From a virus: a stretch of 64,000 bases of DNA. The position numbers and the translations under genes were made by a program. Where the stretch lies: positions 1 to 64,000 of the IMG/VR virus record IMGVR_UViG_3300042465_007464. One strand, 5' to 3'. The notes under the pieces were generated by a model. The model did not search any database, was not told the origin of the DNA, and saw nothing but the letters and a program-made list of their open reading frames with translations. This document shows, piece after piece, positions 1 through 64,000 of this stretch (its first letter is position 1; every line of letters starts with the position of its first letter).

Positions 1-203
1 TTAGATGATCTTGGAAAGATTAAACCTACATAGCCTTCGGGAATTTCAATTGCTAAACCAGTACCATATGTTATGTTACCATTTGCATCTTTTTCACGAG
101 ATATTGCCGTAAGATCCATCCCAGCATCCCCAGCTTTTGCATAACTAGGGATAACTGCATCTGGATGTAATCTTTTTATGTTTACATTGCGATATACTAA
201 CAT
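1..203 (-). CDS. dut: dUTPase (5' part; runs off the window edge)
   Basis: Not in the ORF track. Manual translation from the ATG at 203 gives MLVYRNVNIKRLHPDAVIPSYAKAGDAGMDLTA...YGTGLAIEIPEGYVGLIFPRSS, containing trimeric dUTPase motifs 1 (AGMDL) and 2 (PRSS). Confidence 0.93.
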   Translation of the reverse strand, partial: MLVYRNVNIKRLHPDAVIPSYAKAGDAGMDLTAISREKDANGNITYGTGLAIEIPEGYVGLIFPRSS

Positions 204-216
204 CGTTTCGATTTTC

Positions 217-924
217 TTAGTTTTGTAATTGAACTAACCAATAAGTTGAATCAAAATCCGAACCAGTAAAATCAATACGAGCCAATCCTTCTGTTGATAC
301 TTGTAAATGTCCAGCATCCCCACGATTTGCTACCAATATTTCTTTCAATTTGTCTGCTGAAAAACAAGTTGGCTCGATATCAACATTACCACCATCCATT
401 TCAAATGAAATATTATCTGCATTTACTGTGGTATAATTGATAATAAATTTAATTTTACCTCCTTGAACTTGAATTGCAAAGTTTTTAGCATCAGGCAACG
501 CATTTTTTGCTTTGATGAACTTGCTAATGAATTCTTCATTGATTGGAATTGTTACTCCATAATCTGGTTCTGCGTTAATGCTTGGTACTGCAGGAATAAC
601 CGTTGTGTCAGCTAACATGAATGTTGCTTGCGTGTTATTTTCTGAAATTTTCATTGCATAATTCTTACCAGCCGCGTCTTTTACTTCGATGTTGATATTT
701 TCACCCAACGCTCCAAGCATTTTTGTCAATGCTCCGGTATGATTAATTCCCAATGAACCTTTCATGAACGGAGTTGTTTTCCATTGAATCTTTCCTACTA
801 CGGTTTGATCCATATCGATTAATTCACAACCGATACCTGTTTCATTTTCCTTAAGGATAACAGCCTCGCAATTACCTGCTAAATAGTATCGGCTGATGAA
901 TGATGTTAGTTTTGATTTTTCCAT
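217..924 (-). CDS. DNA polymerase sliding clamp (T4 gp45-like)
   Basis: 235 aa with an alternating beta/alpha pattern and a C-terminal 'STEGLARIDF...YWLV' typical of clamps; lies in the replication block. Confidence 0.75.
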   Translation of the reverse strand: MEKSKLTSFISRYYLAGNCEAVILKENETGIGCELIDMDQTVVGKIQWKTTPFMKGSLGINHTGALTKMLGALGENINIEVKDAAGKNYAMKISENNTQATFMLADTTVIPAVPSINAEPDYGVTIPINEEFISKFIKAKNALPDAKNFAIQVQGGKIKFIINYTTVNADNISFEMDGGNVDIEPTCFSADKLKEILVANRGDAGHLQVSTEGLARIDFTGSDFDSTYWLVQLQN

Positions 925-937
925 GTTTATTTATCTA

Positions 938-2200
938 TTAAAATTTAAAGAATTTATTGAAGTTTTCTGCATCTGTGGTTGAAATACTGCTACCACCGAA
1001 TTTTTTATACGTATTGATGTATTTTTCGTAGGTTTGGAATGCTGCATCTGGATCTGCAAACATTTCATGCAAAGAAAGAATTACATCATACAAATCTTTT
1101 GGCACTACTGTTTCTAACAACTCTACGTGACTATCAACTAGTTGATTGATGTCTTTTGCTGCTTCAACATATAGATGCGTATTATGAACTACCATTCTTG
1201 GCATAGCTTCTTGACTGTAACGATCCAATCCTTTTGGTGTTTTACCACCAAGCAAATCATATGTAAAGTCTTTACAAGCCGGACAATTGATGCTACAAGC
1301 AACATGTTGATTCAAATCAACTTCGCTTTGAACTGTCTTACCTTGTTTGATATGATTCTTTCTGCGATACTCAGCATTCTTTGGAAAATACAATTCCGAG
1401 AATGTTTGCGTTTTGAAATTGGTAGAATGTAAATATGTTCCAAATACTGGATATTGTCCTGGAGACGATGAATCCGTAGTTACATAAATACGATTTCCAT
1501 AATTCTTATTGATTAGTTTTTGCAACGTAGACAATATGAAGAAATCTGATATTTTGCTAATTCCTAACAAGTGAATAAATTCATTGCGTGGATTTTCAAA
1601 TTCGCGAGAGTTAAGAAGCAATGCAACCGCATACATAAAGTCTACTAATCGTTGCGGACCTCCAATCGCCCAACCATTAAAGTTAAAGTGTTTGAATTTG
1701 TTATACCACCAGGAATACTCAGCCGAGTTGGATCCTTGCAACATGTTCAAGAATTTTGTCTTACCACTTTGATGCTTTTCAAACCAAGCAAAGTTATCAA
1801 AACTAATATCCGCACATTCTGCGAATTTATTGCGATACTTGGTTTTAGGCGGAATATCTAAATTTGCTGCGACATCACTATTCGCTTCCAACCAATGAAA
1901 AATCTTTTCACGCAATTCATTGCTATAAGGCAATGCTCCTGTTGCTATCTGATAACCACCAGAGTCGCCAAATACTAGCACATCTTTTTCTAGTCCCAAT
2001 TGTTCGCGGAAATCCATTTTCTTGTAATGATGTCCTGCGGTAATTAGGAAATACGGATGTCGCCATTCTTCCGGATATCGTGAATCATAAAATTTGACAG
2101 GCGTACCATCTTCAAACTTTTGATCCTTTTTGAATGCCGAAACCATACTTCCTGCCGATAAAGAAGGAAAGTATATAAATCTTTTTTGTTCTTCGTTCAT
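938..2200 (-). CDS. dpdA: TGT-fold transglycosylase, probably DpdA-type DNA deazaguanine transglycosylase
   Basis: TGT motifs DSGGYQ, LDIPP, LQG, WAIGG, HLLG, DSSS and Zn ligands CxxxCxxC...HN; clustered with folE/queD/queE. Confidence 0.82.
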   Translation of the reverse strand: MNEEQKRFIYFPSLSAGSMVSAFKKDQKFEDGTPVKFYDSRYPEEWRHPYFLITAGHHYKKMDFREQLGLEKDVLVFGDSGGYQIATGALPYSNELREKIFHWLEANSDVAANLDIPPKTKYRNKFAECADISFDNFAWFEKHQSGKTKFLNMLQGSNSAEYSWWYNKFKHFNFNGWAIGGPQRLVDFMYAVALLLNSREFENPRNEFIHLLGISKISDFFILSTLQKLINKNYGNRIYVTTDSSSPGQYPVFGTYLHSTNFKTQTFSELYFPKNAEYRRKNHIKQGKTVQSEVDLNQHVACSINCPACKDFTYDLLGGKTPKGLDRYSQEAMPRMVVHNTHLYVEAAKDINQLVDSHVELLETVVPKDLYDVILSLHEMFADPDAAFQTYEKYINTYKKFGGSSISTTDAENFNKFFKF

Positions 2201-3207
2201 TATTTATATTCCTTAAGTTTATTAATTAAGTTCCTTGCTGAAAAGAAATTGTGATGCAATGTTGCAACTAATTCTGCAATTTCTTGAGTTAAATCTCGTT
2301 GTTCATATTCTAAAATAGCTTGAATGGCTTCATCTACTGAATTGGCACGTTTCCACATATCACCATACATTTCTTTGTATGATAAACGATTTGGAACTAT
2401 CGGTGCCGTACCGGCACAAGCCGCTTCATACATAGAAATTCCTAATGTCTCTTGTTCTGCAAAAGATACAGCAAATCTGGAACGACGAAGCAATTCGTGA
2501 TATTCTGTTTTAGATACGCCCATGTTCATTGGCACTACAAAAGTATAATCACTCAATTCAGGCCTTTGCGATAATTCTTCAAATAAATCTAAACGTTTCT
2601 CCGGAGCAATGCGATGCGGGAAGATTATCATGTTATCTTTGGAAGTAAACTTCGTGGGATGAATTAAATCTTTTGTATACTCCATTGGCCAACCCGTTTG
2701 ATAATATAAACCAGGATGCGTTTGTGTGATTAATTCATAATGTGCGTCAGATGCCAACCAATTGAAATCCAATGCGGATACAAACGACTTCTCAGCATGG
2801 CGTATCCAGGTTTTATCTTGCACGAGACGCCCCAAAAAGTCATTTGGATCATATGAACCCGCGTGCCATAGTCCGTGCATTACAACGGGAATATTTAGAA
2901 GTACACTCATATATTTTACATTGATGATACCTGGATGCCAAGCGTCTGTAAAAATTATATGGTCTCCTGCTTTAATTTCGCCTTGGGTAAACATGTACGA
3001 CAAAGAATGAACTTGTTTTGCCTTGTACATATTAGTACCACCGAAATTCAAAAATGCACCGGGAGTTGTTGCTGATGGGATATCTAAATCTCCTTCTACT
3101 ACAACTACATCAAATCCGTTTTCTCGTAACAATTTCGGGATGTGCGTTTTCCACTCACAAGTATAACGAGTTGGAACTGATTCTAAATCTACTAAAAATA
3201 TTCTCAT
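2200..3207 (-). CDS. GT-B glycosyltransferase (GT4-like)
   Basis: FPHRIAPEK and ETLGISMYEA (ExxGxxxxEA) GT-B signatures; start and stop overlap the neighbouring genes. Confidence 0.88.
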   Translation of the reverse strand: MRIFLVDLESVPTRYTCEWKTHIPKLLRENGFDVVVVEGDLDIPSATTPGAFLNFGGTNMYKAKQVHSLSYMFTQGEIKAGDHIIFTDAWHPGIINVKYMSVLLNIPVVMHGLWHAGSYDPNDFLGRLVQDKTWIRHAEKSFVSALDFNWLASDAHYELITQTHPGLYYQTGWPMEYTKDLIHPTKFTSKDNMIIFPHRIAPEKRLDLFEELSQRPELSDYTFVVPMNMGVSKTEYHELLRRSRFAVSFAEQETLGISMYEAACAGTAPIVPNRLSYKEMYGDMWKRANSVDEAIQAILEYEQRDLTQEIAELVATLHHNFFSARNLINKLKEYK

Positions 3208-3554
3208 CGTTCTATTATTGCACCGTTTTCAAAATCTTCAAATACTTCTACTTTGTATAAACTAGGAAAACTTTCCAATAACCATTCTCCAATCATCTCG
3301 CAAGACATGGATCCAAATTCCAATACATTTGTTTCAGAACCAGTAAATCCAATTCGAAGCCCCTTTTGTATTTTGCGATTCAACAAAATAAATTCTTCGT
3401 CACGATCCGTATGGGTTACCGTTGCATAACAACGAAATCCAAACATGTGTCTATGTCTATCTGATAAGAATGCTACTTCAGGAAAAATGTCTTTAGCATC
3501 AGGCCAATTATGAAAGCCTTCAATACTAAATGTAACTACTACACTATATTTCAT
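3204..3554 (-). CDS. dpdL: QueD-paralogous T-fold protein, DpdL-like (putative 7-carboxy-7-deazaguanine decarboxylase)
   Basis: Has LSDRHRHMF (LxxxHRHxF) in place of the QueD CxxxHGH motif, plus SCEM and a terminal V-x-E-D-x-E-N-G. The motif matches my recollection of the DpdL signature. Confidence 0.7.
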   Translation of the reverse strand: MKYSVVVTFSIEGFHNWPDAKDIFPEVAFLSDRHRHMFGFRCYATVTHTDRDEEFILLNRKIQKGLRIGFTGSETNVLEFGSMSCEMIGEWLLESFPSLYKVEVFEDFENGAIIER

Positions 3555-3559
3555 AACTT

Positions 3560-3588
3560 ATTATAATGAATTTATCTATTTATTCCAA
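3560..3588 (-). promoter_or_regulatory. sigma70-like early/middle promoter TTGGAA-N17-TATAAT driving dpdL-GT-dpdA-clamp-dut
   Basis: Read directly from the sequence; the same architecture with an exact 17-nt spacer recurs at 7 other gene starts. Confidence 0.7.
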
Positions 3589-3601
3589 CCGTTGTAACAG
3601 T

Positions 3602-3633
3602 AAAAAAGTGCTAATATTTCTACTAGCACCTTT
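3602..3633 (-). terminator. Intrinsic terminator
   Basis: GGTGCTAGTA-GAAA-TATTAGCACT followed by a T-tract. Confidence 0.75.
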
Positions 3634-3649
3634 AAATTTTTTATCGAAA

Positions 3650-4084
3650 TTAAATTAAATCGTCAGAATCTGGTTGATATTCCGTAACATATTCATCTTC
3701 ATCTTCATCGCAATATGCATCTACGATTCCACCCAAATGTGAACGCATTTCTTGCCATGCATTTTTACTTCTAGCTTGCATTTTATCTAATAATGCCGGC
3801 GCTTCTTGTACTAATGCATATACTGAATATGGTGCTGGTTTTTTTCTATCAGTCCATCGTTTCATTTGTTGAATAGCATGTTGTACAATTCGAAGATCTT
3901 CCATTTTTGGACGAATTAATTCGTCCGCTAAATCTTCAGCTGCACTCATTATATCGTCCGAGTTATTATATGATGCCTTTTTAGCAAATTGTAAATAACT
4001 TGGATCTGGTGATTCATTTAGATTTTTAGTTCCAAATCTGCGCATATTTTCTTTTAATAATTTTTTCAATTTAATATTTGTCAT
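3650..4084 (-). CDS. Hypothetical protein with leader LKENMRRFGTKNLNE (putative internal head protein)
   Basis: Start re-assigned to the ATG at 4084 because AAAGGA and the ATATTTATA motif lie just upstream; leader shared with 20229..20594. Confidence 0.7.
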   Translation of the reverse strand: MTNIKLKKLLKENMRRFGTKNLNESPDPSYLQFAKKASYNNSDDIMSAAEDLADELIRPKMEDLRIVQHAIQQMKRWTDRKKPAPYSVYALVQEAPALLDKMQARSKNAWQEMRSHLGGIVDAYCDEDEDEYVTEYQPDSDDLI

Positions 4085-4088
4085 TTTA

Positions 4089-4168
4089 GTATCCTTTTTT
4101 GTATAAATATCAAGCAAAAAAAAAATCGTATCCTTTTTTGTATAAATATCAAGCAAAAAAAAAAAATC
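4089..4168. repeat. Tandem duplication (39 + 41 nt) of late-promoter motif plus RBS
   Basis: gtatccttttttgtataaatatcaagc(A)n-tc occurs twice, with A-runs of 10 and 12. Confidence 0.9.
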
Positions 4169-6671
4169 ATTTTCCAAATGAAAAGAATCGTGCCGCATTA
4201 TTATTTTCTGGAAACTTACCCCAATTCAATGCAGCATAAAAGTCATCCAATTTGTTTTGCAATTCTCGTTGAAATATTTTGTTTCTGTCAATGAATTGTT
4301 CTACAAATTCTTGAGTTGGTTGTGGGTCTTGATATCCACGAAGCGCCATTGTATCGAATCCATATGGATTATCTGATAGGTATGCCCATTTAACTTTTTC
4401 ACCGTCTTGTATTGGATCGATATCAGTTACTTTGTTAGCAACTAACAAATCGTTGTAATTCATTGCGGCTTTAACATGTGCTGGAGTTCCTGATTTATAT
4501 CCACCGAACGGTTTACGTCCTTTAACATACTTGGATATTTCTTTTACTCCGGAATTTTTCATTACGTTCAATACCGGTGAATTTTTCAATCCAGATTTGA
4601 ATTTATGAATCATATCCGATGTAGATGTTTTATCTCGTTGTTTCAATATGTACCACAATGTTTCTTTCATGATAGTTTTGAAATCTTCTGGGAAACTAGA
4701 TCTTACAACGTCCAATCCTTTAATGTCTAACTTATCCGTAGGTTTACCTTCTTTGAAAATTACCCATTGTGCATATCGTTTTTTGGCAATCCATAAACCA
4801 GATTTTGCAACATATTCCTGTTTAATTTTGAATCGATGCGTTTCTGTATTGTGGAATTTCAATGAATATGGAGTATACATTTTGTTTACTAATGCTTGTA
4901 CCTCAGATGCAATTGCATTGGTTTGGTCAATCATAAATTGTTCATCCGTTTCATCGTAATCTGGATATCGTTTCGCAATCAATGGCAAACTAGAAACAAA
5001 CGTGGAATCTGTATCTGTATAAAATGCAAATTCTGCAGTTCCACCCGTTGCATTGATAAAATGTTCTTTGCCAATTTCTTGTGTGTAATGATTGTTAATC
5101 ACTTTTGCTGAAAACTTAATTACTGCTTGACCCGTTGACGTAATTGCACCTGCATTATCCAAGTCATGGAATCGGAACGTTTTAAGACCTAATACTCCAT
5201 AAAATGAATTAAGCAATACTTTTTGTGTTAACTGCAACGCATCATAAAATTTATAATCTTCGGATCCTACTTCATATTCATCGCGTTTATCTTTGTATTC
5301 GACACGTTCATCAAACCATTTTTCCAGGATAGTTGGTAAGAATCCACGAACATCGGTTCTATATACTGCTCCGTTACTTGCAACTGTATAAGCATTGTCT
5401 TGCAACCAAGTTTTAACATCTTGTGCAAATGTTCCATCAATGAATTGAACTTGCTGTGGTTCCGTTTTCAATAATAAGTCTTGATTCCAATTGTTTATTA
5501 CCGTAACTTTGGTTTCCGGCGAAATGTTCAATGTCATGATGATGCTTGGATATAGTGACGTTAAATCTAAGTCATATATCCATTTGTATAATCCTGGAAC
5601 TGGTGCCATTACATATGCACCTGCTAAATCATCAATTGATTCTTCTTCTACAAATCTAAATTGTTTGTTAGGTGCTACTAATCCGTTGCGTTTCAAATCC
5701 ACAACTGCCGCTCCATCCAAGTATTTAGATGCGTAATAAACATCTTCATATGGAACGTGTCCTTTATGACATATTGTACGTGCAAGATTCAACAATTGAA
5801 GTTTTTCATCTAAATCATAAACCAAATCAACGTCAGTCATGTTGTATTCGACAAACTTGTCAATATCCGTTGCAAATAGATGATTCAAATCTCCTTCATA
5901 TTCAACTTTACCACGATTCAATTCTTTTTTAGCAACCGTGTCTAATCGGTAATTTGCAAGTTCTGTATATGTAAATTTCTTATACAATGTCAAATAGTCT
6001 AAACTAGATACTCCAAATATTTTGTAGCGTCCTCTATGTTTATTCCATTCAACAATTCCTGCAGGAGATAATTTCTTTATGGCTTGTGCGCCTAATACAT
6101 TTTTAATGCGATTAATCAAGTATGGAATATCGTAATTGTCTGTATTCCATCCGGAAATAACGGTAGGTTGTACTTCTGCGAATATATTAATGAATCGCAT
6201 CAACATGTTAGCTTCTGTATCAAATACTTCTACATTTTCTACGGATACTTTTTGTGTTAATCGTTTTTCCGCATCTAATAGCAATACACCTTTTCTTTTA
6301 CCTGCTTTGTCGTGGTATGCTATTGATGTAATTCGTATACGTGCTTCTTCTGGTGTTGAATAGCCGTTTTCATCTCGTTCTGATTCAATATCAAAAAAGA
6401 AATCTCTATGTCCGCGAGATGGGGCATCTGATTCGTAATATAAATCAATAAGCGTTCTAACTTCTTCATTTAAGTCAGATTCGTATGCTTTTGGGTTGTC
6501 CTTGTGATTGCCAGCAACTTTGCTTAATATTGCCCCATCCAATGAACGGCAATCTCCGTTTGCATCAGGCAAATATGCGTATGGTTTGAACAAGAACTTT
6601 TGATGTCCTACTTCATCATCCCACACGTGCATCGTGCTAGTTTTTTTATCGTATGCTATATTTTGATACAT
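4167..6671 (-). CDS. Family B DNA polymerase (T4 gp43-like)
   Basis: Exonuclease motifs DIE, WNxxxYD and YNxxD; polymerase motifs DLTSLYPS, KxxLNSxYG, YTDTDS and KKRY. Confidence 0.97.
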   Translation of the reverse strand: MYQNIAYDKKTSTMHVWDDEVGHQKFLFKPYAYLPDANGDCRSLDGAILSKVAGNHKDNPKAYESDLNEEVRTLIDLYYESDAPSRGHRDFFFDIESERDENGYSTPEEARIRITSIAYHDKAGKRKGVLLLDAEKRLTQKVSVENVEVFDTEANMLMRFINIFAEVQPTVISGWNTDNYDIPYLINRIKNVLGAQAIKKLSPAGIVEWNKHRGRYKIFGVSSLDYLTLYKKFTYTELANYRLDTVAKKELNRGKVEYEGDLNHLFATDIDKFVEYNMTDVDLVYDLDEKLQLLNLARTICHKGHVPYEDVYYASKYLDGAAVVDLKRNGLVAPNKQFRFVEEESIDDLAGAYVMAPVPGLYKWIYDLDLTSLYPSIIMTLNISPETKVTVINNWNQDLLLKTEPQQVQFIDGTFAQDVKTWLQDNAYTVASNGAVYRTDVRGFLPTILEKWFDERVEYKDKRDEYEVGSEDYKFYDALQLTQKVLLNSFYGVLGLKTFRFHDLDNAGAITSTGQAVIKFSAKVINNHYTQEIGKEHFINATGGTAEFAFYTDTDSTFVSSLPLIAKRYPDYDETDEQFMIDQTNAIASEVQALVNKMYTPYSLKFHNTETHRFKIKQEYVAKSGLWIAKKRYAQWVIFKEGKPTDKLDIKGLDVVRSSFPEDFKTIMKETLWYILKQRDKTSTSDMIHKFKSGLKNSPVLNVMKNSGVKEISKYVKGRKPFGGYKSGTPAHVKAAMNYNDLLVANKVTDIDPIQDGEKVKWAYLSDNPYGFDTMALRGYQDPQPTQEFVEQFIDRNKIFQRELQNKLDDFYAALNWGKFPENNNAARFFSFGK

Positions 6672-6680
6672 TTATTTTTT

Positions 6681-7178
6681 CTAGTTAATTTTGTAAATAT
6701 CCATCAAGTTACGCTTCAATTTGTTGTCATCTAATCCGTAACCAACAACCCACTCATCTCCAATTTCAAATGCGTAATAATCTGGTTGCATGGCAGATCC
6801 ATAACGTTTCAACAACGTAACTACTTTTACTGACTTTGGCATTCTGCTATTTACCATGTGCAATGCTTCTATTATAGTAGCACCAGTATCTAAAATATCA
6901 TCCACAATGTATACGCATTTACCTTTTAAATCAGCTTCTAATCCCTTAAGAATTTGTACACCGCCTGAATTGTCTTGTCCTTCATATGATTTTAATCGAA
7001 TAAAATCCATTTCGCAATCAATTGACATCATGCTGGTTAAATCAGCAAAGAATTGATACGCTCCGTTAAGAACGCATATCATTACCGGCGGTAACTCCGA
7101 ATCGTGGTCCGTTGAAATTTGTTGTGCTACATGTGCTACCCGTGCAACAATGTCTTTTTTATCGATGAGTTTTTCCAT
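6681..7178 (-). CDS. hpt: Hypoxanthine-guanine phosphoribosyltransferase
   Basis: VLNGA, PRPP-binding VDDILDTGAT, and WVVGYGLD. Confidence 0.93.
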   Translation of the reverse strand: MEKLIDKKDIVARVAHVAQQISTDHDSELPPVMICVLNGAYQFFADLTSMMSIDCEMDFIRLKSYEGQDNSGGVQILKGLEADLKGKCVYIVDDILDTGATIIEALHMVNSRMPKSVKVVTLLKRYGSAMQPDYYAFEIGDEWVVGYGLDDNKLKRNLMDIYKIN

Positions 7179-7384
7179 AACCTGTATATTCCGTATAAGT
7201 TTATAACAATTATTACGCCACTCAATGCCAAGTGACTGTAATTCTGAATGTATACGTCATACGTAATCCATCCAATATCTCCGACAATCCATGTTAGCAT
7301 TGCCCACTTTGTGTAGCCTTTAGCGTTGGTAATGTAACCTGCCAATACCAACGCCGTGCTTATCCATCCAATAGCTTGAATCAT
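7136..7384 (-). CDS. Small 3-TM membrane protein (PnuC/SemiSWEET/PQ-loop-like)
   Basis: 82 aa with three hydrophobic helices, IGW... W..YD...N.YG..W pattern. Confidence 0.55.
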   Translation of the reverse strand: MIQAIGWISTALVLAGYITNAKGYTKWAMLTWIVGDIGWITYDVYIQNYSHLALSGVIIVINLYGIYRLWKNSSIKKTLLHG

Positions 7385-7680
7385 TCTGCTAAATTTATCA
7401 ATCCAACTTCAGATTCGCGAAGAAGAACGTATTCCATATCTTCCAATTTAATTCTTTTTTGGTCACCTAAATGTGCCGAATAAATCATTACTGTCATACC
7501 TGGTTTGGTTGTCATTGGTATACGATCGCCAGTTTGAGTAAACAATCCATCACCCGTTGCAACTACTTCACAAGTTACATATTCATCCATTCTGGACATT
7601 ACGATGATTCCACTTTTTGTTTTTGTTTCTTTTTTAATCTCTTTTACGAGAATTTGATCGCCCATTGGTTTCCAATTCAT
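7381..7680 (-). CDS. groES: Co-chaperonin GroES-like
   Basis: KPMGDQILVK, TKSGII, VVATGDG and LLRESEV. Confidence 0.92.
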   Translation of the reverse strand: MNWKPMGDQILVKEIKKETKTKSGIIVMSRMDEYVTCEVVATGDGLFTQTGDRIPMTTKPGMTVMIYSAHLGDQKRIKLEDMEYVLLRESEVGLINLAE

Positions 7681-7692
7681 AACTTATTCCTT

Positions 7693-7938
7693 TTATATGT
7701 TTAACATTTGTTTTACTGAACTAACGGTAATCATAGATCCAGTTTTTCTATCTATAATTTCGCCATTTCCTACTAATACTACAGTAGGCACGTTGCGAAT
7801 CATGTAATGTTTTGCCATGTCTGGGCTTTGATCTACATCAACATAACGTATAGGCAATCCTGCTGCTTGTAATTGTGGTTTAATTGTTTTACACGGACCG
7901 CACCACTCCGCTCCGAAATATATTAATTCTTTCACCAT
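7693..7938 (-). CDS. Thioredoxin
   Basis: WCGPC active site and cis-Pro motif VPT. Confidence 0.93.
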   Translation of the reverse strand: MVKELIYFGAEWCGPCKTIKPQLQAAGLPIRYVDVDQSPDMAKHYMIRNVPTVVLVGNGEIIDRKTGSMITVSSVKQMLNI

Positions 7939-7991
7939 GTTATTATGTATTTAATTTGATAATCTCCAAATGTAGTTGTCGTCGTCCACAT
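7932..7991 (-). CDS. Putative 19-aa micro-ORF MWTTTTTFGDYQIKYIITW
   Basis: Its ATG overlaps the queE stop (TGATG) and its stop overlaps the trx start (ATGGTGA). Confidence 0.4.
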   Translation of the reverse strand: MWTTTTTFGDYQIKYIITW

Positions 7992-8761
7992 CATACTCCC
8001 CTTTTTGTGTCCCAGGCCACGATATGGTCTCTACCTGTCATGTTGTATCCATGTTCGGCACACATTTCAAATACCAACGGATACATTTTAATCAATTCTT
8101 CTCGCGTATCGCCAGCTGGCATAATGTATGTCTTATCTCGTGGAATTTCTAAGAATAAGCGTGCCTCTTCAATTTCTTGTAAATTTTCTTCTGTACCATC
8201 CCATACCGGTTTATAATGGTAGTCTGTATGATATTCAATCATAGCACTCATTGCTGAGTAGTTCAAGCGATGTTTGTTATGTTGCGTAACCATCTTTTCA
8301 TCCGTAATTGTCCCTTGCGGCGTAGCAACACCCACCCTGGGAACGCTATTACTAAACTTAGGGCTAAGGGAAATAAGCCCAATAGGATAATCAGTCGCAA
8401 TAAAATGCGACCCTTCAGTCTCAATAGTGATAAGAATATCTCTTTCATGTGCAAAGTGTGTTAATTCGTTTACTAATGTCGGGTGCATCGTTGGACTACC
8501 ACCCGTTAACATCATTTCTTTAATATGTGGATTCTTATCATAAATATTGATGATATCATTAAATGTAAACGTACCTTTCTCCGGATGAATACTTGTGTAC
8601 CAACTATCACACCAACCTCCTTCGCCAAACCAACAACGATGTGTACATCCTGTAGTTCTAACTGCTATGGTAGGTCTGCCGAATCTTGAGCCTTCGCTTT
8701 GCACACATCGATACAATTCTACGATAGGCAATGTTTTATTGTAATCTTCTATTCTTTTCAT
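7991..8761 (-). CDS. queE: 7-carboxy-7-deazaguanine synthase (radical SAM)
   Basis: VQSEG, RTTGCTHRCWFGEGGWCDS (expanded CxxxC...C), TGGSP, IETEG and SLSPK; start at the ATG of MKRIED. Confidence 0.93.
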   Translation of the reverse strand: MKRIEDYNKTLPIVELYRCVQSEGSRFGRPTIAVRTTGCTHRCWFGEGGWCDSWYTSIHPEKGTFTFNDIINIYDKNPHIKEMMLTGGSPTMHPTLVNELTHFAHERDILITIETEGSHFIATDYPIGLISLSPKFSNSVPRVGVATPQGTITDEKMVTQHNKHRLNYSAMSAMIEYHTDYHYKPVWDGTEENLQEIEEARLFLEIPRDKTYIMPAGDTREELIKMYPLVFEMCAEHGYNMTGRDHIVAWDTKRGV

Positions 8762-8762
8762 A

Positions 8763-9125
8763 TCAAAATGGTAAATCGTCATCTTCCTCTACTGTCTGTG
8801 GAGTTTCTGAAGTTTCTGTTTTATTAAAATATTCATCTAAGAATCCGCGTTCATACAACATGATTTTTCCTTTGTATGAAGTTGTATCAACTTCAGCTAC
8901 ATCTGTTTTAGCTCCAACTGATTTTGCGTAATCATATATTTTAGCACCTACACCTGTTGCGGGAGTCCGTTTACCTAAATATTCAAATACAGAAATCATT
9001 TCCGTTGAACGGTCGTATGTTGTAACGTTTGCGATATCCGTTACGATTTCGCCATCAATCGGTGTTGCTGTCAATGTATACAACATTCCATTTTCTTGCC
9101 AACTGGCTACTGTTCTATTCTTCAT
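8763..9125 (-). CDS. Hypothetical protein ending in SSB-type acidic tail EDDDLPF
   Basis: Fills the queD-queE gap; probable start MKNRT at 9125. Confidence 0.7.
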   Translation of the reverse strand: MKNRTVASWQENGMLYTLTATPIDGEIVTDIANVTTYDRSTEMISVFEYLGKRTPATGVGAKIYDYAKSVGAKTDVAEVDTTSYKGKIMLYERGFLDEYFNKTETSETPQTVEEDDDLPF

Positions 9126-9591
9126 ATATACTTGAATTGTTATCGTTTTCAAAACATTCTACTTTGATGCATTTGCAACGTCCGGCATCCGTTTTCTCTA
9201 AAACTTCATTGAATTTATCATAAACCAATTTAGCACAAGATTCTGCACCCATTTTATCCATTACACGTAATGAACATAAACCTTCCATTGCCGCAGATTC
9301 AAAGAAATCTAAATATGGGTCATCTTTCTCAATTAACAAGGTATGATCCCACATATAATCCATCCAATCTTTCAAACCATTGCCTTTTGGTGGTGTTTTG
9401 AAACCACCATAATCAACTATCCAATTCATATCATCTAGTTGATTTTCTTCTAATGGTTCGTTCGATGCAAACCATACTTTAAATTTTAATGCGTATCCAT
9501 GTAAAAGCTCACAGTGTGAGTGAGATGCTCTCCATTGTCTTAAAGCAACGGAATAGTTTTCAAATAGTTTTGTTGAAATGTATCTTGCCAT
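9115..9591 (-). CDS. queD: 6-carboxytetrahydropterin synthase
   Basis: CELLHGY, WIVDYG, WDHT, GAE and terminal E-N-D-N-N-S. Confidence 0.93.
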   Translation of the reverse strand: MARYISTKLFENYSVALRQWRASHSHCELLHGYALKFKVWFASNEPLEENQLDDMNWIVDYGGFKTPPKGNGLKDWMDYMWDHTLLIEKDDPYLDFFESAAMEGLCSLRVMDKMGAESCAKLVYDKFNEVLEKTDAGRCKCIKVECFENDNNSSIYEE

Positions 9592-9594
9592 TTT

Positions 9595-9855
9595 TTAATT
9601 TATTTTATCGTAAGTTAATTCAAAGATGTCAGGTTTGCATGGATAGAATTCTCCTTTAATACCTTTTATAACGTAATCGTTCCAAGAGATTTCCATATCT
9701 CCTTCTAGAGTTTTTATGTAGTGGTATAATCCTTCTCCATCCTCTGTAGGAACAACCAATAAGTTATCCCCCAACATATCATACACCTCTTGAATGTTTT
9801 GAGATATAAACTGTACTGCTTCGATCTCTACTGGTTTTTTTCTATATCTTCCCAT
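9595..9855 (-). CDS. Conserved small phage protein (RKKPVxIEA...TLEG...GEFYPCKPDIF family)
   Basis: Recognisable widespread phage family motif; function not assigned. Confidence 0.8.
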   Translation of the reverse strand: MGRYRKKPVEIEAVQFISQNIQEVYDMLGDNLLVVPTEDGEGLYHYIKTLEGDMEISWNDYVIKGIKGEFYPCKPDIFELTYDKIN

Positions 9856-9859
9856 AATT

Positions 9860-10279
9860 TTATTTCGATGTTATTGTGTCGTGTTGATAATCTTCTGGTT
9901 TGGACGTTTGCATAGAACATTTAACTACATTGTAAGTAGTAAATGGACGTGTAACTATTTTTACGATGTCATGTTTTTTCAACATTTCTAATTCCGGACA
10001 ATCCAATGATAACATAATGCGACAACGATTAAATATTGTAGGTGGAATCGTTTTCATTAATTCTGGAGTAGTTTCAAGCGTAACAATTTGTTTATTTTCT
10101 AAACACAATTCAATCACAGTCCACATTGTACTTGTTACCTTTTCTAAATAACTTATACAAAAATAAACGTGTGGATAAAACTCAGCTTCATCGGGGACTG
10201 TGGTCCGAACAAAACAAGTTTCTACATCTGCTAATGGTCCTTCAGTTTCTTTACCGAAAAAGTATGGCTTTCCAAACAT
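9860..10279 (-). CDS. Hypothetical protein within the deazaguanine cluster
   Basis: Start re-assigned to MFGKPY at 10279, just downstream of promoter 10292-10320. Confidence 0.7.
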   Translation of the reverse strand: MFGKPYFFGKETEGPLADVETCFVRTTVPDEAEFYPHVYFCISYLEKVTSTMWTVIELCLENKQIVTLETTPELMKTIPPTIFNRCRIMLSLDCPELEMLKKHDIVKIVTRPFTTYNVVKCSMQTSKPEDYQHDTITSK

Positions 10280-10291
10280 ATTTTTTATTTT

Positions 10292-10320
10292 AATATAATG
10301 AATTTTCTTTGATATTCCAA
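10292..10320 (-). promoter_or_regulatory. Early/middle promoter TTGGAA-N17-TATATT
   Basis: Recurrent motif with a 17-nt spacer. Confidence 0.65.
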
Positions 10321-11232
10321 TCACCATCTCAGATAACTTCGAACAAATGGTTCGTCTCCTGTTCGTTCAACACTTTCTGCAAAAGCACGTTCAAAGTCTG
10401 AAGCGTGATATTCATGCGTCCATACCCAATCTAAATCAAATATCGAATTAGATAACGATGCCGCACGTTCCATGCACATTTTAAAGTTTGTAGTTCTCGG
10501 AGACGGAAATATGAACATGTAATTGTTCCATAATTCTTTGAAGAAATTAGTTTGAATGTCAGCATCGAATGATGCAGCTAAACATATAACGGCACCGGTA
10601 TCAGCAATTTGCATTATGTCATCATACACAGATGCCTTGCCGGTTAATTCTACAATGTTTTTAAACTTGATGCCTAATTCTTTTATTTGATGCATTGTTA
10701 CTTGTTTAGCACCTAATGCGTTCCATTGCGTTGCGTTATGCGTACCAATTACATAAATTTCAAGCATCGGATTCATCAATCGCATATATTGTGCTGCAAT
10801 GTTAGAAACAAAGCCAGATCCTATAAACAATATGCGATTACCATGTGCATGTTCATACATTTGATGTCCGATGTTAACAGAACAAGCAACTGGTTCAATA
10901 ATATTTTTTGGAGTCACTGAATCTACATGAACTGTATTGATTTCCGTTGCATAAAACCATTGTGAATATGCTGGGTCGCAACGCGATGCTACTAAATCAC
11001 CTACTACGAAATCACGTATCTTATCACCAACACGTGCAACTCGACCCAATGATTCATGTCCAAAATGTCCAAACGGTATTCCAATTTTACCTAAATACTG
11101 GTCTATATCGCTACGACAAATTCCTGTATAAATGGATTCAATCAACATTTCATTTGGTTGCATTTCGCCCAAATCATATTCATATTCGCGAATTTCACGA
11201 TTTCCGTAGCTGTGTAGTATTTTAGTTTTCAT
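10321..11232 (-). CDS. Zn-dependent medium-chain dehydrogenase (MDR family)
   Basis: GICRSD, GHESLG, GD-x-V, EPVAC and Rossmann IGSGFV; lacks the structural-Zn loop. Confidence 0.88.
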   Translation of the reverse strand: MKTKILHSYGNREIREYEYDLGEMQPNEMLIESIYTGICRSDIDQYLGKIGIPFGHFGHESLGRVARVGDKIRDFVVGDLVASRCDPAYSQWFYATEINTVHVDSVTPKNIIEPVACSVNIGHQMYEHAHGNRILFIGSGFVSNIAAQYMRLMNPMLEIYVIGTHNATQWNALGAKQVTMHQIKELGIKFKNIVELTGKASVYDDIMQIADTGAVICLAASFDADIQTNFFKELWNNYMFIFPSPRTTNFKMCMERAASLSNSIFDLDWVWTHEYHASDFERAFAESVERTGDEPFVRSYLRW

Positions 11233-12175
11233 TGATTAACGTTTTTATTAAAGTTGTGCAATCTTCCGTTTTCATGCTTCGTATTGTATCTTGTATCATT
11301 TCATCACAATACACGTTGTATTCATATGAAGCCGAATCCATTTCCATGTTCATGTATTCTACTAACATGTATTCATATGCCGATTCCGGACATAATCCAG
11401 TTTCAAATTTAATGCGAGAACCATCATTGAATTTCAAATTCCACGAAATGTAATCTTTTGGAACATCCATCTTCCAAGTTGCTGCACAACGTATTTGACA
11501 ATTTCCATGACGCGTTTCATAATAACATTGATCTTCAACATCATAAGTTCCGTTAGGATCGTAATTGCCCCATGTAGTTGCTGCTAAATCTGACAATTCA
11601 TAATGCTGATAACGATATGCCTTTTCATCAGCCGTTGTGCTAATGTAAGAAGTATTTAAAATACCACAAACCACACTTAACAAATGTGGTAACAAATCTA
11701 AATGAACTCCACCCATTGCTTTGGAACGTGTGGTAAACCAACTACCAGGTCCTGGTACTCTGTCTCGATTCACCCACAATAAATCTATTCCAACAAGTTT
11801 ATGTCTAAATGATTGAAATGACATCGTCTCATCGCGGAACATGTTGTTCTTTACCATGAAGATTGCATGTTTCGGATAATTGGTTCGAAACTGTCTCCAA
11901 TCCATTAAACTAGCAAATCCGGGTTTTTCTACAACAATTCTTTTAGTATGTATCGTTAACGCTTTAGCAATGGATTCATGCGTATAATTAGGTGTGCAAA
12001 TAATTGCCATATCATACCTAATTGCTAACGGTATATCCGTTACATCAGCATAATCTGCGTTACATGAAGGATTTGGATCGACTGTCGTAACGTGCCAACC
12101 CAAATCTTCGCAAACGCCTTGATATAGGCGACCCATACCTAAACCTACAACAAGAACTTGTTTAGACTTTGCCAT
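11222..12175 (-). CDS. Gfo/Idh/MocA family oxidoreductase
   Basis: VGLGMG, ICTPNYTH, VEKP, and W...GGVHLDLLPH. Confidence 0.9.
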   Translation of the reverse strand: MAKSKQVLVVGLGMGRLYQGVCEDLGWHVTTVDPNPSCNADYADVTDIPLAIRYDMAIICTPNYTHESIAKALTIHTKRIVVEKPGFASLMDWRQFRTNYPKHAIFMVKNNMFRDETMSFQSFRHKLVGIDLLWVNRDRVPGPGSWFTTRSKAMGGVHLDLLPHLLSVVCGILNTSYISTTADEKAYRYQHYELSDLAATTWGNYDPNGTYDVEDQCYYETRHGNCQIRCAATWKMDVPKDYISWNLKFNDGSRIKFETGLCPESAYEYMLVEYMNMEMDSASYEYNVYCDEMIQDTIRSMKTEDCTTLIKTLINEN

Positions 12176-12869
12176 ATCCTTTTATAAATTCATAAAATTC
12201 AAATCGAGTACTAGATTCATCCATAAATGCTCCGGACAATTTCGCAGTTTTCATTGAAGCACCACCATGCTTAACTCCACGACATTGTACACAGTTATGC
12301 GTAGCTTCAATCATTACAGCAACACCTTTGTTATCTTCAATCAACTCACTGATTGCGTGATGAATTGCTACTGTTAATTGTTCTTGAATTGCACCACGTC
12401 TGCCAAATGTTTCTACAACACGATTCAATTTACTCAATCCAATCACATTGCCATTTTCTGCTGGAATATACGCAACATGGACGAGTCCTAAAATGGTCTG
12501 ATGATGATGACTACACATGGAAGTTAATGGAATACCTCCTTCAAATACAATACCATCATATCCATCACTTGGAAATGCCGTTATTCCTGACATCGGGTTG
12601 TATCTACCAGCCCATAAATCATTTACATATGCTTTTGCAACTCTACGTGGAGTATCTGCTGAGTTAGGATCTTGTTCCCAAGCTACACCTAATGCACGTA
12701 AAAATTCACCATAATGGTGTGCTGCATTATCAATAATTTCTTGCTTTTCTTCTTGCGTTAATTCGGCATCTGGTCCGAATATTGTTTGTTTAACTGCTAA
12801 TTGCGTTGAAATACCATTAGCAAAACCAGATTGAACTAGTTCTAAGTTTTTTCTTTGTTTATCTGTCAT
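12162..12869 (-). CDS. folE: GTP cyclohydrolase I
   Basis: TPRRVAK, SMCSHH, GLSKLNR, IQEQLT and HNCVQCRG. Confidence 0.97.
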   Translation of the reverse strand: MTDKQRKNLELVQSGFANGISTQLAVKQTIFGPDAELTQEEKQEIIDNAAHHYGEFLRALGVAWEQDPNSADTPRRVAKAYVNDLWAGRYNPMSGITAFPSDGYDGIVFEGGIPLTSMCSHHHQTILGLVHVAYIPAENGNVIGLSKLNRVVETFGRRGAIQEQLTVAIHHAISELIEDNKGVAVMIEATHNCVQCRGVKHGGASMKTAKLSGAFMDESSTRFEFYEFIKGYGKV

Positions 12870-12887
12870 AACTTATTTATTACTTTA

Positions 12888-13672
<785 letters not shown>

Positions 13673-13679
<7 letters not shown>

Positions 13680-13706
13680 ATTTGCCTTTTAATATAAATA
13701 TGGGGC
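13673..13706 (-). promoter_or_regulatory. Late-promoter motif inside an 11-bp hairpin that sequesters the HNH start codon
   Basis: Perfect inverted repeat gccccatattt (13673-13683) / aaatatggggc (13696-13706); ATATTTATA at 13693-13701. Confidence 0.75.
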
Positions 13707-13735
13707 TTAAGACATTTTTCACCGCCATACGGAAA

Positions 13736-15592
13736 CTATTTTACTTCGCATGCACCTCCGCTGCATGCTAACTCCCCAGATAAATCGGTATTGTCATCTA
13801 ATTCGATAACCTGCGATAAATCTATATTCGATAAACTCTTAAATAATCGTTCGTACTCTTCTTTAGTACAATCTTCGAATGGGCTTTGCATATACGTATG
13901 ATCCGAATATGGTAAAACCGATAAACCGTTGTAATGTTTACGATTTTCCCACATCCATTCTCCTGCCAAGTCCCATTCATCTGCTTTAAGTGAAACTGTT
14001 GCCGATACATTGTGAGTGTTATTACCTGAACGATGTCCTGGTTTAACCCATTCTAAATGTACCTTTTTGATACGATCCAATAATTGGAATGGAGATTCTG
14101 TTCTCATGATTGCACCGTCCGGAGCTTTTTGTGGAATAGAAATTACTGCAGTATCATGTGGACGGAAATATTCATCTTCAATTAGTTCTGGGTGATTAAT
14201 TGACAAGTATGAATAAATTGCTTCATTCTTACCTACACGGATTCTACGAATATAGAAATCATTGTGCCATGCGTGAATACCTGATGATGTTCCTAATGCC
14301 AATGATGTTGTACCTGCCGGTTTAACTGTGGTAGTACGTGCTGATTTGTTGATGCCAATCAATTCTGCAACTCTTGCATTTTCCTCTTTTACTACCGTTG
14401 CAGCTGCTTTCATGTCATAACCCAAAACCGTACCAGATCCAATACCTGTCATCGATACTCCAATCAACGCATCTTTCTCAGTTGTACGTTGCCAAATTGG
14501 ACGAAGGTAATGGAAATTAGTATATCCTGCTTGAAGCGTACCAATAAATGCCGCTGCACGTACTCGTGCTTCTAAATCTTCTTGCGATTCAATATCCGAA
14601 GCATTAACTTCGCATAAATTACAGAATTGGAATGGACGTAGTGCAATTTCACAACACGGATTAGTTCCCCAATCTTTATCATTAGTCAAATAAATTCCCG
14701 GTTCTCCTGCTCCCGACAATTCAACTCGTTTCCACAAATCCATGAAAAAGTCTTTTGTCAATTTGTGACGCATCAATGTTGCTGAGTTATTAGCACGTCC
14801 TCGTTGTGGGTTGTTTTCCCACCAATTCCCTGATTTACATGCAATCATTTCTTCATCATCTGCCGAAAACAATGAAATAAGTGCTGCTCTACGGATACCA
14901 CCTGCCAATACTGCATCTGCAACGTGACAAACCATGTCATGAACTTCAATTGGAGATAGTTTATCGCCATCTTCTTTAGCATCTAAAATACCTTGAAGCT
15001 TAATCAAACATTCTTTAAGTGGTTGCGGGCCTGGTGCTTTACCACCTGATGTAACTAATCTTGCACCTTTTTGGCGAATGTCTGAAAAATCAAATGCAAA
15101 TGATGAACCTGCAGTAAAATAAGATTTAACAAGTACTTTAACCGCATCGGCCCATCCTTCAATTGAATCTGCAATTAAATAACGACGCGTTCTTTTTGCG
15201 TTTGGTTTACGAATTTCTGGTAATTTTTCTACATGATGTTTTTGTACTGAATATCCAACGCCAGTACCACCTAACAACAAGAACATTGCTTCACCAAATG
15301 CACGATAGTCGTCAATTGGCAAATATGCACAGTTATAAATTCGGTTTGGGGAGATTTCAATTGGTTTACCACCAAATTGTAAACTACGCATTGAAGGTAA
15401 TATTTTTTTATCATAAACAAAACGATATGCCGATTCTATTTCTCCTGCTAATGCTGGATACTTCTTCAAGTGCATTTCCTTGTTTCTTGTAACTAATTCC
15501 TCCCAAGTCTCGCGTCGATTGAGCTCAGGGATGTACTTGGCATATTTCATATACACCGTAATTTCCGATAAGATTTGATTTGAAATCTCCAT
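13736..15592 (-). CDS. nrdJ: Class II (AdoCbl) ribonucleotide reductase
   Basis: PSMRSLQF, YNC, GTGVG, TNPCCEI, TTVKPAGT and C-terminal CSGGAC; no NrdB nearby. Confidence 0.9.
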   Translation of the reverse strand: MEISNQILSEITVYMKYAKYIPELNRRETWEELVTRNKEMHLKKYPALAGEIESAYRFVYDKKILPSMRSLQFGGKPIEISPNRIYNCAYLPIDDYRAFGEAMFLLLGGTGVGYSVQKHHVEKLPEIRKPNAKRTRRYLIADSIEGWADAVKVLVKSYFTAGSSFAFDFSDIRQKGARLVTSGGKAPGPQPLKECLIKLQGILDAKEDGDKLSPIEVHDMVCHVADAVLAGGIRRAALISLFSADDEEMIACKSGNWWENNPQRGRANNSATLMRHKLTKDFFMDLWKRVELSGAGEPGIYLTNDKDWGTNPCCEIALRPFQFCNLCEVNASDIESQEDLEARVRAAAFIGTLQAGYTNFHYLRPIWQRTTEKDALIGVSMTGIGSGTVLGYDMKAAATVVKEENARVAELIGINKSARTTTVKPAGTTSLALGTSSGIHAWHNDFYIRRIRVGKNEAIYSYLSINHPELIEDEYFRPHDTAVISIPQKAPDGAIMRTESPFQLLDRIKKVHLEWVKPGHRSGNNTHNVSATVSLKADEWDLAGEWMWENRKHYNGLSVLPYSDHTYMQSPFEDCTKEEYERLFKSLSNIDLSQVIELDDNTDLSGELACSGGACEVK

Positions 15593-15634
15593 TTTCTGTA
15601 ATCCTTGTTGTTAATAATATAAATGTTTTTAGAT

Positions 15635-15665
15635 AAAAAAAGGTCGGATATTTCTACCCGAACCT
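15635..15665 (-). terminator. Intrinsic terminator-like hairpin
   Basis: AGGTTCGGGTA-GAAA-TATCCGACC followed by T7. Confidence 0.65.
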
Positions 15666-15683
15666 ATTTAATATAAATATAGT

Positions 15684-17051
15684 TTAGCCCAAAGTACTGC
15701 CCATATCTTTGAACTTTTGTGCCAGATTTTTCTTCAAAATGTTCTCGCCAGTTTTCATAGTTTGCGTAGTTTGTTTACCTTGCGTTGTTTGTGGTTCGAA
15801 GAATTGAAATTGACCGTTATTAGTATTGATTTTACTTGGCAAAGTAATACCATCCGGACCAAATCTATTTTTAATTACGTGTCCACGTCCTGTTCCTGAC
15901 ATCTTATCTTCTACTTTTCTGGAAAGCGACATTAAGAAATCAGCAACCATTACTTTTCCGTATGACGACGCAATTTTGTCAGCTTCGATAACATCTTCTT
16001 CCAATGCTGACCTACCTGCTTGCGAAGCTGTCCAAACGGGAATATCATACTCTCCTGCCATACCCCGTAATTCTTCATATAGTTCTTCAAGAGCTTCATG
16101 TTTGTCTTTTTTAGCGTTAATTTTTAACAAGTCACCGTAATCTACAATTACTAGATGTGGCTTTTGTCCTAACATGATGGTTTTTTCTAAATGTGCTTTG
16201 AGTCCCATTACCCCAACTGATTTAGTTGGAAAATATTTCACAATCAAATCACCCATCAATGTTTTCATGCGTTCTTCTACGGTATCCTGATGATGTTTTA
16301 ATGTCTGTGCATTAATACCAGTTAACACGGAGTCATAACGTTGTCCTACATAGTTCTCATTGAGTTCTAATGTATAATGCACTACCGTTTTGCCTGCCTT
16401 AACTGCATTTGCACCAATATTAATAAGCATCCAAGACTTACCAATACCTGCAGGCGCCATCACTACACCCAATTCTCCTGGGGCTAAGCCGCCATCCATC
16501 AAATCATCTATAACGTCCCATCCCGTTGTAATCGTGTGGCGAGACGCTTCCGCATAGCGTGCTTGAATATTAGTTTTATATTCTAATCCAATGTTAGTAT
16601 CAGCACCAGCTTTCATAGCCGAATCAATTTTGCTTTTAATTTCATCGTAGTTACCCATTTTCAAAAGGCTAACCGAATCCATAATTGCATGTTTTATTTC
16701 TTGATTCTTGCAAAACTTAAGAATCTCATCTTTAACAAATGATAAATCATCCGATTCCATGTAGCGGAACACTTCTTTAAGCTGTTCCAAAATTGCTGCC
16801 TTCAATATTGACTCCGGACCATCGTCGCTTAATTCAGTCAATTTAACTTTTAATACGTCTTTAGATGGTGGCGTCTTGTATTCGCCGAAATGTTGTAATA
16901 TAACCTCCATTAACCAACTATTCGCTTCTGATTCGAAATAATCAGCACGAATAATATCTGCAATTTGTTGTAAAAATATTCTATCCGTAAACATTGCGGC
17001 AACAACTTTAACTTGAAAGCCCCAACCATACTCACTTAATTTATCTGTCAT
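15684..17051 (-). CDS. Replicative DnaB-like helicase (T4 gp41-like)
   Basis: APAGIGKS Walker A, YTLEL, VDYGD, WTASQ and KNRFG. Confidence 0.95.
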   Translation of the reverse strand: MTDKLSEYGWGFQVKVVAAMFTDRIFLQQIADIIRADYFESEANSWLMEVILQHFGEYKTPPSKDVLKVKLTELSDDGPESILKAAILEQLKEVFRYMESDDLSFVKDEILKFCKNQEIKHAIMDSVSLLKMGNYDEIKSKIDSAMKAGADTNIGLEYKTNIQARYAEASRHTITTGWDVIDDLMDGGLAPGELGVVMAPAGIGKSWMLINIGANAVKAGKTVVHYTLELNENYVGQRYDSVLTGINAQTLKHHQDTVEERMKTLMGDLIVKYFPTKSVGVMGLKAHLEKTIMLGQKPHLVIVDYGDLLKINAKKDKHEALEELYEELRGMAGEYDIPVWTASQAGRSALEEDVIEADKIASSYGKVMVADFLMSLSRKVEDKMSGTGRGHVIKNRFGPDGITLPSKINTNNGQFQFFEPQTTQGKQTTQTMKTGENILKKNLAQKFKDMGSTLG

Positions 17052-17057
17052 GTAACG

Positions 17058-17086
17058 ATTATATTAAAAATAACTTGTATTTCCAA
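17058..17086 (-). promoter_or_regulatory. Early/middle promoter TTGGAA-N17-TATAAT
   Basis: Recurrent motif. Confidence 0.65.
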
Positions 17087-18151
17087 TTATTTTTTGTGCG
17101 TTTGCATTGCGAATGCGTTTAGAGATAACCATGTATTGCTTAACCACTCTGGCAAATTCCTCATAGTAGACCACATCTTATCTTCCATGAAGATTCGTTG
17201 AAACTCCATTTTGTTTAGAGTTGGTATTGGTTCATTTAAAATACCTCGTATTACCGTTGAACATTGTGCTGGAATATCTAACAATTTGATGTTCATTAAC
17301 CGATAATTCTTATCAATGGTATCGAAATTAGCCAATATCTTATCGTAATTGCGAGTTTCATTCAATAGAATCTTGCTTTTACATTTATCTTGCATCATTT
17401 CCAAAGTAAATTCTTCAGCTGATGCTAATTCTGGCAATGCTTTAAGAATTGTTTTTGGACCAAATCCATCAATGCCGGGAATGTTGTCTGACTTATCACC
17501 AGTAAATGTTCGGTATACTACATAATTTGCAGGATGAACTCCAAATTCTTCCAATATGGTTTCCGTGGAATACATTTTCTTCTTAATAGGAGACCATACT
17601 TGTATAGTGTCATCAATAAGTTGATAAAAGTCACGATCCGTAGAAACAATGGTTATTTTTTTGCTAATATCCTGATACATTTGTGCAATATAAGCAATCG
17701 TATCATCTGCTTCTATACCATCAATTGAAATGAATGTTACTGGCAAATTATCTAAATAAGAAACAAGCCGAGAAAATTGCCATCGCATTGCTTCTTGTTC
17801 ATCTTCAATTGTTGCAAATTGTTGATGATCGTGCCTACGAAGTCTGGTTTTATTGGCACGGTTGCCTTTGTAATCGCCGTAAATCTTTTTGCGACGTGCA
17901 GATCCTCCTCTGCCATCAAATACAATCACACAACGACTAGGTTTGAAATCCCTTACTGCTTTTCCTATAGAATATAGGAATCCAGTTATCCCACCAATGT
18001 GCTCCCCATCTTCGTTGGTTGATGGGGTGGCACCAAAGGCACGGATAAAGGTATTTAATCCGTCAAACACCATAATATGATCATTGACATCTGACGGACT
18101 ATTTTCCTTTTCTTGTTGTAACTGTTTGAAGAGATGTTGATACTTGTTCAT
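17087..18151 (-). CDS. 5'-3' exonuclease / T4 RNase H-like flap nuclease
   Basis: DGLN, VFDG, YKGNR, EADD, STDRD and GDKSDNIPG. Confidence 0.95.
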   Translation of the reverse strand: MNKYQHLFKQLQQEKENSPSDVNDHIMVFDGLNTFIRAFGATPSTNEDGEHIGGITGFLYSIGKAVRDFKPSRCVIVFDGRGGSARRKKIYGDYKGNRANKTRLRRHDHQQFATIEDEQEAMRWQFSRLVSYLDNLPVTFISIDGIEADDTIAYIAQMYQDISKKITIVSTDRDFYQLIDDTIQVWSPIKKKMYSTETILEEFGVHPANYVVYRTFTGDKSDNIPGIDGFGPKTILKALPELASAEEFTLEMMQDKCKSKILLNETRNYDKILANFDTIDKNYRLMNIKLLDIPAQCSTVIRGILNEPIPTLNKMEFQRIFMEDKMWSTMRNLPEWLSNTWLSLNAFAMQTHKK

Positions 18152-19314
18152 TACGCTTCTTCGTCTATAACTGATTCATCGATAATTACATCGTCAATAC
18201 CACCGTCAATTCCTGCTTGGTATTTGAATATGTAAGCATCGCAAAGTCTTCGATACAATCGTTCTTTAATTTCCGGATCGCTGATTACCTTTTCCACGAA
18301 ATTTTTGCTTTGGAATTTAACTTCACCAAACACTTCTCCGGTTTCATAATCTATGTCTTGCAACGTGTAATGTGCACCCGATTGCGAAACTAAATCAAAT
18401 TTCTTCATGATTTCCAACCAACCACCGTAATTGTCAATACCACTATCATAGTAGATATCATAATTCACTTTGCGGTGGGGCGGGCCCATACGATTTTTCA
18501 CAACCTGAACTTCGGTTTTACTTCCTACCACTTGTTCAACGCCTTCAATTTTAGCTTTGATCATTCCGGTATTTTTCAAACGAAGACGTACTGATGCGTG
18601 AAATGGAATTGCTTTACCACCTGAGGTAGTCCATGCATCTCCAAATGATACACCCATTTTAGTACGAAGCTGGTTTGTGAAAATCAAGCAAATTCTTTCA
18701 CGTGCGATCCAATTGGTAACTTTACGCATTGCTTTTGATAAGATGATTGATTTGCTTGTCGCATAACCATCTTTGTCATATTCTGCAGCCATTTCAATTT
18801 TAGTAGATGCACCCATTATCGAATCCACAATAATTGTAACTAAACGATCTTTGTCTGATTTGCGTACTTGTTCAACTATGGTTTCGATAGTTTCGAAAAT
18901 TTCTTCTACCGTCTCTAATGGGACATACAACATGGATTTCAAATCAATACCAATTGCCGACATAAATTCAGCACTCGATGCTGCTTCTGTATCAATATAT
19001 ACTGCCAACCCACCTTTCTTTTGTGTTTCAGCCGCTACATGTGATACTAACAATGATTTACCAGATGCTTCAAGACCCGTTACTTCAGTAATCCGACCCA
19101 CAGGAAAGCCTCCATGGGGTCGGTTTGAAACTGCTAAGTCGAGCATATCGCAACCAGTTGATATCCATTCAGATACGTTGCTTGGAGAATCAGCATCGCC
19201 TTCTAAAAAGAAAGCGGTTTTCAACGCTTGCCCTTTGAATTGCTTGTTAATGCTATCCGCAAGGGTGTTCGCTAAACTGTCTGCCAGTTCTAGTTTACTT
19301 TTGCTCTTTGCCAT
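18151..19314 (-). CDS. uvsX: RecA/UvsX recombinase
   Basis: GLEASGKS, YIDTE, IVDS, FTNQLR, GGKA and KNR. Confidence 0.95.
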   Translation of the reverse strand: MAKSKSKLELADSLANTLADSINKQFKGQALKTAFFLEGDADSPSNVSEWISTGCDMLDLAVSNRPHGGFPVGRITEVTGLEASGKSLLVSHVAAETQKKGGLAVYIDTEAASSAEFMSAIGIDLKSMLYVPLETVEEIFETIETIVEQVRKSDKDRLVTIIVDSIMGASTKIEMAAEYDKDGYATSKSIILSKAMRKVTNWIARERICLIFTNQLRTKMGVSFGDAWTTSGGKAIPFHASVRLRLKNTGMIKAKIEGVEQVVGSKTEVQVVKNRMGPPHRKVNYDIYYDSGIDNYGGWLEIMKKFDLVSQSGAHYTLQDIDYETGEVFGEVKFQSKNFVEKVISDPEIKERLYRRLCDAYIFKYQAGIDGGIDDVIIDESVIDEEA

Positions 19315-19324
19315 GATTTACTCC

Positions 19325-20125
19325 TTAATTGAATAAATCATTAAATGCTGATGCAACGTCGTCTACTTTAGGAGCAGGTGCTGATTTTTTTGCTGGAGCT
19401 GGACTTTGTGCTTCATCTTCATCTTCATCATCCGATGTTGATGCGGCGTTTGCTGGAGCTGCTACGTCTGCATCTGCAGTTTCTGGATTCATCCATTCTT
19501 GCAATGCTTGTTCCAACTCATCATATGAAGGCTCAGGAAACAAATCAGTAATTTCTGGTTGATTCATGATTTTTTCAGCAATTGCTTTATCGTCAGTTGC
19601 TGGTTGTGTGTTAGGTTTAACACGAATTGATGTTTTTGGATAATTCGCTCCTTCTGCTGGAGTAAATTCTACATCAATATCACGTCCATTCATTAGGTCC
19701 GTAATGTCACCATAATCTGGATCTGAAATGATTGAAAGCAATTCAGTGTAAATTTGCTTTCCGAATCCCCAAAACTTAACTCCTTCAGCTTCTTTACCAC
19801 GAATGATAACAGGAACATAAGTTCTCATTTTAGGTTCGATTTTACGACCCATCAACCATTCATCTTTGTCGCCGGTTTTCTTAAGTTTGTCTGCGAATTC
19901 TACGATTGGATCTGCGTTGCCAAAAGTAATTGGAGATAACATTGATCTTTTACCAATGTCGTAATGAAAATACAATTCCAAGAACGGATTGTCTTTTCTG
20001 TGTACGTAAGGTACAATTCTAATACGTGTCTTACCTGCTTCAGGTTTCCACAAATTTTGTTTTTTGTCATCAGCCTTGTTCAACTGATTCAGTTTCGCTT
20101 TAATAGCGTCCAAGTTAAGTGCCAT
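19325..20125 (-). CDS. Single-stranded DNA-binding protein (T4 gp32-like)
   Basis: W.P..GK..IRIVP, FWGFGK, D...G.D and an acidic tail ending FNDLFN. Confidence 0.88.
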   Translation of the reverse strand: MALNLDAIKAKLNQLNKADDKKQNLWKPEAGKTRIRIVPYVHRKDNPFLELYFHYDIGKRSMLSPITFGNADPIVEFADKLKKTGDKDEWLMGRKIEPKMRTYVPVIIRGKEAEGVKFWGFGKQIYTELLSIISDPDYGDITDLMNGRDIDVEFTPAEGANYPKTSIRVKPNTQPATDDKAIAEKIMNQPEITDLFPEPSYDELEQALQEWMNPETADADVAAPANAASTSDDEDEDEAQSPAPAKKSAPAPKVDDVASAFNDLFN

Positions 20126-20174
20126 AAGTACTTCCTTTGTTAATTAGTTAATAAAAATATAAAATATTAATTAC

Positions 20175-20203
20175 ATTATAAGTAATTAATTCGTTAAGTC
20201 CAA
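20175..20203 (-). promoter_or_regulatory. Early/middle promoter TTGGAC-N17-TATAAT upstream of ssb
   Basis: Recurrent motif. Confidence 0.65.
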
Positions 20204-20228
20204 ATTATTTGTTAATTATGTTGATTTT

Positions 20229-20594
20229 TTATTTCAAATTAATGTTGTAGTATCGTGCCATGATAGATTTAATGTAGCTTGGATTAACTTTAGAATCCGT
20301 ATCCATTTGTATCATGTATGCAATTCCTGCAGCAGTAACTGATTGTTTTGTATCTTCAAGATAGTTTTTATAAATGTAATCTGCAAATCTTTTATCCGAT
20401 CCAACATCTTCGGTACTATCTGTATATCCATCGTTATTTATATCACTATCTGGATTGATTAAATTACCATTTCTAGGGTCGCGATTAGCTCCTGAATCAA
20501 ATCCTAATTTGTTTTCCAAATCTTCTAAGTTTTGTTCTGACAGATTCTTTGTTCCAAAACGAAGCATATTTTCTGCTAAAATGTTTTTCTTCAT
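20229..20594 (-). CDS. Hypothetical protein with leader LAENMLRFGTKNLSE (putative internal head protein)
   Basis: Start re-assigned to MKKNIL at 20594; contains a DINNDGYTD loop. Confidence 0.7.
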   Translation of the reverse strand: MKKNILAENMLRFGTKNLSEQNLEDLENKLGFDSGANRDPRNGNLINPDSDINNDGYTDSTEDVGSDKRFADYIYKNYLEDTKQSVTAAGIAYMIQMDTDSKVNPSYIKSIMARYYNINLK

Positions 20595-20625
20595 AGTCTC
20601 ATTTCTATTATATAATATATATATG

Positions 20626-21012
20626 TTAATTCCAAGAAATCTTCTTGAAGAATAACAAGTCAATAACCCGGAATCCAGCATCATCTGTTAAGATGAATGA
20701 ATTCTGATACTGCGTCCAATCTAGTTGGTATGTTTTATCCAATACACCATTGTTAACGGCACGTATCACTTCGTTAAGTGCATTAACTGTATACAAGGTA
20801 TTTGTTTCTTTCTTGCGGTGTATGCTTATTGTGTTTTGTCCTCTACGTGTGGTTTCGTTGGCATTGTATGTGCAATACAAATTATCAGCAACATCTGCGT
20901 TGCTAAATACAAATATTCTACGTTCTGGTATCATGTAGTTTGTTTGTATGTATTCCGTTACTATGTTTATGTCCGATCTATGTGCAAATGTGCAAAGTAG
21001 TTGTGTTCTCAA
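20626..21012 (-). CDS. Conserved hypothetical protein (LLCTF...IHRKKETNTLYT.NALN)
   Basis: ORF fits the gene packing; TTG start with AGGA upstream. Confidence 0.75.
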   Translation of the reverse strand: MRTQLLCTFAHRSDINIVTEYIQTNYMIPERRIFVFSNADVADNLYCTYNANETTRRGQNTISIHRKKETNTLYTVNALNEVIRAVNNGVLDKTYQLDWTQYQNSFILTDDAGFRVIDLLFFKKISWN

Positions 21013-21016
21013 TTCA

Positions 21017-22084
21017 TTAGTCCTGTGATTTTTTTGTTACATTAGTACTTAATTGACTTCCTAATACAAATAGTTTATTTTGATGAAAATTTGCAATTGC
21101 TGGAGATAATCTTCCGTTCTTGCAACGCGTTGCATTATATACGTCTTGAGCTGATTCTAAAAACAATGTTTGATTGCCTTTAACAATCATACCCCACCAA
21201 TTGACTGACATAACCTTTTCAAACAACATTTCATCAATAATATGACAAAACGCCGCAATCATATTGTCTAAATTATCATTCAACGAATAAAACTTACGTA
21301 ATCGTTCTCCAACATTACGTATTAATGTGATATCCGTTTCTTCTGACATTTTAATCAATTGTCGTATTTGTGATTCTGTGCTTTCGTTATCTAAAAAATT
21401 CAATACGTTATTAACTTGGTCACGTCCTTTTGATTTAAAAATTTCTTGTCCTGTTAATAGTTTAGCTATTTCCAAGAACTCATTCAATAACTGCGTTCCT
21501 TTTACGGGCAATGATCCAAAATCAAACGTAATTGCTGCATAATTTTTCAATGAAACTGTATCGCCACCTATTTGAATATCTGCTTCAATTCCCGTTTCGC
21601 CAGCTACTGCACCTTTTACTAATCCTTTAAATGAAATTGCAAACCAAAGTTCCGATTCATCGCCATTTGGTATTTTTATAGTACCTTTTATGATGTTATA
21701 TAAATCTTCGTAAACTCCTGTAATTGGAAATCTACCAGTTTTCAATTCTAATTTAGTATCGGATGTTATTAATTGTATCAATTCGGCAGAATTTGAATGT
21801 CGCATTATGGAATCATACATAGAAGGCAATCCAATAATTTGTTGTCCTTCTACGGCAAACGTTGACATAATGTATGATTGAAATTCTTGTGCATTACCGA
21901 AGAATTCGTTAGGTTCTGGTTGCGATACATTTCCACGTGCTTGTTGTGCAATGCGGTCTGCTGCATCGGGATCCATTCCTTTTTCAACGAGTATTTCAGT
22001 TAAAACTTTGTAGTCACTTGGTTCTGTAGGATATCCTTTTGGGAGTCGGTATTGCCATTCAGTAAGTATTGCGTTGATATTCAT
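21017..22084 (-). CDS. Hypothetical late protein, possible PD-(D/E)xK-like nuclease fold
   Basis: Leader ILTEW.YR...GYP; E...ADI-x6-VSLK; late motif at 22107-22115. Confidence 0.55.
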   Translation of the reverse strand: MNINAILTEWQYRLPKGYPTEPSDYKVLTEILVEKGMDPDAADRIAQQARGNVSQPEPNEFFGNAQEFQSYIMSTFAVEGQQIIGLPSMYDSIMRHSNSAELIQLITSDTKLELKTGRFPITGVYEDLYNIIKGTIKIPNGDESELWFAISFKGLVKGAVAGETGIEADIQIGGDTVSLKNYAAITFDFGSLPVKGTQLLNEFLEIAKLLTGQEIFKSKGRDQVNNVLNFLDNESTESQIRQLIKMSEETDITLIRNVGERLRKFYSLNDNLDNMIAAFCHIIDEMLFEKVMSVNWWGMIVKGNQTLFLESAQDVYNATRCKNGRLSPAIANFHQNKLFVLGSQLSTNVTKKSQD

Positions 22085-23403
22085 AACGAAATAGAGTCCA
22101 TTTTACTATAAATATCGCCAACTGACGTTTTTACCGGAAAATTACCAGCTTCTAACACTGATTTAATTTGCGGTAATAGAGTTTTAGCTTCTGTCAATGG
22201 GACATCAAATAAAATAGAATCGTACGTATAGAGTATCATGCACGTTTCATGGGTGGATAACAACTCTGCTACCCGTTGAAGTTTTTGAACCGACACTTCT
22301 GTTTCCGTAGCTTGCAAATAGTAATTGAACAATTTATTTGCTGTCATGTTCTTAATGGAATCGGCGGCAATGCGTCGTTGCAATATGGGAGTTTTCACTG
22401 CACCTTTTGCTTTCCAGGTTCTCCATAAATCGTATATGAAATCATTTACTTGCTGGAAAAATGGAATCGACAAAAATTCTCGATCAATACCTCCGTACAA
22501 TAATCGGAAAGTGATTTGCTTGCTTTGTTCATATTGTTTTGTGCTAAGTTCTTCTACCCCAAAATAGAATCGACCAAAATATGTATGCACAGAGCCTGCA
22601 GGCAATTCATACCCTACCAATCGGGCAATCAATCTCACGTGGTATGCATCAAAGTCCATTTCAACTAATGCACCACGTTCAAATCGTGTAACAAATGCAT
22701 CACGTGTACCATCTTCCTTGTTCATTGCAGCAAAGTTGAATCCTCGATATGCATTACTAGGACGTCCTGTGGTTGTATGATAATGATATTGTGAATAAAC
22801 TCGGCCATCTCGTATCAGTTCCGGTATTCGAAACGTTTCATTGACTGCTAATCCGTTGCTTTCGATGTCTGCAAATACTTTGGGATACGTTTCATTGAAT
22901 TGCAAATACGATGCGTTTAGTTTTGCGTTCACGCACATGGGCCAAGCATACTTCCGGATCTTCTGGCACATAGCCAAATGTTGCATTAACGGAATAACTG
23001 CATTTACATTGGGCAGTGCCGTATGTCTTCGCCAATAAAATTGATGTGCAGCCGTAAAATAATGTGATTCGTCATATGATTCTCCGTACGTATACCACCA
23101 TAAAGTCTTAACATCCCATACGGCGGCATTTCCTCCCAATTGAAGCCACTGCTTCTTATCATATACAAAGATGTCAGCAAGTTCGAGAAAGCGTTGTACA
23201 TGTTGTGAAAAGCTGCGTATTTGTTCGGTATGGTTGATAGGGACGATGCGTTCTACTTCATCTTCAGTATACACGTATATACATGTTATGCGATTAACCG
23301 CAACATGAAGTTGCGCATCTGCTAATACGGGTACTAACAGAGTTTTACGACCTTCAATGTATTGGAACAACGCATCTAAATCAGATTCGGTATCCACTAT
23401 CAT
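22081..23403 (-). CDS. Compact family A DNA polymerase-like protein
   Basis: TTTGRPSN, motif A DFDAYHVRL, motif B KQITFRLLYGG, motif C YDS. Confidence 0.85.
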   Translation of the reverse strand: MIVDTESDLDALFQYIEGRKTLLVPVLADAQLHVAVNRITCIYVYTEDEVERIVPINHTEQIRSFSQHVQRFLELADIFVYDKKQWLQLGGNAAVWDVKTLWWYTYGESYDESHYFTAAHQFYWRRHTALPNVNAVIPLMQHLAMCQKIRKYAWPMCVNAKLNASYLQFNETYPKVFADIESNGLAVNETFRIPELIRDGRVYSQYHYHTTTGRPSNAYRGFNFAAMNKEDGTRDAFVTRFERGALVEMDFDAYHVRLIARLVGYELPAGSVHTYFGRFYFGVEELSTKQYEQSKQITFRLLYGGIDREFLSIPFFQQVNDFIYDLWRTWKAKGAVKTPILQRRIAADSIKNMTANKLFNYYLQATETEVSVQKLQRVAELLSTHETCMILYTYDSILFDVPLTEAKTLLPQIKSVLEAGNFPVKTSVGDIYSKMDSISL

Positions 23404-23410
23404 ATAACAT

Positions 23411-23439
23411 ATAATAATGAAAATTCTTTACGAATCCAA
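23411..23439 (-). promoter_or_regulatory. Early/middle promoter TTGGAT-N17-TATTAT
   Basis: Recurrent motif. Confidence 0.6.
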
Positions 23440-23440
23440 A

Positions 23441-24049
23441 TTATGCGTTGATGTCTCGAGGAACTGTTATGTCAGTGTCAGAATAATACTGTAATAGATT
23501 GGTTAATTTTGAAGAAATTCCTGGAACGATTTGATTTGCACGGGAAATATTTTCTAAATTAACTTCTACAACTCCAGGAAGTTGCACGCCACGTACCAAT
23601 TCAGTATTTCGATTACCAGCAATTTTCCAAAAAACTTCTACGGCTACATACAAGTTATTGTCAATTTTTTTAGAAACCCACGCATCATACTGAGTTTTAT
23701 CAATTTCTGATATGCTACTTTCATTTATTTTTTTAATGAAATACCGCGTTACATATCCATCTTCAAGATTTTGTTGAGTGATCGTTACTGCACTGGGTTT
23801 TATAGAATCAAATTTAACTTCAATGTTTGTTAATTTCTTATATGCAAGTGCATCTGGCTGAACAAATTCATATGGTATTAATTTAACTGAAGTCCCAGGA
23901 GTCCACGTTCCTGCAGTATACGTTTCACCCGTTGCGTATGTATGATACAATCCTTTATATTCCATACTGTCTTCAATCATCCATTCTTCGCCAGTAGTAT
24001 ACAGATTTGTAATTATTTCATCTTTAGTATAGAATGCTTTTTGTCTCAT
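23441..24049 (-). CDS. Hypothetical protein, probably baseplate-associated
   Basis: Last gene of the tail/baseplate run. Confidence 0.6.
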   Translation of the reverse strand: MRQKAFYTKDEIITNLYTTGEEWMIEDSMEYKGLYHTYATGETYTAGTWTPGTSVKLIPYEFVQPDALAYKKLTNIEVKFDSIKPSAVTITQQNLEDGYVTRYFIKKINESSISEIDKTQYDAWVSKKIDNNLYVAVEVFWKIAGNRNTELVRGVQLPGVVEVNLENISRANQIVPGISSKLTNLLQYYSDTDITVPRDINA

Positions 24050-26409
24050 TGTACGTCAATATTTGGTCTCATTATACATCTAATAGTACTAGTCCATTGT
24101 CCGTCAGTACCAACGGTATGCGAAATACTAACTATGCTAAATACTGCATTGCGTTTATATCTCGTTGGTAATGCATCAAATGTCAAAACATCTCCATATC
24201 GAAATCCATTTATACCATCAATTGTAAATTCCACATCAAACGGAATAACTGGTGCTGTTAATTGATTAGTCTCAATGATAGTAGGAGTTGGATATTGAAT
24301 GTGTTTTTGTAATGCTTGTGACAATGCCGCTCTACGTTCCATGTTTGTAGGAGATTCTCCAAATGCTTTTTTAGTTTCATCTAGTTGTTTGAGGAACGTT
24401 TCATATGTAGTTTTATACTTAGTTTTTATATCGGCTAATTCTTTTGGAGTAATAAGATTTCCAACCGTTTCATGTGGTCCGGAACGTTCCACAGTACTTG
24501 CAGCGTACATGTATGCAACATATGGTGCAATATCAGATTCTGCAATTTGCGATGCGTCTTGTCCGACAACGTATGCTAAATTCGCAGCATCACTAGGAAG
24601 TTTTCCGGAAAATTTAAAGTCTCGAATAACAGTACCGTTAGGATGATTAGAAAACATCGGTATTGAATATGGTTTTACTTTTTTGTCATCGCTTTGCGGA
24701 CGATTCATAGTACTAGATGCATCATAAAATAACAAATATTCCGGATGTTCCGGATGTGCTATTAATTGCATATCAATTGCTCCACCGGTTGCAACTGCTA
24801 TCTCTCGAGATATTTGATTCAATAAATTAGATACTGTGAACGTTTCGTCTTTTTCTAAACTAGATACAATTTCTTGAATCACTTCCATGTTTATAAAAAT
24901 ACGAGTAGGATATGAAACAATTTGATTTACCGTTTGTATTACATCTCCTCGATCTTTACTTTTTTGAGAAGCATTTTCTGGTTTTATTGCTTCTGAGAAT
25001 GGAATGTTTTTTCGAACTGAGTCATTATTATACCAAATTAAATTGCCATATGTATCATGTTTTCCACCAGCCATGAAAATTCTAAATGGATCTGCGGATA
25101 CTAAATTTTCATAATAATTACTAGTACACACATCTTTAATATCAGTACAAACAATTTGTGCAGATGGTATATTACCTTTAATTTTTTTCAATATAACACT
25201 ATTAATATATCCAATCAAATATCCTAATGTGATGTATCGTTCATATGAAGTTTTTCCTTTTTCTACAGGATCTCCCCATATCAACCAAGTCAATCCTTGA
25301 CGTACAAAATCAGTAGTATTTACATCGACATAACCAAATGCTTGCCCTTCTTTTTTATCCGACCCTCGTGTTGAATTTATTCTATCAATTTCAAATTGAA
25401 CTTCTTTATTTAGATTGGAATAAAATGAACCCAATGCTTTTGCAATAGTAATATTAGCATTTGCTGGTATTGGCGTTGATGGAATTGATGGTGGTGGTAC
25501 TGATGTATTCCATACTAACTGCGATCCTCCTCCAATATTTATTCCAGCTGGGAGAATTAATTCAGGTGAAGCTGGTTTATTAATAACTGCAGCTGCTGCG
25601 GAATTTTCATATAAATCTTCATTTTTAGTAGTACGTTGTTCCGTACTATCAATAATTAATGAAATATCAGTGTATACTTGACTATTACCAGTTAATTGAA
25701 CTGTTGCATTTACGCTCATATCAGGTTGATAATCCATAGTAAACGATGTTACCAATCCTTCAAATACTACGGAGTTCATTTTTTGAAATTCTCGTTTATC
25801 TGTGCTTGTAAGATTAGGATACAATTCTAATAACTTTTCAGCCGTTGGCATCGTTTCATCGGTTAGCAAATTGGTAGAAGAACGTATTGCCGAATCTGGA
25901 TGTGCAATTTGTACACGTACGTCTCGTCCAGGACGAAAATATACTGATTCAATGTATTCTAAATCTCGTTCTGGATTTGGAATCGTTATGTTGATAGTTG
26001 CGGTATTTAATAAACCGTTACTGTTATCTCCTACGGATACGTCACATGATGTTATGAATGGTGCAATTCTACGAGATGTATTAACTCTATCTTCTGCAGT
26101 TTTTTTCTTTACTTCGCCGCCTTGAATACCTTGTTCAGTTACGGTGTATTTTCTATCAGTTAAATATCCATTTGGTCCAGCTGGTAGATATTCTCCACTA
26201 CGTACCGTAGTACCTCCTAAAATAGCTTCTGTAATTTCAATACGATTATCGCCATCTTTTTTATATGGAGTTACTTGTACATTGGCAATTTTTTCCAACA
26301 TGAATTGCATGTCTCGTGTATCTCGACCGTATCGTCCAGACTGTCCTCGTGCATTTAATTCTAATTGCAAATTCGAATCTACTTGTGAATAAAAAATATC
26401 GCCTGGCAT
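24046..26409 (-). CDS. Baseplate hub-like protein
   Basis: Position after the LysM gene; C-terminal 'F.IDGI.G.RYGD...LP..Y...F.I..ISH.V...W.ST.I' hub-type pattern. Confidence 0.55.
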   Translation of the reverse strand: MPGDIFYSQVDSNLQLELNARGQSGRYGRDTRDMQFMLEKIANVQVTPYKKDGDNRIEITEAILGGTTVRSGEYLPAGPNGYLTDRKYTVTEQGIQGGEVKKKTAEDRVNTSRRIAPFITSCDVSVGDNSNGLLNTATINITIPNPERDLEYIESVYFRPGRDVRVQIAHPDSAIRSSTNLLTDETMPTAEKLLELYPNLTSTDKREFQKMNSVVFEGLVTSFTMDYQPDMSVNATVQLTGNSQVYTDISLIIDSTEQRTTKNEDLYENSAAAAVINKPASPELILPAGINIGGGSQLVWNTSVPPPSIPSTPIPANANITIAKALGSFYSNLNKEVQFEIDRINSTRGSDKKEGQAFGYVDVNTTDFVRQGLTWLIWGDPVEKGKTSYERYITLGYLIGYINSVILKKIKGNIPSAQIVCTDIKDVCTSNYYENLVSADPFRIFMAGGKHDTYGNLIWYNNDSVRKNIPFSEAIKPENASQKSKDRGDVIQTVNQIVSYPTRIFINMEVIQEIVSSLEKDETFTVSNLLNQISREIAVATGGAIDMQLIAHPEHPEYLLFYDASSTMNRPQSDDKKVKPYSIPMFSNHPNGTVIRDFKFSGKLPSDAANLAYVVGQDASQIAESDIAPYVAYMYAASTVERSGPHETVGNLITPKELADIKTKYKTTYETFLKQLDETKKAFGESPTNMERRAALSQALQKHIQYPTPTIIETNQLTAPVIPFDVEFTIDGINGFRYGDVLTFDALPTRYKRNAVFSIVSISHTVGTDGQWTSTIRCIMRPNIDVQ

Positions 26410-26411
26410 AA

Positions 26412-26711
26412 TTATCTTGTTCTATTTGCATCTATAAGAATATCTTGTGCATTGTCCTTGCTTGGAATACGTAATCTTGTATTTTCCGGAACGATTAATG
26501 TTCCTTTTCCTACACCGTTAGCAGCTGCAATGATCCACCACATCGATACATCGTCATAAAATTCTTGTGCTAATTTATCTAAACGTTCAATGCTAGTAGT
26601 TACGATATAAGTATCGCCTGTTGTTTTTGGGAGTACTGGTAATATAGTACTACTACGACGTCGTTTACCGTTAGCATCATTTGTTATTGCGGTTGAATTA
26701 TATCTGCTCAT
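26412..26711 (-). CDS. LysM-like baseplate wedge protein (gp53/tail X-like)
   Basis: RLDKLAQEFYDDVSMWWIIAAAN...LRIP. Confidence 0.8.
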   Translation of the reverse strand: MSRYNSTAITNDANGKRRRSSTILPVLPKTTGDTYIVTTSIERLDKLAQEFYDDVSMWWIIAAANGVGKGTLIVPENTRLRIPSKDNAQDILIDANRTR

Positions 26712-26714
26712 GTT

Positions 26715-28070
26715 CTATGGTTTCTTTAATTTATTCAATGCATCAAAAACTTTTGTTCGTGTATCTATTTCATTACTAGTTAATGGATTTGTTAATGAAT
26801 CGCTTAACCAATTTCGATTTCCTTGTTTTGGATCGGTAGTTGTTAATACTTTTTCGTCTGCCAATGTATAGAAACGTCCGTTTTTCTGTGGTAAATAATC
26901 CATGATTGGCGTTAATCCTAATGATACGGAAACTTTATGTGGCACTTGCATCATCTCTGGATCTTGTTCTATGTTAATTTCCCAAGTCGTATCCGAATCT
27001 AGCAATGTATATGATAAACTAGTTATGATAGCTGGTTGATGCACAAACAAATCTCCAATTGTTATACGCATCCATGGTGCTTTCATTGCAATGGTTTGTG
27101 TATCATATTCTGGTGCAGTATATCCGGCAAGTGCATTTAATTTACGAAATATTGGTTTTAATTCATCTCGATCTGATGCGTATACTACAAAATCTAATTG
27201 AACGTCTCGTCCATAACCCGTATAATGATAATTTGGATCAGCACGACCAATCATTGTTACTGGCGACCAATTTGGCGAAAATGTATCGGAAAGTGAATTA
27301 ATAATTGCGCGAAATACTATTACATCATCTTTTGTAGTTTCTGGAGCTGCATTTGCTAATTTAGGTCCGGTAAAATAAAATTTAATGAAATCTTGCGTAA
27401 TGCCAAACTTGTCAAATAAATTCATACCCAACGCTTCCGGTTTCCAACGATAAATATTCTTACGAGTTCTTTGTCCGAAATCGATTACATTGACTTTATC
27501 TCCGCGGAATGGCGTAGCAAGTGCTAATGGATTTCTAGTTTGTTTCCATTTACCATCGCGCCATTGTGTGGACACATGACTCATTGCCGTAAAGTCTCGA
27601 CGCAACGCATACGGATTATCATGATCTCCTAATCCGAATCCGGTTTTACCAACACCATCTAAATTAAATACACTATATGGTCCGGTTGGTGCGGCTGATG
27701 CAGCTGCATATATTCCTGCAATCACACTCCCTCGAGTTACTGCACTTGCACCATCCAAACGTATTAGTTCTAAACCTTTACGTGCACGAAAATCTGGATA
27801 TTTTATGCCATTGATATCGTTGTACGAACCCAATGCAGATACTGCGTATTGTGTCTTTGGAGAATCGTTACCTAGTTCTTTTGAACTATTTGCAACTTGT
27901 GCTATCTGCGGAATTCCGGCAAATGATGAAATTGAATTAGCAAGTACTTGTTGTGCGACACCACCTCCACCAATTTGTATGTTAGTAGTGTCTGCAACTT
28001 TTGATTGCCAACCCCACCATTCTGCAGGCGAGAAACTATACGGTTTATCTTTATCATAAAGTGTTGGCAT
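26715..28070 (-). CDS. Tail tube initiator / baseplate tube-fold protein
   Basis: W....IGRADP.Y.Y.GY.R.V.L.F and P...ITIGD pattern; follows the tape measure gene. Confidence 0.6.
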   Translation of the reverse strand: MPTLYDKDKPYSFSPAEWWGWQSKVADTTNIQIGGGGVAQQVLANSISSFAGIPQIAQVANSSKELGNDSPKTQYAVSALGSYNDINGIKYPDFRARKGLELIRLDGASAVTRGSVIAGIYAAASAAPTGPYSVFNLDGVGKTGFGLGDHDNPYALRRDFTAMSHVSTQWRDGKWKQTRNPLALATPFRGDKVNVIDFGQRTRKNIYRWKPEALGMNLFDKFGITQDFIKFYFTGPKLANAAPETTKDDVIVFRAIINSLSDTFSPNWSPVTMIGRADPNYHYTGYGRDVQLDFVVYASDRDELKPIFRKLNALAGYTAPEYDTQTIAMKAPWMRITIGDLFVHQPAIITSLSYTLLDSDTTWEINIEQDPEMMQVPHKVSVSLGLTPIMDYLPQKNGRFYTLADEKVLTTTDPKQGNRNWLSDSLTNPLTSNEIDTRTKVFDALNKLKKP

Positions 28071-29893
28071 CAGAATCTCCTTCTATCATTCATTTTAGTT
28101 GCCGCAAACAACATATCTTGCGTTACTTTTGCTTCTACTTTTACGTTTTGCAATGCCATAGCAATTGCTTGAGCCATTTTTCCGTAATCGATGCTACCAC
28201 CTCCGTTAATTGCACGTGCCAATTGACGATTTCCATTTACATTGGTGCCGGCAATCATAGTAGAATCATTTACTCGCATAAATTTATCATCCTGATGAAA
28301 ACGTATAACACCGTCATTCATGATAATTGCATCATCTTTTTTGGTATCTGCTTTGGTTGCTTGTACCGTTGGTGTTTCTGGTAACAATGCTTTTATATCA
28401 TTGATCCAACCAGTTATTTTGTCACCTAATAATGGTATCATGCTTGTTATCGTCGTTAAGCCATCAGCAACCGTTCTGGTTGTTTCAGAAAATGTAGATA
28501 AACTACCTACACTTTTCATAAATCCTTTGTTTCCATCAAATTGTTTTAAGAAACTCTCAAATTGTTCTCCAGCTTTTAATGTAGCTGTTCTAGTATCGGC
28601 TAAATTTATTTCAGCCATTTTAGCCGTATTTGATGCGATTTGTCTGGTTAAATCAGTTCGAATTTCTTCTGTTGTTCTCGTATCCGATGCTTGAATCAAT
28701 TCGTTTATTTTTTCATCAGATACTCCTTTTTCTCTTAATGATTTGGCAACTTCATTAAGATTACCTTCTTTCAATTCCATTAAACGCTCAGCACCCAATT
28801 CTGAAATTATTTTTTGTTTTTGTATGCTTCGTGCTAATGTCGCTTCGTCAGTACCCATTAATTCTGCAGCTTTTTTACGTGCGTATAAATTTTTCTCTAA
28901 TACAGGTCCTTGAGTTTTAATCAAATGATTCATCAATTCAGCTTGTTTGTTAGCATCACCTTGTATAGTAGCCATACGATACGCATTGGTTAAACTTTTT
29001 CCATCTTGCGTCAATAATCGTTTACCACTTAACAACTGATATTCCATTTCTTGACCAATAGATGATTCTATGTTTAATAAATTTTCACCTGCATTATTCA
29101 AGGTTTCCATGTTCATTCCAAGCATTTTAGATTTAAGAACTGCCAATTCTAATGAACCTGGAATACGACTATATTGTAATTGAAGATTTGCCGTTAAACC
29201 TCCAATGTCTTCTGTTAATTGTTTTTGTACTTGTAAACCATCTAATCCCGTTGCCTTTCCAATTGCGTCAGCCATTTCATTTTGTATAGCTAATGCTTCT
29301 ATACCAGACTTTGCAACGGACGTTGCGTAATATTCATAACCTTGTGCAGCTTCTTCCGTTATCTTAAGATTATTCTGCATATATTGTTGGCCTCGTAGTA
29401 ATTTCTTACCAAATTTATCAAAAGATTTATCATTTGCTAAAAATCCGCTAGATAAATCTTTTAATTGCAAAGCATACGCATTCATCGTTTCTTCGCCAAC
29501 TTTGGAATCTATTGCTACTTGTCGTAATTTTTTTGAAAATGCATCTGCTTTTTGAATCGATAATCCATAACCTTGCGTAACGTCTTTGAATCGATTTTCA
29601 AGAAGCGTAAGATTTTGTGTTAATTTTATAACCCCTTGAGCAAATTTATCTTGAATTGCTAATACGTTGTTAAGCCCCATTGCTAACGCAGTATGTTCAT
29701 TTACAACGCCTTCGATGGTCGAAGAATATGCAGTCCATAAAGATTTCAATTTAGGAACGGCATCTGCAGCTGTTTTTAATTCATTTTGCAAATTAATTTT
29801 TTTACCTTCCATATCATTGGCCGGGTTTTGTTGCCGACCATGGCGAGGCTGTTGTTTCAAACGTTGAATCAATGTGTCTGTTTGTTTTTGCAC
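28070..29893 (-). CDS. Tape measure protein (putative)
   Basis: Ala/Leu/Gln-rich helical protein downstream of tube and chaperone; late motif at 29914-29922. Confidence 0.7.
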   Translation of the reverse strand: MQKQTDTLIQRLKQQPRHGRQQNPANDMEGKKINLQNELKTAADAVPKLKSLWTAYSSTIEGVVNEHTALAMGLNNVLAIQDKFAQGVIKLTQNLTLLENRFKDVTQGYGLSIQKADAFSKKLRQVAIDSKVGEETMNAYALQLKDLSSGFLANDKSFDKFGKKLLRGQQYMQNNLKITEEAAQGYEYYATSVAKSGIEALAIQNEMADAIGKATGLDGLQVQKQLTEDIGGLTANLQLQYSRIPGSLELAVLKSKMLGMNMETLNNAGENLLNIESSIGQEMEYQLLSGKRLLTQDGKSLTNAYRMATIQGDANKQAELMNHLIKTQGPVLEKNLYARKKAAELMGTDEATLARSIQKQKIISELGAERLMELKEGNLNEVAKSLREKGVSDEKINELIQASDTRTTEEIRTDLTRQIASNTAKMAEINLADTRTATLKAGEQFESFLKQFDGNKGFMKSVGSLSTFSETTRTVADGLTTITSMIPLLGDKITGWINDIKALLPETPTVQATKADTKKDDAIIMNDGVIRFHQDDKFMRVNDSTMIAGTNVNGNRQLARAINGGGSIDYGKMAQAIAMALQNVKVEAKVTQDMLFAATKMNDRRRF

Positions 29894-29922
29894 GTAGTGA
29901 ACCTTTTATTTATTATAAATAT

Positions 29923-30168
29923 TCAACGTGTAGGTTTTGGTCTAGGTACTGTTTTTGTGGATTTGCGTGCTGCAAGTTTCTGCATTTGTTCTTCTGCTTG
30001 TGCATTTTGTGCATCTCGCATTTTATTGATTTTAGTAACCCAATAACGTCGTATATGCAATGGTAAATTGTATATGGTATCCCAGTCCCAACGACCGTCA
30101 CCTGCCCATATTAATTCATAAATCGTATCGTGTAATTGTACTTGGTCTTCTGGTTTAAAACCAAAAAA
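29923..30168 (-). CDS. Tail assembly chaperone extension ORF (probably reached by frameshift)
   Basis: Lies in the +1 frame overlapping the end of 30155..30934; W.WD.IYNLP...R..W motif. Confidence 0.6.
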   Translation of the reverse strand, partial: FFGFKPEDQVQLHDTIYELIWAGDGRWDWDTIYNLPLHIRRYWVTKINKMRDAQNAQAEEQMQKLAARKSTKTVPRPKPTR

Positions 30169-30934
30169 GGTCTGATCCAAGTTGAAACACAGAAGTGAAG
30201 GTGCTCCCATCTTCACCTTCGAATTCTACATTGTAATTGAAGCCCGGTAAATTGTTAACGAGATATTCACGAAACTCTCTGCTTGGTCCTGCAACAAATT
30301 CATACTTGATAAAATCGGATATGAAATTTTTGTCACGATTTCCATCAACTTCCATGATGCAAAGTTCCATTAATTGCGAAACTGCGCGATTTGGATCTAT
30401 TTGTTTGCTTTCACGTGCGGATATGTATTTGAATTTTATTTTGTTTTTAGTTTCCATTATCTCATAATCAAATTCACCGTTATCATCCGGTGTTAATGTG
30501 AATGGACGAAATGTTAAGGTACTTAAATCAACTGTACGAGTCAATTCCGTTTTAGTTTTAGGATCAGTAACTGATACTGGATATTTTTTTCCATAACCAA
30601 ATATACGAGCCGATACGATAAGGCCATCTCTATCTGCTGGAATGATATCAGACACATCGACTCCCGGGGTTACTACCAATGACTCCAATAATTTATCAAA
30701 TACTAAGTTGTTAGCAATATAAGTTGAATTAGTTAGTATGTCTTCTTCATATGCTGTCATGTGACGCATTTCGACCGTTCCAGCACTCAATGGAGATGAT
30801 TTTGGATATACAGCCCCGCCGCTTGGTAATTTTACAACTACAGGTGGTATACGAGTACGTTGTTTTTGTTCGTATTGTTGTCTTGCTAAATTGATAAGAT
30901 GTTGATCTTGTAAACGATCCGTCATTTGTGTCAT
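30155..30934 (-). CDS. Tail assembly chaperone / T4 gp26-like baseplate hub assembly protein
   Basis: LPSGG..YP, MTAYEEDIL, DR..L...ARI.GYG; sits between tube and TMP. Confidence 0.75.
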   Translation of the reverse strand: MTQMTDRLQDQHLINLARQQYEQKQRTRIPPVVVKLPSGGAVYPKSSPLSAGTVEMRHMTAYEEDILTNSTYIANNLVFDKLLESLVVTPGVDVSDIIPADRDGLIVSARIFGYGKKYPVSVTDPKTKTELTRTVDLSTLTFRPFTLTPDDNGEFDYEIMETKNKIKFKYISARESKQIDPNRAVSQLMELCIMEVDGNRDKNFISDFIKYEFVAGPSREFREYLVNNLPGFNYNVEFEGEDGSTFTSVFQLGSDLFWF

Positions 30935-30976
30935 GTTGTTCCTTTATAACTTCTTTAATATAAATATCAAGAACAC

Positions 30977-31006
30977 AAAAAATGGGAGATGTTTCCACCT
31001 CCCATT
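30977..31006 (-). terminator. Intrinsic terminator after tail tube
   Basis: AATGGGAGGTG-GAAA-CATCTCCCATT followed by a T-tract. Confidence 0.8.
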
Positions 31007-31027
31007 CTAGAAACTAGCGTCTTTTGA

Positions 31028-31567
31028 TTAGAAGTTCAATAACGCCCAATCATATCTTAATGTCATTTCAATCATTACAACATCTTCCGATGACCAATCC
31101 AATGAACCGAAATTTGTTTCTGTAATGAACGCATTTTTCAATGTCCATTTTTCAACTACTTCACCTAATGGAGAAAGTTGATTCAATGTAACTTCTTTTT
31201 GATACATTGATTTATATCCATCACGTCCCGTTGCCGACTCATGATGCAAACGAACCCATTCCATTACTGCTTGTGCTGAACTTGGAACAATTGCATCATA
31301 AAGTGTAAGTCCTATCGTGTTCCAAACTGACTTACCTTTTACATAACGTTGTACGTTAACATGATCTAATGCAATTTCACCATTTGTCATAGATGGTTTA
31401 GCAGTAGCTTTAACTAAGTATGCTGGAATATTGTTAATTTCCATGATGAATTGATGTTGACGTTTTGGTTCCCAAGAATATGCCTTATCCCAGAAATTCA
31501 ATTCCGTTCCATAATCAGCATAATTAGTTCCCGGGTTTGCGGTATTTAATAAATCTTGTAATGCCAT
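31028..31567 (-). CDS. Tail tube protein (gp19-like)
   Basis: EPKR..QF, GK..W, W....H...TG..GY...Y.K, E.W.L..AF, L.YD. Confidence 0.92.
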   Translation of the reverse strand: MALQDLLNTANPGTNYADYGTELNFWDKAYSWEPKRQHQFIMEINNIPAYLVKATAKPSMTNGEIALDHVNVQRYVKGKSVWNTIGLTLYDAIVPSSAQAVMEWVRLHHESATGRDGYKSMYQKEVTLNQLSPLGEVVEKWTLKNAFITETNFGSLDWSSEDVVMIEMTLRYDWALLNF

Positions 31568-31608
31568 GTTACATTGTCCTTTATTTTAATTATAAATATC
31601 AGCAAAGT

Positions 31609-31636
31609 AAAAAAGGCAGAACCGAAATTCTGCCTT
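31609..31636 (-). terminator. Intrinsic terminator after sheath
   Basis: AAGGCAGAAT-TTCG-GTTCTGCC followed by T6. Confidence 0.8.
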
Positions 31637-31662
31637 GTTTGTGTTTTTATTTGTTTTGAATC

Positions 31663-34128
31663 TTATTGTGGGAATTCGGCACCTGTCGGTTGAATGTTGA
31701 AATCCAAAATAATGAATTCAGCCGTACGAGTCGGTTGCAAGAATAATTGTCCGTACAAGATATTTTGATCTATCAAATCCGGAGTATTATTTGATTCATC
31801 CATTACTACTCGGAACGCATAAAGACCTTGATTAGATTTTACTTGATCCAAATATGGATTAACTATGCTAACGAATCTTTGACGAGTTGCTGATACATTT
31901 TGTTCAAATACCAAATAACGTGTCGCACTTGCAATGTATTTTTTAACCGTAATTAACAATCGACGTACATTTACTCGATCCAATGCAGATTTATTGCCTT
32001 GAAGCGTTTTTTGACCCCAAACAACTACACCCTCATTAGGGAATGATGCAATTGGATTAATACGTGCTTCATACAATGTATCACGCATTGCTTGTGATAA
32101 GTTTATGTATGTTTGAGTTACGTTTGTTAAACCTCCACGAGTCAAACCTGCAGGTGCATACCATGGAGCAGCAACACTATCATTGTATGCCAATACTCCT
32201 GGTACTACTACGCTTGGTGGAACCCATACTGGTAAATTGTTTGATGGATTCACAATTCTTACCCAAGGATAATAAGTTGCTGTGTAATTGCTATCCAACG
32301 TTGATACTTGATTAACTGCAGTTGCAATTGAATCTGTTTGTGCGTTGCTATCCATTACATAGAATGTATCTTGACGTCCTTCTGATAAATTACGTGCTGC
32401 TTCTGTTACTGACGGATGTAAGCTATCAATAATACCTGGCGTCAACAACATGTTCATATCATAATAATCTGTATTAGCTAACAAGTTGAATGCAGTTTGA
32501 TATGCCGTTGTACCTGCAGCATCGATATCTGTACAGTCAAATCCGAATGTATTAGCAGCAGTTATGTATTGTCCTGAAAATTTAGGAGTGTTTGGAGCTG
32601 AACCATCAAATCCTCCTTGGAATGGAACAATGAATTTACGAGTATCTAATGCAACATTTGCAGTGAATGAACCGGAATCTAACGCTCCACCAAGAGAACC
32701 TGTATATGGTGCTGTTGTTGAAGGATAACCAGCTTGTTTATTTTGACTACGATCACCTAAATAAAATGCGCTACCGCGGGTTGTTGAACCTGAATCTGGA
32801 ATTGGAGATAAATATGCTAAGTTATATCTTGCACTCGTATTATCAAATGCAAATCCAAAATAGTTATTAGGACTATATGTATTGCTACGTACTTGACTCG
32901 TATAATATGAAGGTGCAGTCCATCCAGCAGATATAGATCCAGATGCAGTTACATTTGGAATTGGTGCATATAATGCAGCGTGCCCAAACGGAATCAATGT
33001 TTTATCATTAGTGCGATTTGTAACTGCTTTAGTTACTTCAACACGAATAAAATTAGATAGATTTTCATAATCGCCGTTAACTACAACATCACCCGCAGAT
33101 GTAATTGTTCTATAACGATCACCAATTTTTTTCACTATGTAGTTTGATGATAATGGATTCAAATTACAATTTGTAAACGTTTCAACTACTTCAGGTTGTT
33201 TATCAGTATCAGCCGATTTATATGGAGAATTTGGAATATTTGTAGTATTAACTCTACGTACAACTACCGTAAAATCTCCATATCCTTGTGGATCTCCCGT
33301 TTCTGTGCTAGTACGAATATCACGTATTCCTACTTTTACTTCATGACTAACTGATGTACCATGTGATAATGTATGAAAACGGAACAAATCTTTAGTTACG
33401 GTACCAATCTGTTGTGACGTAATCCAAGGAGTTGTTGCATATTGATATGTAGTAGAAAAATCATATGTTGGTATGATTGCTAATGACATTGTCATTTGGC
33501 TGTAATTTGCAAATGAAAGATTTGCATCATACTGTGCATATACTGGGAAATCAATTGATTTCGGTGATGATCCAAATAACTTGGATACATATTGATTACT
33601 CGATGGATTAATTGAACATGTAAAGCCTTTACCTTCACCAATCGTCCAAGAACCGTCCCACCCTAATGCATCTGTTGCACCTAATGCAGTAAATGAACCA
33701 GATAATGTTAATGTAAATGATCCACTACCTAAATTTTGTAAACTAGAAGATTCAAATCCAGTTCCAGATACAACTTGCGTTGGATGTAATACGTGTGTTA
33801 CATATGAAGTAGAACCAGTTTTAGCAACTACGGCTAATACTCCATTTGTTAAAGAATATCCTGTTGAATTCAAAATACGCGTAACTGTCATTGCAGTTCC
33901 ACCATTTTTAAAATAATCAGCTACAACAAATGGAACGTACGATTCATCCGTATAAGATCCATATATTCTTGTAAATTCTTCATAAGACCTAACTGTTGTA
34001 GGTATAAATGCAGGACCTTTTACGGTCGGTCCTACGATTGCTGCACCAATTGATTGAATTGCTGCGGGTAATTGCGATTGGTCAATCTCACGTGTAAATA
34101 CGCCAGGTGACACTATTCTTTCTGCCAT
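31663..34128 (-). CDS. Tail sheath protein (gp18-like)
   Basis: SPGVFTREID, W.APAG..RG, LY...INPI, WGQKT, RVNVRRL and P....EFI. Confidence 0.96.
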   Translation of the reverse strand: MAERIVSPGVFTREIDQSQLPAAIQSIGAAIVGPTVKGPAFIPTTVRSYEEFTRIYGSYTDESYVPFVVADYFKNGGTAMTVTRILNSTGYSLTNGVLAVVAKTGSTSYVTHVLHPTQVVSGTGFESSSLQNLGSGSFTLTLSGSFTALGATDALGWDGSWTIGEGKGFTCSINPSSNQYVSKLFGSSPKSIDFPVYAQYDANLSFANYSQMTMSLAIIPTYDFSTTYQYATTPWITSQQIGTVTKDLFRFHTLSHGTSVSHEVKVGIRDIRTSTETGDPQGYGDFTVVVRRVNTTNIPNSPYKSADTDKQPEVVETFTNCNLNPLSSNYIVKKIGDRYRTITSAGDVVVNGDYENLSNFIRVEVTKAVTNRTNDKTLIPFGHAALYAPIPNVTASGSISAGWTAPSYYTSQVRSNTYSPNNYFGFAFDNTSARYNLAYLSPIPDSGSTTRGSAFYLGDRSQNKQAGYPSTTAPYTGSLGGALDSGSFTANVALDTRKFIVPFQGGFDGSAPNTPKFSGQYITAANTFGFDCTDIDAAGTTAYQTAFNLLANTDYYDMNMLLTPGIIDSLHPSVTEAARNLSEGRQDTFYVMDSNAQTDSIATAVNQVSTLDSNYTATYYPWVRIVNPSNNLPVWVPPSVVVPGVLAYNDSVAAPWYAPAGLTRGGLTNVTQTYINLSQAMRDTLYEARINPIASFPNEGVVVWGQKTLQGNKSALDRVNVRRLLITVKKYIASATRYLVFEQNVSATRQRFVSIVNPYLDQVKSNQGLYAFRVVMDESNNTPDLIDQNILYGQLFLQPTRTAEFIILDFNIQPTGAEFPQ

Positions 34129-34181
34129 TAATATACTCCTTGTTTCTTTTTATTAATAAATATGGATCATGTACACCAAAC

Positions 34182-34451
34182 TTATTCTGCAGGAGTGAAT
34201 GTGCCGGCAGTTACGTCTATTTGACCTTCGCCGTAATGTTCTTTGAGTTGTGCAATCAATGCAGTTTCTTGATCTCGCAATGCGTCAAATTGTTGCAAAA
34301 CGTTGACTTGCATTTGTTGTATCGATTTCAATTGCGTTTCTGCATAGTGTAAATCTATTGCAATGCGTCCTAATTGTGTGGAATTTTCTGCGTATTGTGC
34401 TTGCAATTTTTGTATTGCATCTACATGGTCCGCATCTAATTTGCGTGTCAT
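34182..34451 (-). CDS. Small coiled-coil protein (YG.G.ID..TG.F C-terminus)
   Basis: AAAGGA RBS and promoter at 34472-34500. Confidence 0.75.
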   Translation of the reverse strand: MTRKLDADHVDAIQKLQAQYAENSTQLGRIAIDLHYAETQLKSIQQMQVNVLQQFDALRDQETALIAQLKEHYGEGQIDVTAGTFTPAE

Positions 34452-34471
34452 AACTGTTGTCCTTTCTAGTT

Positions 34472-34500
34472 ATTATAATGAATTTTTTTATTAAGTCCAA
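34472..34500 (-). promoter_or_regulatory. Early/middle promoter TTGGAC-N17-TATAAT
   Basis: Recurrent motif. Confidence 0.6.
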
Positions 34501-37500
34501 TCGTTAGATGGTCTAAATTTGAAGATCCATATTGCGCCGGATTCAGTAGATTGATAATAACAATGTCCTAAACGACGGATATAGTTGCCACCAGGTATGT
34601 TAGTATCCATTTCACCCGAAGTGGTTCCATTTTTAATGTATACAACTAAACCGTGATCGACATTTGAAATTATAGGTCCATTTGTTCCGTTATCATCTTG
34701 TAATATATTACCTTCTAGTAATACTAAATTACTGTCTAAATAAATTCCTAACATGCGAGTTGCTAATTGTGTCGTTTGGTCTACAGCATACCACGTACCG
34801 TCATTTTCTAATGCTACTAAATTAAACTGAGCAACACTGCCATTTACACTAGCAACTTCAATTACTTCACCATCCCAGTTTGGTTTATTTATTGTGAACG
34901 ATTCTTGTGTAGTTAATGCAATAGTTTTTCTAAAAAAGTAAGGTGTTTTTATACTATAATTTAAAGATGGTGCTTCCCATTCAAATGATGCAACAGCTGT
35001 GCTATCTATTAATTGTCTATTTGTAGTGTCTAACGCGCCAGTTACGATTAAAGATCCCGTTATAATTACGCTTCCAGAGGTAGTCAATGATCCTGTTATA
35101 ATTACGCTTCCAGACCCATTTGTATTAAAGTTTGAATCGCCTCTAAAAACGCCAGCATCATTGTATTGTATATTATTAGTACTACCACCAGGAGTACCTC
35201 CACCACCTCCACCATTTAATGCATATGATGCAGTTAGTGCATATGATGCGGAAGTTACGGTTCCTACTACTCGAGATGCCGTAATAAATGAAGCTGTACT
35301 AGCAAATGAAGCTGATGTTGCAAATGATGATGTTACGGCACGAGATGATGATATGGCAAAGGATGCCGTCAATACACTACTTGTACCGGATGGTCCGAAT
35401 ACATTGGATGCTGTTATGAATGATGCAGTTAATGCAAATGATGATGTTACGGCACGAGATGCAGATACCGCATTTAAAACATACGATGCTGAAGTTGCTG
35501 TTCCAGTTAGATTACCTACAACGGTTGCTACTGTTAGAGTGTTGAATTTTGGATTATATGAAAGTGCATCACTTCCGCTATCCATATACTCTAGAGTTGT
35601 TACTGAATCAAGTGTGGAGGCAGTTGCAAATAATACGTAATACGTTGCATCAGCATCTGTATTTTTACCAATAGTCACTGCACTTGCCGTTGCTGCTACT
35701 AATGCATTATTTGCCCAACTTGCAGTTCCGTATAAACTACCTGTTATATTAGGTGCATTTAAAGAACCAGTTACGTTTTGGCTACCTGAAACGATTACCG
35801 TTCCAATTAAAGTTTGCGTATCGTTAACAGCATCGCCGAATTGATTCGAACCGGAAGAGTATATTACAGATGCAGTTTCATATGTCGTATTAAGATATGT
35901 AAATGAAGCCGTACCATTAAGGGTTAGATTACCATTAAATGTTAAATTCTGATTCAACGTATTCAAGTATGATGCTGTTAACGTAGTTATCGCAGTTTGT
36001 GCAATGTCAGCAAATGAAGCGGTACCAAACAACGATCCCGTAATACCACTTCCACTAACTAGCAATGATCCTGTAATTACCGCATCGCCAACGTATGGAA
36101 ATCCTGCTCCGCTGCCACCGCCATTCATGGCATATGATGCCGTTAAAGCGTATGAAGATGATATTGCATTTGATACATAAGATGCCGTTGTTGCGAAAGA
36201 TGCCGTACCTGATAAACTACCCGTAATTGATGATGCTAATAAAGAGCCTGTTACAGTTAAACCGTTTGTATAATTACCTGAACCTGATACATCTAACCCA
36301 TATGTTGGATCGGGTTGATTGATTCCAACAAGTGCATTTACAGAACCGCTAATAGTTTCTAATAACGTGTTTCCTGAAATTCCTAAATATAAATTTCTTG
36401 CAAAGATCACACTACCTATATTCATGCTACGCGTGGATCCACTTGGTAATGTTATGTTATTACCGATTATAATGTTACCTTGTCCTAATAAAAATCCTGA
36501 AGATAATATATCGGCATTTCTTCCTGCATTTGGTCCTATAAACGTAGATAAACTAGCAGATGGTTGTCCGTAGCCGGCACTTGAACCGATAAAGGTTGAA
36601 TTGTTTGCTAGTTTAGCATTCTGTCCGGCAGCATTCCCTATAAATGTTGAGCCTCGTAAGTTTATTGCATTGTATCCGGCATTGTAACCTATAAACGTAC
36701 CATTAGTTGTGTCAGAGTTCGGATCTAAATTACCGTTATAACCAGCTTCATAACCTATACTTACTGATAAACTTGAAGTTTTTACAAATCCACCTGCAGC
36801 ATACCCTATGTTAACAGACTGATCCGAATTCACAGACGTATATCCCGAACTATTTCCAATATATATTGAGTCACTACCTGATGTTGCGCCGCCACCAGCA
36901 TCTTGACCAATAAAAATAGATTTGGCTGCAAATTTTGCTGATACGCCGGCATTTTGTCCAATAGCTACAATAGATTCAGTTGATACATTACTAGACACTG
37001 ACAGTTCATAATATCCCGGGATAAAGCTGAACAATGAACTACCAGTAGATGCTAGTCTAGCATTTTCTACAAACGATGCGGTAGCTGCATATTGTACGTA
37101 ACTGGCAGTTTCAACAAATGATGCTGAAATTATTCGTGATGCGGTATCGACAAAACTTGCTGATACTACTCGAGATGCAGTTACTACAAAATCTGCATAC
37201 GTTACAAAACTTGAAGTAATTACGCGCGATGCAGTTTCAACAAAACTTGCTGATATTACTCGCGATGCGGTTGCAACAAAACTTGCTGATATTACTCGCG
37301 ATGCGGTTGCAACTGTGTTATTTTCTGATAAGAAGTTTACATATGATGCGGTTGCAACAAAACTTGCCGATTCTACAAAACTTGCTGTTACTACACGCGA
37401 TGCCGTTGCAACGAAACTTGCTGATACTACTCGAGATGCAGTTACTACAAAATCTGCATACGTTACAAAACTTGAAGTAATTACGCGCGATGCAGTTTCA

Positions 37501-39422
37501 ACAAAACTTGCTGAAATAGATCTGGATACGAAACTTGCAGTTAAAACTAAACTAGCAGTTCTTGCCAAATTTGCCGTTTCTACATAACTTGCTGTAGTTA
37601 TATTGCTTAAAGTTCCTATGTATGATGCCGTACCAAAAAACGAACCGGAAAACGAACCGGAAAACGAACCTGTTCCTGCTAAGTTAGTACCATCGAAAAT
37701 TAATTTATCAACCCCACCGAATGTGTTGTTGTTATTATATTGTATTTGTGTGTTACTTCCACCTGGCGTACCTGCTCCACCACCTCCTCCACCGTTTAAA
37801 GCATATGAGGCTGTAATAGCATATGATGAGCTTATAACGCTGTTAGAACCAAATGGTCCAAATACATTTGATGCTGTTACAAAAGATGATGTTAAAGCGT
37901 TAGTTGTCCAACTTGATGTACCAATTAATGTTCCTGTAAATGAGCCACTAAATGAACCTGTATTACTTAAAAATTGATCTACTCTGTTAGCTGTTAATAT
38001 TACAGATGGGATACCTGGGTGTGTACCTGAGATTGATTCTGCAAGTAATCTTAGATCAGTATCAGCAGATAGCCATATAATTTGGTAATAATCTCCAGCG
38101 GCTGATGTTACAAACCAGTTCCAAGCTGCTACTTGTTTATCATTATTACCACTTAGTGTTAAGGTAGTTGCTGTATCAGTTAAATCAATTCCATTTTTAC
38201 GTAACCATATTACTATTTCATCTGCTCCACTATCTGTTTTATCTATTTGTGCTGAGAATTGTATGTTATATACCCCGGCATTAGTTGTTTTAATATATGT
38301 GTTGAAAGGACTTGTTGATCCTGATATTGATACTCCGTTTGTAATGTCTGTTGAATTAAAAGACATTGAACGAGGTATATTAGCTACTGGGTTTGTTTGG
38401 ATTGTAGTGTCATAAAAACTACCATATGAACCAGTTGCCGTATTAAATCCACCTCCTCCGGTCGAACTAATTGTTACTTGACCTAAACCATTTATTGGTG
38501 ATAGTGTTATATTTGATCCTGCTAATAGTTGAGTTACTCCCCCTCCAGATCCTGTATTCACAGTTATTGGGAATGTATTTCCATCACCTTTTGTAAATGT
38601 AATTGTATTTGAAGATATAGAAGCAGTTACTAATGCATTTGGTGCATATGACGTGGTTAAGGCATTTTCTGCCCAAGATGCAGTACCATATAAACTTCCG
38701 GTTATATTAGGTGCATTTAATGAACCTGTAACTTCTAAACTTCCGCTTACGATTGTTCGACCAATCAACGTTTGCGTATCGTTAACGGCATCGCCGAATT
38801 GATTCGAACCGGAAGAGTATATTACAGATGCAGTTTCGTACGTTACGGTTAAATATGAAATTGATGCAGTTCCATTTAGAGTTAAATTACCATTAATAAT
38901 TTGATTTCCATTAAATGTATTTGAACCAGTCGTTGCTAAACTTGACGACTGCGCCGTAAATATTGGATCTGTTTCTTGATAATATGATGCCGTTGCTGCA
39001 TGCGATGCGGATATGGAAAAACTAGAACTTATAGCATTTAAGACATATGATGCTGTTTGTGCATAAGATGAAGTTGTAGAACGCGAAGCTGATGTTGCAA
39101 ATGAAGCCGATGTTGCATTTAAAACATATGATGATGTAACGGAATTCGTTGCCCAACTCGATGTACCAAATACGCTACCCGTAAATGAACCTGTAAATGA
39201 ACCTGTTGCTCGTAATGTAGTTCCGTCATATGTTAATTTATCAACTCCACTAAACGTATTGTTGTTATTGTATTGTATCTGCGTATTGCTTCCACCCGGT
39301 GTAGTAGTTCCACCACCACCGCCTCCGCCATTCATAGCATACGATGCTGTTACGGCATAACTTGCCGAAATATTATATAAAGATCCTGTTTGTAATTGTC
39401 CTGGTTTGAACTGTCTTGCCAT
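34491..39422 (-). CDS. Long repeat-rich tail fibre / neck appendage protein
   Basis: ASYA/TGS repeats, three GGGG-PGGS.T.IQYN modules, a YadA-head-like IG..AG repeat region; start MARQFK at 39422. Confidence 0.75.
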   Translation of the reverse strand: MARQFKPGQLQTGSLYNISASYAVTASYAMNGGGGGGGTTTPGGSNTQIQYNNNNTFSGVDKLTYDGTTLRATGSFTGSFTGSVFGTSSWATNSVTSSYVLNATSASFATSASRSTTSSYAQTASYVLNAISSSFSISASHAATASYYQETDPIFTAQSSSLATTGSNTFNGNQIINGNLTLNGTASISYLTVTYETASVIYSSGSNQFGDAVNDTQTLIGRTIVSGSLEVTGSLNAPNITGSLYGTASWAENALTTSYAPNALVTASISSNTITFTKGDGNTFPITVNTGSGGGVTQLLAGSNITLSPINGLGQVTISSTGGGGFNTATGSYGSFYDTTIQTNPVANIPRSMSFNSTDITNGVSISGSTSPFNTYIKTTNAGVYNIQFSAQIDKTDSGADEIVIWLRKNGIDLTDTATTLTLSGNNDKQVAAWNWFVTSAAGDYYQIIWLSADTDLRLLAESISGTHPGIPSVILTANRVDQFLSNTGSFSGSFTGTLIGTSSWTTNALTSSFVTASNVFGPFGSNSVISSSYAITASYALNGGGGGGAGTPGGSNTQIQYNNNNTFGGVDKLIFDGTNLAGTGSFSGSFSGSFFGTASYIGTLSNITTASYVETANLARTASLVLTASFVSRSISASFVETASRVITSSFVTYADFVVTASRVVSASFVATASRVVTASFVESASFVATASYVNFLSENNTVATASRVISASFVATASRVISASFVETASRVITSSFVTYADFVVTASRVVSASFVDTASRIISASFVETASYVQYAATASFVENARLASTGSSLFSFIPGYYELSVSSNVSTESIVAIGQNAGVSAKFAAKSIFIGQDAGGGATSGSDSIYIGNSSGYTSVNSDQSVNIGYAAGGFVKTSSLSVSIGYEAGYNGNLDPNSDTTNGTFIGYNAGYNAINLRGSTFIGNAAGQNAKLANNSTFIGSSAGYGQPSASLSTFIGPNAGRNADILSSGFLLGQGNIIIGNNITLPSGSTRSMNIGSVIFARNLYLGISGNTLLETISGSVNALVGINQPDPTYGLDVSGSGNYTNGLTVTGSLLASSITGSLSGTASFATTASYVSNAISSSYALTASYAMNGGGSGAGFPYVGDAVITGSLLVSGSGITGSLFGTASFADIAQTAITTLTASYLNTLNQNLTFNGNLTLNGTASFTYLNTTYETASVIYSSGSNQFGDAVNDTQTLIGTVIVSGSQNVTGSLNAPNITGSLYGTASWANNALVAATASAVTIGKNTDADATYYVLFATASTLDSVTTLEYMDSGSDALSYNPKFNTLTVATVVGNLTGTATSASYVLNAVSASRAVTSSFALTASFITASNVFGPSGTSSVLTASFAISSSRAVTSSFATSASFASTASFITASRVVGTVTSASYALTASYALNGGGGGGTPGGSTNNIQYNDAGVFRGDSNFNTNGSGSVIITGSLTTSGSVIITGSLIVTGALDTTNRQLIDSTAVASFEWEAPSLNYSIKTPYFFRKTIALTTQESFTINKPNWDGEVIEVASVNGSVAQFNLVALENDGTWYAVDQTTQLATRMLGIYLDSNLVLLEGNILQDDNGTNGPIISNVDHGLVVYIKNGTTSGEMDTNIPGGNYIRRLGHCYYQSTESGAIWIFKFRPSNDWT
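35812..38837. repeat. 68-nt dispersed direct repeat (35812-35879 and 38770-38837, one mismatch)
   Basis: Encodes ETASVIYSSGSNQFGDAVNDTQT twice. Confidence 0.9.
37081..37590. repeat. Hexapeptide AS[FRY]Vx[ST] repeat array including an exact 101-nt duplication (37153-37253 and 37414-37514)
   Basis: Read directly from the sequence; offset 261 nt keeps the frame. Confidence 0.9.
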
Positions 39423-39424
39423 TA

Positions 39425-40633
39425 TTATGCCCACCTTCCATTAATAATTATCGTATCGGTGGAATCTATGGTGTAACCTAATGTTGAAGTATCAAACACG
39501 ATGCTTTGTGTCGTTGTGGTTGGAGTCCATGTGTAAACTGCTTTATCTATGTATTGTCCGTTAATGTATACGTTGAATTCGTTTTTAGTTGCAGCTGCTC
39601 CAGTAACTGGATTTGTTGCTGCAGCTGTGGAAACAGTAACAGTTGTTGATGTTGACCACGTTGCAATTTGATCCGACAATTCGGTTAAATATGATAAAGT
39701 TGCCGCATCTAATGTTCCTGTCGTTGCGCCAGTAACCCGTATCGTCTGTGCAGTACTTGCAATTCGCAATATTGGTGCAGGTACCGTGGTCGTGCTAAAT
39801 AAGTCTACATCTACATCTACAACTGAATCAAATGTTAATTTTTTAACTGAATACATTTTTTTAAGAGTTGATATGCGACTTTCTTGTGCGGATAATAAAG
39901 TACCTTGCACCGTTAATGGTACTGTAGCACGAACCAAACGATCTTCTCCAACCGTGTTTACGGTTTCAAATGAAAATTGTCCTATCGCCGTTGGAAATTT
40001 ATTTCCTTCATTACCCCAAGAAAAACGTCCATATGGTAATATTTGATCTACTAATGCGTTCATTTGTGTGGAAAAATCACACCATAACATCATTTCATAT
40101 TCAACAGTTACATATTTAGGAATATCAATTACGTATATTTTTTCCGATGATTGTGGTTGATTTGTTGGTATTGGAAACAATTCATCTTCATATTGATTGC
40201 GTTTGTTGTAACGTGCTTTATGTGTAAGATAGTTTCCCGTTTGTGGACGATTAACATCCAACGTACGTTGCGTATCTCGTTCCATTACACTGCCTCGTTT
40301 CAACATGATAACGGGAGATTGCAACATTCCTTTTTCATCTCGCAAATAACCTAAACGTCGTACGTTATCCCATTTTTCTCCGTTTGCAAAAATAACAGGT
40401 ACTGGTATGATTTCTTTGTTTGATTCGATTTGCGGACGTATTTCATTGTCTACGTACCATTTAATAGCATAATCAATATCATAAACCGTACGTTGTTTGG
40501 TACGAATCACATCGTCATCTCGTCGAGTTTGCATCGATCGATTCAACAATTGATCTGGAGTCAATCCTTCCGTTGTAGTAGGATTGGGTTTGTTAGTTTT
40601 ACGATCGATATTTTCTCTATTAAACTTTGGCAT
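39425..40633 (-). CDS. Tail terminator / neck protein (gp15-like) with Thr-rich C-terminal extension
   Basis: VPVIFANGEKW, P.I...R, P.YV.V.Y....W; synteny after gp13/gp14-like genes. Confidence 0.7.
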   Translation of the reverse strand: MPKFNRENIDRKTNKPNPTTTEGLTPDQLLNRSMQTRRDDDVIRTKQRTVYDIDYAIKWYVDNEIRPQIESNKEIIPVPVIFANGEKWDNVRRLGYLRDEKGMLQSPVIMLKRGSVMERDTQRTLDVNRPQTGNYLTHKARYNKRNQYEDELFPIPTNQPQSSEKIYVIDIPKYVTVEYEMMLWCDFSTQMNALVDQILPYGRFSWGNEGNKFPTAIGQFSFETVNTVGEDRLVRATVPLTVQGTLLSAQESRISTLKKMYSVKKLTFDSVVDVDVDLFSTTTVPAPILRIASTAQTIRVTGATTGTLDAATLSYLTELSDQIATWSTSTTVTVSTAAATNPVTGAAATKNEFNVYINGQYIDKAVYTWTPTTTTQSIVFDTSTLGYTIDSTDTIIINGRWA

Positions 40634-41154
40634 TAATGTCCTTTATATGCAGGCGAATTATTATTACCACCGCGTCGAATATTTGTTATACCTTGTGGAG
40701 TTTGTCGTGTTGCATGTGCGTCACATACTACAGAAACACTGTAACCATGTTGCGAACCATTTGGCCACGTTTCTGGATTTTTTCCAGCAAAGTATTGATT
40801 CGCATCAACATTGTCTAATTCGTAGTATTCATTATCCCAAAATACAATGTCCCCAACTTCTGGAAAGAAATCTGCAGTTTCTAATGTATCGCGTGACAAC
40901 GCAAATTGTGCTGTACGCGTATATGAATGACCGTAATCATCCATTGTTGCAGTTTTAGTTTCTTTGGTAATCAAACAAGGTATTATGATTGAATCATAAT
41001 ATGATTTAGTTTCGGATTCTCCGTAAATGTTTGAGTTACTAGATTCTACAATTAATTTAAAAAATTCAATTTCAGTATCTACAACCGCATTCATCAATTC
41101 CGAATTGATTGCGGCTAAAAAGCGTGCATCTCTAATCCCTCCAAAAAGTGCCAT
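40633..41154 (-). CDS. Head-tail connector (gp14-like)
   Basis: N.YGES..K.Y and PEVGD.V.W...YYE. Confidence 0.75.
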   Translation of the reverse strand: MALFGGIRDARFLAAINSELMNAVVDTEIEFFKLIVESSNSNIYGESETKSYYDSIIIPCLITKETKTATMDDYGHSYTRTAQFALSRDTLETADFFPEVGDIVFWDNEYYELDNVDANQYFAGKNPETWPNGSQHGYSVSVVCDAHATRQTPQGITNIRRGGNNNSPAYKGH

Positions 41155-41166
41155 ATCTGTTCTCCT

Positions 41167-42390
41167 TTATCCAACATAAATTTTTAATGGAACCTTTGCA
41201 AGAATTTCATTCATCTGAGTTGCTTCTGCATTTTGTCTCGTTAACATTTGTTCTTTTGTGAGTTTATCTAAAAATTCACGAAGTTGTGCAATTAAAGTTT
41301 CTTTTTCACTTTGTCCTTGCGATACTAATTCTGAACCGTTAAGTGTTACTTCTGCTCCTGGTATAGGAACTGATGAATATTTGTTGCGGACAAAGCCTAA
41401 CATTTCTTTTGCAATTGCCGCGCCATATTTAATAATCCACGCACGCCCCATATCATTAATTGTACTGTATGTTTGATACGTGTATGGTATATTTGATGCG
41501 TCACTAACAACATTGTTTACAAGTGCCGTATTACCAAATAACAAGGCATCATTATTTTTTTCATCTTCTAATATGTATTCAACCCAAACTTGTCCGTAGA
41601 ATATACTAGATGCAGAAGAACCTGTACCTGCAGTTGGTATTGGCCAAAATTTAATATCATCACCGTGCAATTCAAATGTGTAATGTGACTTACGTATTTG
41701 ATCGTTAAATTCAATTGCTTGTAGTCTAAACAAATCTGCATGTATTGGCATCATCATGAAACTAATTGATGGCGAAAATCCACCAAAGTTAAATGAATCT
41801 AACAATTGTTGCGAACCTAAACCAGTACCAACAAATGGATCAAAATAACGAACGATTGCTGGAGGTGGATTATGAAGTACTCGTTTAACTTCAATTGCAC
41901 TCCCTGATACGTTTACTCCTGATGCAGATACTGCAGTTTTCAAACTATATGTTTGTTGACCCGGTACCATATCGATTTTGACTTTACGCCATGCAACAGT
42001 ACCACCCGAATCAGCTTCAGTACCATATGCCTTTGAAAGGCGCGTAATATATCCGAATGAATTTCCAACTACATGATCCGTAAAACTAGAACCAGATAAT
42101 GCACCCGTATTAGTTTTTATTCCTAACGTATTCATCAAGTTGTTAACAATATTAACTTGATTAATTTGATTGGAATATTCCATTACCGCAGCTTCAAATG
42201 CTGTATAGAAATTTATAGCCTGGAGTTCAACATCCATTATAGGATAACCTACATGTTGTGCAGCATATTTTGCAAATGAATCTGCATGACGTTGAAACAA
42301 TGGATCACTATCAAAATGACCAAACGGCGTAGATCCTGTTGTAAATGAAGAAGAACCTGACCAAATCGGCTTGTTTTGTGAATAATCCAT
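41167..42390 (-). CDS. Neck protein (gp13-like)
   Basis: G.P..DVEL, WI..Y..A..KE.LG..R.KY..P.PG..V.LNG..L. Confidence 0.85.
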   Translation of the reverse strand: MDYSQNKPIWSGSSSFTTGSTPFGHFDSDPLFQRHADSFAKYAAQHVGYPIMDVELQAINFYTAFEAAVMEYSNQINQVNIVNNLMNTLGIKTNTGALSGSSFTDHVVGNSFGYITRLSKAYGTEADSGGTVAWRKVKIDMVPGQQTYSLKTAVSASGVNVSGSAIEVKRVLHNPPPAIVRYFDPFVGTGLGSQQLLDSFNFGGFSPSISFMMMPIHADLFRLQAIEFNDQIRKSHYTFELHGDDIKFWPIPTAGTGSSASSIFYGQVWVEYILEDEKNNDALLFGNTALVNNVVSDASNIPYTYQTYSTINDMGRAWIIKYGAAIAKEMLGFVRNKYSSVPIPGAEVTLNGSELVSQGQSEKETLIAQLREFLDKLTKEQMLTRQNAEATQMNEILAKVPLKIYVG

Positions 42391-42418
42391 ACGTGTTTCC
42401 TTTTATATATAAATATCG

Positions 42419-43078
42419 TTATTCATTAAGAAGTCGTAAAATTTCATCCAATGAAGCGTGACGATGATTATCTGTTAAAATAATTTCATTCACATACTTT
42501 GAATTTTTTATTTTTGGAACTTCGTGAGTTGCCGAATCATTTTTAAATTTTAAATCTATTTGATGTTTATCGCCACATAAAATCATGATGCTATCTTTAC
42601 CTAAACGAGACAATACCATTTGTAATTGTTGTTTAGTTAAGTTTTGAAATTCGTCTACAATGCAAACTGCATTATCAAAAGTACGTCCTCGAAAGTGTGC
42701 CAATGAAACTAGTTCAATGTTTTCTTCCTTTTCCATTTTATCAAGCAGCTCCGGTTTATTGTAAACTTTACGCATATTGCTTCGAATTGGAACTAACCAT
42801 GGATCCATTTTTTCTTGATATGAACCTGGTAAGAATCCATCATCTTGTGTAGATACTGTAGGCCGCGTTATGATAATTTTGTTTATTCTGCGTTTGAAAA
42901 ACATGTCTAATGCAATTTGTACTGCTAACAATGTTTTTCCCGAACCGGCTTTACCTAATATAAAGTTAAATGGCGTTTCTATTATTTTTGCTTTTGCTTG
43001 TTTTTGTTCTTCTGATAACGTAATTGAATATTTAATTTCAGTTTTTGGTGGAGTTTTCTCCTTGTTTGACGTAGCCAT
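42419..43078 (-). CDS. phoH: PhoH-like ATPase
   Basis: GKAGSGKT, RP.V, GFLPG, RGRTF, DEFQN, RLG and GD..Q.D. Confidence 0.95.
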   Translation of the reverse strand: MATSNKEKTPPKTEIKYSITLSEEQKQAKAKIIETPFNFILGKAGSGKTLLAVQIALDMFFKRRINKIIITRPTVSTQDDGFLPGSYQEKMDPWLVPIRSNMRKVYNKPELLDKMEKEENIELVSLAHFRGRTFDNAVCIVDEFQNLTKQQLQMVLSRLGKDSIMILCGDKHQIDLKFKNDSATHEVPKIKNSKYVNEIILTDNHRHASLDEILRLLNE

Positions 43079-43093
43079 AGTAACCTTTTTTAA

Positions 43094-43369
43094 TTAAACT
43101 AATTTTGTAAGCGTTGTTTCTTGAAGTGTCATATCCTTAACTGTTTCAATTTTACCCATCGATAATCGACGAATTGCTTGAAATGTTTCTCGTGCCGGAT
43201 ATGGTGTCATTACTTTGATAGTAATTAATTCTTTGTCTGGTCCTAAATCTTGTTCGATATGAACCATAAGTACTAAACGTATAGCCCGTATACGATCTAA
43301 TACATCAACCAATCGTCCGTCATAGCGAATGATGGCTTGCATTGAATACTTATTTCTTGGAACTGCCAT
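43094..43369 (-). CDS. Small hypothetical late protein
   Basis: Start MAVPRN at 43369, after the late motif at 43384-43392. Confidence 0.7.
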   Translation of the reverse strand: MAVPRNKYSMQAIIRYDGRLVDVLDRIRAIRLVLMVHIEQDLGPDKELITIKVMTPYPARETFQAIRRLSMGKIETVKDMTLQETTLTKLV

Positions 43370-43401
43370 ATTATTTCTTTTATAATAAATATTCGGACAG
43401 T

Positions 43402-43430
43402 AAAAAAGGGATGACCGGAGCCACCCCTTT
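43402..43430 (-). terminator. Intrinsic terminator after major capsid gene
   Basis: GGGGTGGC-TCCG-GTCATCCC followed by T6. Confidence 0.8.
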
Positions 43431-43479
43431 CTCATTCCTTAATTCCGTAATTGGTTAAGTGATGTTAATCAACTAACTA

Positions 43480-45174
43480 TTAAAGAACGTTAAGACCGTG
43501 TACGTATACTTTTCCGTAGAATTCTGAACGAACAACTTTCTTCGCGTAACGTGTCATAACACCTTTACGTGGAGTGAAGTTAACTGGATCATATACTAAT
43601 GGTGTCATAATCAATGGAATGTATGGACTAAATACAGCACCCGTTTCTAGGAACTGTGCTCCACGGAATCCCATTAAGATTACGTTTTCTAACATGTATG
43701 GGTTTTTGTATACTGTGTAACGGTTATTGATTGAACCAATTTTTTGTACACCTGCCGCAAATTCCATTTTAGTTCCATCTGTGTCAGCAGCAAATCCTGG
43801 GATAGACTCAAGAATAGTTGCAACTGCTGGAGAAGTTACTAGGAAGTTAGCACCACCACGCAATGTTTTTTGGTGGATTTTGTTTGATACTTTTTGTAAT
43901 TTAGTGCCAAGTGTTTGGAACCAACCACCTTGAGTGTTGTAGTATCCATCACCTGAAGTACTAACACCACCACCTGCAGTAGCTTGAGTAAATCCTGAAC
44001 CATTCCAGAAGTTATTGTTCAATGCTGACCAATATTCAACTGTTGGTGCTGCAGCAATCAACATATCTAAGATTTCCAAATCAATTTCCATGGAAACATA
44101 CTCAGAAAGCATTGAAGTTAATTCAGCTTCAGCATCAATTGAATGGTAAGCATTTAAGTCTTGTGCGAACTCTGGAGTCCATACTGCTTTCAACTTACGT
44201 GTTTTAGCAACGATTGGTTCAGATTGCATTTCCAAGTTAATTTCTGGAATGTCAATATCAACACCGGTATTGATACCCGAATTCGCAGATGACCCTCGGA
44301 ATGGGTTAGCATCTTCAAAATCACCACGAGTGATATCAGTTGGTTGTTTGCTATAATTCAATTTGAAGTTTGTTCCTGCACTAATTGCCGTTTGAATAGC
44401 CGTTGCTTGTGCCGTTGTTACAATGAATGATGCAGTGTAATTGCTTGTAATTGTTGAGAATGCCTGAACTGGAATGATTTCGTCACCTGCAGAACCTGAA
44501 GCAAATGTCCAAGAACGAACTGCATATAAATCAGCATCAGTTGGTACATTGATAGTTACTTTTTTATAGCTTGATAATGATGCTGAATATACGCTATCAT
44601 AATTAACAAGGCCAGCATCTGTCAATGTACCAGCACCAGAACCTGTGTTAGCAGATGTGGATGTTAATGCTGCGGATGATGTGTTGTTGATTGAATAACC
44701 GAAACGACCTGCACCGTAAAGACCACCTGCTGCATCTGAACCAGTTGTAGTAACACCAAACATTGAGTCAGTTGCGTTAGGATTACCAAACGGATCACCA
44801 GTTCTGCTGTTGTTATCTGCATCAAATCCTGGTTGAGCCGTACCGTATTTAAAGTCTAAGTAAAAAATTAGACCCGATGGCAAATTCATTGGTTGAACTG
44901 ATACGAATTCTTTTGCTGCAAATTCAGCAAAGATACGACGTACCAATGGAAGAGCTACACCATTCCATTCTTCAGATCCAGCTGTTGTACCTGTTGAAGT
45001 TGCTTCTTTTACTAATTGACGTGCTTGGTTTTCAAGCAATTGCGCCATACCTGCTTTTTCAGTCTCTGTACGAAGACCTTCTAACAAACCTGTTTTCTCC
45101 CATTTATTAACGATAGCTTTTGCTGCGTTTCTTTGGTTGAAATCGTTTGTACTTAATAAATTTGAAATATCCAT
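43480..45174 (-). CDS. Major capsid protein (gp23-like)
   Basis: LLENQ, LVRR, VQPM..PSGLIF, KTRKLKA.WT.E.AQDL.A.H..DAE.EL, PYIPL and TRYA. Confidence 0.98.
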   Translation of the reverse strand: MDISNLLSTNDFNQRNAAKAIVNKWEKTGLLEGLRTETEKAGMAQLLENQARQLVKEATSTGTTAGSEEWNGVALPLVRRIFAEFAAKEFVSVQPMNLPSGLIFYLDFKYGTAQPGFDADNNSRTGDPFGNPNATDSMFGVTTTGSDAAGGLYGAGRFGYSINNTSSAALTSTSANTGSGAGTLTDAGLVNYDSVYSASLSSYKKVTINVPTDADLYAVRSWTFASGSAGDEIIPVQAFSTITSNYTASFIVTTAQATAIQTAISAGTNFKLNYSKQPTDITRGDFEDANPFRGSSANSGINTGVDIDIPEINLEMQSEPIVAKTRKLKAVWTPEFAQDLNAYHSIDAEAELTSMLSEYVSMEIDLEILDMLIAAAPTVEYWSALNNNFWNGSGFTQATAGGGVSTSGDGYYNTQGGWFQTLGTKLQKVSNKIHQKTLRGGANFLVTSPAVATILESIPGFAADTDGTKMEFAAGVQKIGSINNRYTVYKNPYMLENVILMGFRGAQFLETGAVFSPYIPLIMTPLVYDPVNFTPRKGVMTRYAKKVVRSEFYGKVYVHGLNVL

Positions 45175-45196
45175 TTCTTTTTTCCTTTTTTAATTG

Positions 45197-46204
45197 TTAT
45201 AGCAATCCTGCTAATTTTTTCCAACGATTAGCTAATTCAAATCCTTCTGACAATACTTGAGTAGTTTCTTTCTTAGGAGCCGTTGATGCAGCTGGTTTAG
45301 ATGCATATGATTCTTTAACTACGCGTTTTTTAGTTGGACGGTTGAATGATTCAGCCAATGTACTAAATACTAATTTTACTTCTCTTGTGTTACCAGCACG
45401 ATCAAATCCTTCAATCACTTTCATTTTTTGACCTTCTGATAAATCAAAATTGCGGAACAATTTGTTTGTGTAAAGAAGTTTTGCGTTTAGAAGATTTACT
45501 TCGTTGATGATGCTTTTCAATTCTCGAACTGTTTTGTAAGCTTCTTCAAGTTGCTCGTTTGCCATCTTAAGTTCGTCACCATGAGTTCCTTCATGACCAG
45601 CATCTTGCATTTCTTCTAATTCTTCTTCCTCTTCTTCTTCACGTAGAATTGATTCAATGATTTCGTCGATGTTGAAGTCTTCAGCTAATTCGTCATCCTT
45701 AGGCATATCATAACCTTCAGTTGCCATGTCTTCTTCCATGTCTTCTTCTTCATTAAGATCGCCTTCTAATTCACGAATAATCGCTTCAAGATTCAAATCT
45801 TCATTGTACTCGTCAGCCATTTCTTCATCTGATACAGGTGCTTCTTCTTCACCTTCCATTCCAGCTTCAGCTCCTGGCTCTTCTTGAGAAAATATGTCGA
45901 ATTCATCAAATTCTCCGTCATTGTTAACGTCAATTGATAAATCACCAACATCTTCTCCAGCACCCATGTCGCCTTCCATTCCTGCATCCATACCTGCTTC
46001 AGCACCCATGTCCATGTCATCCATAGCTGGTTCTTCTGCTGGCATTTCTTCGTCTTCTACTTCATTTGTTAACTGAGTTGCTAACATTCTTTCAAGACGA
46101 GGAGCGAAAGCTTCTTGTAGTGCAATTTTTGCGTTTGCTAATGCTGTTTCTTTAACGGCACGTGCATCGGCGATTGCTTCTTTTAGCAAATCTGATTTTG
46201 CCAT
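45197..46204 (-). CDS. Prohead scaffolding/core protein (gp22-like)
   Basis: Acidic coiled coil with many (I/L)xE sites; directly upstream of the MCP gene. Confidence 0.8.
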   Translation of the reverse strand: MAKSDLLKEAIADARAVKETALANAKIALQEAFAPRLERMLATQLTNEVEDEEMPAEEPAMDDMDMGAEAGMDAGMEGDMGAGEDVGDLSIDVNNDGEFDEFDIFSQEEPGAEAGMEGEEEAPVSDEEMADEYNEDLNLEAIIRELEGDLNEEEDMEEDMATEGYDMPKDDELAEDFNIDEIIESILREEEEEEELEEMQDAGHEGTHGDELKMANEQLEEAYKTVRELKSIINEVNLLNAKLLYTNKLFRNFDLSEGQKMKVIEGFDRAGNTREVKLVFSTLAESFNRPTKKRVVKESYASKPAASTAPKKETTQVLSEGFELANRWKKLAGLL

Positions 46205-46322
46205 AAGTTTTCTCCTTAAATTTGTTTTTTGGAAATAAGATTATTTGAAATCTTAATAGAATATTTTTATTTTATAGTGACGCTATAATAAGAGTGGAAA
46301 TAGCGTATTCTACAATAAATAT
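46205..46322 (-). promoter_or_regulatory. Late promoter plus structured 5' leader of the scaffold-capsid operon
   Basis: ATATTTATT at 46314-46322; nested stems TAGAATA/TATTCTA and ACGCTAT/ATAGCGT; stem TAAGATT/AATCTTA; then AAGGAG. Confidence 0.55.
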
Positions 46323-46343
46323 AAGCACGTTTAGAAAAACAGT

Positions 46344-46375
46344 AAAAAAGTCCTAACTTTTTTTAGCTAGGACTT
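46344..46375 (-). terminator. Intrinsic terminator after bS21
   Basis: AAGTCCTAGC...GTTAGGAC followed by T6. Confidence 0.75.
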
Positions 46376-46394
46376 AAAATCGGTGTAAGTTGTT

Positions 46395-46640
46395 TTATTT
46401 TGAGTGTTGATCTCGAACCATTTGCATGAATGCAGCTTTAATATTTTGCTGTCTGCGTTGCACACTAGGCTTAATGAATTCTCTGCGATCTTTTGTCGCT
46501 TCAAGCACTCCGGCAGATTTTACTTTGCGTTTCCATGCTTTAAGTGCATGTGCTAAATCTTCTCGTTCTGTTCCTACAACTTGTACTGCTAATGCATTAC
46601 CCGGAACAATTTGTTGATGTTGTTTTTGTTTTTTATTCAT
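46395..46640 (-). CDS. rpsU: Ribosomal protein bS21 (phage-encoded)
   Basis: V.V....L..ALK.WKRKV..AGVL...K.R.EFIKPSV.RR. Confidence 0.9.
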   Translation of the reverse strand: MNKKQKQHQQIVPGNALAVQVVGTEREDLAHALKAWKRKVKSAGVLEATKDRREFIKPSVQRRQQNIKAAFMQMVRDQHSK

Positions 46641-46658
46641 ATAACTTGTTTAATAGTA

Positions 46659-47162
46659 TCAAATAGCTTCTGGTGCCGGTGCTTCTGGTTGTGGACGTTG
46701 TCCTCTTACATTGAAACGAAAATGTTTAATTTCTGGCACTTGTGCAACGTATCCTTGAATCTTTTGTGATTCGCGTCCTGGATCTTCTCCTAAACGAAAA
46801 TAGAAATATCCTACTTTACCTGATTTAGATATGTTTTGTTTAACTATAGTAAATCCTTTTCGTTCTGACCAATCTCGTATATCATTTGCAACGTTTTGTG
46901 CCATTGACGGATCTCGCAATACATATTCAACTCCTCCGCGATAATCTGCAATATGATTAACAAGTTGTGCTTCGTCTATTTCAGATTCATTAGCTGTTAT
47001 TCTAACATTACCACCGGCTTTCTTTGCAGCCACTTGTGCTGCAGTTAATGCATTTTTATCTTTTGCAACAGATGCCGCTATTTCAATATCGTTTGGATTT
47101 TGTTTAGTAGTTTGTTCTGTTATTCCGAAAAATTCTTTATATAATTTTTTTAGTGCATTCAT
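46659..47162 (-). CDS. Hypothetical head-module protein
   Basis: Start MNALKK at 47162; N-terminal L.KE...ITE leader. Confidence 0.7.
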   Translation of the reverse strand: MNALKKLYKEFFGITEQTTKQNPNDIEIAASVAKDKNALTAAQVAAKKAGGNVRITANESEIDEAQLVNHIADYRGGVEYVLRDPSMAQNVANDIRDWSERKGFTIVKQNISKSGKVGYFYFRLGEDPGRESQKIQGYVAQVPEIKHFRFNVRGQRPQPEAPAPEAI

Positions 47163-47174
47163 TTTATTACCTTT

Positions 47175-47203
47175 AATATAAATAAAAAGATTCAAACATC
47201 CAA
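47175..47203 (-). promoter_or_regulatory. Early/middle promoter TTGGAT-N17-TATATT driving the two-gene unit ending in bS21
   Basis: Recurrent motif; overlaps a near-match of the late motif. Confidence 0.55.
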
Positions 47204-47204
47204 A

Positions 47205-47576
47205 TTAATTAACATCGAAGTATTTGTTTAATCCTTGTGCGATATCTTCATATGCTGCACTTAAACGTTGTTGCAACATAGCCATTTCTTTTGCAGTTGC
47301 TTCAAATACTTTGTATGAATCGTTTAGATTTTTCATGTGACGTTTAACTGTTACACTATCAAACCAATCGCCTTTTTCCGTTGCAATTTGTTCTGCTTTG
47401 TTAATGATGTCACGTACATGATCGGTTAATTGATCTAAATCACCTTTTCCATATACCGAATCACTCATTTCAGAAAAACGTTTAACGCGTTCAACGAATG
47501 CAGCTTTTTCTTCTTTAGACAATGGTTTTGGTTGTTCGTCTAACAACGTTTCTAGTATGTATTTTAAATTTCTCAT
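47205..47576 (-). CDS. Hypothetical helical head-module protein
   Basis: Start MRNLKY at 47576; DWFD.V.VKR.MK motif. Confidence 0.7.
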   Translation of the reverse strand: MRNLKYILETLLDEQPKPLSKEEKAAFVERVKRFSEMSDSVYGKGDLDQLTDHVRDIINKAEQIATEKGDWFDSVTVKRHMKNLNDSYKVFEATAKEMAMLQQRLSAAYEDIAQGLNKYFDVN

Positions 47577-47578
47577 CT

Positions 47579-48211
47579 TTAAATTATTCTGCATTTACCG
47601 TCTTCGCATAAAATTGAAGTAATAAGTTCATTTACACGTGCGTATTTGTTTGTTTTAACTGTTTTATCTACTGACTCGTGCATGTGCGTAGGCCGCATAA
47701 AAGCCCCATGCGTTGAAGGATTTGATACAAAGTCCCAACATATCAATTCAAAGTCTTCTTGAACTTCAACCGTACCCTCACTGCGTAATTCTTTTACGGA
47801 ACCTAATCCACGGGATGAAATGCCTAATGTGATACCAGCTTTAAAAAGTTCTTTAAGAATTTTTCCTGACGGAGTTTCTAGTATTTGTACTGCTCCTTTT
47901 AAATCATCACCATCCCACCATATTTTTAGTACATTATGAGATACGTTGTTCAAGTTTACTACGGAAGATTCTGGATGATCCAATTCTCCTAGTGCACGAT
48001 GCTGTTGTATGAATTCTTGTTCATATCGTCTACATTCGCGTTCTAGTATGTTTCTTGGATAGATTCTACCATTTTGATTTTTTGCTCCCGCACGTTGTAA
48101 AACTCCTTGAACTACAAAACCACCAGGTATCCCATATGCAGCCCCACTCGATTCAGTAAGTGAACCAATCGGACGAAATGGCATATATTCTACTATTAGT
48201 TGTTTTGACAT
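47579..48211 (-). CDS. Prohead protease (gp21-like)
   Basis: N.NGR.YP, GELDHP, VSH, TP.G, GISSRG.GS and D.V..PS. Confidence 0.96.
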   Translation of the reverse strand: MSKQLIVEYMPFRPIGSLTESSGAAYGIPGGFVVQGVLQRAGAKNQNGRIYPRNILERECRRYEQEFIQQHRALGELDHPESSVVNLNNVSHNVLKIWWDGDDLKGAVQILETPSGKILKELFKAGITLGISSRGLGSVKELRSEGTVEVQEDFELICWDFVSNPSTHGAFMRPTHMHESVDKTVKTNKYARVNELITSILCEDGKCRII

Positions 48212-48212
48212 A

Positions 48213-48950
48213 TTATTCTCCTAATGCTCTTACGCGTTCCGATATTTTGACTAATCGTTCTGATATTGTTGATAATGCTTTTTTAGTTCGTGCTCCATAT
48301 GAAGATGCAGCTACACCAGATTCTGTTTTTAATCTTGCGTTATGTTTTACTAGTTCATCAATTTCTTGAAGTTTTTTAGCAATTTCTTGAATGGTGCGAT
48401 TCACTTTTTTATCCGGCGATACGTCTTTATCTGCCGTTGCAAATGACCGATAACCTTCAATCAATTCCTCATATTTACGTTCCATAACATCTTCTACTTT
48501 CAAAGCAGATATTTGTTTGCGAACTCCATGTTGTGGTAAATTTCCTATGCGAGTTGTGTTGTCTTCAATATTGTTCGTACCTTCACCATCCGGATAATAT
48601 TTTACCGGAAACTCTTGATCCGATTGCCACCAATATGATGCATCTGGCGAAAAGGGAAACTTATCATTGAAAATTTCTTCATCTGACTCAGGCGCTTGAT
48701 GTCCCGTTGTTTTCCAATCAAATGTCGGTTTAACATTTATAGATTCGTAACGTGCTTCTTTACCTCGCCATTTTCCTGGTTTAGCAAATGCAGCCGGCGT
48801 ATTGAATCCAGCAATGGCACCCGTTACATTTTGTTCGTCAATTTCTTCTTCATCGCAAACACACTTATCCATAGGACGATCACATGCATCGCAATATGAA
48901 TCTTCTATTTCATGGAATCGTTCTTTCATTTCACGTAATATTGACTTCAT
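48213..48950 (-). CDS. Hypothetical head-module protein
   Basis: TP.AF motif and a C-terminal coiled coil; between portal and protease. Confidence 0.7.
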   Translation of the reverse strand: MKSILREMKERFHEIEDSYCDACDRPMDKCVCDEEEIDEQNVTGAIAGFNTPAAFAKPGKWRGKEARYESINVKPTFDWKTTGHQAPESDEEIFNDKFPFSPDASYWWQSDQEFPVKYYPDGEGTNNIEDNTTRIGNLPQHGVRKQISALKVEDVMERKYEELIEGYRSFATADKDVSPDKKVNRTIQEIAKKLQEIDELVKHNARLKTESGVAASSYGARTKKALSTISERLVKISERVRALGE

Positions 48951-49798
48951 TACTTCAACTCTTTCAATTCGCGAACTAAATCAAAGTAACGTAGTAAATT
49001 TAATACGTGCGATTCTTTGATAGTTTTCATAGATTCTACATTGCATAACATTTCCGACAATTTAGTTACTTTGATTTGTGTAGCAGGATCAGTTATAGTT
49101 TTTGCTTGTGTGGCTAAATCTTTTTTGATTTGTGGTATTATAGTTTCAATGTATTCACGCAATGCAGTTGTATCATTAACGTGAGTAATGTATTTATTTA
49201 ATAGACGTTTTTGTGATTCATCTAATACTGAATATTTTTCATTGAATTTATCAACAATAATTTTATATGTTAATAAACGTATTTCTTTGGGTTGTGATTC
49301 AAATGATTCTAATACCGGGTCTTTTTTCGGTGTAGCACGCTCCGTTACAATGCCATGGTCTATAATTACATTTTTACATTCCATTAATTGTTTTGGATTT
49401 GCTGATTCAGCATATTCAAACAACATGTTGATTGATGCTAATACTTTGTAATTAGTAATATGCATCTTTGCCATATCTGTAAAAACGAATTTTTCAGAAA
49501 TCTCTTTTACTAGATTGTATCTTTGACGTTTCAGTACGCTTTGATTTAATTTATCATACGCAGATTTAACCGTACGTATGTAATCTAATGCTTGTGCTTC
49601 GCTTCGGAATTGTTCTTTAACTAATGCGTTATAGAGTTGCAATTCTTTTGATAACTCTGTATTTCGTCCAAAATATTTTTTGATTATATCTATTGTAACA
49701 GATTTGTTTGACGACAACGTTTCTGAAGTTAATTTGCGTACCAACATTTCAAATAGAATGCCGGTATTTTTATACTTCGAGTGTTTCAATTTCTTCAT
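48950..49798 (-). CDS. Conserved hypothetical head-module protein (KHSKYKNTGILFE)
   Basis: Late motif at 49825-49833; follows the portal gene. Confidence 0.75.
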   Translation of the reverse strand: MKKLKHSKYKNTGILFEMLVRKLTSETLSSNKSVTIDIIKKYFGRNTELSKELQLYNALVKEQFRSEAQALDYIRTVKSAYDKLNQSVLKRQRYNLVKEISEKFVFTDMAKMHITNYKVLASINMLFEYAESANPKQLMECKNVIIDHGIVTERATPKKDPVLESFESQPKEIRLLTYKIIVDKFNEKYSVLDESQKRLLNKYITHVNDTTALREYIETIIPQIKKDLATQAKTITDPATQIKVTKLSEMLCNVESMKTIKESHVLNLLRYFDLVRELKELK

Positions 49799-49840
49799 GT
49801 TCTGTACAGTGCCTTGTCTTTAATAATAAATATGTTTTAA

Positions 49841-51682
49841 TTACAAAATATTGTTTTCATCTAAAATAGTACCAGCGTCTTTATCAGATTCCGTTGGTAT
49901 TGCTGTTTTTAAAGATTCTGTTATTATGGATGCACCTTTATTTTTTATTTTTAAATGTTTCAATATGTTGTTATGTTCTACGGCAACTGTTGCGTTGTTT
50001 TTAAACTTCGGATCTGGCTGAAATGCTGTTTTTTGATTTTCTGGATTAAATGTTTGCTTAATAGTTTTAATACCCGTTGGATCCCATCCAAATTCATTTT
50101 GATGTTGTCCTGATTTAATTCCTTCTGGTGGACGGCCTCCTAAATCTTTTTCTTCAACGTCATCGCTGGACATGTGCATTGATGCTAAATCATGAGGTGT
50201 TCCAAATGAAACTCCCGTTATAGCAGGATCATTTCCTTCTTGTTCAATCTGATTTTGACGGAAACGAAGTTTAAGATCTTCAATAACATCAACACGTTCT
50301 TGAAGCCATTGTTCTTCGGACATATTGAATATAAACTCATAAATGTAACGATCTGAAACAAGTTTTAAATCTTTCATTGTATTTGCTAATTGAACTTTTT
50401 CATTCATTAAAGCAACTTTTTGTTGATCGTATATAATTGATGGTGCTGTTAATTCTAGTTCAAATCCAATTAAATCTTCGCCTTCAAATCCTTGTGAATA
50501 TAAATGCACTATTCCAATTTTAATAAGTTCCGATGTTACGATTTTTTGAATACGTTCGATAGTTCTGGCAAAACGAATATCCATGGATGCTAACGTAGTT
50601 TTACCTTCAACTGACTCGCTATATCCTAAAAATGGTTTAGGAATTTTAAGTGCAGCCATCATTTTATCTTTTACATATTCAATATCATCCATTCCGGTAA
50701 ATGTCATACCTGGTAATGTATCAATTGTAGTAGAAGACTGACCCCCGCGTACTGGCAAATAATAATCTTCTAACATGTTGTTAAGATTGAATCTCATGTT
50801 GTAATTTCCAGTTTGCGGATCGATGTGTGGAATTTTTTTCATTTTATTGATAATCTGTTCCATGAAATTATCAACTTCATTTGGTGGAATATTACCAATA
50901 TCAATTTTAAAGATTCGTTTTTCTGGTGCACGCATTATACGATGAATAAGCATTGCATCTTCTAACATCATTAATTTTTGAAATTCTTTACGTGCTCCTT
51001 CTAACATAGATCTACCGTACGGTAAAAAGTTTGAATCCGACAACATACGGAAATGTGCTATTTCAAACACATCATATGTCATTTGTTCTGACGCAATATT
51101 TTTAAATTTAATATCATATTCACCCGTCGCTTCATTATATTCTTCCCAACGTTCCATTTCATAACTAGAAAATGGACGTGCATTAACTACTCCGTAAGTG
51201 TCTGCGATATCTAATTTCAAAAAGAAATCACCGTATTTGGTCATGTTGCGTATCCACGTCCACAAATTGAATTCAATGTTCAATACATCATAAAACAAGT
51301 TATAAAGTATTTTTTGAATTTGCGTGTTATTAGTTTTGATTGTAAGTATATCTCCGAATTGATCTGCTAATGTAGATTCATCTGAATAAATATCTAAGGC
51401 AGAAGATATGATTGGATCTTTATCCATCATTTCGTAGTCAGCATATAACTGCATACGATTTTGGTGCATATAATAATTAGAATCATATCCACCCATACCA
51501 CCGACACGGTGTTTGTTTGCACCATGCAGTCGAGTATATCGATCTGCAATTTTACTTTGTGCTAAATTACCAGAACCTTGTAGACGATTTGTATCTACTA
51601 CACGTACCTGATCTTTCCCATATGCCCGAACAATTACGTTGGTGCTAAATAGGTTCTGTAAACGTTTTCTTAATGACGCCAT
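49841..51682 (-). CDS. Portal protein (gp20-like)
   Basis: YG.S.LE, L...EDAMLI.RI.RAPE.R.F.IDIGN, EDYYLP.RG, I.TLPG and ALKIP. Confidence 0.97.
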   Translation of the reverse strand: MASLRKRLQNLFSTNVIVRAYGKDQVRVVDTNRLQGSGNLAQSKIADRYTRLHGANKHRVGGMGGYDSNYYMHQNRMQLYADYEMMDKDPIISSALDIYSDESTLADQFGDILTIKTNNTQIQKILYNLFYDVLNIEFNLWTWIRNMTKYGDFFLKLDIADTYGVVNARPFSSYEMERWEEYNEATGEYDIKFKNIASEQMTYDVFEIAHFRMLSDSNFLPYGRSMLEGARKEFQKLMMLEDAMLIHRIMRAPEKRIFKIDIGNIPPNEVDNFMEQIINKMKKIPHIDPQTGNYNMRFNLNNMLEDYYLPVRGGQSSTTIDTLPGMTFTGMDDIEYVKDKMMAALKIPKPFLGYSESVEGKTTLASMDIRFARTIERIQKIVTSELIKIGIVHLYSQGFEGEDLIGFELELTAPSIIYDQQKVALMNEKVQLANTMKDLKLVSDRYIYEFIFNMSEEQWLQERVDVIEDLKLRFRQNQIEQEGNDPAITGVSFGTPHDLASMHMSSDDVEEKDLGGRPPEGIKSGQHQNEFGWDPTGIKTIKQTFNPENQKTAFQPDPKFKNNATVAVEHNNILKHLKIKNKGASIITESLKTAIPTESDKDAGTILDENNIL

Positions 51683-51724
51683 ATTTCTTTTTTAATATAA
51701 ATATAACTATGTTAAGATCAGTGG

Positions 51725-53305
51725 TTATTTTATCAACCAAGTTAATGATTCATCGCCTGACCCAGGATTCCAATTCCATCCATTGTCGCTGTTATTACGA
51801 TTGCCAGTATAAATAACTGGACTCGTTTTTTGAAAAGAAGATAGTGCACGTTTATTCAAATCAATACCTTGTTGACGTAATTTTAGTGCAGTATCGCGTA
51901 ACCATAATCCGATACAAAATGACATTACTAAGTCATCGTTATATCCTTGTTGTGCTTGTGCTTTACCATTAAGCCAAACAAACACTAGTAATTCTTGTAT
52001 TAAACGTCGGCTACGAATAAACGGAGTACGATCTCGCATATACATTTCAAGTGCCGATATCATTAATGGACGTGTACGTGTTGTGGTTGATACTCCCGGA
52101 ACCATTTGGCTCTTATCTTTCATATCATAACCTTTTTTCAATTGTACATCGGCATCTGTATATCCGTCATCTTTATATGTATAATGTAAGTTTTGATAGT
52201 TTCTATCAAGTGCCGGCTGAATTGCGGCCCAACCAATGTTTGCATTTTCAATAGCTAATAACGCATTGTTCCATTCCGTTGCAACCGTTACTAACATGTT
52301 TCCAAATTCATTGGGTGGAATCTTTCCTTTAAATTCTGCTACTTGTCGTACCGTTTCAACTTCTAAAACATGAAATGCAGACCAGTCACCACCATCACCC
52401 CGTGCGACGTCAGCTACTACCATGTAATCACGTGCATAGTCCGGATATTCCCAAATCCAATACGCTCCATCAAATCCACGCTTTTCAATTGGTTCTTCAC
52501 ATTTACCTTCATATTCTAAAAGCAAAGGACCATCTACTACAGTATGTCCCGATGATACGAAGTCACAGTCACATTCTTGTGCCGCACCGCGTTCGCCTAA
52601 TAACGATGTTTGTTCATTACGCCACGTTTGGTCGCGTTCTGGGTGCACATCCCAACGCAAACGAATTGTATGGAAACCGTTAATGTCCGCTTCCGCGTCT
52701 GCCCAAGTTTGGTGAAACCAGTTACCAACACCGTTCGGCGTAGATAATACAATAGCACCACCACCCGTTGATAGGGTTGCTTGCGACGCTATCCATATTT
52801 CTTCAATGTTTCGAATAAATGCAGCCTCATCAATGATTAGCAGAGACAACGCTTCTGAACGTGCTCCTGTGGTTGCTGATGAAACGGCTTTGATTTGCGA
52901 ACCATTTTTAAATTTAAGTGATAATTTGTTATCAGCTTCAACCGTACCTTTCAACCAACTTGGCAAGTTATCGTGCATCACCCGTACTTTCGTTACTAGG
53001 TTTTTTGCTACTTCTTGTGTGGTTGCAATAACTAACACGTTGAAATCTTCTTTGAACAACATGCACCAAAGTGCAAAGCCGGCAGATAGAGTTGATATAC
53101 CTAACTGCCGAGACTTTAATATTACATTGTATCGATTATCGCGAAGCTGTGTTAATGAATCTTCTTGGAATGGAAACAAATTAAATTTGATCTTACCACG
53201 TTTAGGATGTTGTATGTAACAATAATTACGCATAAAAAATACAGGATCTTTAGCACATTGCATGTACTGTTGTTGTATTATCTGCTTAATATTTTGTTGT
53301 GCCAT
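51725..53305 (-). CDS. Terminase large subunit (gp17-like)
   Basis: KSRQLGIST, IIDEAAF, STPNG, DVARG, E.A..G and NDDLVM. Confidence 0.97.
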   Translation of the reverse strand: MAQQNIKQIIQQQYMQCAKDPVFFMRNYCYIQHPKRGKIKFNLFPFQEDSLTQLRDNRYNVILKSRQLGISTLSAGFALWCMLFKEDFNVLVIATTQEVAKNLVTKVRVMHDNLPSWLKGTVEADNKLSLKFKNGSQIKAVSSATTGARSEALSLLIIDEAAFIRNIEEIWIASQATLSTGGGAIVLSTPNGVGNWFHQTWADAEADINGFHTIRLRWDVHPERDQTWRNEQTSLLGERGAAQECDCDFVSSGHTVVDGPLLLEYEGKCEEPIEKRGFDGAYWIWEYPDYARDYMVVADVARGDGGDWSAFHVLEVETVRQVAEFKGKIPPNEFGNMLVTVATEWNNALLAIENANIGWAAIQPALDRNYQNLHYTYKDDGYTDADVQLKKGYDMKDKSQMVPGVSTTTRTRPLMISALEMYMRDRTPFIRSRRLIQELLVFVWLNGKAQAQQGYNDDLVMSFCIGLWLRDTALKLRQQGIDLNKRALSSFQKTSPVIYTGNRNNSDNGWNWNPGSGDESLTWLIK

Positions 53306-53307
53306 AC

Positions 53308-53682
53308 TTACTTTACAATTGTTGCAACAAATTTACCTGTTACTACTGCAGTAATGATACCTCCAGTAAACCAAATCATTTTATTGTCATACCAACGTGG
53401 TTTAAGATATTTTTCACGTTCGATGTACAATTCAACGTTTTCTTTTAACAGTTCAATTTGTTTTGATTTATATGCTAACTGCACTGAATCAATTTGTATT
53501 AGTTGTTTTTGAGATTCAATAACTCGTTCATGTTGATATATAATTTCATTGTTCAAAGAATCTAACGCGTATAACGAATCTAAGGTAAATGAAATATCAA
53601 CAATTTCTTCTTGAGTAAAACAAGTGTCAACTTGTCCGTAACTAAAAAATGGAAATAACAATATGATAAATAAACGTTTCAT
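53308..53682 (-). CDS. Signal-peptide, coiled-coil, C-terminal TM protein (possible spanin-like)
   Basis: MKRLFIILLFPFFSYG|Q signal peptide and a C-terminal hydrophobic helix. Confidence 0.5.
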   Translation of the reverse strand: MKRLFIILLFPFFSYGQVDTCFTQEEIVDISFTLDSLYALDSLNNEIIYQHERVIESQKQLIQIDSVQLAYKSKQIELLKENVELYIEREKYLKPRWYDNKMIWFTGGIITAVVTGKFVATIVK

Positions 53683-53684
53683 GA

Positions 53685-54041
53685 TTATTTTTTAGTTTTA
53701 GTATTTTTGTTATTTGGTTTACGACCTTTTTTAGTTTTGTTCAAAATATTTGCTTTCGCATCTACAACATCACGAACTTCAACTACTAAATTGTCTTTTG
53801 CTTCTTTAAGATCTTGTACTGCAGTTACTGCATCCGTAATTTGATCGTTAATTGCTTCTCGTTTTTGTTCCATAACTTCAACAGCTTCTTCAATTTTATC
53901 AATTGTGTCGTTGTTGTTTTTGATTTTATCGTTTAATTCTGATTGTTTTTTACTTTTGTTAGAATTAACTAGGTATAAAACTCCAGCAATTGCCGCAAAT
54001 ATACCTACTACTGCTGCTACGATTTTCTTAATTATTTTCAT
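53685..54041 (-). CDS. N-terminal TM plus coiled-coil protein (possible i-spanin-like)
   Basis: IVAAVVGIFAAIAGVLYLV followed by heptad repeats. Confidence 0.5.
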   Translation of the reverse strand: MKIIKKIVAAVVGIFAAIAGVLYLVNSNKSKKQSELNDKIKNNNDTIDKIEEAVEVMEQKREAINDQITDAVTAVQDLKEAKDNLVVEVRDVVDAKANILNKTKKGRKPNNKNTKTKK

Positions 54042-54675
54042 CTGTTTCCTTGTCTAAATTGTTTAAAAAATCTTGTTTAAATTTATCAAATTGTTTTTGT
54101 ATTGTTTCATCAAATTCTTCAGCAGTCATTCGAGCCGTCCATGCTTCTTGTTGACCTTCTGAATTAGTTACGAAATTTGATGCTTCGGTATATACTTGTT
54201 TTAACATTGCTACATCGCGTTCTGCAGCTGCTAACCAAGCAAGTTTATTTTCACGAATCTTAGATTGTTCGTATTCTTCAAATTTACCTTCTTTTTTCAA
54301 TTCATGTTCCATTTCAATTGTGCAATCAAAACACATTCCATGAATCTTACGCATTTTTTGGTCCAACTGATGCGTTCCAATGCAAGTGCATGTTTCTTTG
54401 CGACAATTTGGAAATGCGCGAATTTCTTCTCGTATAGATTGAAGTGCGTCGCTGGCTTTGGTTTTCTTAACTCGAAATCCATCACGTTGTTCATAAATGT
54501 AAGTGATGCCGGTACTAGAATCCGTCTCTTCCCATGTGTCACCTACTTCATGCCGTTCGTTGCGTTTTGCAACTTGTTCTGCATCAGAGAACCCAACTGT
54601 TTTTTTAGTTTGGAACTTGTGTGTGCCATCCAACATTTGTTGAATCGCTTTGGTGTTTTGTAACTTTTTTGACAT
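54028..54675 (-). CDS. Hypothetical Zn-finger protein
   Basis: GDTWEE, CxxxxCxC and CFDC. Confidence 0.7.
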   Translation of the reverse strand: MSKKLQNTKAIQQMLDGTHKFQTKKTVGFSDAEQVAKRNERHEVGDTWEETDSSTGITYIYEQRDGFRVKKTKASDALQSIREEIRAFPNCRKETCTCIGTHQLDQKMRKIHGMCFDCTIEMEHELKKEGKFEEYEQSKIRENKLAWLAAAERDVAMLKQVYTEASNFVTNSEGQQEAWTARMTAEEFDETIQKQFDKFKQDFLNNLDKETDENN

Positions 54676-54691
54676 ATAACTTATTTATTAA

Positions 54692-55462
54692 TTATTCAAC
54701 TTCATTGCTTACATTTGCTAATGCAGCCAAGTTTTGAATTATTTTTTTACGTAATAATACATAAAACGTTTTCGCATCTTTTGGATCTACTTCTTTAGTT
54801 AATTTATCAGCTACATTCATTAATGCAGTAACTTGTTTAACCGTTCCGTCAGATTTTAAACTATCAATGAATTTTTGAGTATTGATTGCTTCTTGTTCTG
54901 CAGGTTCTATTTCAGGTGCTGGAGCTGGAGCAGCTGGTGCTTCTGGTGCAGGTGCGGCAGTTGCATCTGGAGCAGGAGCTGCCATTGGATCCGCAGGAAC
55001 TTCTTCTGCCGACGGTTCTTCAATTGGCTCTTCTGCAGGTACGGCTTGTTCTGCTAACACACGTGCAATTTTTCTACGTACATATTCACGTATCACTCGT
55101 TCTTTTTGTTCACGAGTTAGATTTTCAATTTTATCTTTCAATACGTCTTCAACGCTTTTTTCTTCATCGTCTTGACGTTTCTTAAGACGTTTTGCTGCAG
55201 TTTTAGGATCGTAATCTGCATCTTCTAAATCTTTGTATAAACGATCGTCTGCTTCATATTTCGGAATCATTTTTCCGTCATCTTGCATCTCTTTGTCAGT
55301 TTTACGAAGAACGTTAAGTTGTTTGTCTTTTGTAGAATTCGGATTCATTCCTCCATCTTTATCATCTGTAGTATAATCTTTAATGTCTTTGCGAGGTTTT
55401 GGTTTTTGTGATTTTTCCAAATCCTTTGGTGCTTTGTATTTGCTTTTGTGTTTGTCAGCCAT
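54692..55462 (-). CDS. Hypothetical late protein with Pro/Ala linker
   Basis: Late motif at 55483-55491; IRE...VLAE followed by an APAP linker. Confidence 0.7.
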   Translation of the reverse strand: MADKHKSKYKAPKDLEKSQKPKPRKDIKDYTTDDKDGGMNPNSTKDKQLNVLRKTDKEMQDDGKMIPKYEADDRLYKDLEDADYDPKTAAKRLKKRQDDEEKSVEDVLKDKIENLTREQKERVIREYVRRKIARVLAEQAVPAEEPIEEPSAEEVPADPMAAPAPDATAAPAPEAPAAPAPAPEIEPAEQEAINTQKFIDSLKSDGTVKQVTALMNVADKLTKEVDPKDAKTFYVLLRKKIIQNLAALANVSNEVE

Positions 55463-55494
55463 TGATAAAATCCTATATTTTATATAAATATCAG

Positions 55495-56076
55495 TTAAAC
55501 AGATTTAACCGATTTTTTATTTAATAACGCTTTTGAAATATTTTCAGAATGTTTTGCAGTTCGCGGTGGTTTCTTTTTATTTTTAAGTGACTTACTAATA
55601 TTAAGTTTATGTTCATCACTCATTGGCCCACGACTTAAACCAGATTTACCTTTATTCCATGGAATGCGCCCCTTTCCAGCTTTAGAAATTTTTTCTCGAG
55701 TTTCTATAGAATATTTAACGGTTTTTCCTTTATTTTGTTTACCTAATTGTTGTACAATCATTTGTTGCAGTTGTTTACAACGACTATATTCTTTCGAACT
55801 AATGATATAATTTCGTTCATGTTTTGAACTTTGATGATTCATCATTCTCCATAGTGCATAATGCAATTTTGTTTCGTTAAGATAAATTTCACAAAGAAGT
55901 TTATGTGCTATGAAATGTTCTCGAGCTGTAAGTAATACTAAATTAGTTTTATTATTTCGTCCATTTAAACATTTAGGAACGATATGATGTCGTTCGAAAT
56001 ATATGCCGCGACCTTTTTTACGATTCTCAGATTGACATCGCGCTATTAATTGTTCGTATATTTTTTTATAATTCAT
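55495..56076 (-). mobile_element. Free-standing HNH homing endonuclease with NUMOD3-type repeats
   Basis: ERHHIVPKC..G.N...NLV.LTAREH..AH.LL and S.ET..KIS....G..PWNKG. Confidence 0.9.
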
Positions 56077-56083
56077 TACTAAA

Positions 56084-59000
56084 TCATCGTGCGTACTTTA
56101 ATACTCCTAGTAACTGATTTACTGGCGCAAAAGCACCTGTCATTTTATATGTATGCCCCTTGTACACAAATACTATGCCTTCTGCTGGTATTATGGCATC
56201 AAATCCTCCAAGCCGTTGTATACGGCGTAATTCCAATTCCAATTTAGATATTGTAGCAGGATTACCTGTTGCTTGTAAATCTTTGATAAGTTCTGCCAAT
56301 TCCGTTTTAATTTGCTGAACTGTTTTATCTGGATTTGCGGCAAGGAAGTTTTCTGCATTTTTCATTACAACTACACCTAATCTTAAAAATATAGATTCAA
56401 ACGGTTCTAAGTTTTGTTTGCGATACGCTTTGAAATCTTTTTTATCGAATTCAGTTACCCATGCGGCAAATTCCGGACTTGCAATTTGTTTTTTAAGCAT
56501 GGCAATATTAGTTGATTTATCATCAAATGACCAACGCAATACGAGTGCATTTAAAACATCTTCTGGAATTTGATATCCCAATTCTTGTGCTTTACTTGCA
56601 ATAACATCGCGCCACCATGCTTTATGATATTCGCGAATCATGTCCTGATCTTTTAATCCGTAACGTTTTTCTAGTTGTTCTATTTCTGCAAAAAATGCTG
56701 CTTGTTGATCTTCGAAATCCACAGCACGTCCCATTTTGATGCGTTGCGGTGGAATAAATGAAAATGTATTTTGCATATGTGCATTTGCATCTTGTATGAT
56801 TCGTTGCATCATTGCGCCCCCACCTAAATCCGTTTCTACAGTATTACCGGCTTCATCATATTCTACTAAATTGTGAAATTGAAGATGTGCTTTGTCATAT
56901 GATATTACGTTTCGAGTTGCTGGATATATTATTTCCATGTTAGCAAATACTCTACCATTTTTGAATATTTGTGCTAATCGTTCTGCAGGTATTTGACGCA
57001 TTGCTTCCGTTAAATCTTCTGCACACGCACGATATGCATCTACGACACGTTGATAATTTGCTCCAGCATCTGCACCATTCTTTTGTGTAGTCTCTTGTTG
57101 TTTGCGTTCAAAATCTGCAATCAATTGATCTGGAGTCATTGGATTAATGATAGTGCCTTTGTTTCTGGCAAATCCTGGCTGTCCATCTTTCCAAGTAACT
57201 TGAATGTTTTGTCCATCAGTTTTTTCAGAAACGGCTTCTTCCATGTCTAATCGACCCGACAATGCACGTGCTACGATTTCTTTCATATCACCAAATGTCA
57301 GTCCGTGATCATCCCATGGATGTGCCATATGCCCTGCTGCGCCTCCGCAAACTAATAATTGTTTAGTTTCGTGTTCAAAAATCATTTCTTGCAATTCGAT
57401 AAAAGAAATAGATGATTTTATATTTTTTGTTTCATTGATTATACTAGGCAATATTTCTAAATTACAGAAATGTGCAATAATATTTGGATCAACATTATTA
57501 ACAAATCCATCGAATATTGAATATTTATGATCTAAATGAAATTTTTTACTTCGTTTCTCTATATCTTTTATTTGATCTTTATATTGTTTTATAGTACGTT
57601 CTGATAGTTTTCTTACTTCATCGCGATATCTAATATATTCTGGTTTTTTATTTGGATCTAAATATCTACCAGATGCATATGCTCGAGTTCGAATTTCTTC
57701 TAATTGTTTTTTCGCGCGTACGATGTTGTGTGGTAATGCTGCAGCATTTGTTACGTTATATTTTTCAAGTAATGTTTTACGTTGTTTTTCAATATTATTG
57801 AAATTCGAATCTCCATACTTATTAAGTTTTGTTTGTTTTATTTTATCTACTAATTGTATATCATTCATTGGATTATTTTCAGATAAGCTTATTCGTAATG
57901 AATCTGAAATAGTTTTTGAATCCGGGAATTGTTTTTTATATTCATTAATTGTAGTTTGATGTTTGAACTTTAAATGATTAGGGGTAATTTGTTTCATAGA
58001 AATGCCACATAATTCACATTTTACGCCTCCTTCTGTTAAAAGTTGTCCTTTGCCCATTGCCGATTCGATACGACTGATACGATAAATAACATCATCTGGA
58101 TCGTTAGATTGCCAGTCTCGACTTTGTGATTTGATAGTACGTGGAATTAATTTAATTTTTCCTTGTTGTCTGTCAAATTCTAATTGGAATGGCATATGTA
58201 TCGGAACATCAAATTTATAATCAGATTCTACACCAGTTAGTTGTTTATTTATAAATTGATCTCTAATTTCTTCACCATATCTATCTGCTAAGTCTTGAAA
58301 TAATAGTTCTAAATCATCCAAACTAATCGGGTCTTCATTTCTAGGATTATTTAATTGATCAATAAAATGCGTAGTTTCGCCTTGAAAATCAACATCGATG
58401 CCATAATCATGAAAGAAACGATCTATGATGGGTTCAATTTCTCGAAGATCCTTGCGCGTAATGTAATCTTCTTTTTCATTGATAATACTTTCAACTAATT
58501 TAGCACCAACCACTGTCTTTGCAAATTTATCAAAATCATATACAAATGATTCGCCGCGATGTTTATCTAAAAATGCACGAAGATGTTTTATTTTTGCGGC
58601 GTGACGTGCCTTCTCTTTTGGAAACATCATGGATTCAACAACATCTTCAACATCTTCTTGCAATTGCGTTTTCCACCACGCTGTTGAAAAAAGTGCAGCT
58701 TCTTGAACTCCGGTTAATATCTGCCAAGCATTTTTTACCGTAGCTTCATCTTGTTCCGGATATGCGTAACGAAATTCGTCATAATTTCTAGTTTGCAATG
58801 CTTGACGAACGTTGGTTGCTGATATCGGTTCTCCCGTTTCATATGTTAATGGCTCAACATCAATCGGCAGTAATGTTGCATCAATACCCGACGGAATTTG
58901 TCGTCCTTTTTTATCTCCAATTGTAGCATATTTGTCTACATTAGGAACGAAATCCATTGCACGAACATAATCATCTCCTTTTTTAGATGCAGCCATTGCA

Positions 59001-59281
59001 TATCGTCCTGTTGCATCTTGCGGCAATGCAAATAAGTATTCATATGCGGCCATGATAGGCGAATTGAATTCGGTAGGTTGCATTTCAATTTTTGGATCTG
59101 AATTCATCAGGTTGAACATTTGCATACTCATTTCGCGAGTAATTCCGTCTCGTTCTTTTGGCCCAATCAACATGATAACACGTCCAACTTGTGGATCTTG
59201 TGCGTAGCGTTGTGCTAATGCTAAATGTGCTCCTGTTAATGGTTTGAATCCTCCCGGGAAAAGTACTGTTATTTTATCCAT
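56084..59281 (-). CDS. Multidomain late protein: HIGH-type nucleotidyltransferase, spacer domain, inserted HNH, ATP-dependent ligase-fold domain
   Basis: PGGFKPLTGAH and ISATNVR at the N-terminus; EKTDG...NMEII...EGIVF...YK at the C-terminus; late motif at 59297-59305. Confidence 0.75.
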   Translation of the reverse strand: MDKITVLFPGGFKPLTGAHLALAQRYAQDPQVGRVIMLIGPKERDGITREMSMQMFNLMNSDPKIEMQPTEFNSPIMAAYEYLFALPQDATGRYAMAASKKGDDYVRAMDFVPNVDKYATIGDKKGRQIPSGIDATLLPIDVEPLTYETGEPISATNVRQALQTRNYDEFRYAYPEQDEATVKNAWQILTGVQEAALFSTAWWKTQLQEDVEDVVESMMFPKEKARHAAKIKHLRAFLDKHRGESFVYDFDKFAKTVVGAKLVESIINEKEDYITRKDLREIEPIIDRFFHDYGIDVDFQGETTHFIDQLNNPRNEDPISLDDLELLFQDLADRYGEEIRDQFINKQLTGVESDYKFDVPIHMPFQLEFDRQQGKIKLIPRTIKSQSRDWQSNDPDDVIYRISRIESAMGKGQLLTEGGVKCELCGISMKQITPNHLKFKHQTTINEYKKQFPDSKTISDSLRISLSENNPMNDIQLVDKIKQTKLNKYGDSNFNNIEKQRKTLLEKYNVTNAAALPHNIVRAKKQLEEIRTRAYASGRYLDPNKKPEYIRYRDEVRKLSERTIKQYKDQIKDIEKRSKKFHLDHKYSIFDGFVNNVDPNIIAHFCNLEILPSIINETKNIKSSISFIELQEMIFEHETKQLLVCGGAAGHMAHPWDDHGLTFGDMKEIVARALSGRLDMEEAVSEKTDGQNIQVTWKDGQPGFARNKGTIINPMTPDQLIADFERKQQETTQKNGADAGANYQRVVDAYRACAEDLTEAMRQIPAERLAQIFKNGRVFANMEIIYPATRNVISYDKAHLQFHNLVEYDEAGNTVETDLGGGAMMQRIIQDANAHMQNTFSFIPPQRIKMGRAVDFEDQQAAFFAEIEQLEKRYGLKDQDMIREYHKAWWRDVIASKAQELGYQIPEDVLNALVLRWSFDDKSTNIAMLKKQIASPEFAAWVTEFDKKDFKAYRKQNLEPFESIFLRLGVVVMKNAENFLAANPDKTVQQIKTELAELIKDLQATGNPATISKLELELRRIQRLGGFDAIIPAEGIVFVYKGHTYKMTGAFAPVNQLLGVLKYAR
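57340..58030 (-). mobile_element. 684-nt in-frame insertion encoding a Zn-finger/HNH endonuclease, bounded by GGAGGCG direct repeats
   Basis: CELC...H....H finger, KQTKLNKYG repeats and HLDHKYS...NL.....N; repeats at 57340-57346 and 58024-58030. Confidence 0.75.
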
Positions 59282-59317
59282 TACATTTTCTTTTTATATA
59301 AATATATTATTTTCATA

Positions 59318-62300
59318 TTATGCAATTTCGTAACTACCATTCCAAATAAAACGATCGGTGTTTGCCCAAGTAAATGGTTGAGTTGCATTTACATCTAATG
59401 CTGTGCTACCAGTTGATTGGTATTGTATTGCTGTTTTATAATTAAATCCAGCACGTGCACCATTTAATAGGGCATTATACCAAGCAGAACCATTATCTAA
59501 TAAATTTGCTGACATTAATATAGCATCTGCATGTGATGCAGTAAACGGCATCGATACATACCATTCTCCAGATCCAAACGTTGTAGTTGAACCCATTACT
59601 ATGTTGCCTCTAACAAAACATGTTTTACCGACTAATTTATACCACCCTTGTAATGATCCATTTCCAATTGCAGGATTTGAAGATGCGGCTGTCCATGACG
59701 GAGTATATGATGTCCACGCAGTTGTTATGTCTGATCCATTTATCGTTACAGATCCGGTAGATACTATAGATCCTGTTACTCGCAATGATCCAGTAACTAA
59801 AACGCTACCCGTTACATCTAAATTTGCAGATGGTGAAGTTTTACCAATACCAACATTACCTGCAGTATCTATGATAAACGGCGTCGTATCTGGATTTGTT
59901 GAATCTTCTACAAGGAATGATGCTGATGTAGATGTATTGTTGATATGTAATTTTGCCGTTGGTGGATATGCATCGTCACCCATTCCAACGTTACCGTTAG
60001 CCATAATTTGCACCATGGAACTAGTGTAGTTTTGGAACACAAATAAAGGTCTTGTTGATGAACTGGAGATTGCTGTATTATTTGCATATCGAGCTCCCAT
60101 TGATATAAGAGCCGATGTTCCAGTGTCATCTGTTGTTTGTATACGTGTTTGTATACCTAATGCAACTGTGTTTGACCCACTTTGAATTCCTCGTATAAAT
60201 GGAGAAAACACACCGTTAGCAGTAGTACCATTAACTATGTCTAAATATCCATCTGCATCTTGAACTTGTGCTTTGAAAACGTTTTCTGCATTTGCCGATC
60301 CAGATGCAGCTTCTATAGTTAATGGATACGATGATGATGTCGTACGAATACCTATATTACCATTACCTAGCAAAGTCATTGTAGGACGACGTATGCCGTT
60401 ACTACCTACATTTGCAAACATTATTCCACCATCAGGAGTGGTGCCATTGAAATCAGTTTTTTCTATGATTAACCCATCGCCTGAACCTACAGCACCGTTA
60501 TCTTCATATTTAAAACGTGCACCATCTGCCGCAGGAATTCCTGATGATGATTCTGCACCGAAATACAATGCTACATCCCCTACAATACCAGCACGTATTG
60601 AACCACTGACATCTAATAAAGTACTAGCCGGTGGAGTTGTAGTACCAATACCGATATTACCAGCAGCTGTCATCGTCATATAAGTTGTGCCGTTATTTCT
60701 CCATTGAAACAATGGACGGGTTGCGGCTGCGACGGATGAAGCATCAGTTCCAATTCGACTATCAAATACCGTTATTGGAGTTGTTCCAGAATCTACAGCA
60801 CCTCTACCTATTAAAAACGATGCAATTTGTGTTGTTGAATTTTGTCCTAGTATAGTTGGAGTGAAAATACCGTTAGTAGTCGTTCCATTTTGAATTCTTA
60901 AGTAACTGTCAGTATCGTCATCTACTTGGAATCTAGCAATATTTTCTTGTGTACTAGCAACGGCGCTAGTTTGTACATTAAATTGTACTCCGTCGGCTAA
61001 TGCACCAATACCAACTTCTCCAGAACCGGATATCGATAATCTTGGAAAATTATTTGTAATAAGTAATAAATTTCTATCTACAACATTTCCAAAAATAGTA
61101 TTTGTAAGTGAACTATAATCCAATGTTCCAATATGTGAAGATGAGCTCGATTCGATTTGAATTACTGGTCCGTCAGTTTCTAAATTCCGTATATACAATA
61201 TCCCATTTGGATTAGAAACTGATGACGTAAGATAAAAAAATTGAGGATATAATATCGGAATATTAGCATATCCGCCGGCTGGAGATACTTCTAATATTTC
61301 AGATACTTCTACTATGTGTGCAAATTGACGAAATGTTTGTAATGCATTTTCATAATGATTACTTAAATAACTAACAGTCCAAAATTCTGCACTTTGTAAC
61401 AACGTTGCTCGACAATTATAATCTAATGGCATAACCACGCCATCGTAATTTGTTCCCGCAACAGTTGCACGTCCTCTTTGAAATGCAATAGAATAGTTAT
61501 CGTAGCCATCATTGCCTTGAATGTACGAATCGGGCATATTTGGATGTGGTGCATTTTTAGCAAGGTATATCTTATTTGTTTGCGGATATTCCGATTCTAT
61601 AACAATAATTGACCCATATGAACGATATTGTCCAGACGACCCCCAAGAATCTGGATGTATTTTTATAGCACCTATAGGATACATTGTTTGTGATCCGGTA
61701 GAAAAGTTAGCTGGAAATTTTACGAACATTGCCGGCGAGGTACTTCCTGTGTAATTAGAATCGTGACTGCCAGTTAAATTTAAACACATATATGTACGAC
61801 CGCCATACGTATATGTTGACAAATGCGGATCCGAACTACTACTGATTTGTACTACTCGATATACATATAAATCTGCAGTATTAGTTCCTCGAAAATCGCC
61901 ATTACTAGCAGTAATATTTCCTGCACTATCTAAATGAAATCCACTTGATGAAATTTCAATATTACCATTTGCGCCTGATATAAACTGATTAGAACTACCT
62001 ACAAAGAATTTATCCGTACGGATATCTAATTCCGAATCTCGAGTTGAATAACGAAGATAACTTGCGGTATTCGCATACAATTCAATACCTACACCACTAT
62101 ACGCAGCGCCTTTACTTGTAGAACCCGATAATGCAGACCCAGACCATATTAAGAATCCCGGATTGCCTGCATCGAACCCTGTATACCCTAAGGATCTAAC
62201 ATATCCCGTGTTACGTTGTCCGGTAATTGCAATACCTGAACCTAATGCGTCAGCTACATACAATGAACCAGTTATCATAGAATAATCGCCATCTATGTAA

Positions 62301-63991
62301 CGATTTCCACCTTGCCATGATTTATCGTTAACATATGTTATTTGTTTGCTTCGATCTCCAGCTACATTGTAATATTCTATTTTAAATGAAAGTTGATTTC
62401 CTGATTTATGTGCTGTTGGAACTAAACTTCGTATACGAGTGTAATTTGGAGTATATCCTGAATCATTATCCGTTGTAGTTCGTACATCGGAAAATTGCCA
62501 AGTACCATTTTCCAAAACCAATAACAATGTAGCAGTTCCATCTTTATCTGCTTCGAAATTGAATACATAATCATCTAAACGTTGATTATCACTATCTAAT
62601 TCAATTTCTCCAATTCTGCGTCCTAATATAACAGGTAGTTGTTGATTGAATAAATCAGTGGAATCGAAATTGAATGCACTACCAGATAAATATACAGATA
62701 GTTTAGGTAGCAATTCATTATTGCTAGTTCCTATTGCATCAATTGTTATTTTGTATTCAGCTCCGCCAACAAATGTTGCAGCGTACGCAGATTTTATTTG
62801 TGCTACATGAACTGCATCAGATGCAGATACATCCGTACTACTAGAAACTAACATTGCATTGTTAAGTGATGAAGTAGTCCAAGTTAACGTAGGTGCCGTT
62901 GCTGTAGTTTTTCCTATATACGTACGTGCTTCCCAATACGTATCAATTATGCTTTGTGAAGTAAATGAACCGATACTTAAATATGGACTTAATGATGCGG
63001 TGCTACTTACAAACATTTCAGTTTCTACTAGTTCAACATCATTAATCAATTCCCACGTGCCAACAGTACCGTTATTGTTCATAAACGTTTTGATACGTGC
63101 AACATCGCCAGTTGCGGGTTGTAAACCTCGTATTTCTATTGCTGCATACGACTCGGAATTTTGAGTTGCAACATATGTAGGAGTTGCTTCATATGAAATT
63201 GAATATGAAGATGCATCAAAATTTTTGTAAGTATGAACGGTCATACTTGCACTATGTAATACTTGATATTCTGTATCTAATAGTGCTAACGAATCTGATA
63301 GTATTTTTTTTATTGTTGTAGTATACGCAGTTGTAGATAGCGTATAATCGGGAGTTGGAGTAGGATTTTGTGGCGTCGAAACTGTAATAGTTCCACCTAC
63401 CATATCTCTGGTAAATTTTCCGTTGTATAATTGTATAGCTGGTTGTTCTTGATATGATGTATATTGTACGGTGCCTGTTGAATACGTAGGAAATTGACCG
63501 TTCGTATACACGCGGTCTAAATGTACACCTACTTGTTCCGTAATATTTACTGTTGGTAATTCATCAAAAACAATTTCCGTTATATTCGGAGACATCGCAT
63601 TTACCGTAGATTCTCGAGTCCATTTAACGTTAGGAAGTCCTTGCCATTCATCGGGTACGTTAGCTGATTGGCCAATCATCGTAACCGTGCATGCACCAGA
63701 CGGAGTTTCTTCATAAACGTATATGGAAATGATTATGGAACCATCATCTGTTAAATAATCGACTACTTCATAATAAATCGGTTCGCCATTGAAATCAATT
63801 ATTTCAATATCTATAGGACTTCCATAAACAAATGCATCAGGATTACCTTTAAATCTAAATGAATTTTTACCAGCAGTAAATTGCGTAGGAAATTCAGTAA
63901 TTTGAAAATAATCCGGAGAATCTAGTGACGTATCTTCAACGTAAACTGGAGTATTTTGTAAATCTTTATAAATTATTTCTTTGCGTTTCAT
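59318..63991 (-). CDS. Very large virion structural / tail fibre protein
   Basis: Ser/Gly/Thr-rich with repeated GNIGIGTT.P...L.V modules and a C-terminal W.SYTP.W receptor-binding-type domain. Confidence 0.75.
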   Translation of the reverse strand: MKRKEIIYKDLQNTPVYVEDTSLDSPDYFQITEFPTQFTAGKNSFRFKGNPDAFVYGSPIDIEIIDFNGEPIYYEVVDYLTDDGSIIISIYVYEETPSGACTVTMIGQSANVPDEWQGLPNVKWTRESTVNAMSPNITEIVFDELPTVNITEQVGVHLDRVYTNGQFPTYSTGTVQYTSYQEQPAIQLYNGKFTRDMVGGTITVSTPQNPTPTPDYTLSTTAYTTTIKKILSDSLALLDTEYQVLHSASMTVHTYKNFDASSYSISYEATPTYVATQNSESYAAIEIRGLQPATGDVARIKTFMNNNGTVGTWELINDVELVETEMFVSSTASLSPYLSIGSFTSQSIIDTYWEARTYIGKTTATAPTLTWTTSSLNNAMLVSSSTDVSASDAVHVAQIKSAYAATFVGGAEYKITIDAIGTSNNELLPKLSVYLSGSAFNFDSTDLFNQQLPVILGRRIGEIELDSDNQRLDDYVFNFEADKDGTATLLLVLENGTWQFSDVRTTTDNDSGYTPNYTRIRSLVPTAHKSGNQLSFKIEYYNVAGDRSKQITYVNDKSWQGGNRYIDGDYSMITGSLYVADALGSGIAITGQRNTGYVRSLGYTGFDAGNPGFLIWSGSALSGSTSKGAAYSGVGIELYANTASYLRYSTRDSELDIRTDKFFVGSSNQFISGANGNIEISSSGFHLDSAGNITASNGDFRGTNTADLYVYRVVQISSSSDPHLSTYTYGGRTYMCLNLTGSHDSNYTGSTSPAMFVKFPANFSTGSQTMYPIGAIKIHPDSWGSSGQYRSYGSIIVIESEYPQTNKIYLAKNAPHPNMPDSYIQGNDGYDNYSIAFQRGRATVAGTNYDGVVMPLDYNCRATLLQSAEFWTVSYLSNHYENALQTFRQFAHIVEVSEILEVSPAGGYANIPILYPQFFYLTSSVSNPNGILYIRNLETDGPVIQIESSSSSHIGTLDYSSLTNTIFGNVVDRNLLLITNNFPRLSISGSGEVGIGALADGVQFNVQTSAVASTQENIARFQVDDDTDSYLRIQNGTTTNGIFTPTILGQNSTTQIASFLIGRGAVDSGTTPITVFDSRIGTDASSVAAATRPLFQWRNNGTTYMTMTAAGNIGIGTTTPPASTLLDVSGSIRAGIVGDVALYFGAESSSGIPAADGARFKYEDNGAVGSGDGLIIEKTDFNGTTPDGGIMFANVGSNGIRRPTMTLLGNGNIGIRTTSSSYPLTIEAASGSANAENVFKAQVQDADGYLDIVNGTTANGVFSPFIRGIQSGSNTVALGIQTRIQTTDDTGTSALISMGARYANNTAISSSSTRPLFVFQNYTSSMVQIMANGNVGMGDDAYPPTAKLHINNTSTSASFLVEDSTNPDTTPFIIDTAGNVGIGKTSPSANLDVTGSVLVTGSLRVTGSIVSTGSVTINGSDITTAWTSYTPSWTAASSNPAIGNGSLQGWYKLVGKTCFVRGNIVMGSTTTFGSGEWYVSMPFTASHADAILMSANLLDNGSAWYNALLNGARAGFNYKTAIQYQSTGSTALDVNATQPFTWANTDRFIWNGSYEIA

Positions 63992-64000
63992 CCACAGATA

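Follow-up and report, generated by a model that had tools for sequence, protein, structure and literature searches.

The replicative DNA polymerase of bacteriophage T4, gp43, docks to the sliding clamp gp45 via a C-terminal peptide of the LDFLF type, and interchangeable gp45-binding peptides of this type are common to gp43, gp55, gp33, and the DNA ligase. The literature agrees in this respect with the original prediction, which had started from a gp45-binding C-terminal peptide of T4-type gp43 common to other clamp clients. The T4 alpha-glucosyltransferase also binds gp45, and modification concomitant with replication has been proposed for it (Sommer et al. 2004; PMC13216743); according to the more recent report, however, expression level rather than gp45 binding mainly sets the modification ratio (PMC13216743, 2026). 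Among cellular proteins, DNMT1 is linked to PCNA, and consensus motifs have been described for the PIP box and for beta-clamp binding (QL[SD]LF). The uracil glycosylase UNG2 is a PCNA client acting on bases.

The transglycosylases DpdA1-DpdA4 and bDpdA belong to the TGT superfamily, occur together with FolE/QueD/QueE-type genes, and insert 7-deazaguanines into DNA after replication (Hutinet 2019; Cui 2023). Their modification densities differ between subfamilies, from under 0.1% to 100%, and DpdA3 of phage phiST replaces all G. Neither DpdA3 nor DpdA4 could be made to work in E. coli (Cui et al. 2023). In the DpdA literature that we searched, no link between DpdA and a sliding clamp was found. 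Here we analyzed 64,000 nucleotides of viral DNA (the window; positions 1 to 64,000 of IMG/VR record IMGVR_UViG_3300042465_007464), in which a DpdA-type enzyme and the DNA polymerase end in similar peptides. The clamp, dpdA, glycosyltransferase, DpdL-like, polB, queE, queD, and folE genes described below, and the segments within them, all lie on the minus strand.

The dpdA gene and its neighborhood

The ORF at 938..2200, with its stop codon at 938-940, encodes a protein of 420 aa that we assigned to the DpdA-type DNA guanine transglycosylases by its fold, DSGG motif, Zn site, and context. In an alignment of 57 diverse homologues, D79, S80, G81, G82, D115, and D243 were invariant. The catalytic D-S-G-G motif (residues 79-82; 1955..1966), located by this alignment, aligns with DSG[GS]FQ of arcTGT and TGT; a catalytic Asp in D-S-G-G-[FY]-Q is accompanied by a second conserved Asp, D243. 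The family consensus C-x3-C-P-x-C ... H-N has the Zn-site pattern, and this stretch is the best profile match to the zinc subdomain of arcTGT and TGT. Consistently, the matches of the 57-sequence profile to arcTGT and bacterial TGT fall on the DSGG motif as well as on the Zn site. As modeled by AF2 (pLDDT 91), the protein is a (beta/alpha)8 barrel of the TGT fold, with Foldseek hits to arcTGT and to bacterial and human TGT (E = 2e-9 to 7e-8, probability 1.0). It is predicted from sequence and model to exchange guanine in DNA for 7-deazaguanine.

Relationships to the described DpdA groups were distant. TIGR00432 (arcTGT) gave a weak match (E = 7.5e-4), no Pfam or PHROG match was obtained (PF01702 and PF20314 were absent at E <= 0.01), none of the PADLOC DpdA models matched, and tblastn did not find the DpdA3 of phiST, Campylobacter, or Flavobacterium at E up to 5. 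By the profiles tried and tblastn, the protein appears to belong to a subfamily outside bDpdA and DpdA1-4. This family has 782 matches among 50%-identity cluster representatives, includes the Pseudomonas aeruginosa jumbo phage PA5oct, and is unannotated in the isolates examined. The DNA of PA5oct, whose DpdA is of the long form, is restriction-resistant, consistent with modified G (PMC12191111).

The genomic context was that of a 7-deazaguanine pathway. Within 12 kb of dpdA lie the precursor genes for FolE (GTP cyclohydrolase I, 12162..12869; phrog_2197, E = 7e-62), QueD (9115..9591; phrog_2389, E = 4e-32), QueE (7991..8782; NCBIfam QueE models, E = 7e-15), and a DpdL-like QueD paralogue (3204..3554; phrog_17812). 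The last has 40% identity to phiST CGPG_00067, which was named DpdL and predicted to be a CDG decarboxylase (Cui et al. 2023). Related DpdA loci likewise encode 7-deazaguanine precursor genes. With the TGT fold, the invariant DSGG motif, the Zn site, and this context, the annotation as DpdA was borne out. A GT-B type glycosyltransferase (2200..3207; Pfam Glycos_transf_1, phrog_4356) is a constant companion, its homologues adjoining DpdA in nearly all related loci; its own C-terminus is without the motif discussed below.

The replication genes on both sides were examined as well. The ORF at 217..924 encodes a gp45/PCNA-type sliding clamp of 235 aa, as supported by profile, AF2, and Foldseek comparisons: a 33-sequence profile matches RB69 gp45 (1b77, E = 2e-6) and T4 gp45 (1czd, 6.5e-5), and the model (pLDDT 95) shows the two-domain protomer fold of PCNA and gp45 (Foldseek TM 0.70-0.81, probability 1.0). 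The clamp annotation, too, was upheld. The dpdA stop codon is separated by 13 nt from the start of the clamp ORF, which confirms the earlier claim that dpdA lies immediately upstream of the clamp gene. A dUTPase gene, adjoining the clamp on its downstream side, marks the beginning of the window, and in relatives candidate clamp-loader genes lie downstream of the clamp. The polymerase is a T4-type family B enzyme (PolB, 834 aa, 4167..6671) that matches phrog_262 across residues 2-818 (E = 2e-177) as well as the Pfam models for DNA_pol_B and the exonuclease domain; its identity is 45% to PolB of Microcystis phage Mel-JY01, the nearest isolate, and about 31% to cyanophage gp43. In Mel-JY01 the clamp gene directly follows polB, so the modification cassette here sits between two replication-module neighbors. 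The dpdA gene adjoins the clamp gene in many related lineages, but adjacency alone is weak evidence for a functional link.

The C-terminal tails in this genome

The last eight residues of DpdA are N-F-N-K-F-F-K-F, encoded at 941-964, and PolB (stop codon at 4167-4169) ends in N-A-A-R-F-F-S-F-G-K, encoded at 4170-4199. By conservation and position profile, the putative docking motif of DpdA spans residues 411-420 (941..970) with the core h-x-x-F-F-x-F. It follows a variable linker (residues 401-410; 971..1000) that has low pLDDT and is unconserved in the family consensus; residues 405-410 have pLDDT below 50, as in a disordered segment. The PolB tail (4170..4199; core h-x-x-F-F-x-F-G-K) lies beyond the conserved body of the enzyme and is conserved in relatives. 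DpdA carries, on a flexible segment at its C-terminus, a short hydrophobic/aromatic motif of the kind found in clamp clients, and the cognate replicative polymerase carries the same motif.

The original prediction held that both tails fit N-x-x-[RK]-F-F-x-F. In the proteome of the 109.6-kb genome (126 ORFs) this pattern occurred exactly twice, at the C-termini of DpdA and PolB, confirming the claim, while composition predicts 0.018 occurrences anywhere and 2e-4 at C-termini. Four ORFs, against 1.2 expected, have FF among their final six residues. Two of the four are DpdA and PolB, and another encodes an endonuclease with a tail that is conserved in three relatives.

AF2 modeled residues 411-417 of DpdA as a short, low-confidence helix, in line with a linear motif. 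The same helix could also mean that the tail serves DpdA itself, through packing or through dimerization, since TGT-family enzymes act as dimers, and that it has converged with the polymerase tail on an amphipathic peptide of a generic kind, F, K, and N codons being favored by the AT-rich phage genome. We regard this as quite improbable, considering that the tail has low pLDDT and stands behind a disordered linker of variable length, and in view of its distribution among relatives.

Distribution and covariation of the tail among relatives

Among 121 diverse full-length homologues of 30-48% identity, 88 had FF, LF, MF, YF, or FW among their six C-terminal residues, compared with a background of 7% of internal windows; about 27% of the short-form homologues were without the motif. 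In 321 fetched loci the motif was present on 143/153 PolB, 158/231 DpdA, and 1/196 clamp proteins, and on 139 of 3632 other ORFs (3.8%). Over hundreds of lineages, this amounts to a 10- to 20-fold enrichment relative to either background. The low frequency on neighboring ORFs, which share the codon bias, argues against an origin of the motif from codon usage, on which a role within DpdA itself would draw. Position -3 of the core was hydrophobic in 88% of PolB and 52% of DpdA proteins, and positions -2 and -1 were almost never hydrophobic, with N and K the commonest residues there in both proteins. The motif is kept while the linker varies, in 88/121 short and 48/57 long forms. Conservation across very distant homologues means that the loss of the tail in DpdA relatives, which would have spoken against the original prediction, was not observed.

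Covariation of the DpdA and PolB tails in related phages had also been proposed as a check, and it was observed. In lineages defined as 55% identity clusters, the core type agreed in 15/15 cases (12 FF/FF and 3 LF/LF), although this number overstates independence because the switch from FF to LF may reflect few evolutionary events. The clearest case is the lineage L166, where DpdA ends in K-K-I-N-N-L-F-K-F and PolB in K-K-I-N-S-L-F-K-F. Similarity between tails of the same genome was 16.5, compared with 10.8 +/- 1.5 for shuffled pairings (permutation p = 7e-4), and covariation was seen within the FF lineages alone (p = 0.004-0.008). The resemblance of the two tails might in principle be a matter of chance or amino-acid composition, as the motifs are short and their residues are rich in AT codons. 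With 2e-4 terminal matches expected, the 10- to 20-fold enrichment, and the permutation result, such an origin is contradicted and hardly credible.

The long DpdA subfamily (495-600 aa), which includes PA5oct EST35_0316, carries a PolB-like F-x-x-L-F-[DE] block internally, 30-40 residues before the end, in 84% of proteins (48/57). This block is the best match to the tail of the own PolB in 35/48 of them, and covariation within genomes beyond the shared consensus was not detected in this subfamily (p = 0.14-0.67). In PolA-type loci, DpdA ends in x-L-F at the extreme C-terminus in 6/6 cases; the end E-L-S-L-F of one of them (L253) is close to the bacterial beta-clamp motif QL[SD]LF, and the other five are looser. 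Proteins resembling beta clamps are encoded 1-2 genes downstream in 2/6 of these loci, an assignment resting on language-model look-alikes and one sub-threshold Pfam match (E = 0.07). Judged from the encoded proteins, the tail type of DpdA was shown to change with the type of replication machinery, and it covaries with both polymerase tail and clamp type, with few independent switches. The DpdA ends in PolA and beta-clamp-like loci can be summarized as x-L-x-L-F. In gp45-type phages, the beta-type motif Q-L-E-L-F is found at the end of a glycosyltransferase-like protein, so a simple rule of one tail type for each clamp type does not fit.

Packing or dimerization within DpdA would not make the tail track the cognate polymerase tail or the polymerase/clamp type, nor does it suit a motif that can be internal with 30 further residues after it. 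The dependence on clamp type is likewise not predicted if the tail is a regulatory signal, a C-terminal degron or timing element placing polymerase and DpdA under joint control. Hydrophobic C-termini can be protease tags in bacteria, but such a signal is without precedent in polymerases of the T4 type, where the tail has clamp binding as its defined role, and we consider it very improbable.

Another possibility is that the tail docks DpdA and PolB to a different shared replisome partner, such as the gp32-like SSB, the helicase or its loader, or the clamp loader. The clamp is named as the partner solely by homology with T4/RB69, and a related peptide, F-N-D-L-F-N, stands at the end of the phage's own gp32-like SSB (19325-20125), so more than one replisome protein uses an aromatic tail. 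On the other hand, both experiments and structures define the equivalent T4/RB69 polymerase tail as a ligand of gp45, and the motif is built like PIP-type clamp ligands, h-x-x-aromatic-aromatic. It also shifts toward the beta-clamp consensus in PolA phages with beta-clamp-like genes, and dpdA adjoins the clamp gene in many lineages. A partner other than the clamp is therefore unlikely.

Proposed clamp docking in the light of known systems

The most likely reading of these comparisons is that the DpdA tail is a clamp-docking motif coupling base exchange to replication, and we consider it a probable one. By homology with T4/RB69 gp43, the PolB tail would insert into a hydrophobic pocket of the gp45/PCNA-type clamp; given this homology and its PolB-like tail, DpdA most probably belongs among the clients of the phage clamp. 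Its last ten or so residues would work as a flexible linker followed by a docking motif of a hydrophobic residue, two polar ones, F-F, x, and F. Recruited by clamps loaded onto phage DNA during its replication, and held by them on the duplex, the enzyme would exchange guanine for 7-deazaguanine soon after synthesis, preferentially on phage DNA. We infer clamp binding, replication coupling, and an effect on modification density or selectivity from homology and tail comparisons. The original prediction also had DpdA riding the clamp processively, G densely replaced in this phage, and self discriminated from non-self; these, too, are effects that we infer the arrangement could have.

Clamp docking might even, more tentatively, be a general organizing principle of phage DNA hypermodification, as a replication tool-belt. 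DpdA would then bear the tail of the polymerase encoded with it or, in PolA phages, a tail of the beta-clamp type, and the DNA methyltransferases and the LicD-, QueC-, DUF5591-, and glycosyltransferase-like enzymes of some lineages would be tailed likewise, so that the clamp would bring modification enzymes to nascent phage DNA only. The tail of one DNA methyltransferase, in lineage L114, is nearly identical to that of the PolB of the same lineage; along with the endonuclease of this genome, it speaks for clamp docking of DpdA as well. If general, such docking would make it possible to distinguish self from non-self without sequence motifs and to replace a base almost completely.

A clamp-docking tail offers a concrete, testable answer to how phage DpdA finds phage DNA and why modification density varies. 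It also suggests that heterologous DpdA tests may fail because the cognate clamp is absent. The large family, which includes PA5oct with its modified G, provides models that can be cultivated. Should the tail function as proposed, it would be a simple handle to engineer replication-coupled DNA modification and a sequence signature for new DNA-modifying enzymes in phage genomes.

Compared with phiST, the locus shows both likeness and difference. It is reminiscent of the phiST DpdA3 cassette in its DpdL-like gene and in a dUTPase or MazG-type pyrophosphatase gene close by, whereas the window DpdA has 420 aa with a tail and DpdA3 of Cellulophaga phage phiST has 259 aa without one. Because the phiST enzyme replaces all G without a tail, a tether is unnecessary for complete G replacement, which tempers the clamp reading.

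The T4 alpha-glucosyltransferase resembles the DpdA proposal in being a phage DNA-modifying enzyme physically bound to the phage clamp. It glucosylates hmC, whereas DpdA exchanges the whole base and is a different enzyme class, and the available part of PMC13216743 names no polymerase-like tail motif for it. According to that report, its contact with gp45 does not chiefly determine how much modification occurs, an observation that also tempers the clamp reading of DpdA.

Like the clients with PIP-box or beta-clamp motifs, DpdA would be a modifying or base-excising enzyme brought to new DNA by a linear motif. DNMT1, UNG2, and the QL[SD]LF proteins, however, are cellular, their motif is often N-terminal or internal, and none is a deazapurine-inserting transglycosylase. 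The closest parallel is with T4 and RB69 gp43. Here, too, a family B polymerase has a flexible linker at its C-terminus with a short hydrophobic/aromatic peptide, in the position of the gp45-binding tail of T4 gp43, and this peptide is reused, as in the T4 set, by unrelated DNA enzymes of the same phage. Even the internal placement in the long DpdA subfamily has a counterpart in the loop of the T4 ligase. The core differs, h-x-x-F-F-(x-F) against L-D-F-L-F of T4, and is nearer to the second half of the PIP box. The described T4 clamp clients do not include a base-exchange enzyme, and DpdA is a candidate for this role here.

Gene identities and the common C-terminal motif

The source genome is a single contig of 109.6 kb, of which the window covers the first 64 kb, and the minus strand encodes all of its genes considered below. 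DpdA (938–2200, 420 aa) ends in N-F-N-K-F-F-K-F, encoded at 941–964, and the polymerase PolB (4167–6671, 834 aa) ends in N-A-A-R-F-F-S-F-G-K, encoded at 4170–4199. We found that the pattern N-x-x-[RK]-F-F-x-F matched the 126 ORFs of the genome exactly twice, both times at these C-termini, while composition predicts 0.018 matches anywhere and 2e-4 at a terminus. Thus, the original prediction that DpdA and PolB have a common C-terminal motif was confirmed, and chance does not account for it.

Scans of Pfam, PHROGs, PDB (phmmer) and PADLOC gave no match for DpdA or the clamp (217–924), and therefore both had to be identified through profiles and folds. A single-protein scan of IMG/VR with P0080 was also without a match; search patterns were taken from smaller alignments, and a 16-sequence alignment was too diverse. 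DpdA had a weak arcTGT match in NCBIfam, and a 57-sequence DpdA profile matched arcTGT and TGT (tRNA-guanine transglycosylases) at the DSGG motif and the zinc subdomain. The AF2 model of DpdA (pLDDT 91) matched TGT structures in Foldseek with probability 1.0, and D79-S80-G81-G82, D115 and D243 were invariant in the family. FolE, QueD and QueE were encoded near dpdA, and so was a paralogue of QueD that shares 40% identity with DpdL, the predicted CDG decarboxylase of Cellulophaga phage phiST. Considering the profile, the fold, the invariant residues and this deazaguanine gene context, the 420-aa protein is identified, by sequence and modelled structure, as a DpdA-type DNA transglycosylase. For the clamp, a 33-sequence profile matched RB69 and T4 gp45, and the AF2 model (pLDDT 95) had TM-scores of 0.70–0.81 to PCNA and gp45. 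Both gene identities were thus borne out, through a TGT fold and a PCNA/gp45 fold, and dpdA does lie directly upstream of the clamp gene, its stop codon standing 13 nt before ORF 217–924.

PolB is a T4-type family B polymerase (phrog_262, E = 2e-177 over residues 2–818), and because the match ends at residue 818, the last 16 residues are outside the conserved body. The closest isolate PolB was that of Microcystis phage Mel-JY01 (45% identity). Between polB and the gene that follows are two tandem copies of an A/T-rich sequence of ~35 bp (4087–4167), each with a long A run at its end; the second overlaps the stop codon of polB. Together they could represent a promoter or terminator element that was duplicated.

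Among the profiles tried for described DpdA subfamilies, none matched the window DpdA. Membership in DpdA3 was rejected: the phiST DpdA3 has 259 aa, no detectable similarity and no tail. The family comprised 782 matches among 50%-identity representatives, including "hypothetical proteins" of Pseudomonas jumbo phage PA5oct, Sinorhizobium phage Phosso and others. Weakly similar TGT proteins from P. putida phage Illi-2 and Vibrio phage GR11A were set apart as another group; the tail of the Illi-2 protein is basic. A glycosyltransferase accompanied the family at nearly all loci, and most mapped loci also had a QueD paralogue resembling DpdL; in the window, the two genes span 2200–3554 (minus strand), and the paralogue is 40% identical to phiST CGPG_00067. 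These companions point to a base derived from 7-deazaguanine and possibly glycosylated. One metagenomic phage contig (L176:9401–12881) carried three tandem DpdA paralogues (398, 378 and 385 aa), two of them with L-F-type ends.

Conservation of the tail and covariation with PolB

FF, LF, MF, YF or FW occurred in the last six residues of 88 of the 121 full-length DpdA representatives (30–48% identity), but in only 7% of the internal six-residue windows of those proteins. Thus, the tail on which the original prediction depended is kept in most of the DpdA homologues compared. Over 321 loci drawn from IMG/VR, JGI metagenomes and isolates, the motif was borne by 143/153 PolB, 158/231 DpdA and 1/196 clamps, and by 3.8% of the 3632 other ORFs, a value from which it follows that AT-rich codon bias is no explanation for the motif. 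The third position before the aromatic pair was hydrophobic in 88% of PolB and 52% of DpdA, and the two positions directly before the pair were almost never hydrophobic in either protein, N and K being the commonest residues there. In the DpdA model, residues 401–410 formed a low-confidence linker and residues 411–417 a short low-confidence helix, and this predicted pattern is the appearance expected of a linear docking motif.

Where both proteins were encoded in one locus, their tails were paired, and clustering at 55% identity reduced the pairs to 15 lineages. In every lineage, DpdA and PolB had the same core type (12 FF/FF and 3 LF/LF); the lineages are not fully independent, since the FF/LF split may stem from few evolutionary switches. 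For example, in one LF lineage (locus L166) DpdA had K-K-I-N-N-L-F-K-F and PolB had K-K-I-N-S-L-F-K-F. The similarity of tails from the same genome averaged 16.5, against 10.8 ± 1.5 for shuffled pairs (p = 7e-4), and when only the FF lineages were considered, own-genome tails still resembled each other more than shuffled pairs did, both in their flanks and in how far the motif stood from the C-terminus (p = 0.004–0.008). The tails of DpdA and PolB therefore co-vary across related phages. Whole-record searches of four IMG/VR records with an FF-ended DpdA found no PolB, in records only 16–27% complete.

Long forms, other polymerases and other proteins

The long DpdA subfamily (495–600 aa) ends in an acidic L-x-x-L-E-x-x-L helix. 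It was rejected as a counter-example, because the alignment revealed a conserved PolB-tail-like block 30–40 residues before the end. This block was present in 84% of the long forms, and in 35 of 48 it matched the PolB tail of the same genome better than any other 12-mer of the protein did; for PA5oct, the sequences are F-N-S-L-F-D within the block and F-D-S-L-F-G-W in the PolB tail. No added own-genome covariation with the PolB tail was found in this subfamily (p = 0.14–0.67), since the motif barely varies there. At the PA5oct locus (L238, MK797984.1 213997–233286), the long-form DpdA (EST35_0316) is annotated as "hypothetical" and the gp45-type clamp homologue (EST35_0314) as "structural protein"; a homing endonuclease interrupts the polymerase there, and 3 kb downstream is QueE. 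The DNA of PA5oct was reported to carry modified G (PMC12191111), with which this gene content is consistent.

Six loci encoded family A polymerases in place of PolB, and no gp45-like gene was found in them. DpdA had x-L-F at the very end in all six; the bacterial beta-clamp consensus QL[SD]LF is matched closely by the L253 end, E-L-S-L-F, and more loosely by the other five. The gene order in L253 (9995–15737) is dpdA, a 344-aa beta-clamp-like ORF (11204–12238), PolA and a delta-prime-like clamp-loader subunit. A homologue search with this ORF returned the query alone and PDB phmmer gave no match, so that the beta-clamp call rests on Atlas look-alikes, which are viral beta clamps, and on its only Pfam match, DNA_pol3_beta (E = 0.07). 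A similar candidate (L255:12119–13180, in locus 9932–13180) lies two genes downstream of dpdA. These sequences are suggestive of a DpdA tail type that changes with the replication machinery, phages with putative beta clamps included. The L253 PolA has a UDG-superfamily domain at its N-terminus. Just upstream of dpdA in L130 (8757–10010) and its relatives, a glycosyltransferase-like protein (400–417 aa) ends in Q-L-E-L-F in several lineages, a near-perfect beta-clamp motif, yet these phages encode a gp45-type clamp.

In the source genome, an endonuclease of phrog_945, related to Holliday-junction resolvases (68290–68772, minus strand; L081:4290–4772), ends in K-T-F-F-A, and relatives at 51–76% identity retain the [KR]-F-F end; it is a candidate third client of the same docking site. 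Ends resembling the PolB tail of the same genome occurred as single cases in a DNA methyltransferase (L114:11930–13285, almost identical), a LicD-family protein (L166:8130–8822) and a QueC-like protein (L256:7235–8098), all on the plus strand. The gp32-like SSB of the window (phrog_1192, 19325–20125, minus strand) ends in F-N-D-L-F-N, an aromatic tail related to the PolB/DpdA motif. In the deazaguanine cluster, a 129-aa ORF (8763–9152, minus strand) that had no PHROG match ends in E-E-D-D-D-L-P-F, which resembles the tip of the C-terminus in bacterial SSB, and a 130-aa ORF near FolE and PolB in L171 ends in D-E-L-P-F. The product of such an ORF could imitate the interaction hub of host SSB or compete for it.

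The sliding clamp as the probable docking partner

In T4 and RB69, the C-terminal peptide of the polymerase is a defined gp45 ligand, and T4 gp43 ends in L-D-F-L-F-G. In T4, gp55 and gp33 have peptides that can be exchanged with that of gp43, and T4 ligase occupies the same pocket through an internal copy. The literature thus agrees that T4-type gp43 docks to gp45 by a hydrophobic/aromatic C-terminal peptide common to other clients; a link between DpdA and a clamp was not found in the literature searched. The dpdA gene adjoins the clamp gene widely among related loci, but this adjacency is partly explained by insertion of a cassette into a polB–clamp module, and it was set aside as main evidence. 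Based on the gene identities, the conservation of the tail and its match to the PolB tail, the clamp tether was supported in part: the DpdA tail is probably a polymerase-type clamp-docking motif, judging from the sequences and models compared, in a DpdA subfamily left unmatched by the profiles tried for described ones. The original prediction went further, to processive riding of DpdA on the clamp, dense replacement of G and self/non-self discrimination. These we only infer, because phiST replaces all its G with a DpdA3 that has no such tail (Cui 2023), because the contact of T4 alpha-glucosyltransferase with gp45 is reportedly not the main determinant of modification levels (PMC13216743), and because our models are of single chains.

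As a clamp client with a linear motif, DpdA would be of a known kind, and the tail profile of DpdA and PolB is the h-x-x-aromatic-aromatic half of the PIP box. The internal clamp-binding motif of T4 DNA ligase is a precedent for the internal block of the long DpdA forms. T4 alpha-glucosyltransferase, which binds gp45 and for which action concomitant with replication was proposed (PMC13216743), is the precedent for a DNA-modifying client.

Follow-up and report, generated by a model that had tools for sequence, protein, structure and literature searches.

Homing endonucleases that lie inside genes are thought to require an intron or an intein to be harmless. Free-standing homing endonucleases of phages split or adjoin their targets, as do the Mob and Seg enzymes of T4, MobE in nrdA of Aeromonas phage Aeh1 and the mobA–gene 60 cassette. 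A further arrangement is that of the "hidden HNH" elements found in the DNA methylase genes of actinobacteriophages, namely the ShiLan domain and the Pacc40 insertion (PMC11855218; PMC9957025). The closest published case to the locus described here is the ShiLan insertion (Arsenault, Gosselin & Gogarten 2025, PMC11855218), while the Pacc40 insertion was reported by Gosselin et al. 2023 (PMC9957025).

We analysed a stretch of 64,000 nucleotides of virus DNA (positions 1 to 64,000 of IMG/VR record IMGVR_UViG_3300042465_007464), hereafter the window, from a T4-like phage, in which a block of 684 bp lies within a large gene. As in ShiLan, the insertion is stop-free and in frame in a phage enzyme gene, shows a sporadic, homing-like spread with no detectable intron or intein, and is proposed to remain in the protein as a tolerated extra piece (PMC11855218). 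The ShiLan HNH, however, is read in a different frame from its own GTG start to its own TAA stop, and the host-frame product is no nuclease (PMC11855218). Here the HNH is read in the host frame, and the nuclease itself would therefore be a domain of the host protein; in addition, a conserved tail duplicates the junction motif of the host. Our preferred reading, to which we assign a probability of about 0.7, is that the block is a site-specific HNH homing element that persists, unspliced and in frame, as an additional domain of the host protein. The features of the locus are listed below with their positions in the window.

56084–59281, minus strand: host gene, a continuous open reading frame of 1065 codons plus stop (from the list of open reading frames), with a predicted order of NMNAT-like domain, variable middle region, HNH insert and RNA-ligase-like domain.
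58697–59281, minus strand: predicted N-terminal nucleotidyltransferase domain, residues 1–195, with the HxGH-type motif TGAH (AF2, VIA-align, Foldseek).
58025–58696, minus strand: variable middle region, residues 196–419 (sliding identity profile).
58025–58042, minus strand: native upstream junction motif LLTEGG, residues 414–419 (empty alleles).
58024–58030, minus strand: upstream copy of the 7-bp direct repeat GGAGGCG.
57341–58024, minus strand: in-frame insert of 684 nt, or 228 codons, with no stop (translation, empty alleles, DNA of loci L001 and L060), laid out as C2H2 finger, NUMOD-like helical repeats, HNH core and 12-residue tail.
57959–58018, minus strand: ROS/MucR-like C2H2 zinc finger, insert residues 3–22 (C3, C6, H17, H22; alignment A3).
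57422–57547, minus strand: candidate HNH (beta-beta-alpha-metal) core, HLDH...N...N, insert residues ~160–201.
57341–57376, minus strand: element tail EHETKQLLVCGG, closing with LLVCGG, the altered copy of the junction motif (its Cys is Cys645 of the protein).
57340–57346, minus strand: downstream copy of the repeat GGAGGCG.
56087–57340, minus strand: predicted RNA-ligase-like C domain, residues 648–1065 (alignment of 81 sequences, AF2, fold matches).
57212–57223, minus strand: invariant KxDG, residues 687–690, with K687 and G690 constant in the 81-sequence alignment.
47579–48211, minus strand: T4 gp21-type prohead protease gene, given as context only (PF03420 Peptidase_S77, E 8.9e-32).

The host protein is predicted to be an enzyme of RNA-repair type in which an NMNAT-like nucleotidyltransferase precedes an RNA-ligase-like domain with KxDG, a putative ligase. 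Its N terminus opens straight with the Rossmann motif, and the AF2 model of the N-terminal domain (pLDDT ~88) matches NMN/NaMN adenylyltransferases and PPAT with Z scores of 12.2–11 in VIA-align and with an E value of 1e-4 in Foldseek; PF01467 is found in relatives. The model of the C domain (pLDDT ~87) gives Z scores of 8.2 with Naegleria Rnl (5cot), 8.0 with the Trl1 ligase, 7.4–7.6 with REL1 and T4 Rnl2, and 7.0 with T4 Rnl1, so that the range over six RNA-ligase families is a moderate 8.2–6.8 across ~185–205 residues. The motif GGAxGH (residues 646–651) also consists of invariant columns in the 81-sequence alignment, and DUF6267 is present in the Atlas neighbours. A blastn search of the phage collection with the host gene gave no match, searches of PDB sequences with both halves of the protein found nothing, and the literature on DUF6267 and on NMNAT–RNA ligase fusions yielded nothing useful. 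More than 1400 homologues of the host gene were found, mostly of ~830 aa or ~685 aa and without the insert; in the ~685-aa relatives, which lack the middle region, the sequence runs straight from about residue 265 into GGAAGH. A very large, uncharacterised phage protein family, comprising a nucleotidyltransferase, an optional kinase and an RNA-ligase-like domain, is hereby flagged as a mobile-element hotspot.

The translation of 57329–58054 on the minus strand reads ...GKGQLLTEGG / VKCELCG...KQLLVCGG / AAGH, and the bounds of the insert are therefore 57341 and 58024. The insert thus sits between LLTEGG and AAGHMAHP at the edge of the invariant GGAxGH motif. Its existence as a stop-free block of 228 codons had been claimed in the original prediction from the sequence alone and is confirmed by this translation and by empty alleles, as is its AT-richness, with a GC content of 26.2% against 37.1% and 38.0% in the flanks. 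Conservation around the site indicates that the insert adjoins the most conserved coding DNA, in a table that is partly forced by the search pattern, includes the four occupied loci and is informative only beyond +26 and upstream of -6. The full-length AF2 model has a pLDDT of 25–49 for the insert and both junctions, and domain packing and the placement of LLTEGG and LLVCGG are unreadable from it.

Purifying selection acts on the insert in the host frame, with a dN/dS of 0.18 against the occupied locus L060, compared with 0.19 for the ligase domain. The corresponding dS is ~1.0 for the insert and 1.06 and 1.33 for the flanks. An insert that has diverged as much as its flanks also fits a long vertical co-residence of element and host, which is a point against the preferred reading.

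The block appears to be a complete C2H2-finger and HNH gene of the homing-endonuclease type, as was originally predicted, with a putative nuclease activity. The four finger residues C3, C6, H17 and H22 are invariant in alignment A3, and D165, H166, N188, N197 and K200 are invariant in 49 homologues, giving the HNH pattern of an Asp before the catalytic His, then a conserved Asn and a metal-binding Asn. Modelled alone, the insert reaches a pLDDT of 93.5, with strands at 162–166 and 189–193 followed by a helix at 194–200. Its top fold matches are HNH enzymes, all of them weak: 4h9d (Z 4.6, 65 residues aligned), BrxU (Z 3.9), the Cas9 HNH and I-HmuI (Foldseek E 6.5), with no Foldseek match at E ≤ 0.001. 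The HNH assignment stands on these invariant motif residues together with the weak fold matches (best Z 4.6). No Pfam HNH model reaches threshold on the insert, and HNH_4 matches one of the 49 homologues (E 0.0011); DUF7487, ROS_MUCR and NUMOD3 match instead, ROS_MUCR being weak on the insert itself (E 0.009) and above threshold in relatives. The insert also matches phrog_5104 (1.5e-11), while its profile found nothing among PDB sequences.

With its HNH and NUMOD-type DNA-binding modules the insert resembles the free-standing phage homing endonucleases, and its nearest homologues are free-standing. These proteins of 236–248 aa begin at V.C..C and end some 12 residues sooner than the insert, before the tail. 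They differ from it in keeping their own start and stop and in leaving the host gene intact or in pieces, whereas the insert is fused at both ends. An entire endonuclease reading frame of the free-standing type would thus have been stripped of its start and stop codons and extended by a tail of 12 residues that closes with LLxCGG.

As originally predicted, no intron or intein was detected. The Pfam models Hint, Intein_splicing and PT-HINT gave no match in the 1065-aa protein, and Pfam intein models do match true inteins in the relatives P0162 and P0164; such true inteins sit in the same ligase domain, at KxDG, in distant relatives. The insert shares with inteins that carry homing-endonuclease domains an in-frame position at a fixed site by a catalytic motif of a conserved enzyme, a sporadic distribution, and site-specific "alleles" common to divergent hosts. 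Unlike them, it has no Hint fold, no Cys or Ser as first residue and no terminal His-Asn plus nucleophile, as it starts with Val (or Gly-Gly-Val) and ends with Cys-Gly-Gly followed by Ala; its removal from the protein is not expected. An intein was rejected on these grounds and because the model of the insert is helical plus beta-beta-alpha. An intron was likewise rejected, since the block codes for protein throughout, under selection in the host frame, and a search of 56000–59400 on both strands against the Rfam intron families, which represent described ribozymes only, gave none at E ≤ 10.

A translational bypass was considered as well, for a GGA codon stands at both borders of the insert, as in gene 60 of T4. 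The take-off codon is followed by no stop, and related occupied alleles have not kept the repeat: the L060-type allele has GAATCA/GTA against GGTGGC/GCC. The gap of T4 gene 60 is 50 nt, and no translational bypass is known to approach 684 nt; bypass was rejected. The flanking GGAGGCG repeats noted in the original prediction are present, but they are a by-product of two Gly-Gly codon pairs, and since other occupied alleles do not conserve them, a target-site duplication was rejected. A precise deletion could nevertheless proceed between the two 7-bp copies in this phage, a point to be weighed against gain of the block.

One might still argue for an unrecognised route by which the insert is excised or skipped, whether a non-canonical intron, a long bypass between the GGA GGC pairs or self-cleavage at the Cys of LLxCGG. 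The repeats on both sides, the restriction of Rfam to described ribozymes and a Cys as conserved as catalytic residues, found only in occupied or scar alleles, would be in keeping with such a route. We consider it very unlikely, since in addition to the missing stop, the missing repeats in L060-type alleles and the length of the gap, the entire insert encodes protein and is under selection in the host reading frame, a Hint fold is lacking, the position ahead of the Cys varies, and scar alleles retain the Cys without the nuclease.

Alleles without the block were sought in relatives and found, contrary to the possibility that all homologues contain the domain. Block-free alleles at 98% identity read LLTEGGAAGHMAHP, and P0003, P0004 and P0006 (832 aa; 98% identical in the best local alignment, 91–94% overall) read GKGQLLTEGGAAGHMAHP. 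At the DNA level the locus L001 is an empty site, in which window position 58026 is joined straight to 57346. The insert is present in only 4 of 143 related loci, in 6 of 121 rows of near relatives (one being the window's own fragment) and in 3 of 120 in the distant clade. Close relatives are therefore polymorphic for the presence of the insert at a single, exactly defined site. Occupied loci were recovered by scans with the host gene; a scan of viral contigs based on the insert gave one distant relative only.

For each of four occupied alleles (the window, P0002, P0005 and P0007) the nearest neighbour is empty, at a C-domain distance of 0.005–0.03, while the four occupied clades lie 0.3–0.4 apart. 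A Cys before GG, the label of an occupied or scar allele, is found in 9 of 121 rows, including three deletion scars, and requires at least 6–7 changes on the tree. These patterns could reflect loss rather than gain in near-identical backgrounds. The history of the element departs from that of the host gene, judging by pairwise identities: the insert is 89% identical between P0005 and P0007 against 72% for the host, and 76% against 49% between P0126 and P0132. The relation is reversed for P0125 (insert 41%, host 64–67%), and overall the two identities are correlated (r 0.81). The new observations are these pairs of occupied and empty alleles, the insert identities above those of the host, the presence of the same element at precisely this position in relatives with ligase domains only 25–40% identical, its LLxCGG ending and the tail-only scars.

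In-frame deletion scars with the tail retained occur in P0103, P0105 and P0077, and also in P0422 and P0434; these deletions arose independently. The slot is occupied in other relatives by a zinc ribbon, a kinase-like module, Tad3, a P-loop kinase or other domains. Tail-only alleles, and alleles with other modules in the slot, show that insertions are simply tolerated by the linker. The middle region upstream (residues 196–419) is divergent on one side only: it abuts the insert and is 60–85% identical to empty alleles that are otherwise 98–100% identical, and on the downstream side the protein sequence matches empty alleles at 100% identity. This tract may be ordinary mosaicism, because no close donor was found among the sampled proteins and the profile is not monotonic. 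No similarity was detectable between the middle region of the window and the Tad3-bearing relative P0128.

An alternative is that the HNH module is not selfish but a recruited working domain, one of several optional parts of a modular enzyme of RNA or DNA repair or anti-defence that come and go by ordinary domain shuffling. Purifying selection like that on the host, a constant position across relatives that are 25–40% identical, the various modules in the same slot and the conserved tail Cys would all fit such a domain. We regard it as unlikely in view of the few percent of alleles that are occupied, the near-identical empty partners in four clades, the pairs in which insert identity exceeds host identity and the repeated in-frame deletion of the nuclease body. 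The nearest relatives, moreover, are free-standing homing-type endonucleases with NUMOD3, and the insert is AT-rich and borders on the most highly conserved coding DNA.

The degenerate linker copy recognised in the original prediction, LLVCGG against LLTEGG, is real, and its conservation extends well outside this phage: the tail terminates in LLxCGG, an altered version of the host LLxEGG, in 24 of 25 divergent occupied proteins. About 20 cluster representatives, with ligase domains 25–40% identical, have the element followed at once by AxGHM. Empty alleles carry (L/I)(L/I)xEGG at the upstream-junction position in about 110 of 121 near relatives. Simple tolerance of insertions does not account for the near-invariance of the tail Cys. 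One could imagine that the element is released from the host enzyme, or regulates it, post-translationally by Hint-free chemistry, with cleavage at the LLxCGG Cys or by a phage protease as the routes; we think this improbable. If it were so, the tail would act as a portable patch: it would re-create the N-terminal boundary of the ligase domain, confer immunity to the nuclease on the occupied allele and persist as a drive-resistant scar after loss of the nuclease.

On the preferred reading of an unspliced homing element, the nuclease would be produced through translation of the host mRNA. The insert would occupy a variable, insertion-tolerant linker just before the invariant GGAxGH, so that both host enzymatic domains could still fold and the fusion protein could function. 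In a mixed infection the nuclease would cut empty alleles at or near the uninterrupted LLxEGG–AxGHM coding sequence, and the element would be copied in via recombinational repair. The occupied allele would escape cutting, as the insert interrupts the site and a Cys codon stands in place of the Glu codon. An in-frame deletion may subsequently remove the nuclease body, with the tail left behind as a scar.

Such a cycle would represent a third route to harmlessness, used at scale, namely translation as an extra domain in a permissive linker beside a conserved motif. This unspliced, in-frame survival route for homing elements is little described. Metagenomes show alleles of every stage that the homing cycle would pass through, that is empty, occupied, degenerating and scarred ones. 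They may offer a natural system for the conversion of selfish nucleases into protein domains, for resistance alleles against a natural gene drive, and for sites of large-domain insertion in enzymes.

According to the original prediction, the insert exploits sites of the phage's own head protease. The host would then be a polyprotein cut by a gp21-type prohead protease at (L/I)xE, and the nuclease would be excised at LTE/GG and IFE/HE and might be packaged and delivered in the virion. The cleavage consensus of T4 gp21 is (L/I)xE, and the LTE-GG of the 5' junction matches it; the phage encodes both a Peptidase_S77 protease and a gp23-type capsid protein, the host gene is situated among late genes, and empty alleles almost always have the Glu of LLxEGG, which occupied ones also frequently retain in their upstream copy. 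We nevertheless find this account highly improbable. The protein contains 18 instances of [LI]xE, near the 11.8 that chance predicts, and three of [LI]xE[AGS], where 2.0 are predicted; the 3' junction reads LLxC-GG, not Glu, and the tails of distant relatives share no conserved Glu site. Nor is there an obvious targeting peptide at the host N terminus. A comparison of junction and modules finds the family and its junction also in very diverse phages with kinase or other modules. The host domains are enzyme folds, and neither a polyprotein cleavage junction nor the use of prohead-protease sites is borne out for this NMNAT-like (Z 12) and RNA-ligase-like (Z ~8) multidomain enzyme with its invariant KxDG.

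Directly downstream of the host gene, at 55495–56076, there is a second, free-standing HNH–NUMOD3 gene.

The host gene, which encodes an NMNAT-like domain, a middle region (residues 196-419), the block and an RNA-ligase-like domain, is a single open frame. Translation of 57329-58054 (-) reads ...GKGQLLTEGG / VKCELCG... / ...KQLLVCGG / AAGH, and these two junctions set the limits of the block.

56084-59281, minus strand: host ORF of 1065 codons, uninterrupted, from the ORF list of the window
57341-58024, minus strand: block of exactly 228 codons with zero stops, from translation
58024-58030 and 57340-57346, minus strand: 7-bp direct repeats GGAGGCG, from the sequence

The stop-free block of 228 codons in the original prediction was borne out by translation; its flanking repeats and its AT-richness (26.2% GC vs 37.1% and 38.0% in the two host parts) are real too. 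The prediction had also proposed looking for alleles without the insert, and these exist. Over 1400 proteins related to the host protein turned up among 5.8 billion searched, and the closest three (P0003, P0004 and P0006, 832 aa) lack the block, read GKGQLLTEGGAAGHMAHP at the junction and are 98% identical to the window's protein over the best local alignment (91-94% overall). In the DNA of the related locus L001, window position 58026 is joined to 57346 with nothing between. The block is an insertion into the host gene. Among 143 related loci from viral and metagenome contigs, it is found only in L060 and L082-L084, which represent one phage type; four further proteins also carry it (P0002, P0005, P0007 and P0008), P0008 in a short-class host, which has no middle region.

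The first 22 residues of the block form a C2H2 finger of the ROS/MucR type with invariant C3, C6, H17 and H22, followed by NUMOD-like helical repeats and an HLDH...N...N motif in which D165, H166, N188 and N197 are invariant in 49 homologues. Modelled alone with the alignment of these homologues, the block gave a confident structure (pLDDT 93.5) in which the motif falls on a pair of short strands and a helix. The best structural matches of this part are HNH nucleases, all weak (4h9d on top with Z 4.6, then BrxU, Cas9 HNH domains and I-HmuI), and the Pfam HNH models stayed below threshold. Because the motif is invariant and the fold evidence, though weak, points the same way, we call the block a putative HNH nuclease. 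HMMER, run exhaustively on 1.84 billion cluster representatives, returned 2634 relatives of the block. Free-standing ones of 236-248 aa start at the finger and stop ~12 residues short of the block's end, so the block appears to be a complete endonuclease of the free-standing type that lacks start and stop codons of its own and carries a short tail in addition.

Three readings in which the block would be absent from the protein were rejected. No intron family in Rfam matched at E<=10, and the block evolves under selection in the host frame: compared with the L060 copy, dN is 0.18 and dS 1.0, a ratio of 0.18 that equals that of the ligase domain (0.19), the N part being higher (0.24). An intein is contradicted by the termini, Val and Gly-Gly, then Ala, and no Hint-type family in Pfam matched, in agreement with the original prediction; the same models detect real inteins in the relatives P0162 and P0164. 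Translational bypass fails as no stop codon follows the first GGA GGC pair and the GGAGGCG repeat is missing from the L060 type. True inteins (Hint, Intein_splicing) do occur in the distant relatives P0140, P0162, P0164 and P0141, directly after the Lys of KxDG. They lie in the same ligase domain 35-50 residues downstream of the HNH element position, and some genes thus hold both kinds of element.

The closest published case is the ShiLan domain, a stop-free, unspliced insertion in a phage methylase with its HNH in another frame (PMC11855218). The block is likewise a stop-free, unspliced insertion in a phage enzyme gene, but its HNH shares the host's reading frame and so forms a domain of the host protein. 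Further differences from ShiLan are a conserved tail that duplicates the junction, a site-specific distribution over a wide range of relatives, and visible scars.

In ~20 cluster representatives, with ligase domains that share only 25-40% identity with the window's own, the match to the block reaches the block's last residue and the first residue of the ligase domain adjoins directly. The element ends in LLxCGG before A(A/Y)GH(M/L) in these distant proteins, with Ala for Cys in one, and a protein from a later search has Gln there. Upstream, the native motif is kept to a varying extent (e.g. LLKEGGSAGH, LLTEGGAY, LLTEG). A second copy of the junction, with Cys in place of Glu, thus comes with the element; in the window it is the degenerate linker copy noticed at the 3' end (LLTEGG, native, vs LLVCGG, element). 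In empty alleles (those without the block) the junction position holds Glu, in 104 of 120, as it does in all 6-mers of the near family except LLVCGG. Conservation of the tail Cys equals that of the catalytic residues. The reading we prefer is that only Glu or Cys would serve at this position, perhaps by acting as a ligand close to the His/Asp of GHMxHPxDD, and that reversion to a Glu codon would recreate the target of the nuclease.

Different in-frame deletions have removed the nuclease body from three near relatives and left the tail: P0105 retains ~11 residues ending LLVC-GG, P0103 two N-terminal and 11 C-terminal residues, and P0077 the last ~37 residues. The latter two group with the occupied P0007 in one clade. 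All that P0422 and P0434, of a distant clade, retain is ...NPLDTRILLQC-GG. As such scar alleles show, it is the host frame that selection preserves, and the host protein can carry Cys at the junction position without the nuclease. Another 11 of 120 distant-clade relatives (P0404, P0416, P0431, P0460 and seven more) have WW..LTE, ~14 residues and LLLM-GG with no nuclease, so that the junction motif is present twice and Met takes the Glu/Cys position; these may be older deletion scars or the mark of another element.

Sequence comparisons give evidence that the element moves. On a ligase-domain tree of 121 near relatives, the Cys-before-GG label (9 rows: occupied alleles, which carry the block, plus three deletion scars) changes at least 6-7 times. 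Four occupied alleles, in clades 0.3-0.4 apart, each have an empty nearest neighbour at a distance of 0.005-0.03. In some pairs the inserts are more alike than the hosts (89% vs 72%, 76% vs 49%), and in a reverse case a host near the window's group has a far more distant insert (41% vs 64-67%). Relative to the 98% identical empty alleles, residues 1-195 are 97-100% identical and the ~250 residues downstream of the insert 100% identical, with only 60-85% identity in residues 196-419, which adjoin the insert. This resembles a one-sided co-conversion tract, and is only suggestive because no donor was found and the comparison is at the protein level.

Host residues 1-195 adopt a confident NMNAT/PPAT-like nucleotidyltransferase fold (Z 12.2-11, Foldseek E 1e-4), and the equally confident fold of residues 651-1060 matches RNA ligases of six families (Z 8.2-6.8). 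In an alignment of 81 sequences that reaches down to ~20% identity, full invariance is confined to GG..GH (646-651), K687 and G690 of KxDG, and one Tyr. Among distant relatives there are extra P-loop kinase domains (AAA_33, Zeta_toxin), and one such protein has a Tad3 domain. The host is predicted to be a modular enzyme of the RNA-repair type rather than a structural polyprotein. The phage is T4-like, with genes for a gp23-type capsid protein, a Peptidase_S77 protease, portal, terminase and sheath. It thus has a gp21-type prohead protease, which the original prediction had processing the host protein and cutting out the nuclease, and LTE-GG fits the consensus of such enzymes. However, the frequency of [LI]xE is within what chance would allow (18 vs 11.8 expected; 3 vs 2.0 when a small residue follows), Glu is missing from the 3' junction, the tail has no acidic site conserved among distant relatives, and the protein bears no mark of a prohead component. 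Protease excision finds no support here.

In the distant occupied relative P0128, a domain of Tad3, a type I Thoeris inhibitor (PF25185, E 2.6e-23), and DUF5661 precede the HNH element, a hint that anti-defence may be a role of the host family; the similarity of the window's own middle region to P0128 is below detection. Two further genes lie downstream of the host gene.

55495-56076, minus strand: second, free-standing HNH-NUMOD3 homing endonuclease gene, 193 aa (phrog_655, E 1e-41), directly downstream of the host gene
54692-55462, minus strand: 256-aa acidic Pro/Ala/Glu-rich low-complexity protein, without a family match, between the free-standing HNH gene and the terminase region

The former is a separate insertion of ~590 bp. 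In L001, which lacks it, the next gene starts right after the host stop.

The block sits at the boundary between variable sequence and the most conserved coding DNA of the gene, by a conservation table partly forced by the search pattern. In relatives, the linker before it accepts a 39-residue zinc ribbon with a double CxxC, just ahead of the junction in the 871-aa alleles (P0011, L022, L003). L127 (4201-4878), L128 and L129 have in the same linker a different in-frame module of 226 residues with a glycine-rich loop, directly ahead of GIITEGG-LGGHM; its match to a protein-kinase N-lobe is weak and below threshold (Pkinase, E 0.011). About 150 residues of the middle region (~266-419, window 58025-58480) are optional and absent from the ~685-aa class. 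They are bracketed by KLVES and LLTEGG, the same sort of duplication as around the HNH element; L089, listed alongside L046 for this region, has both junction copies in tandem (KLLEG-LITEGG) with nothing between. In L021 (~3990-4001), a stop directly precedes DLTEGG, and the ligase domain is read in another frame than the N region; a frameshift, a fault in the assembly or a genuinely split gene could account for this, and several 414-aa proteins have their called start at the Met of GHM. P0030 (980 aa) carries after residue 218, in the N region, a ~148-residue insertion with a GDS-type motif, which like the zinc ribbon of the 871-aa alleles is a further optional module.
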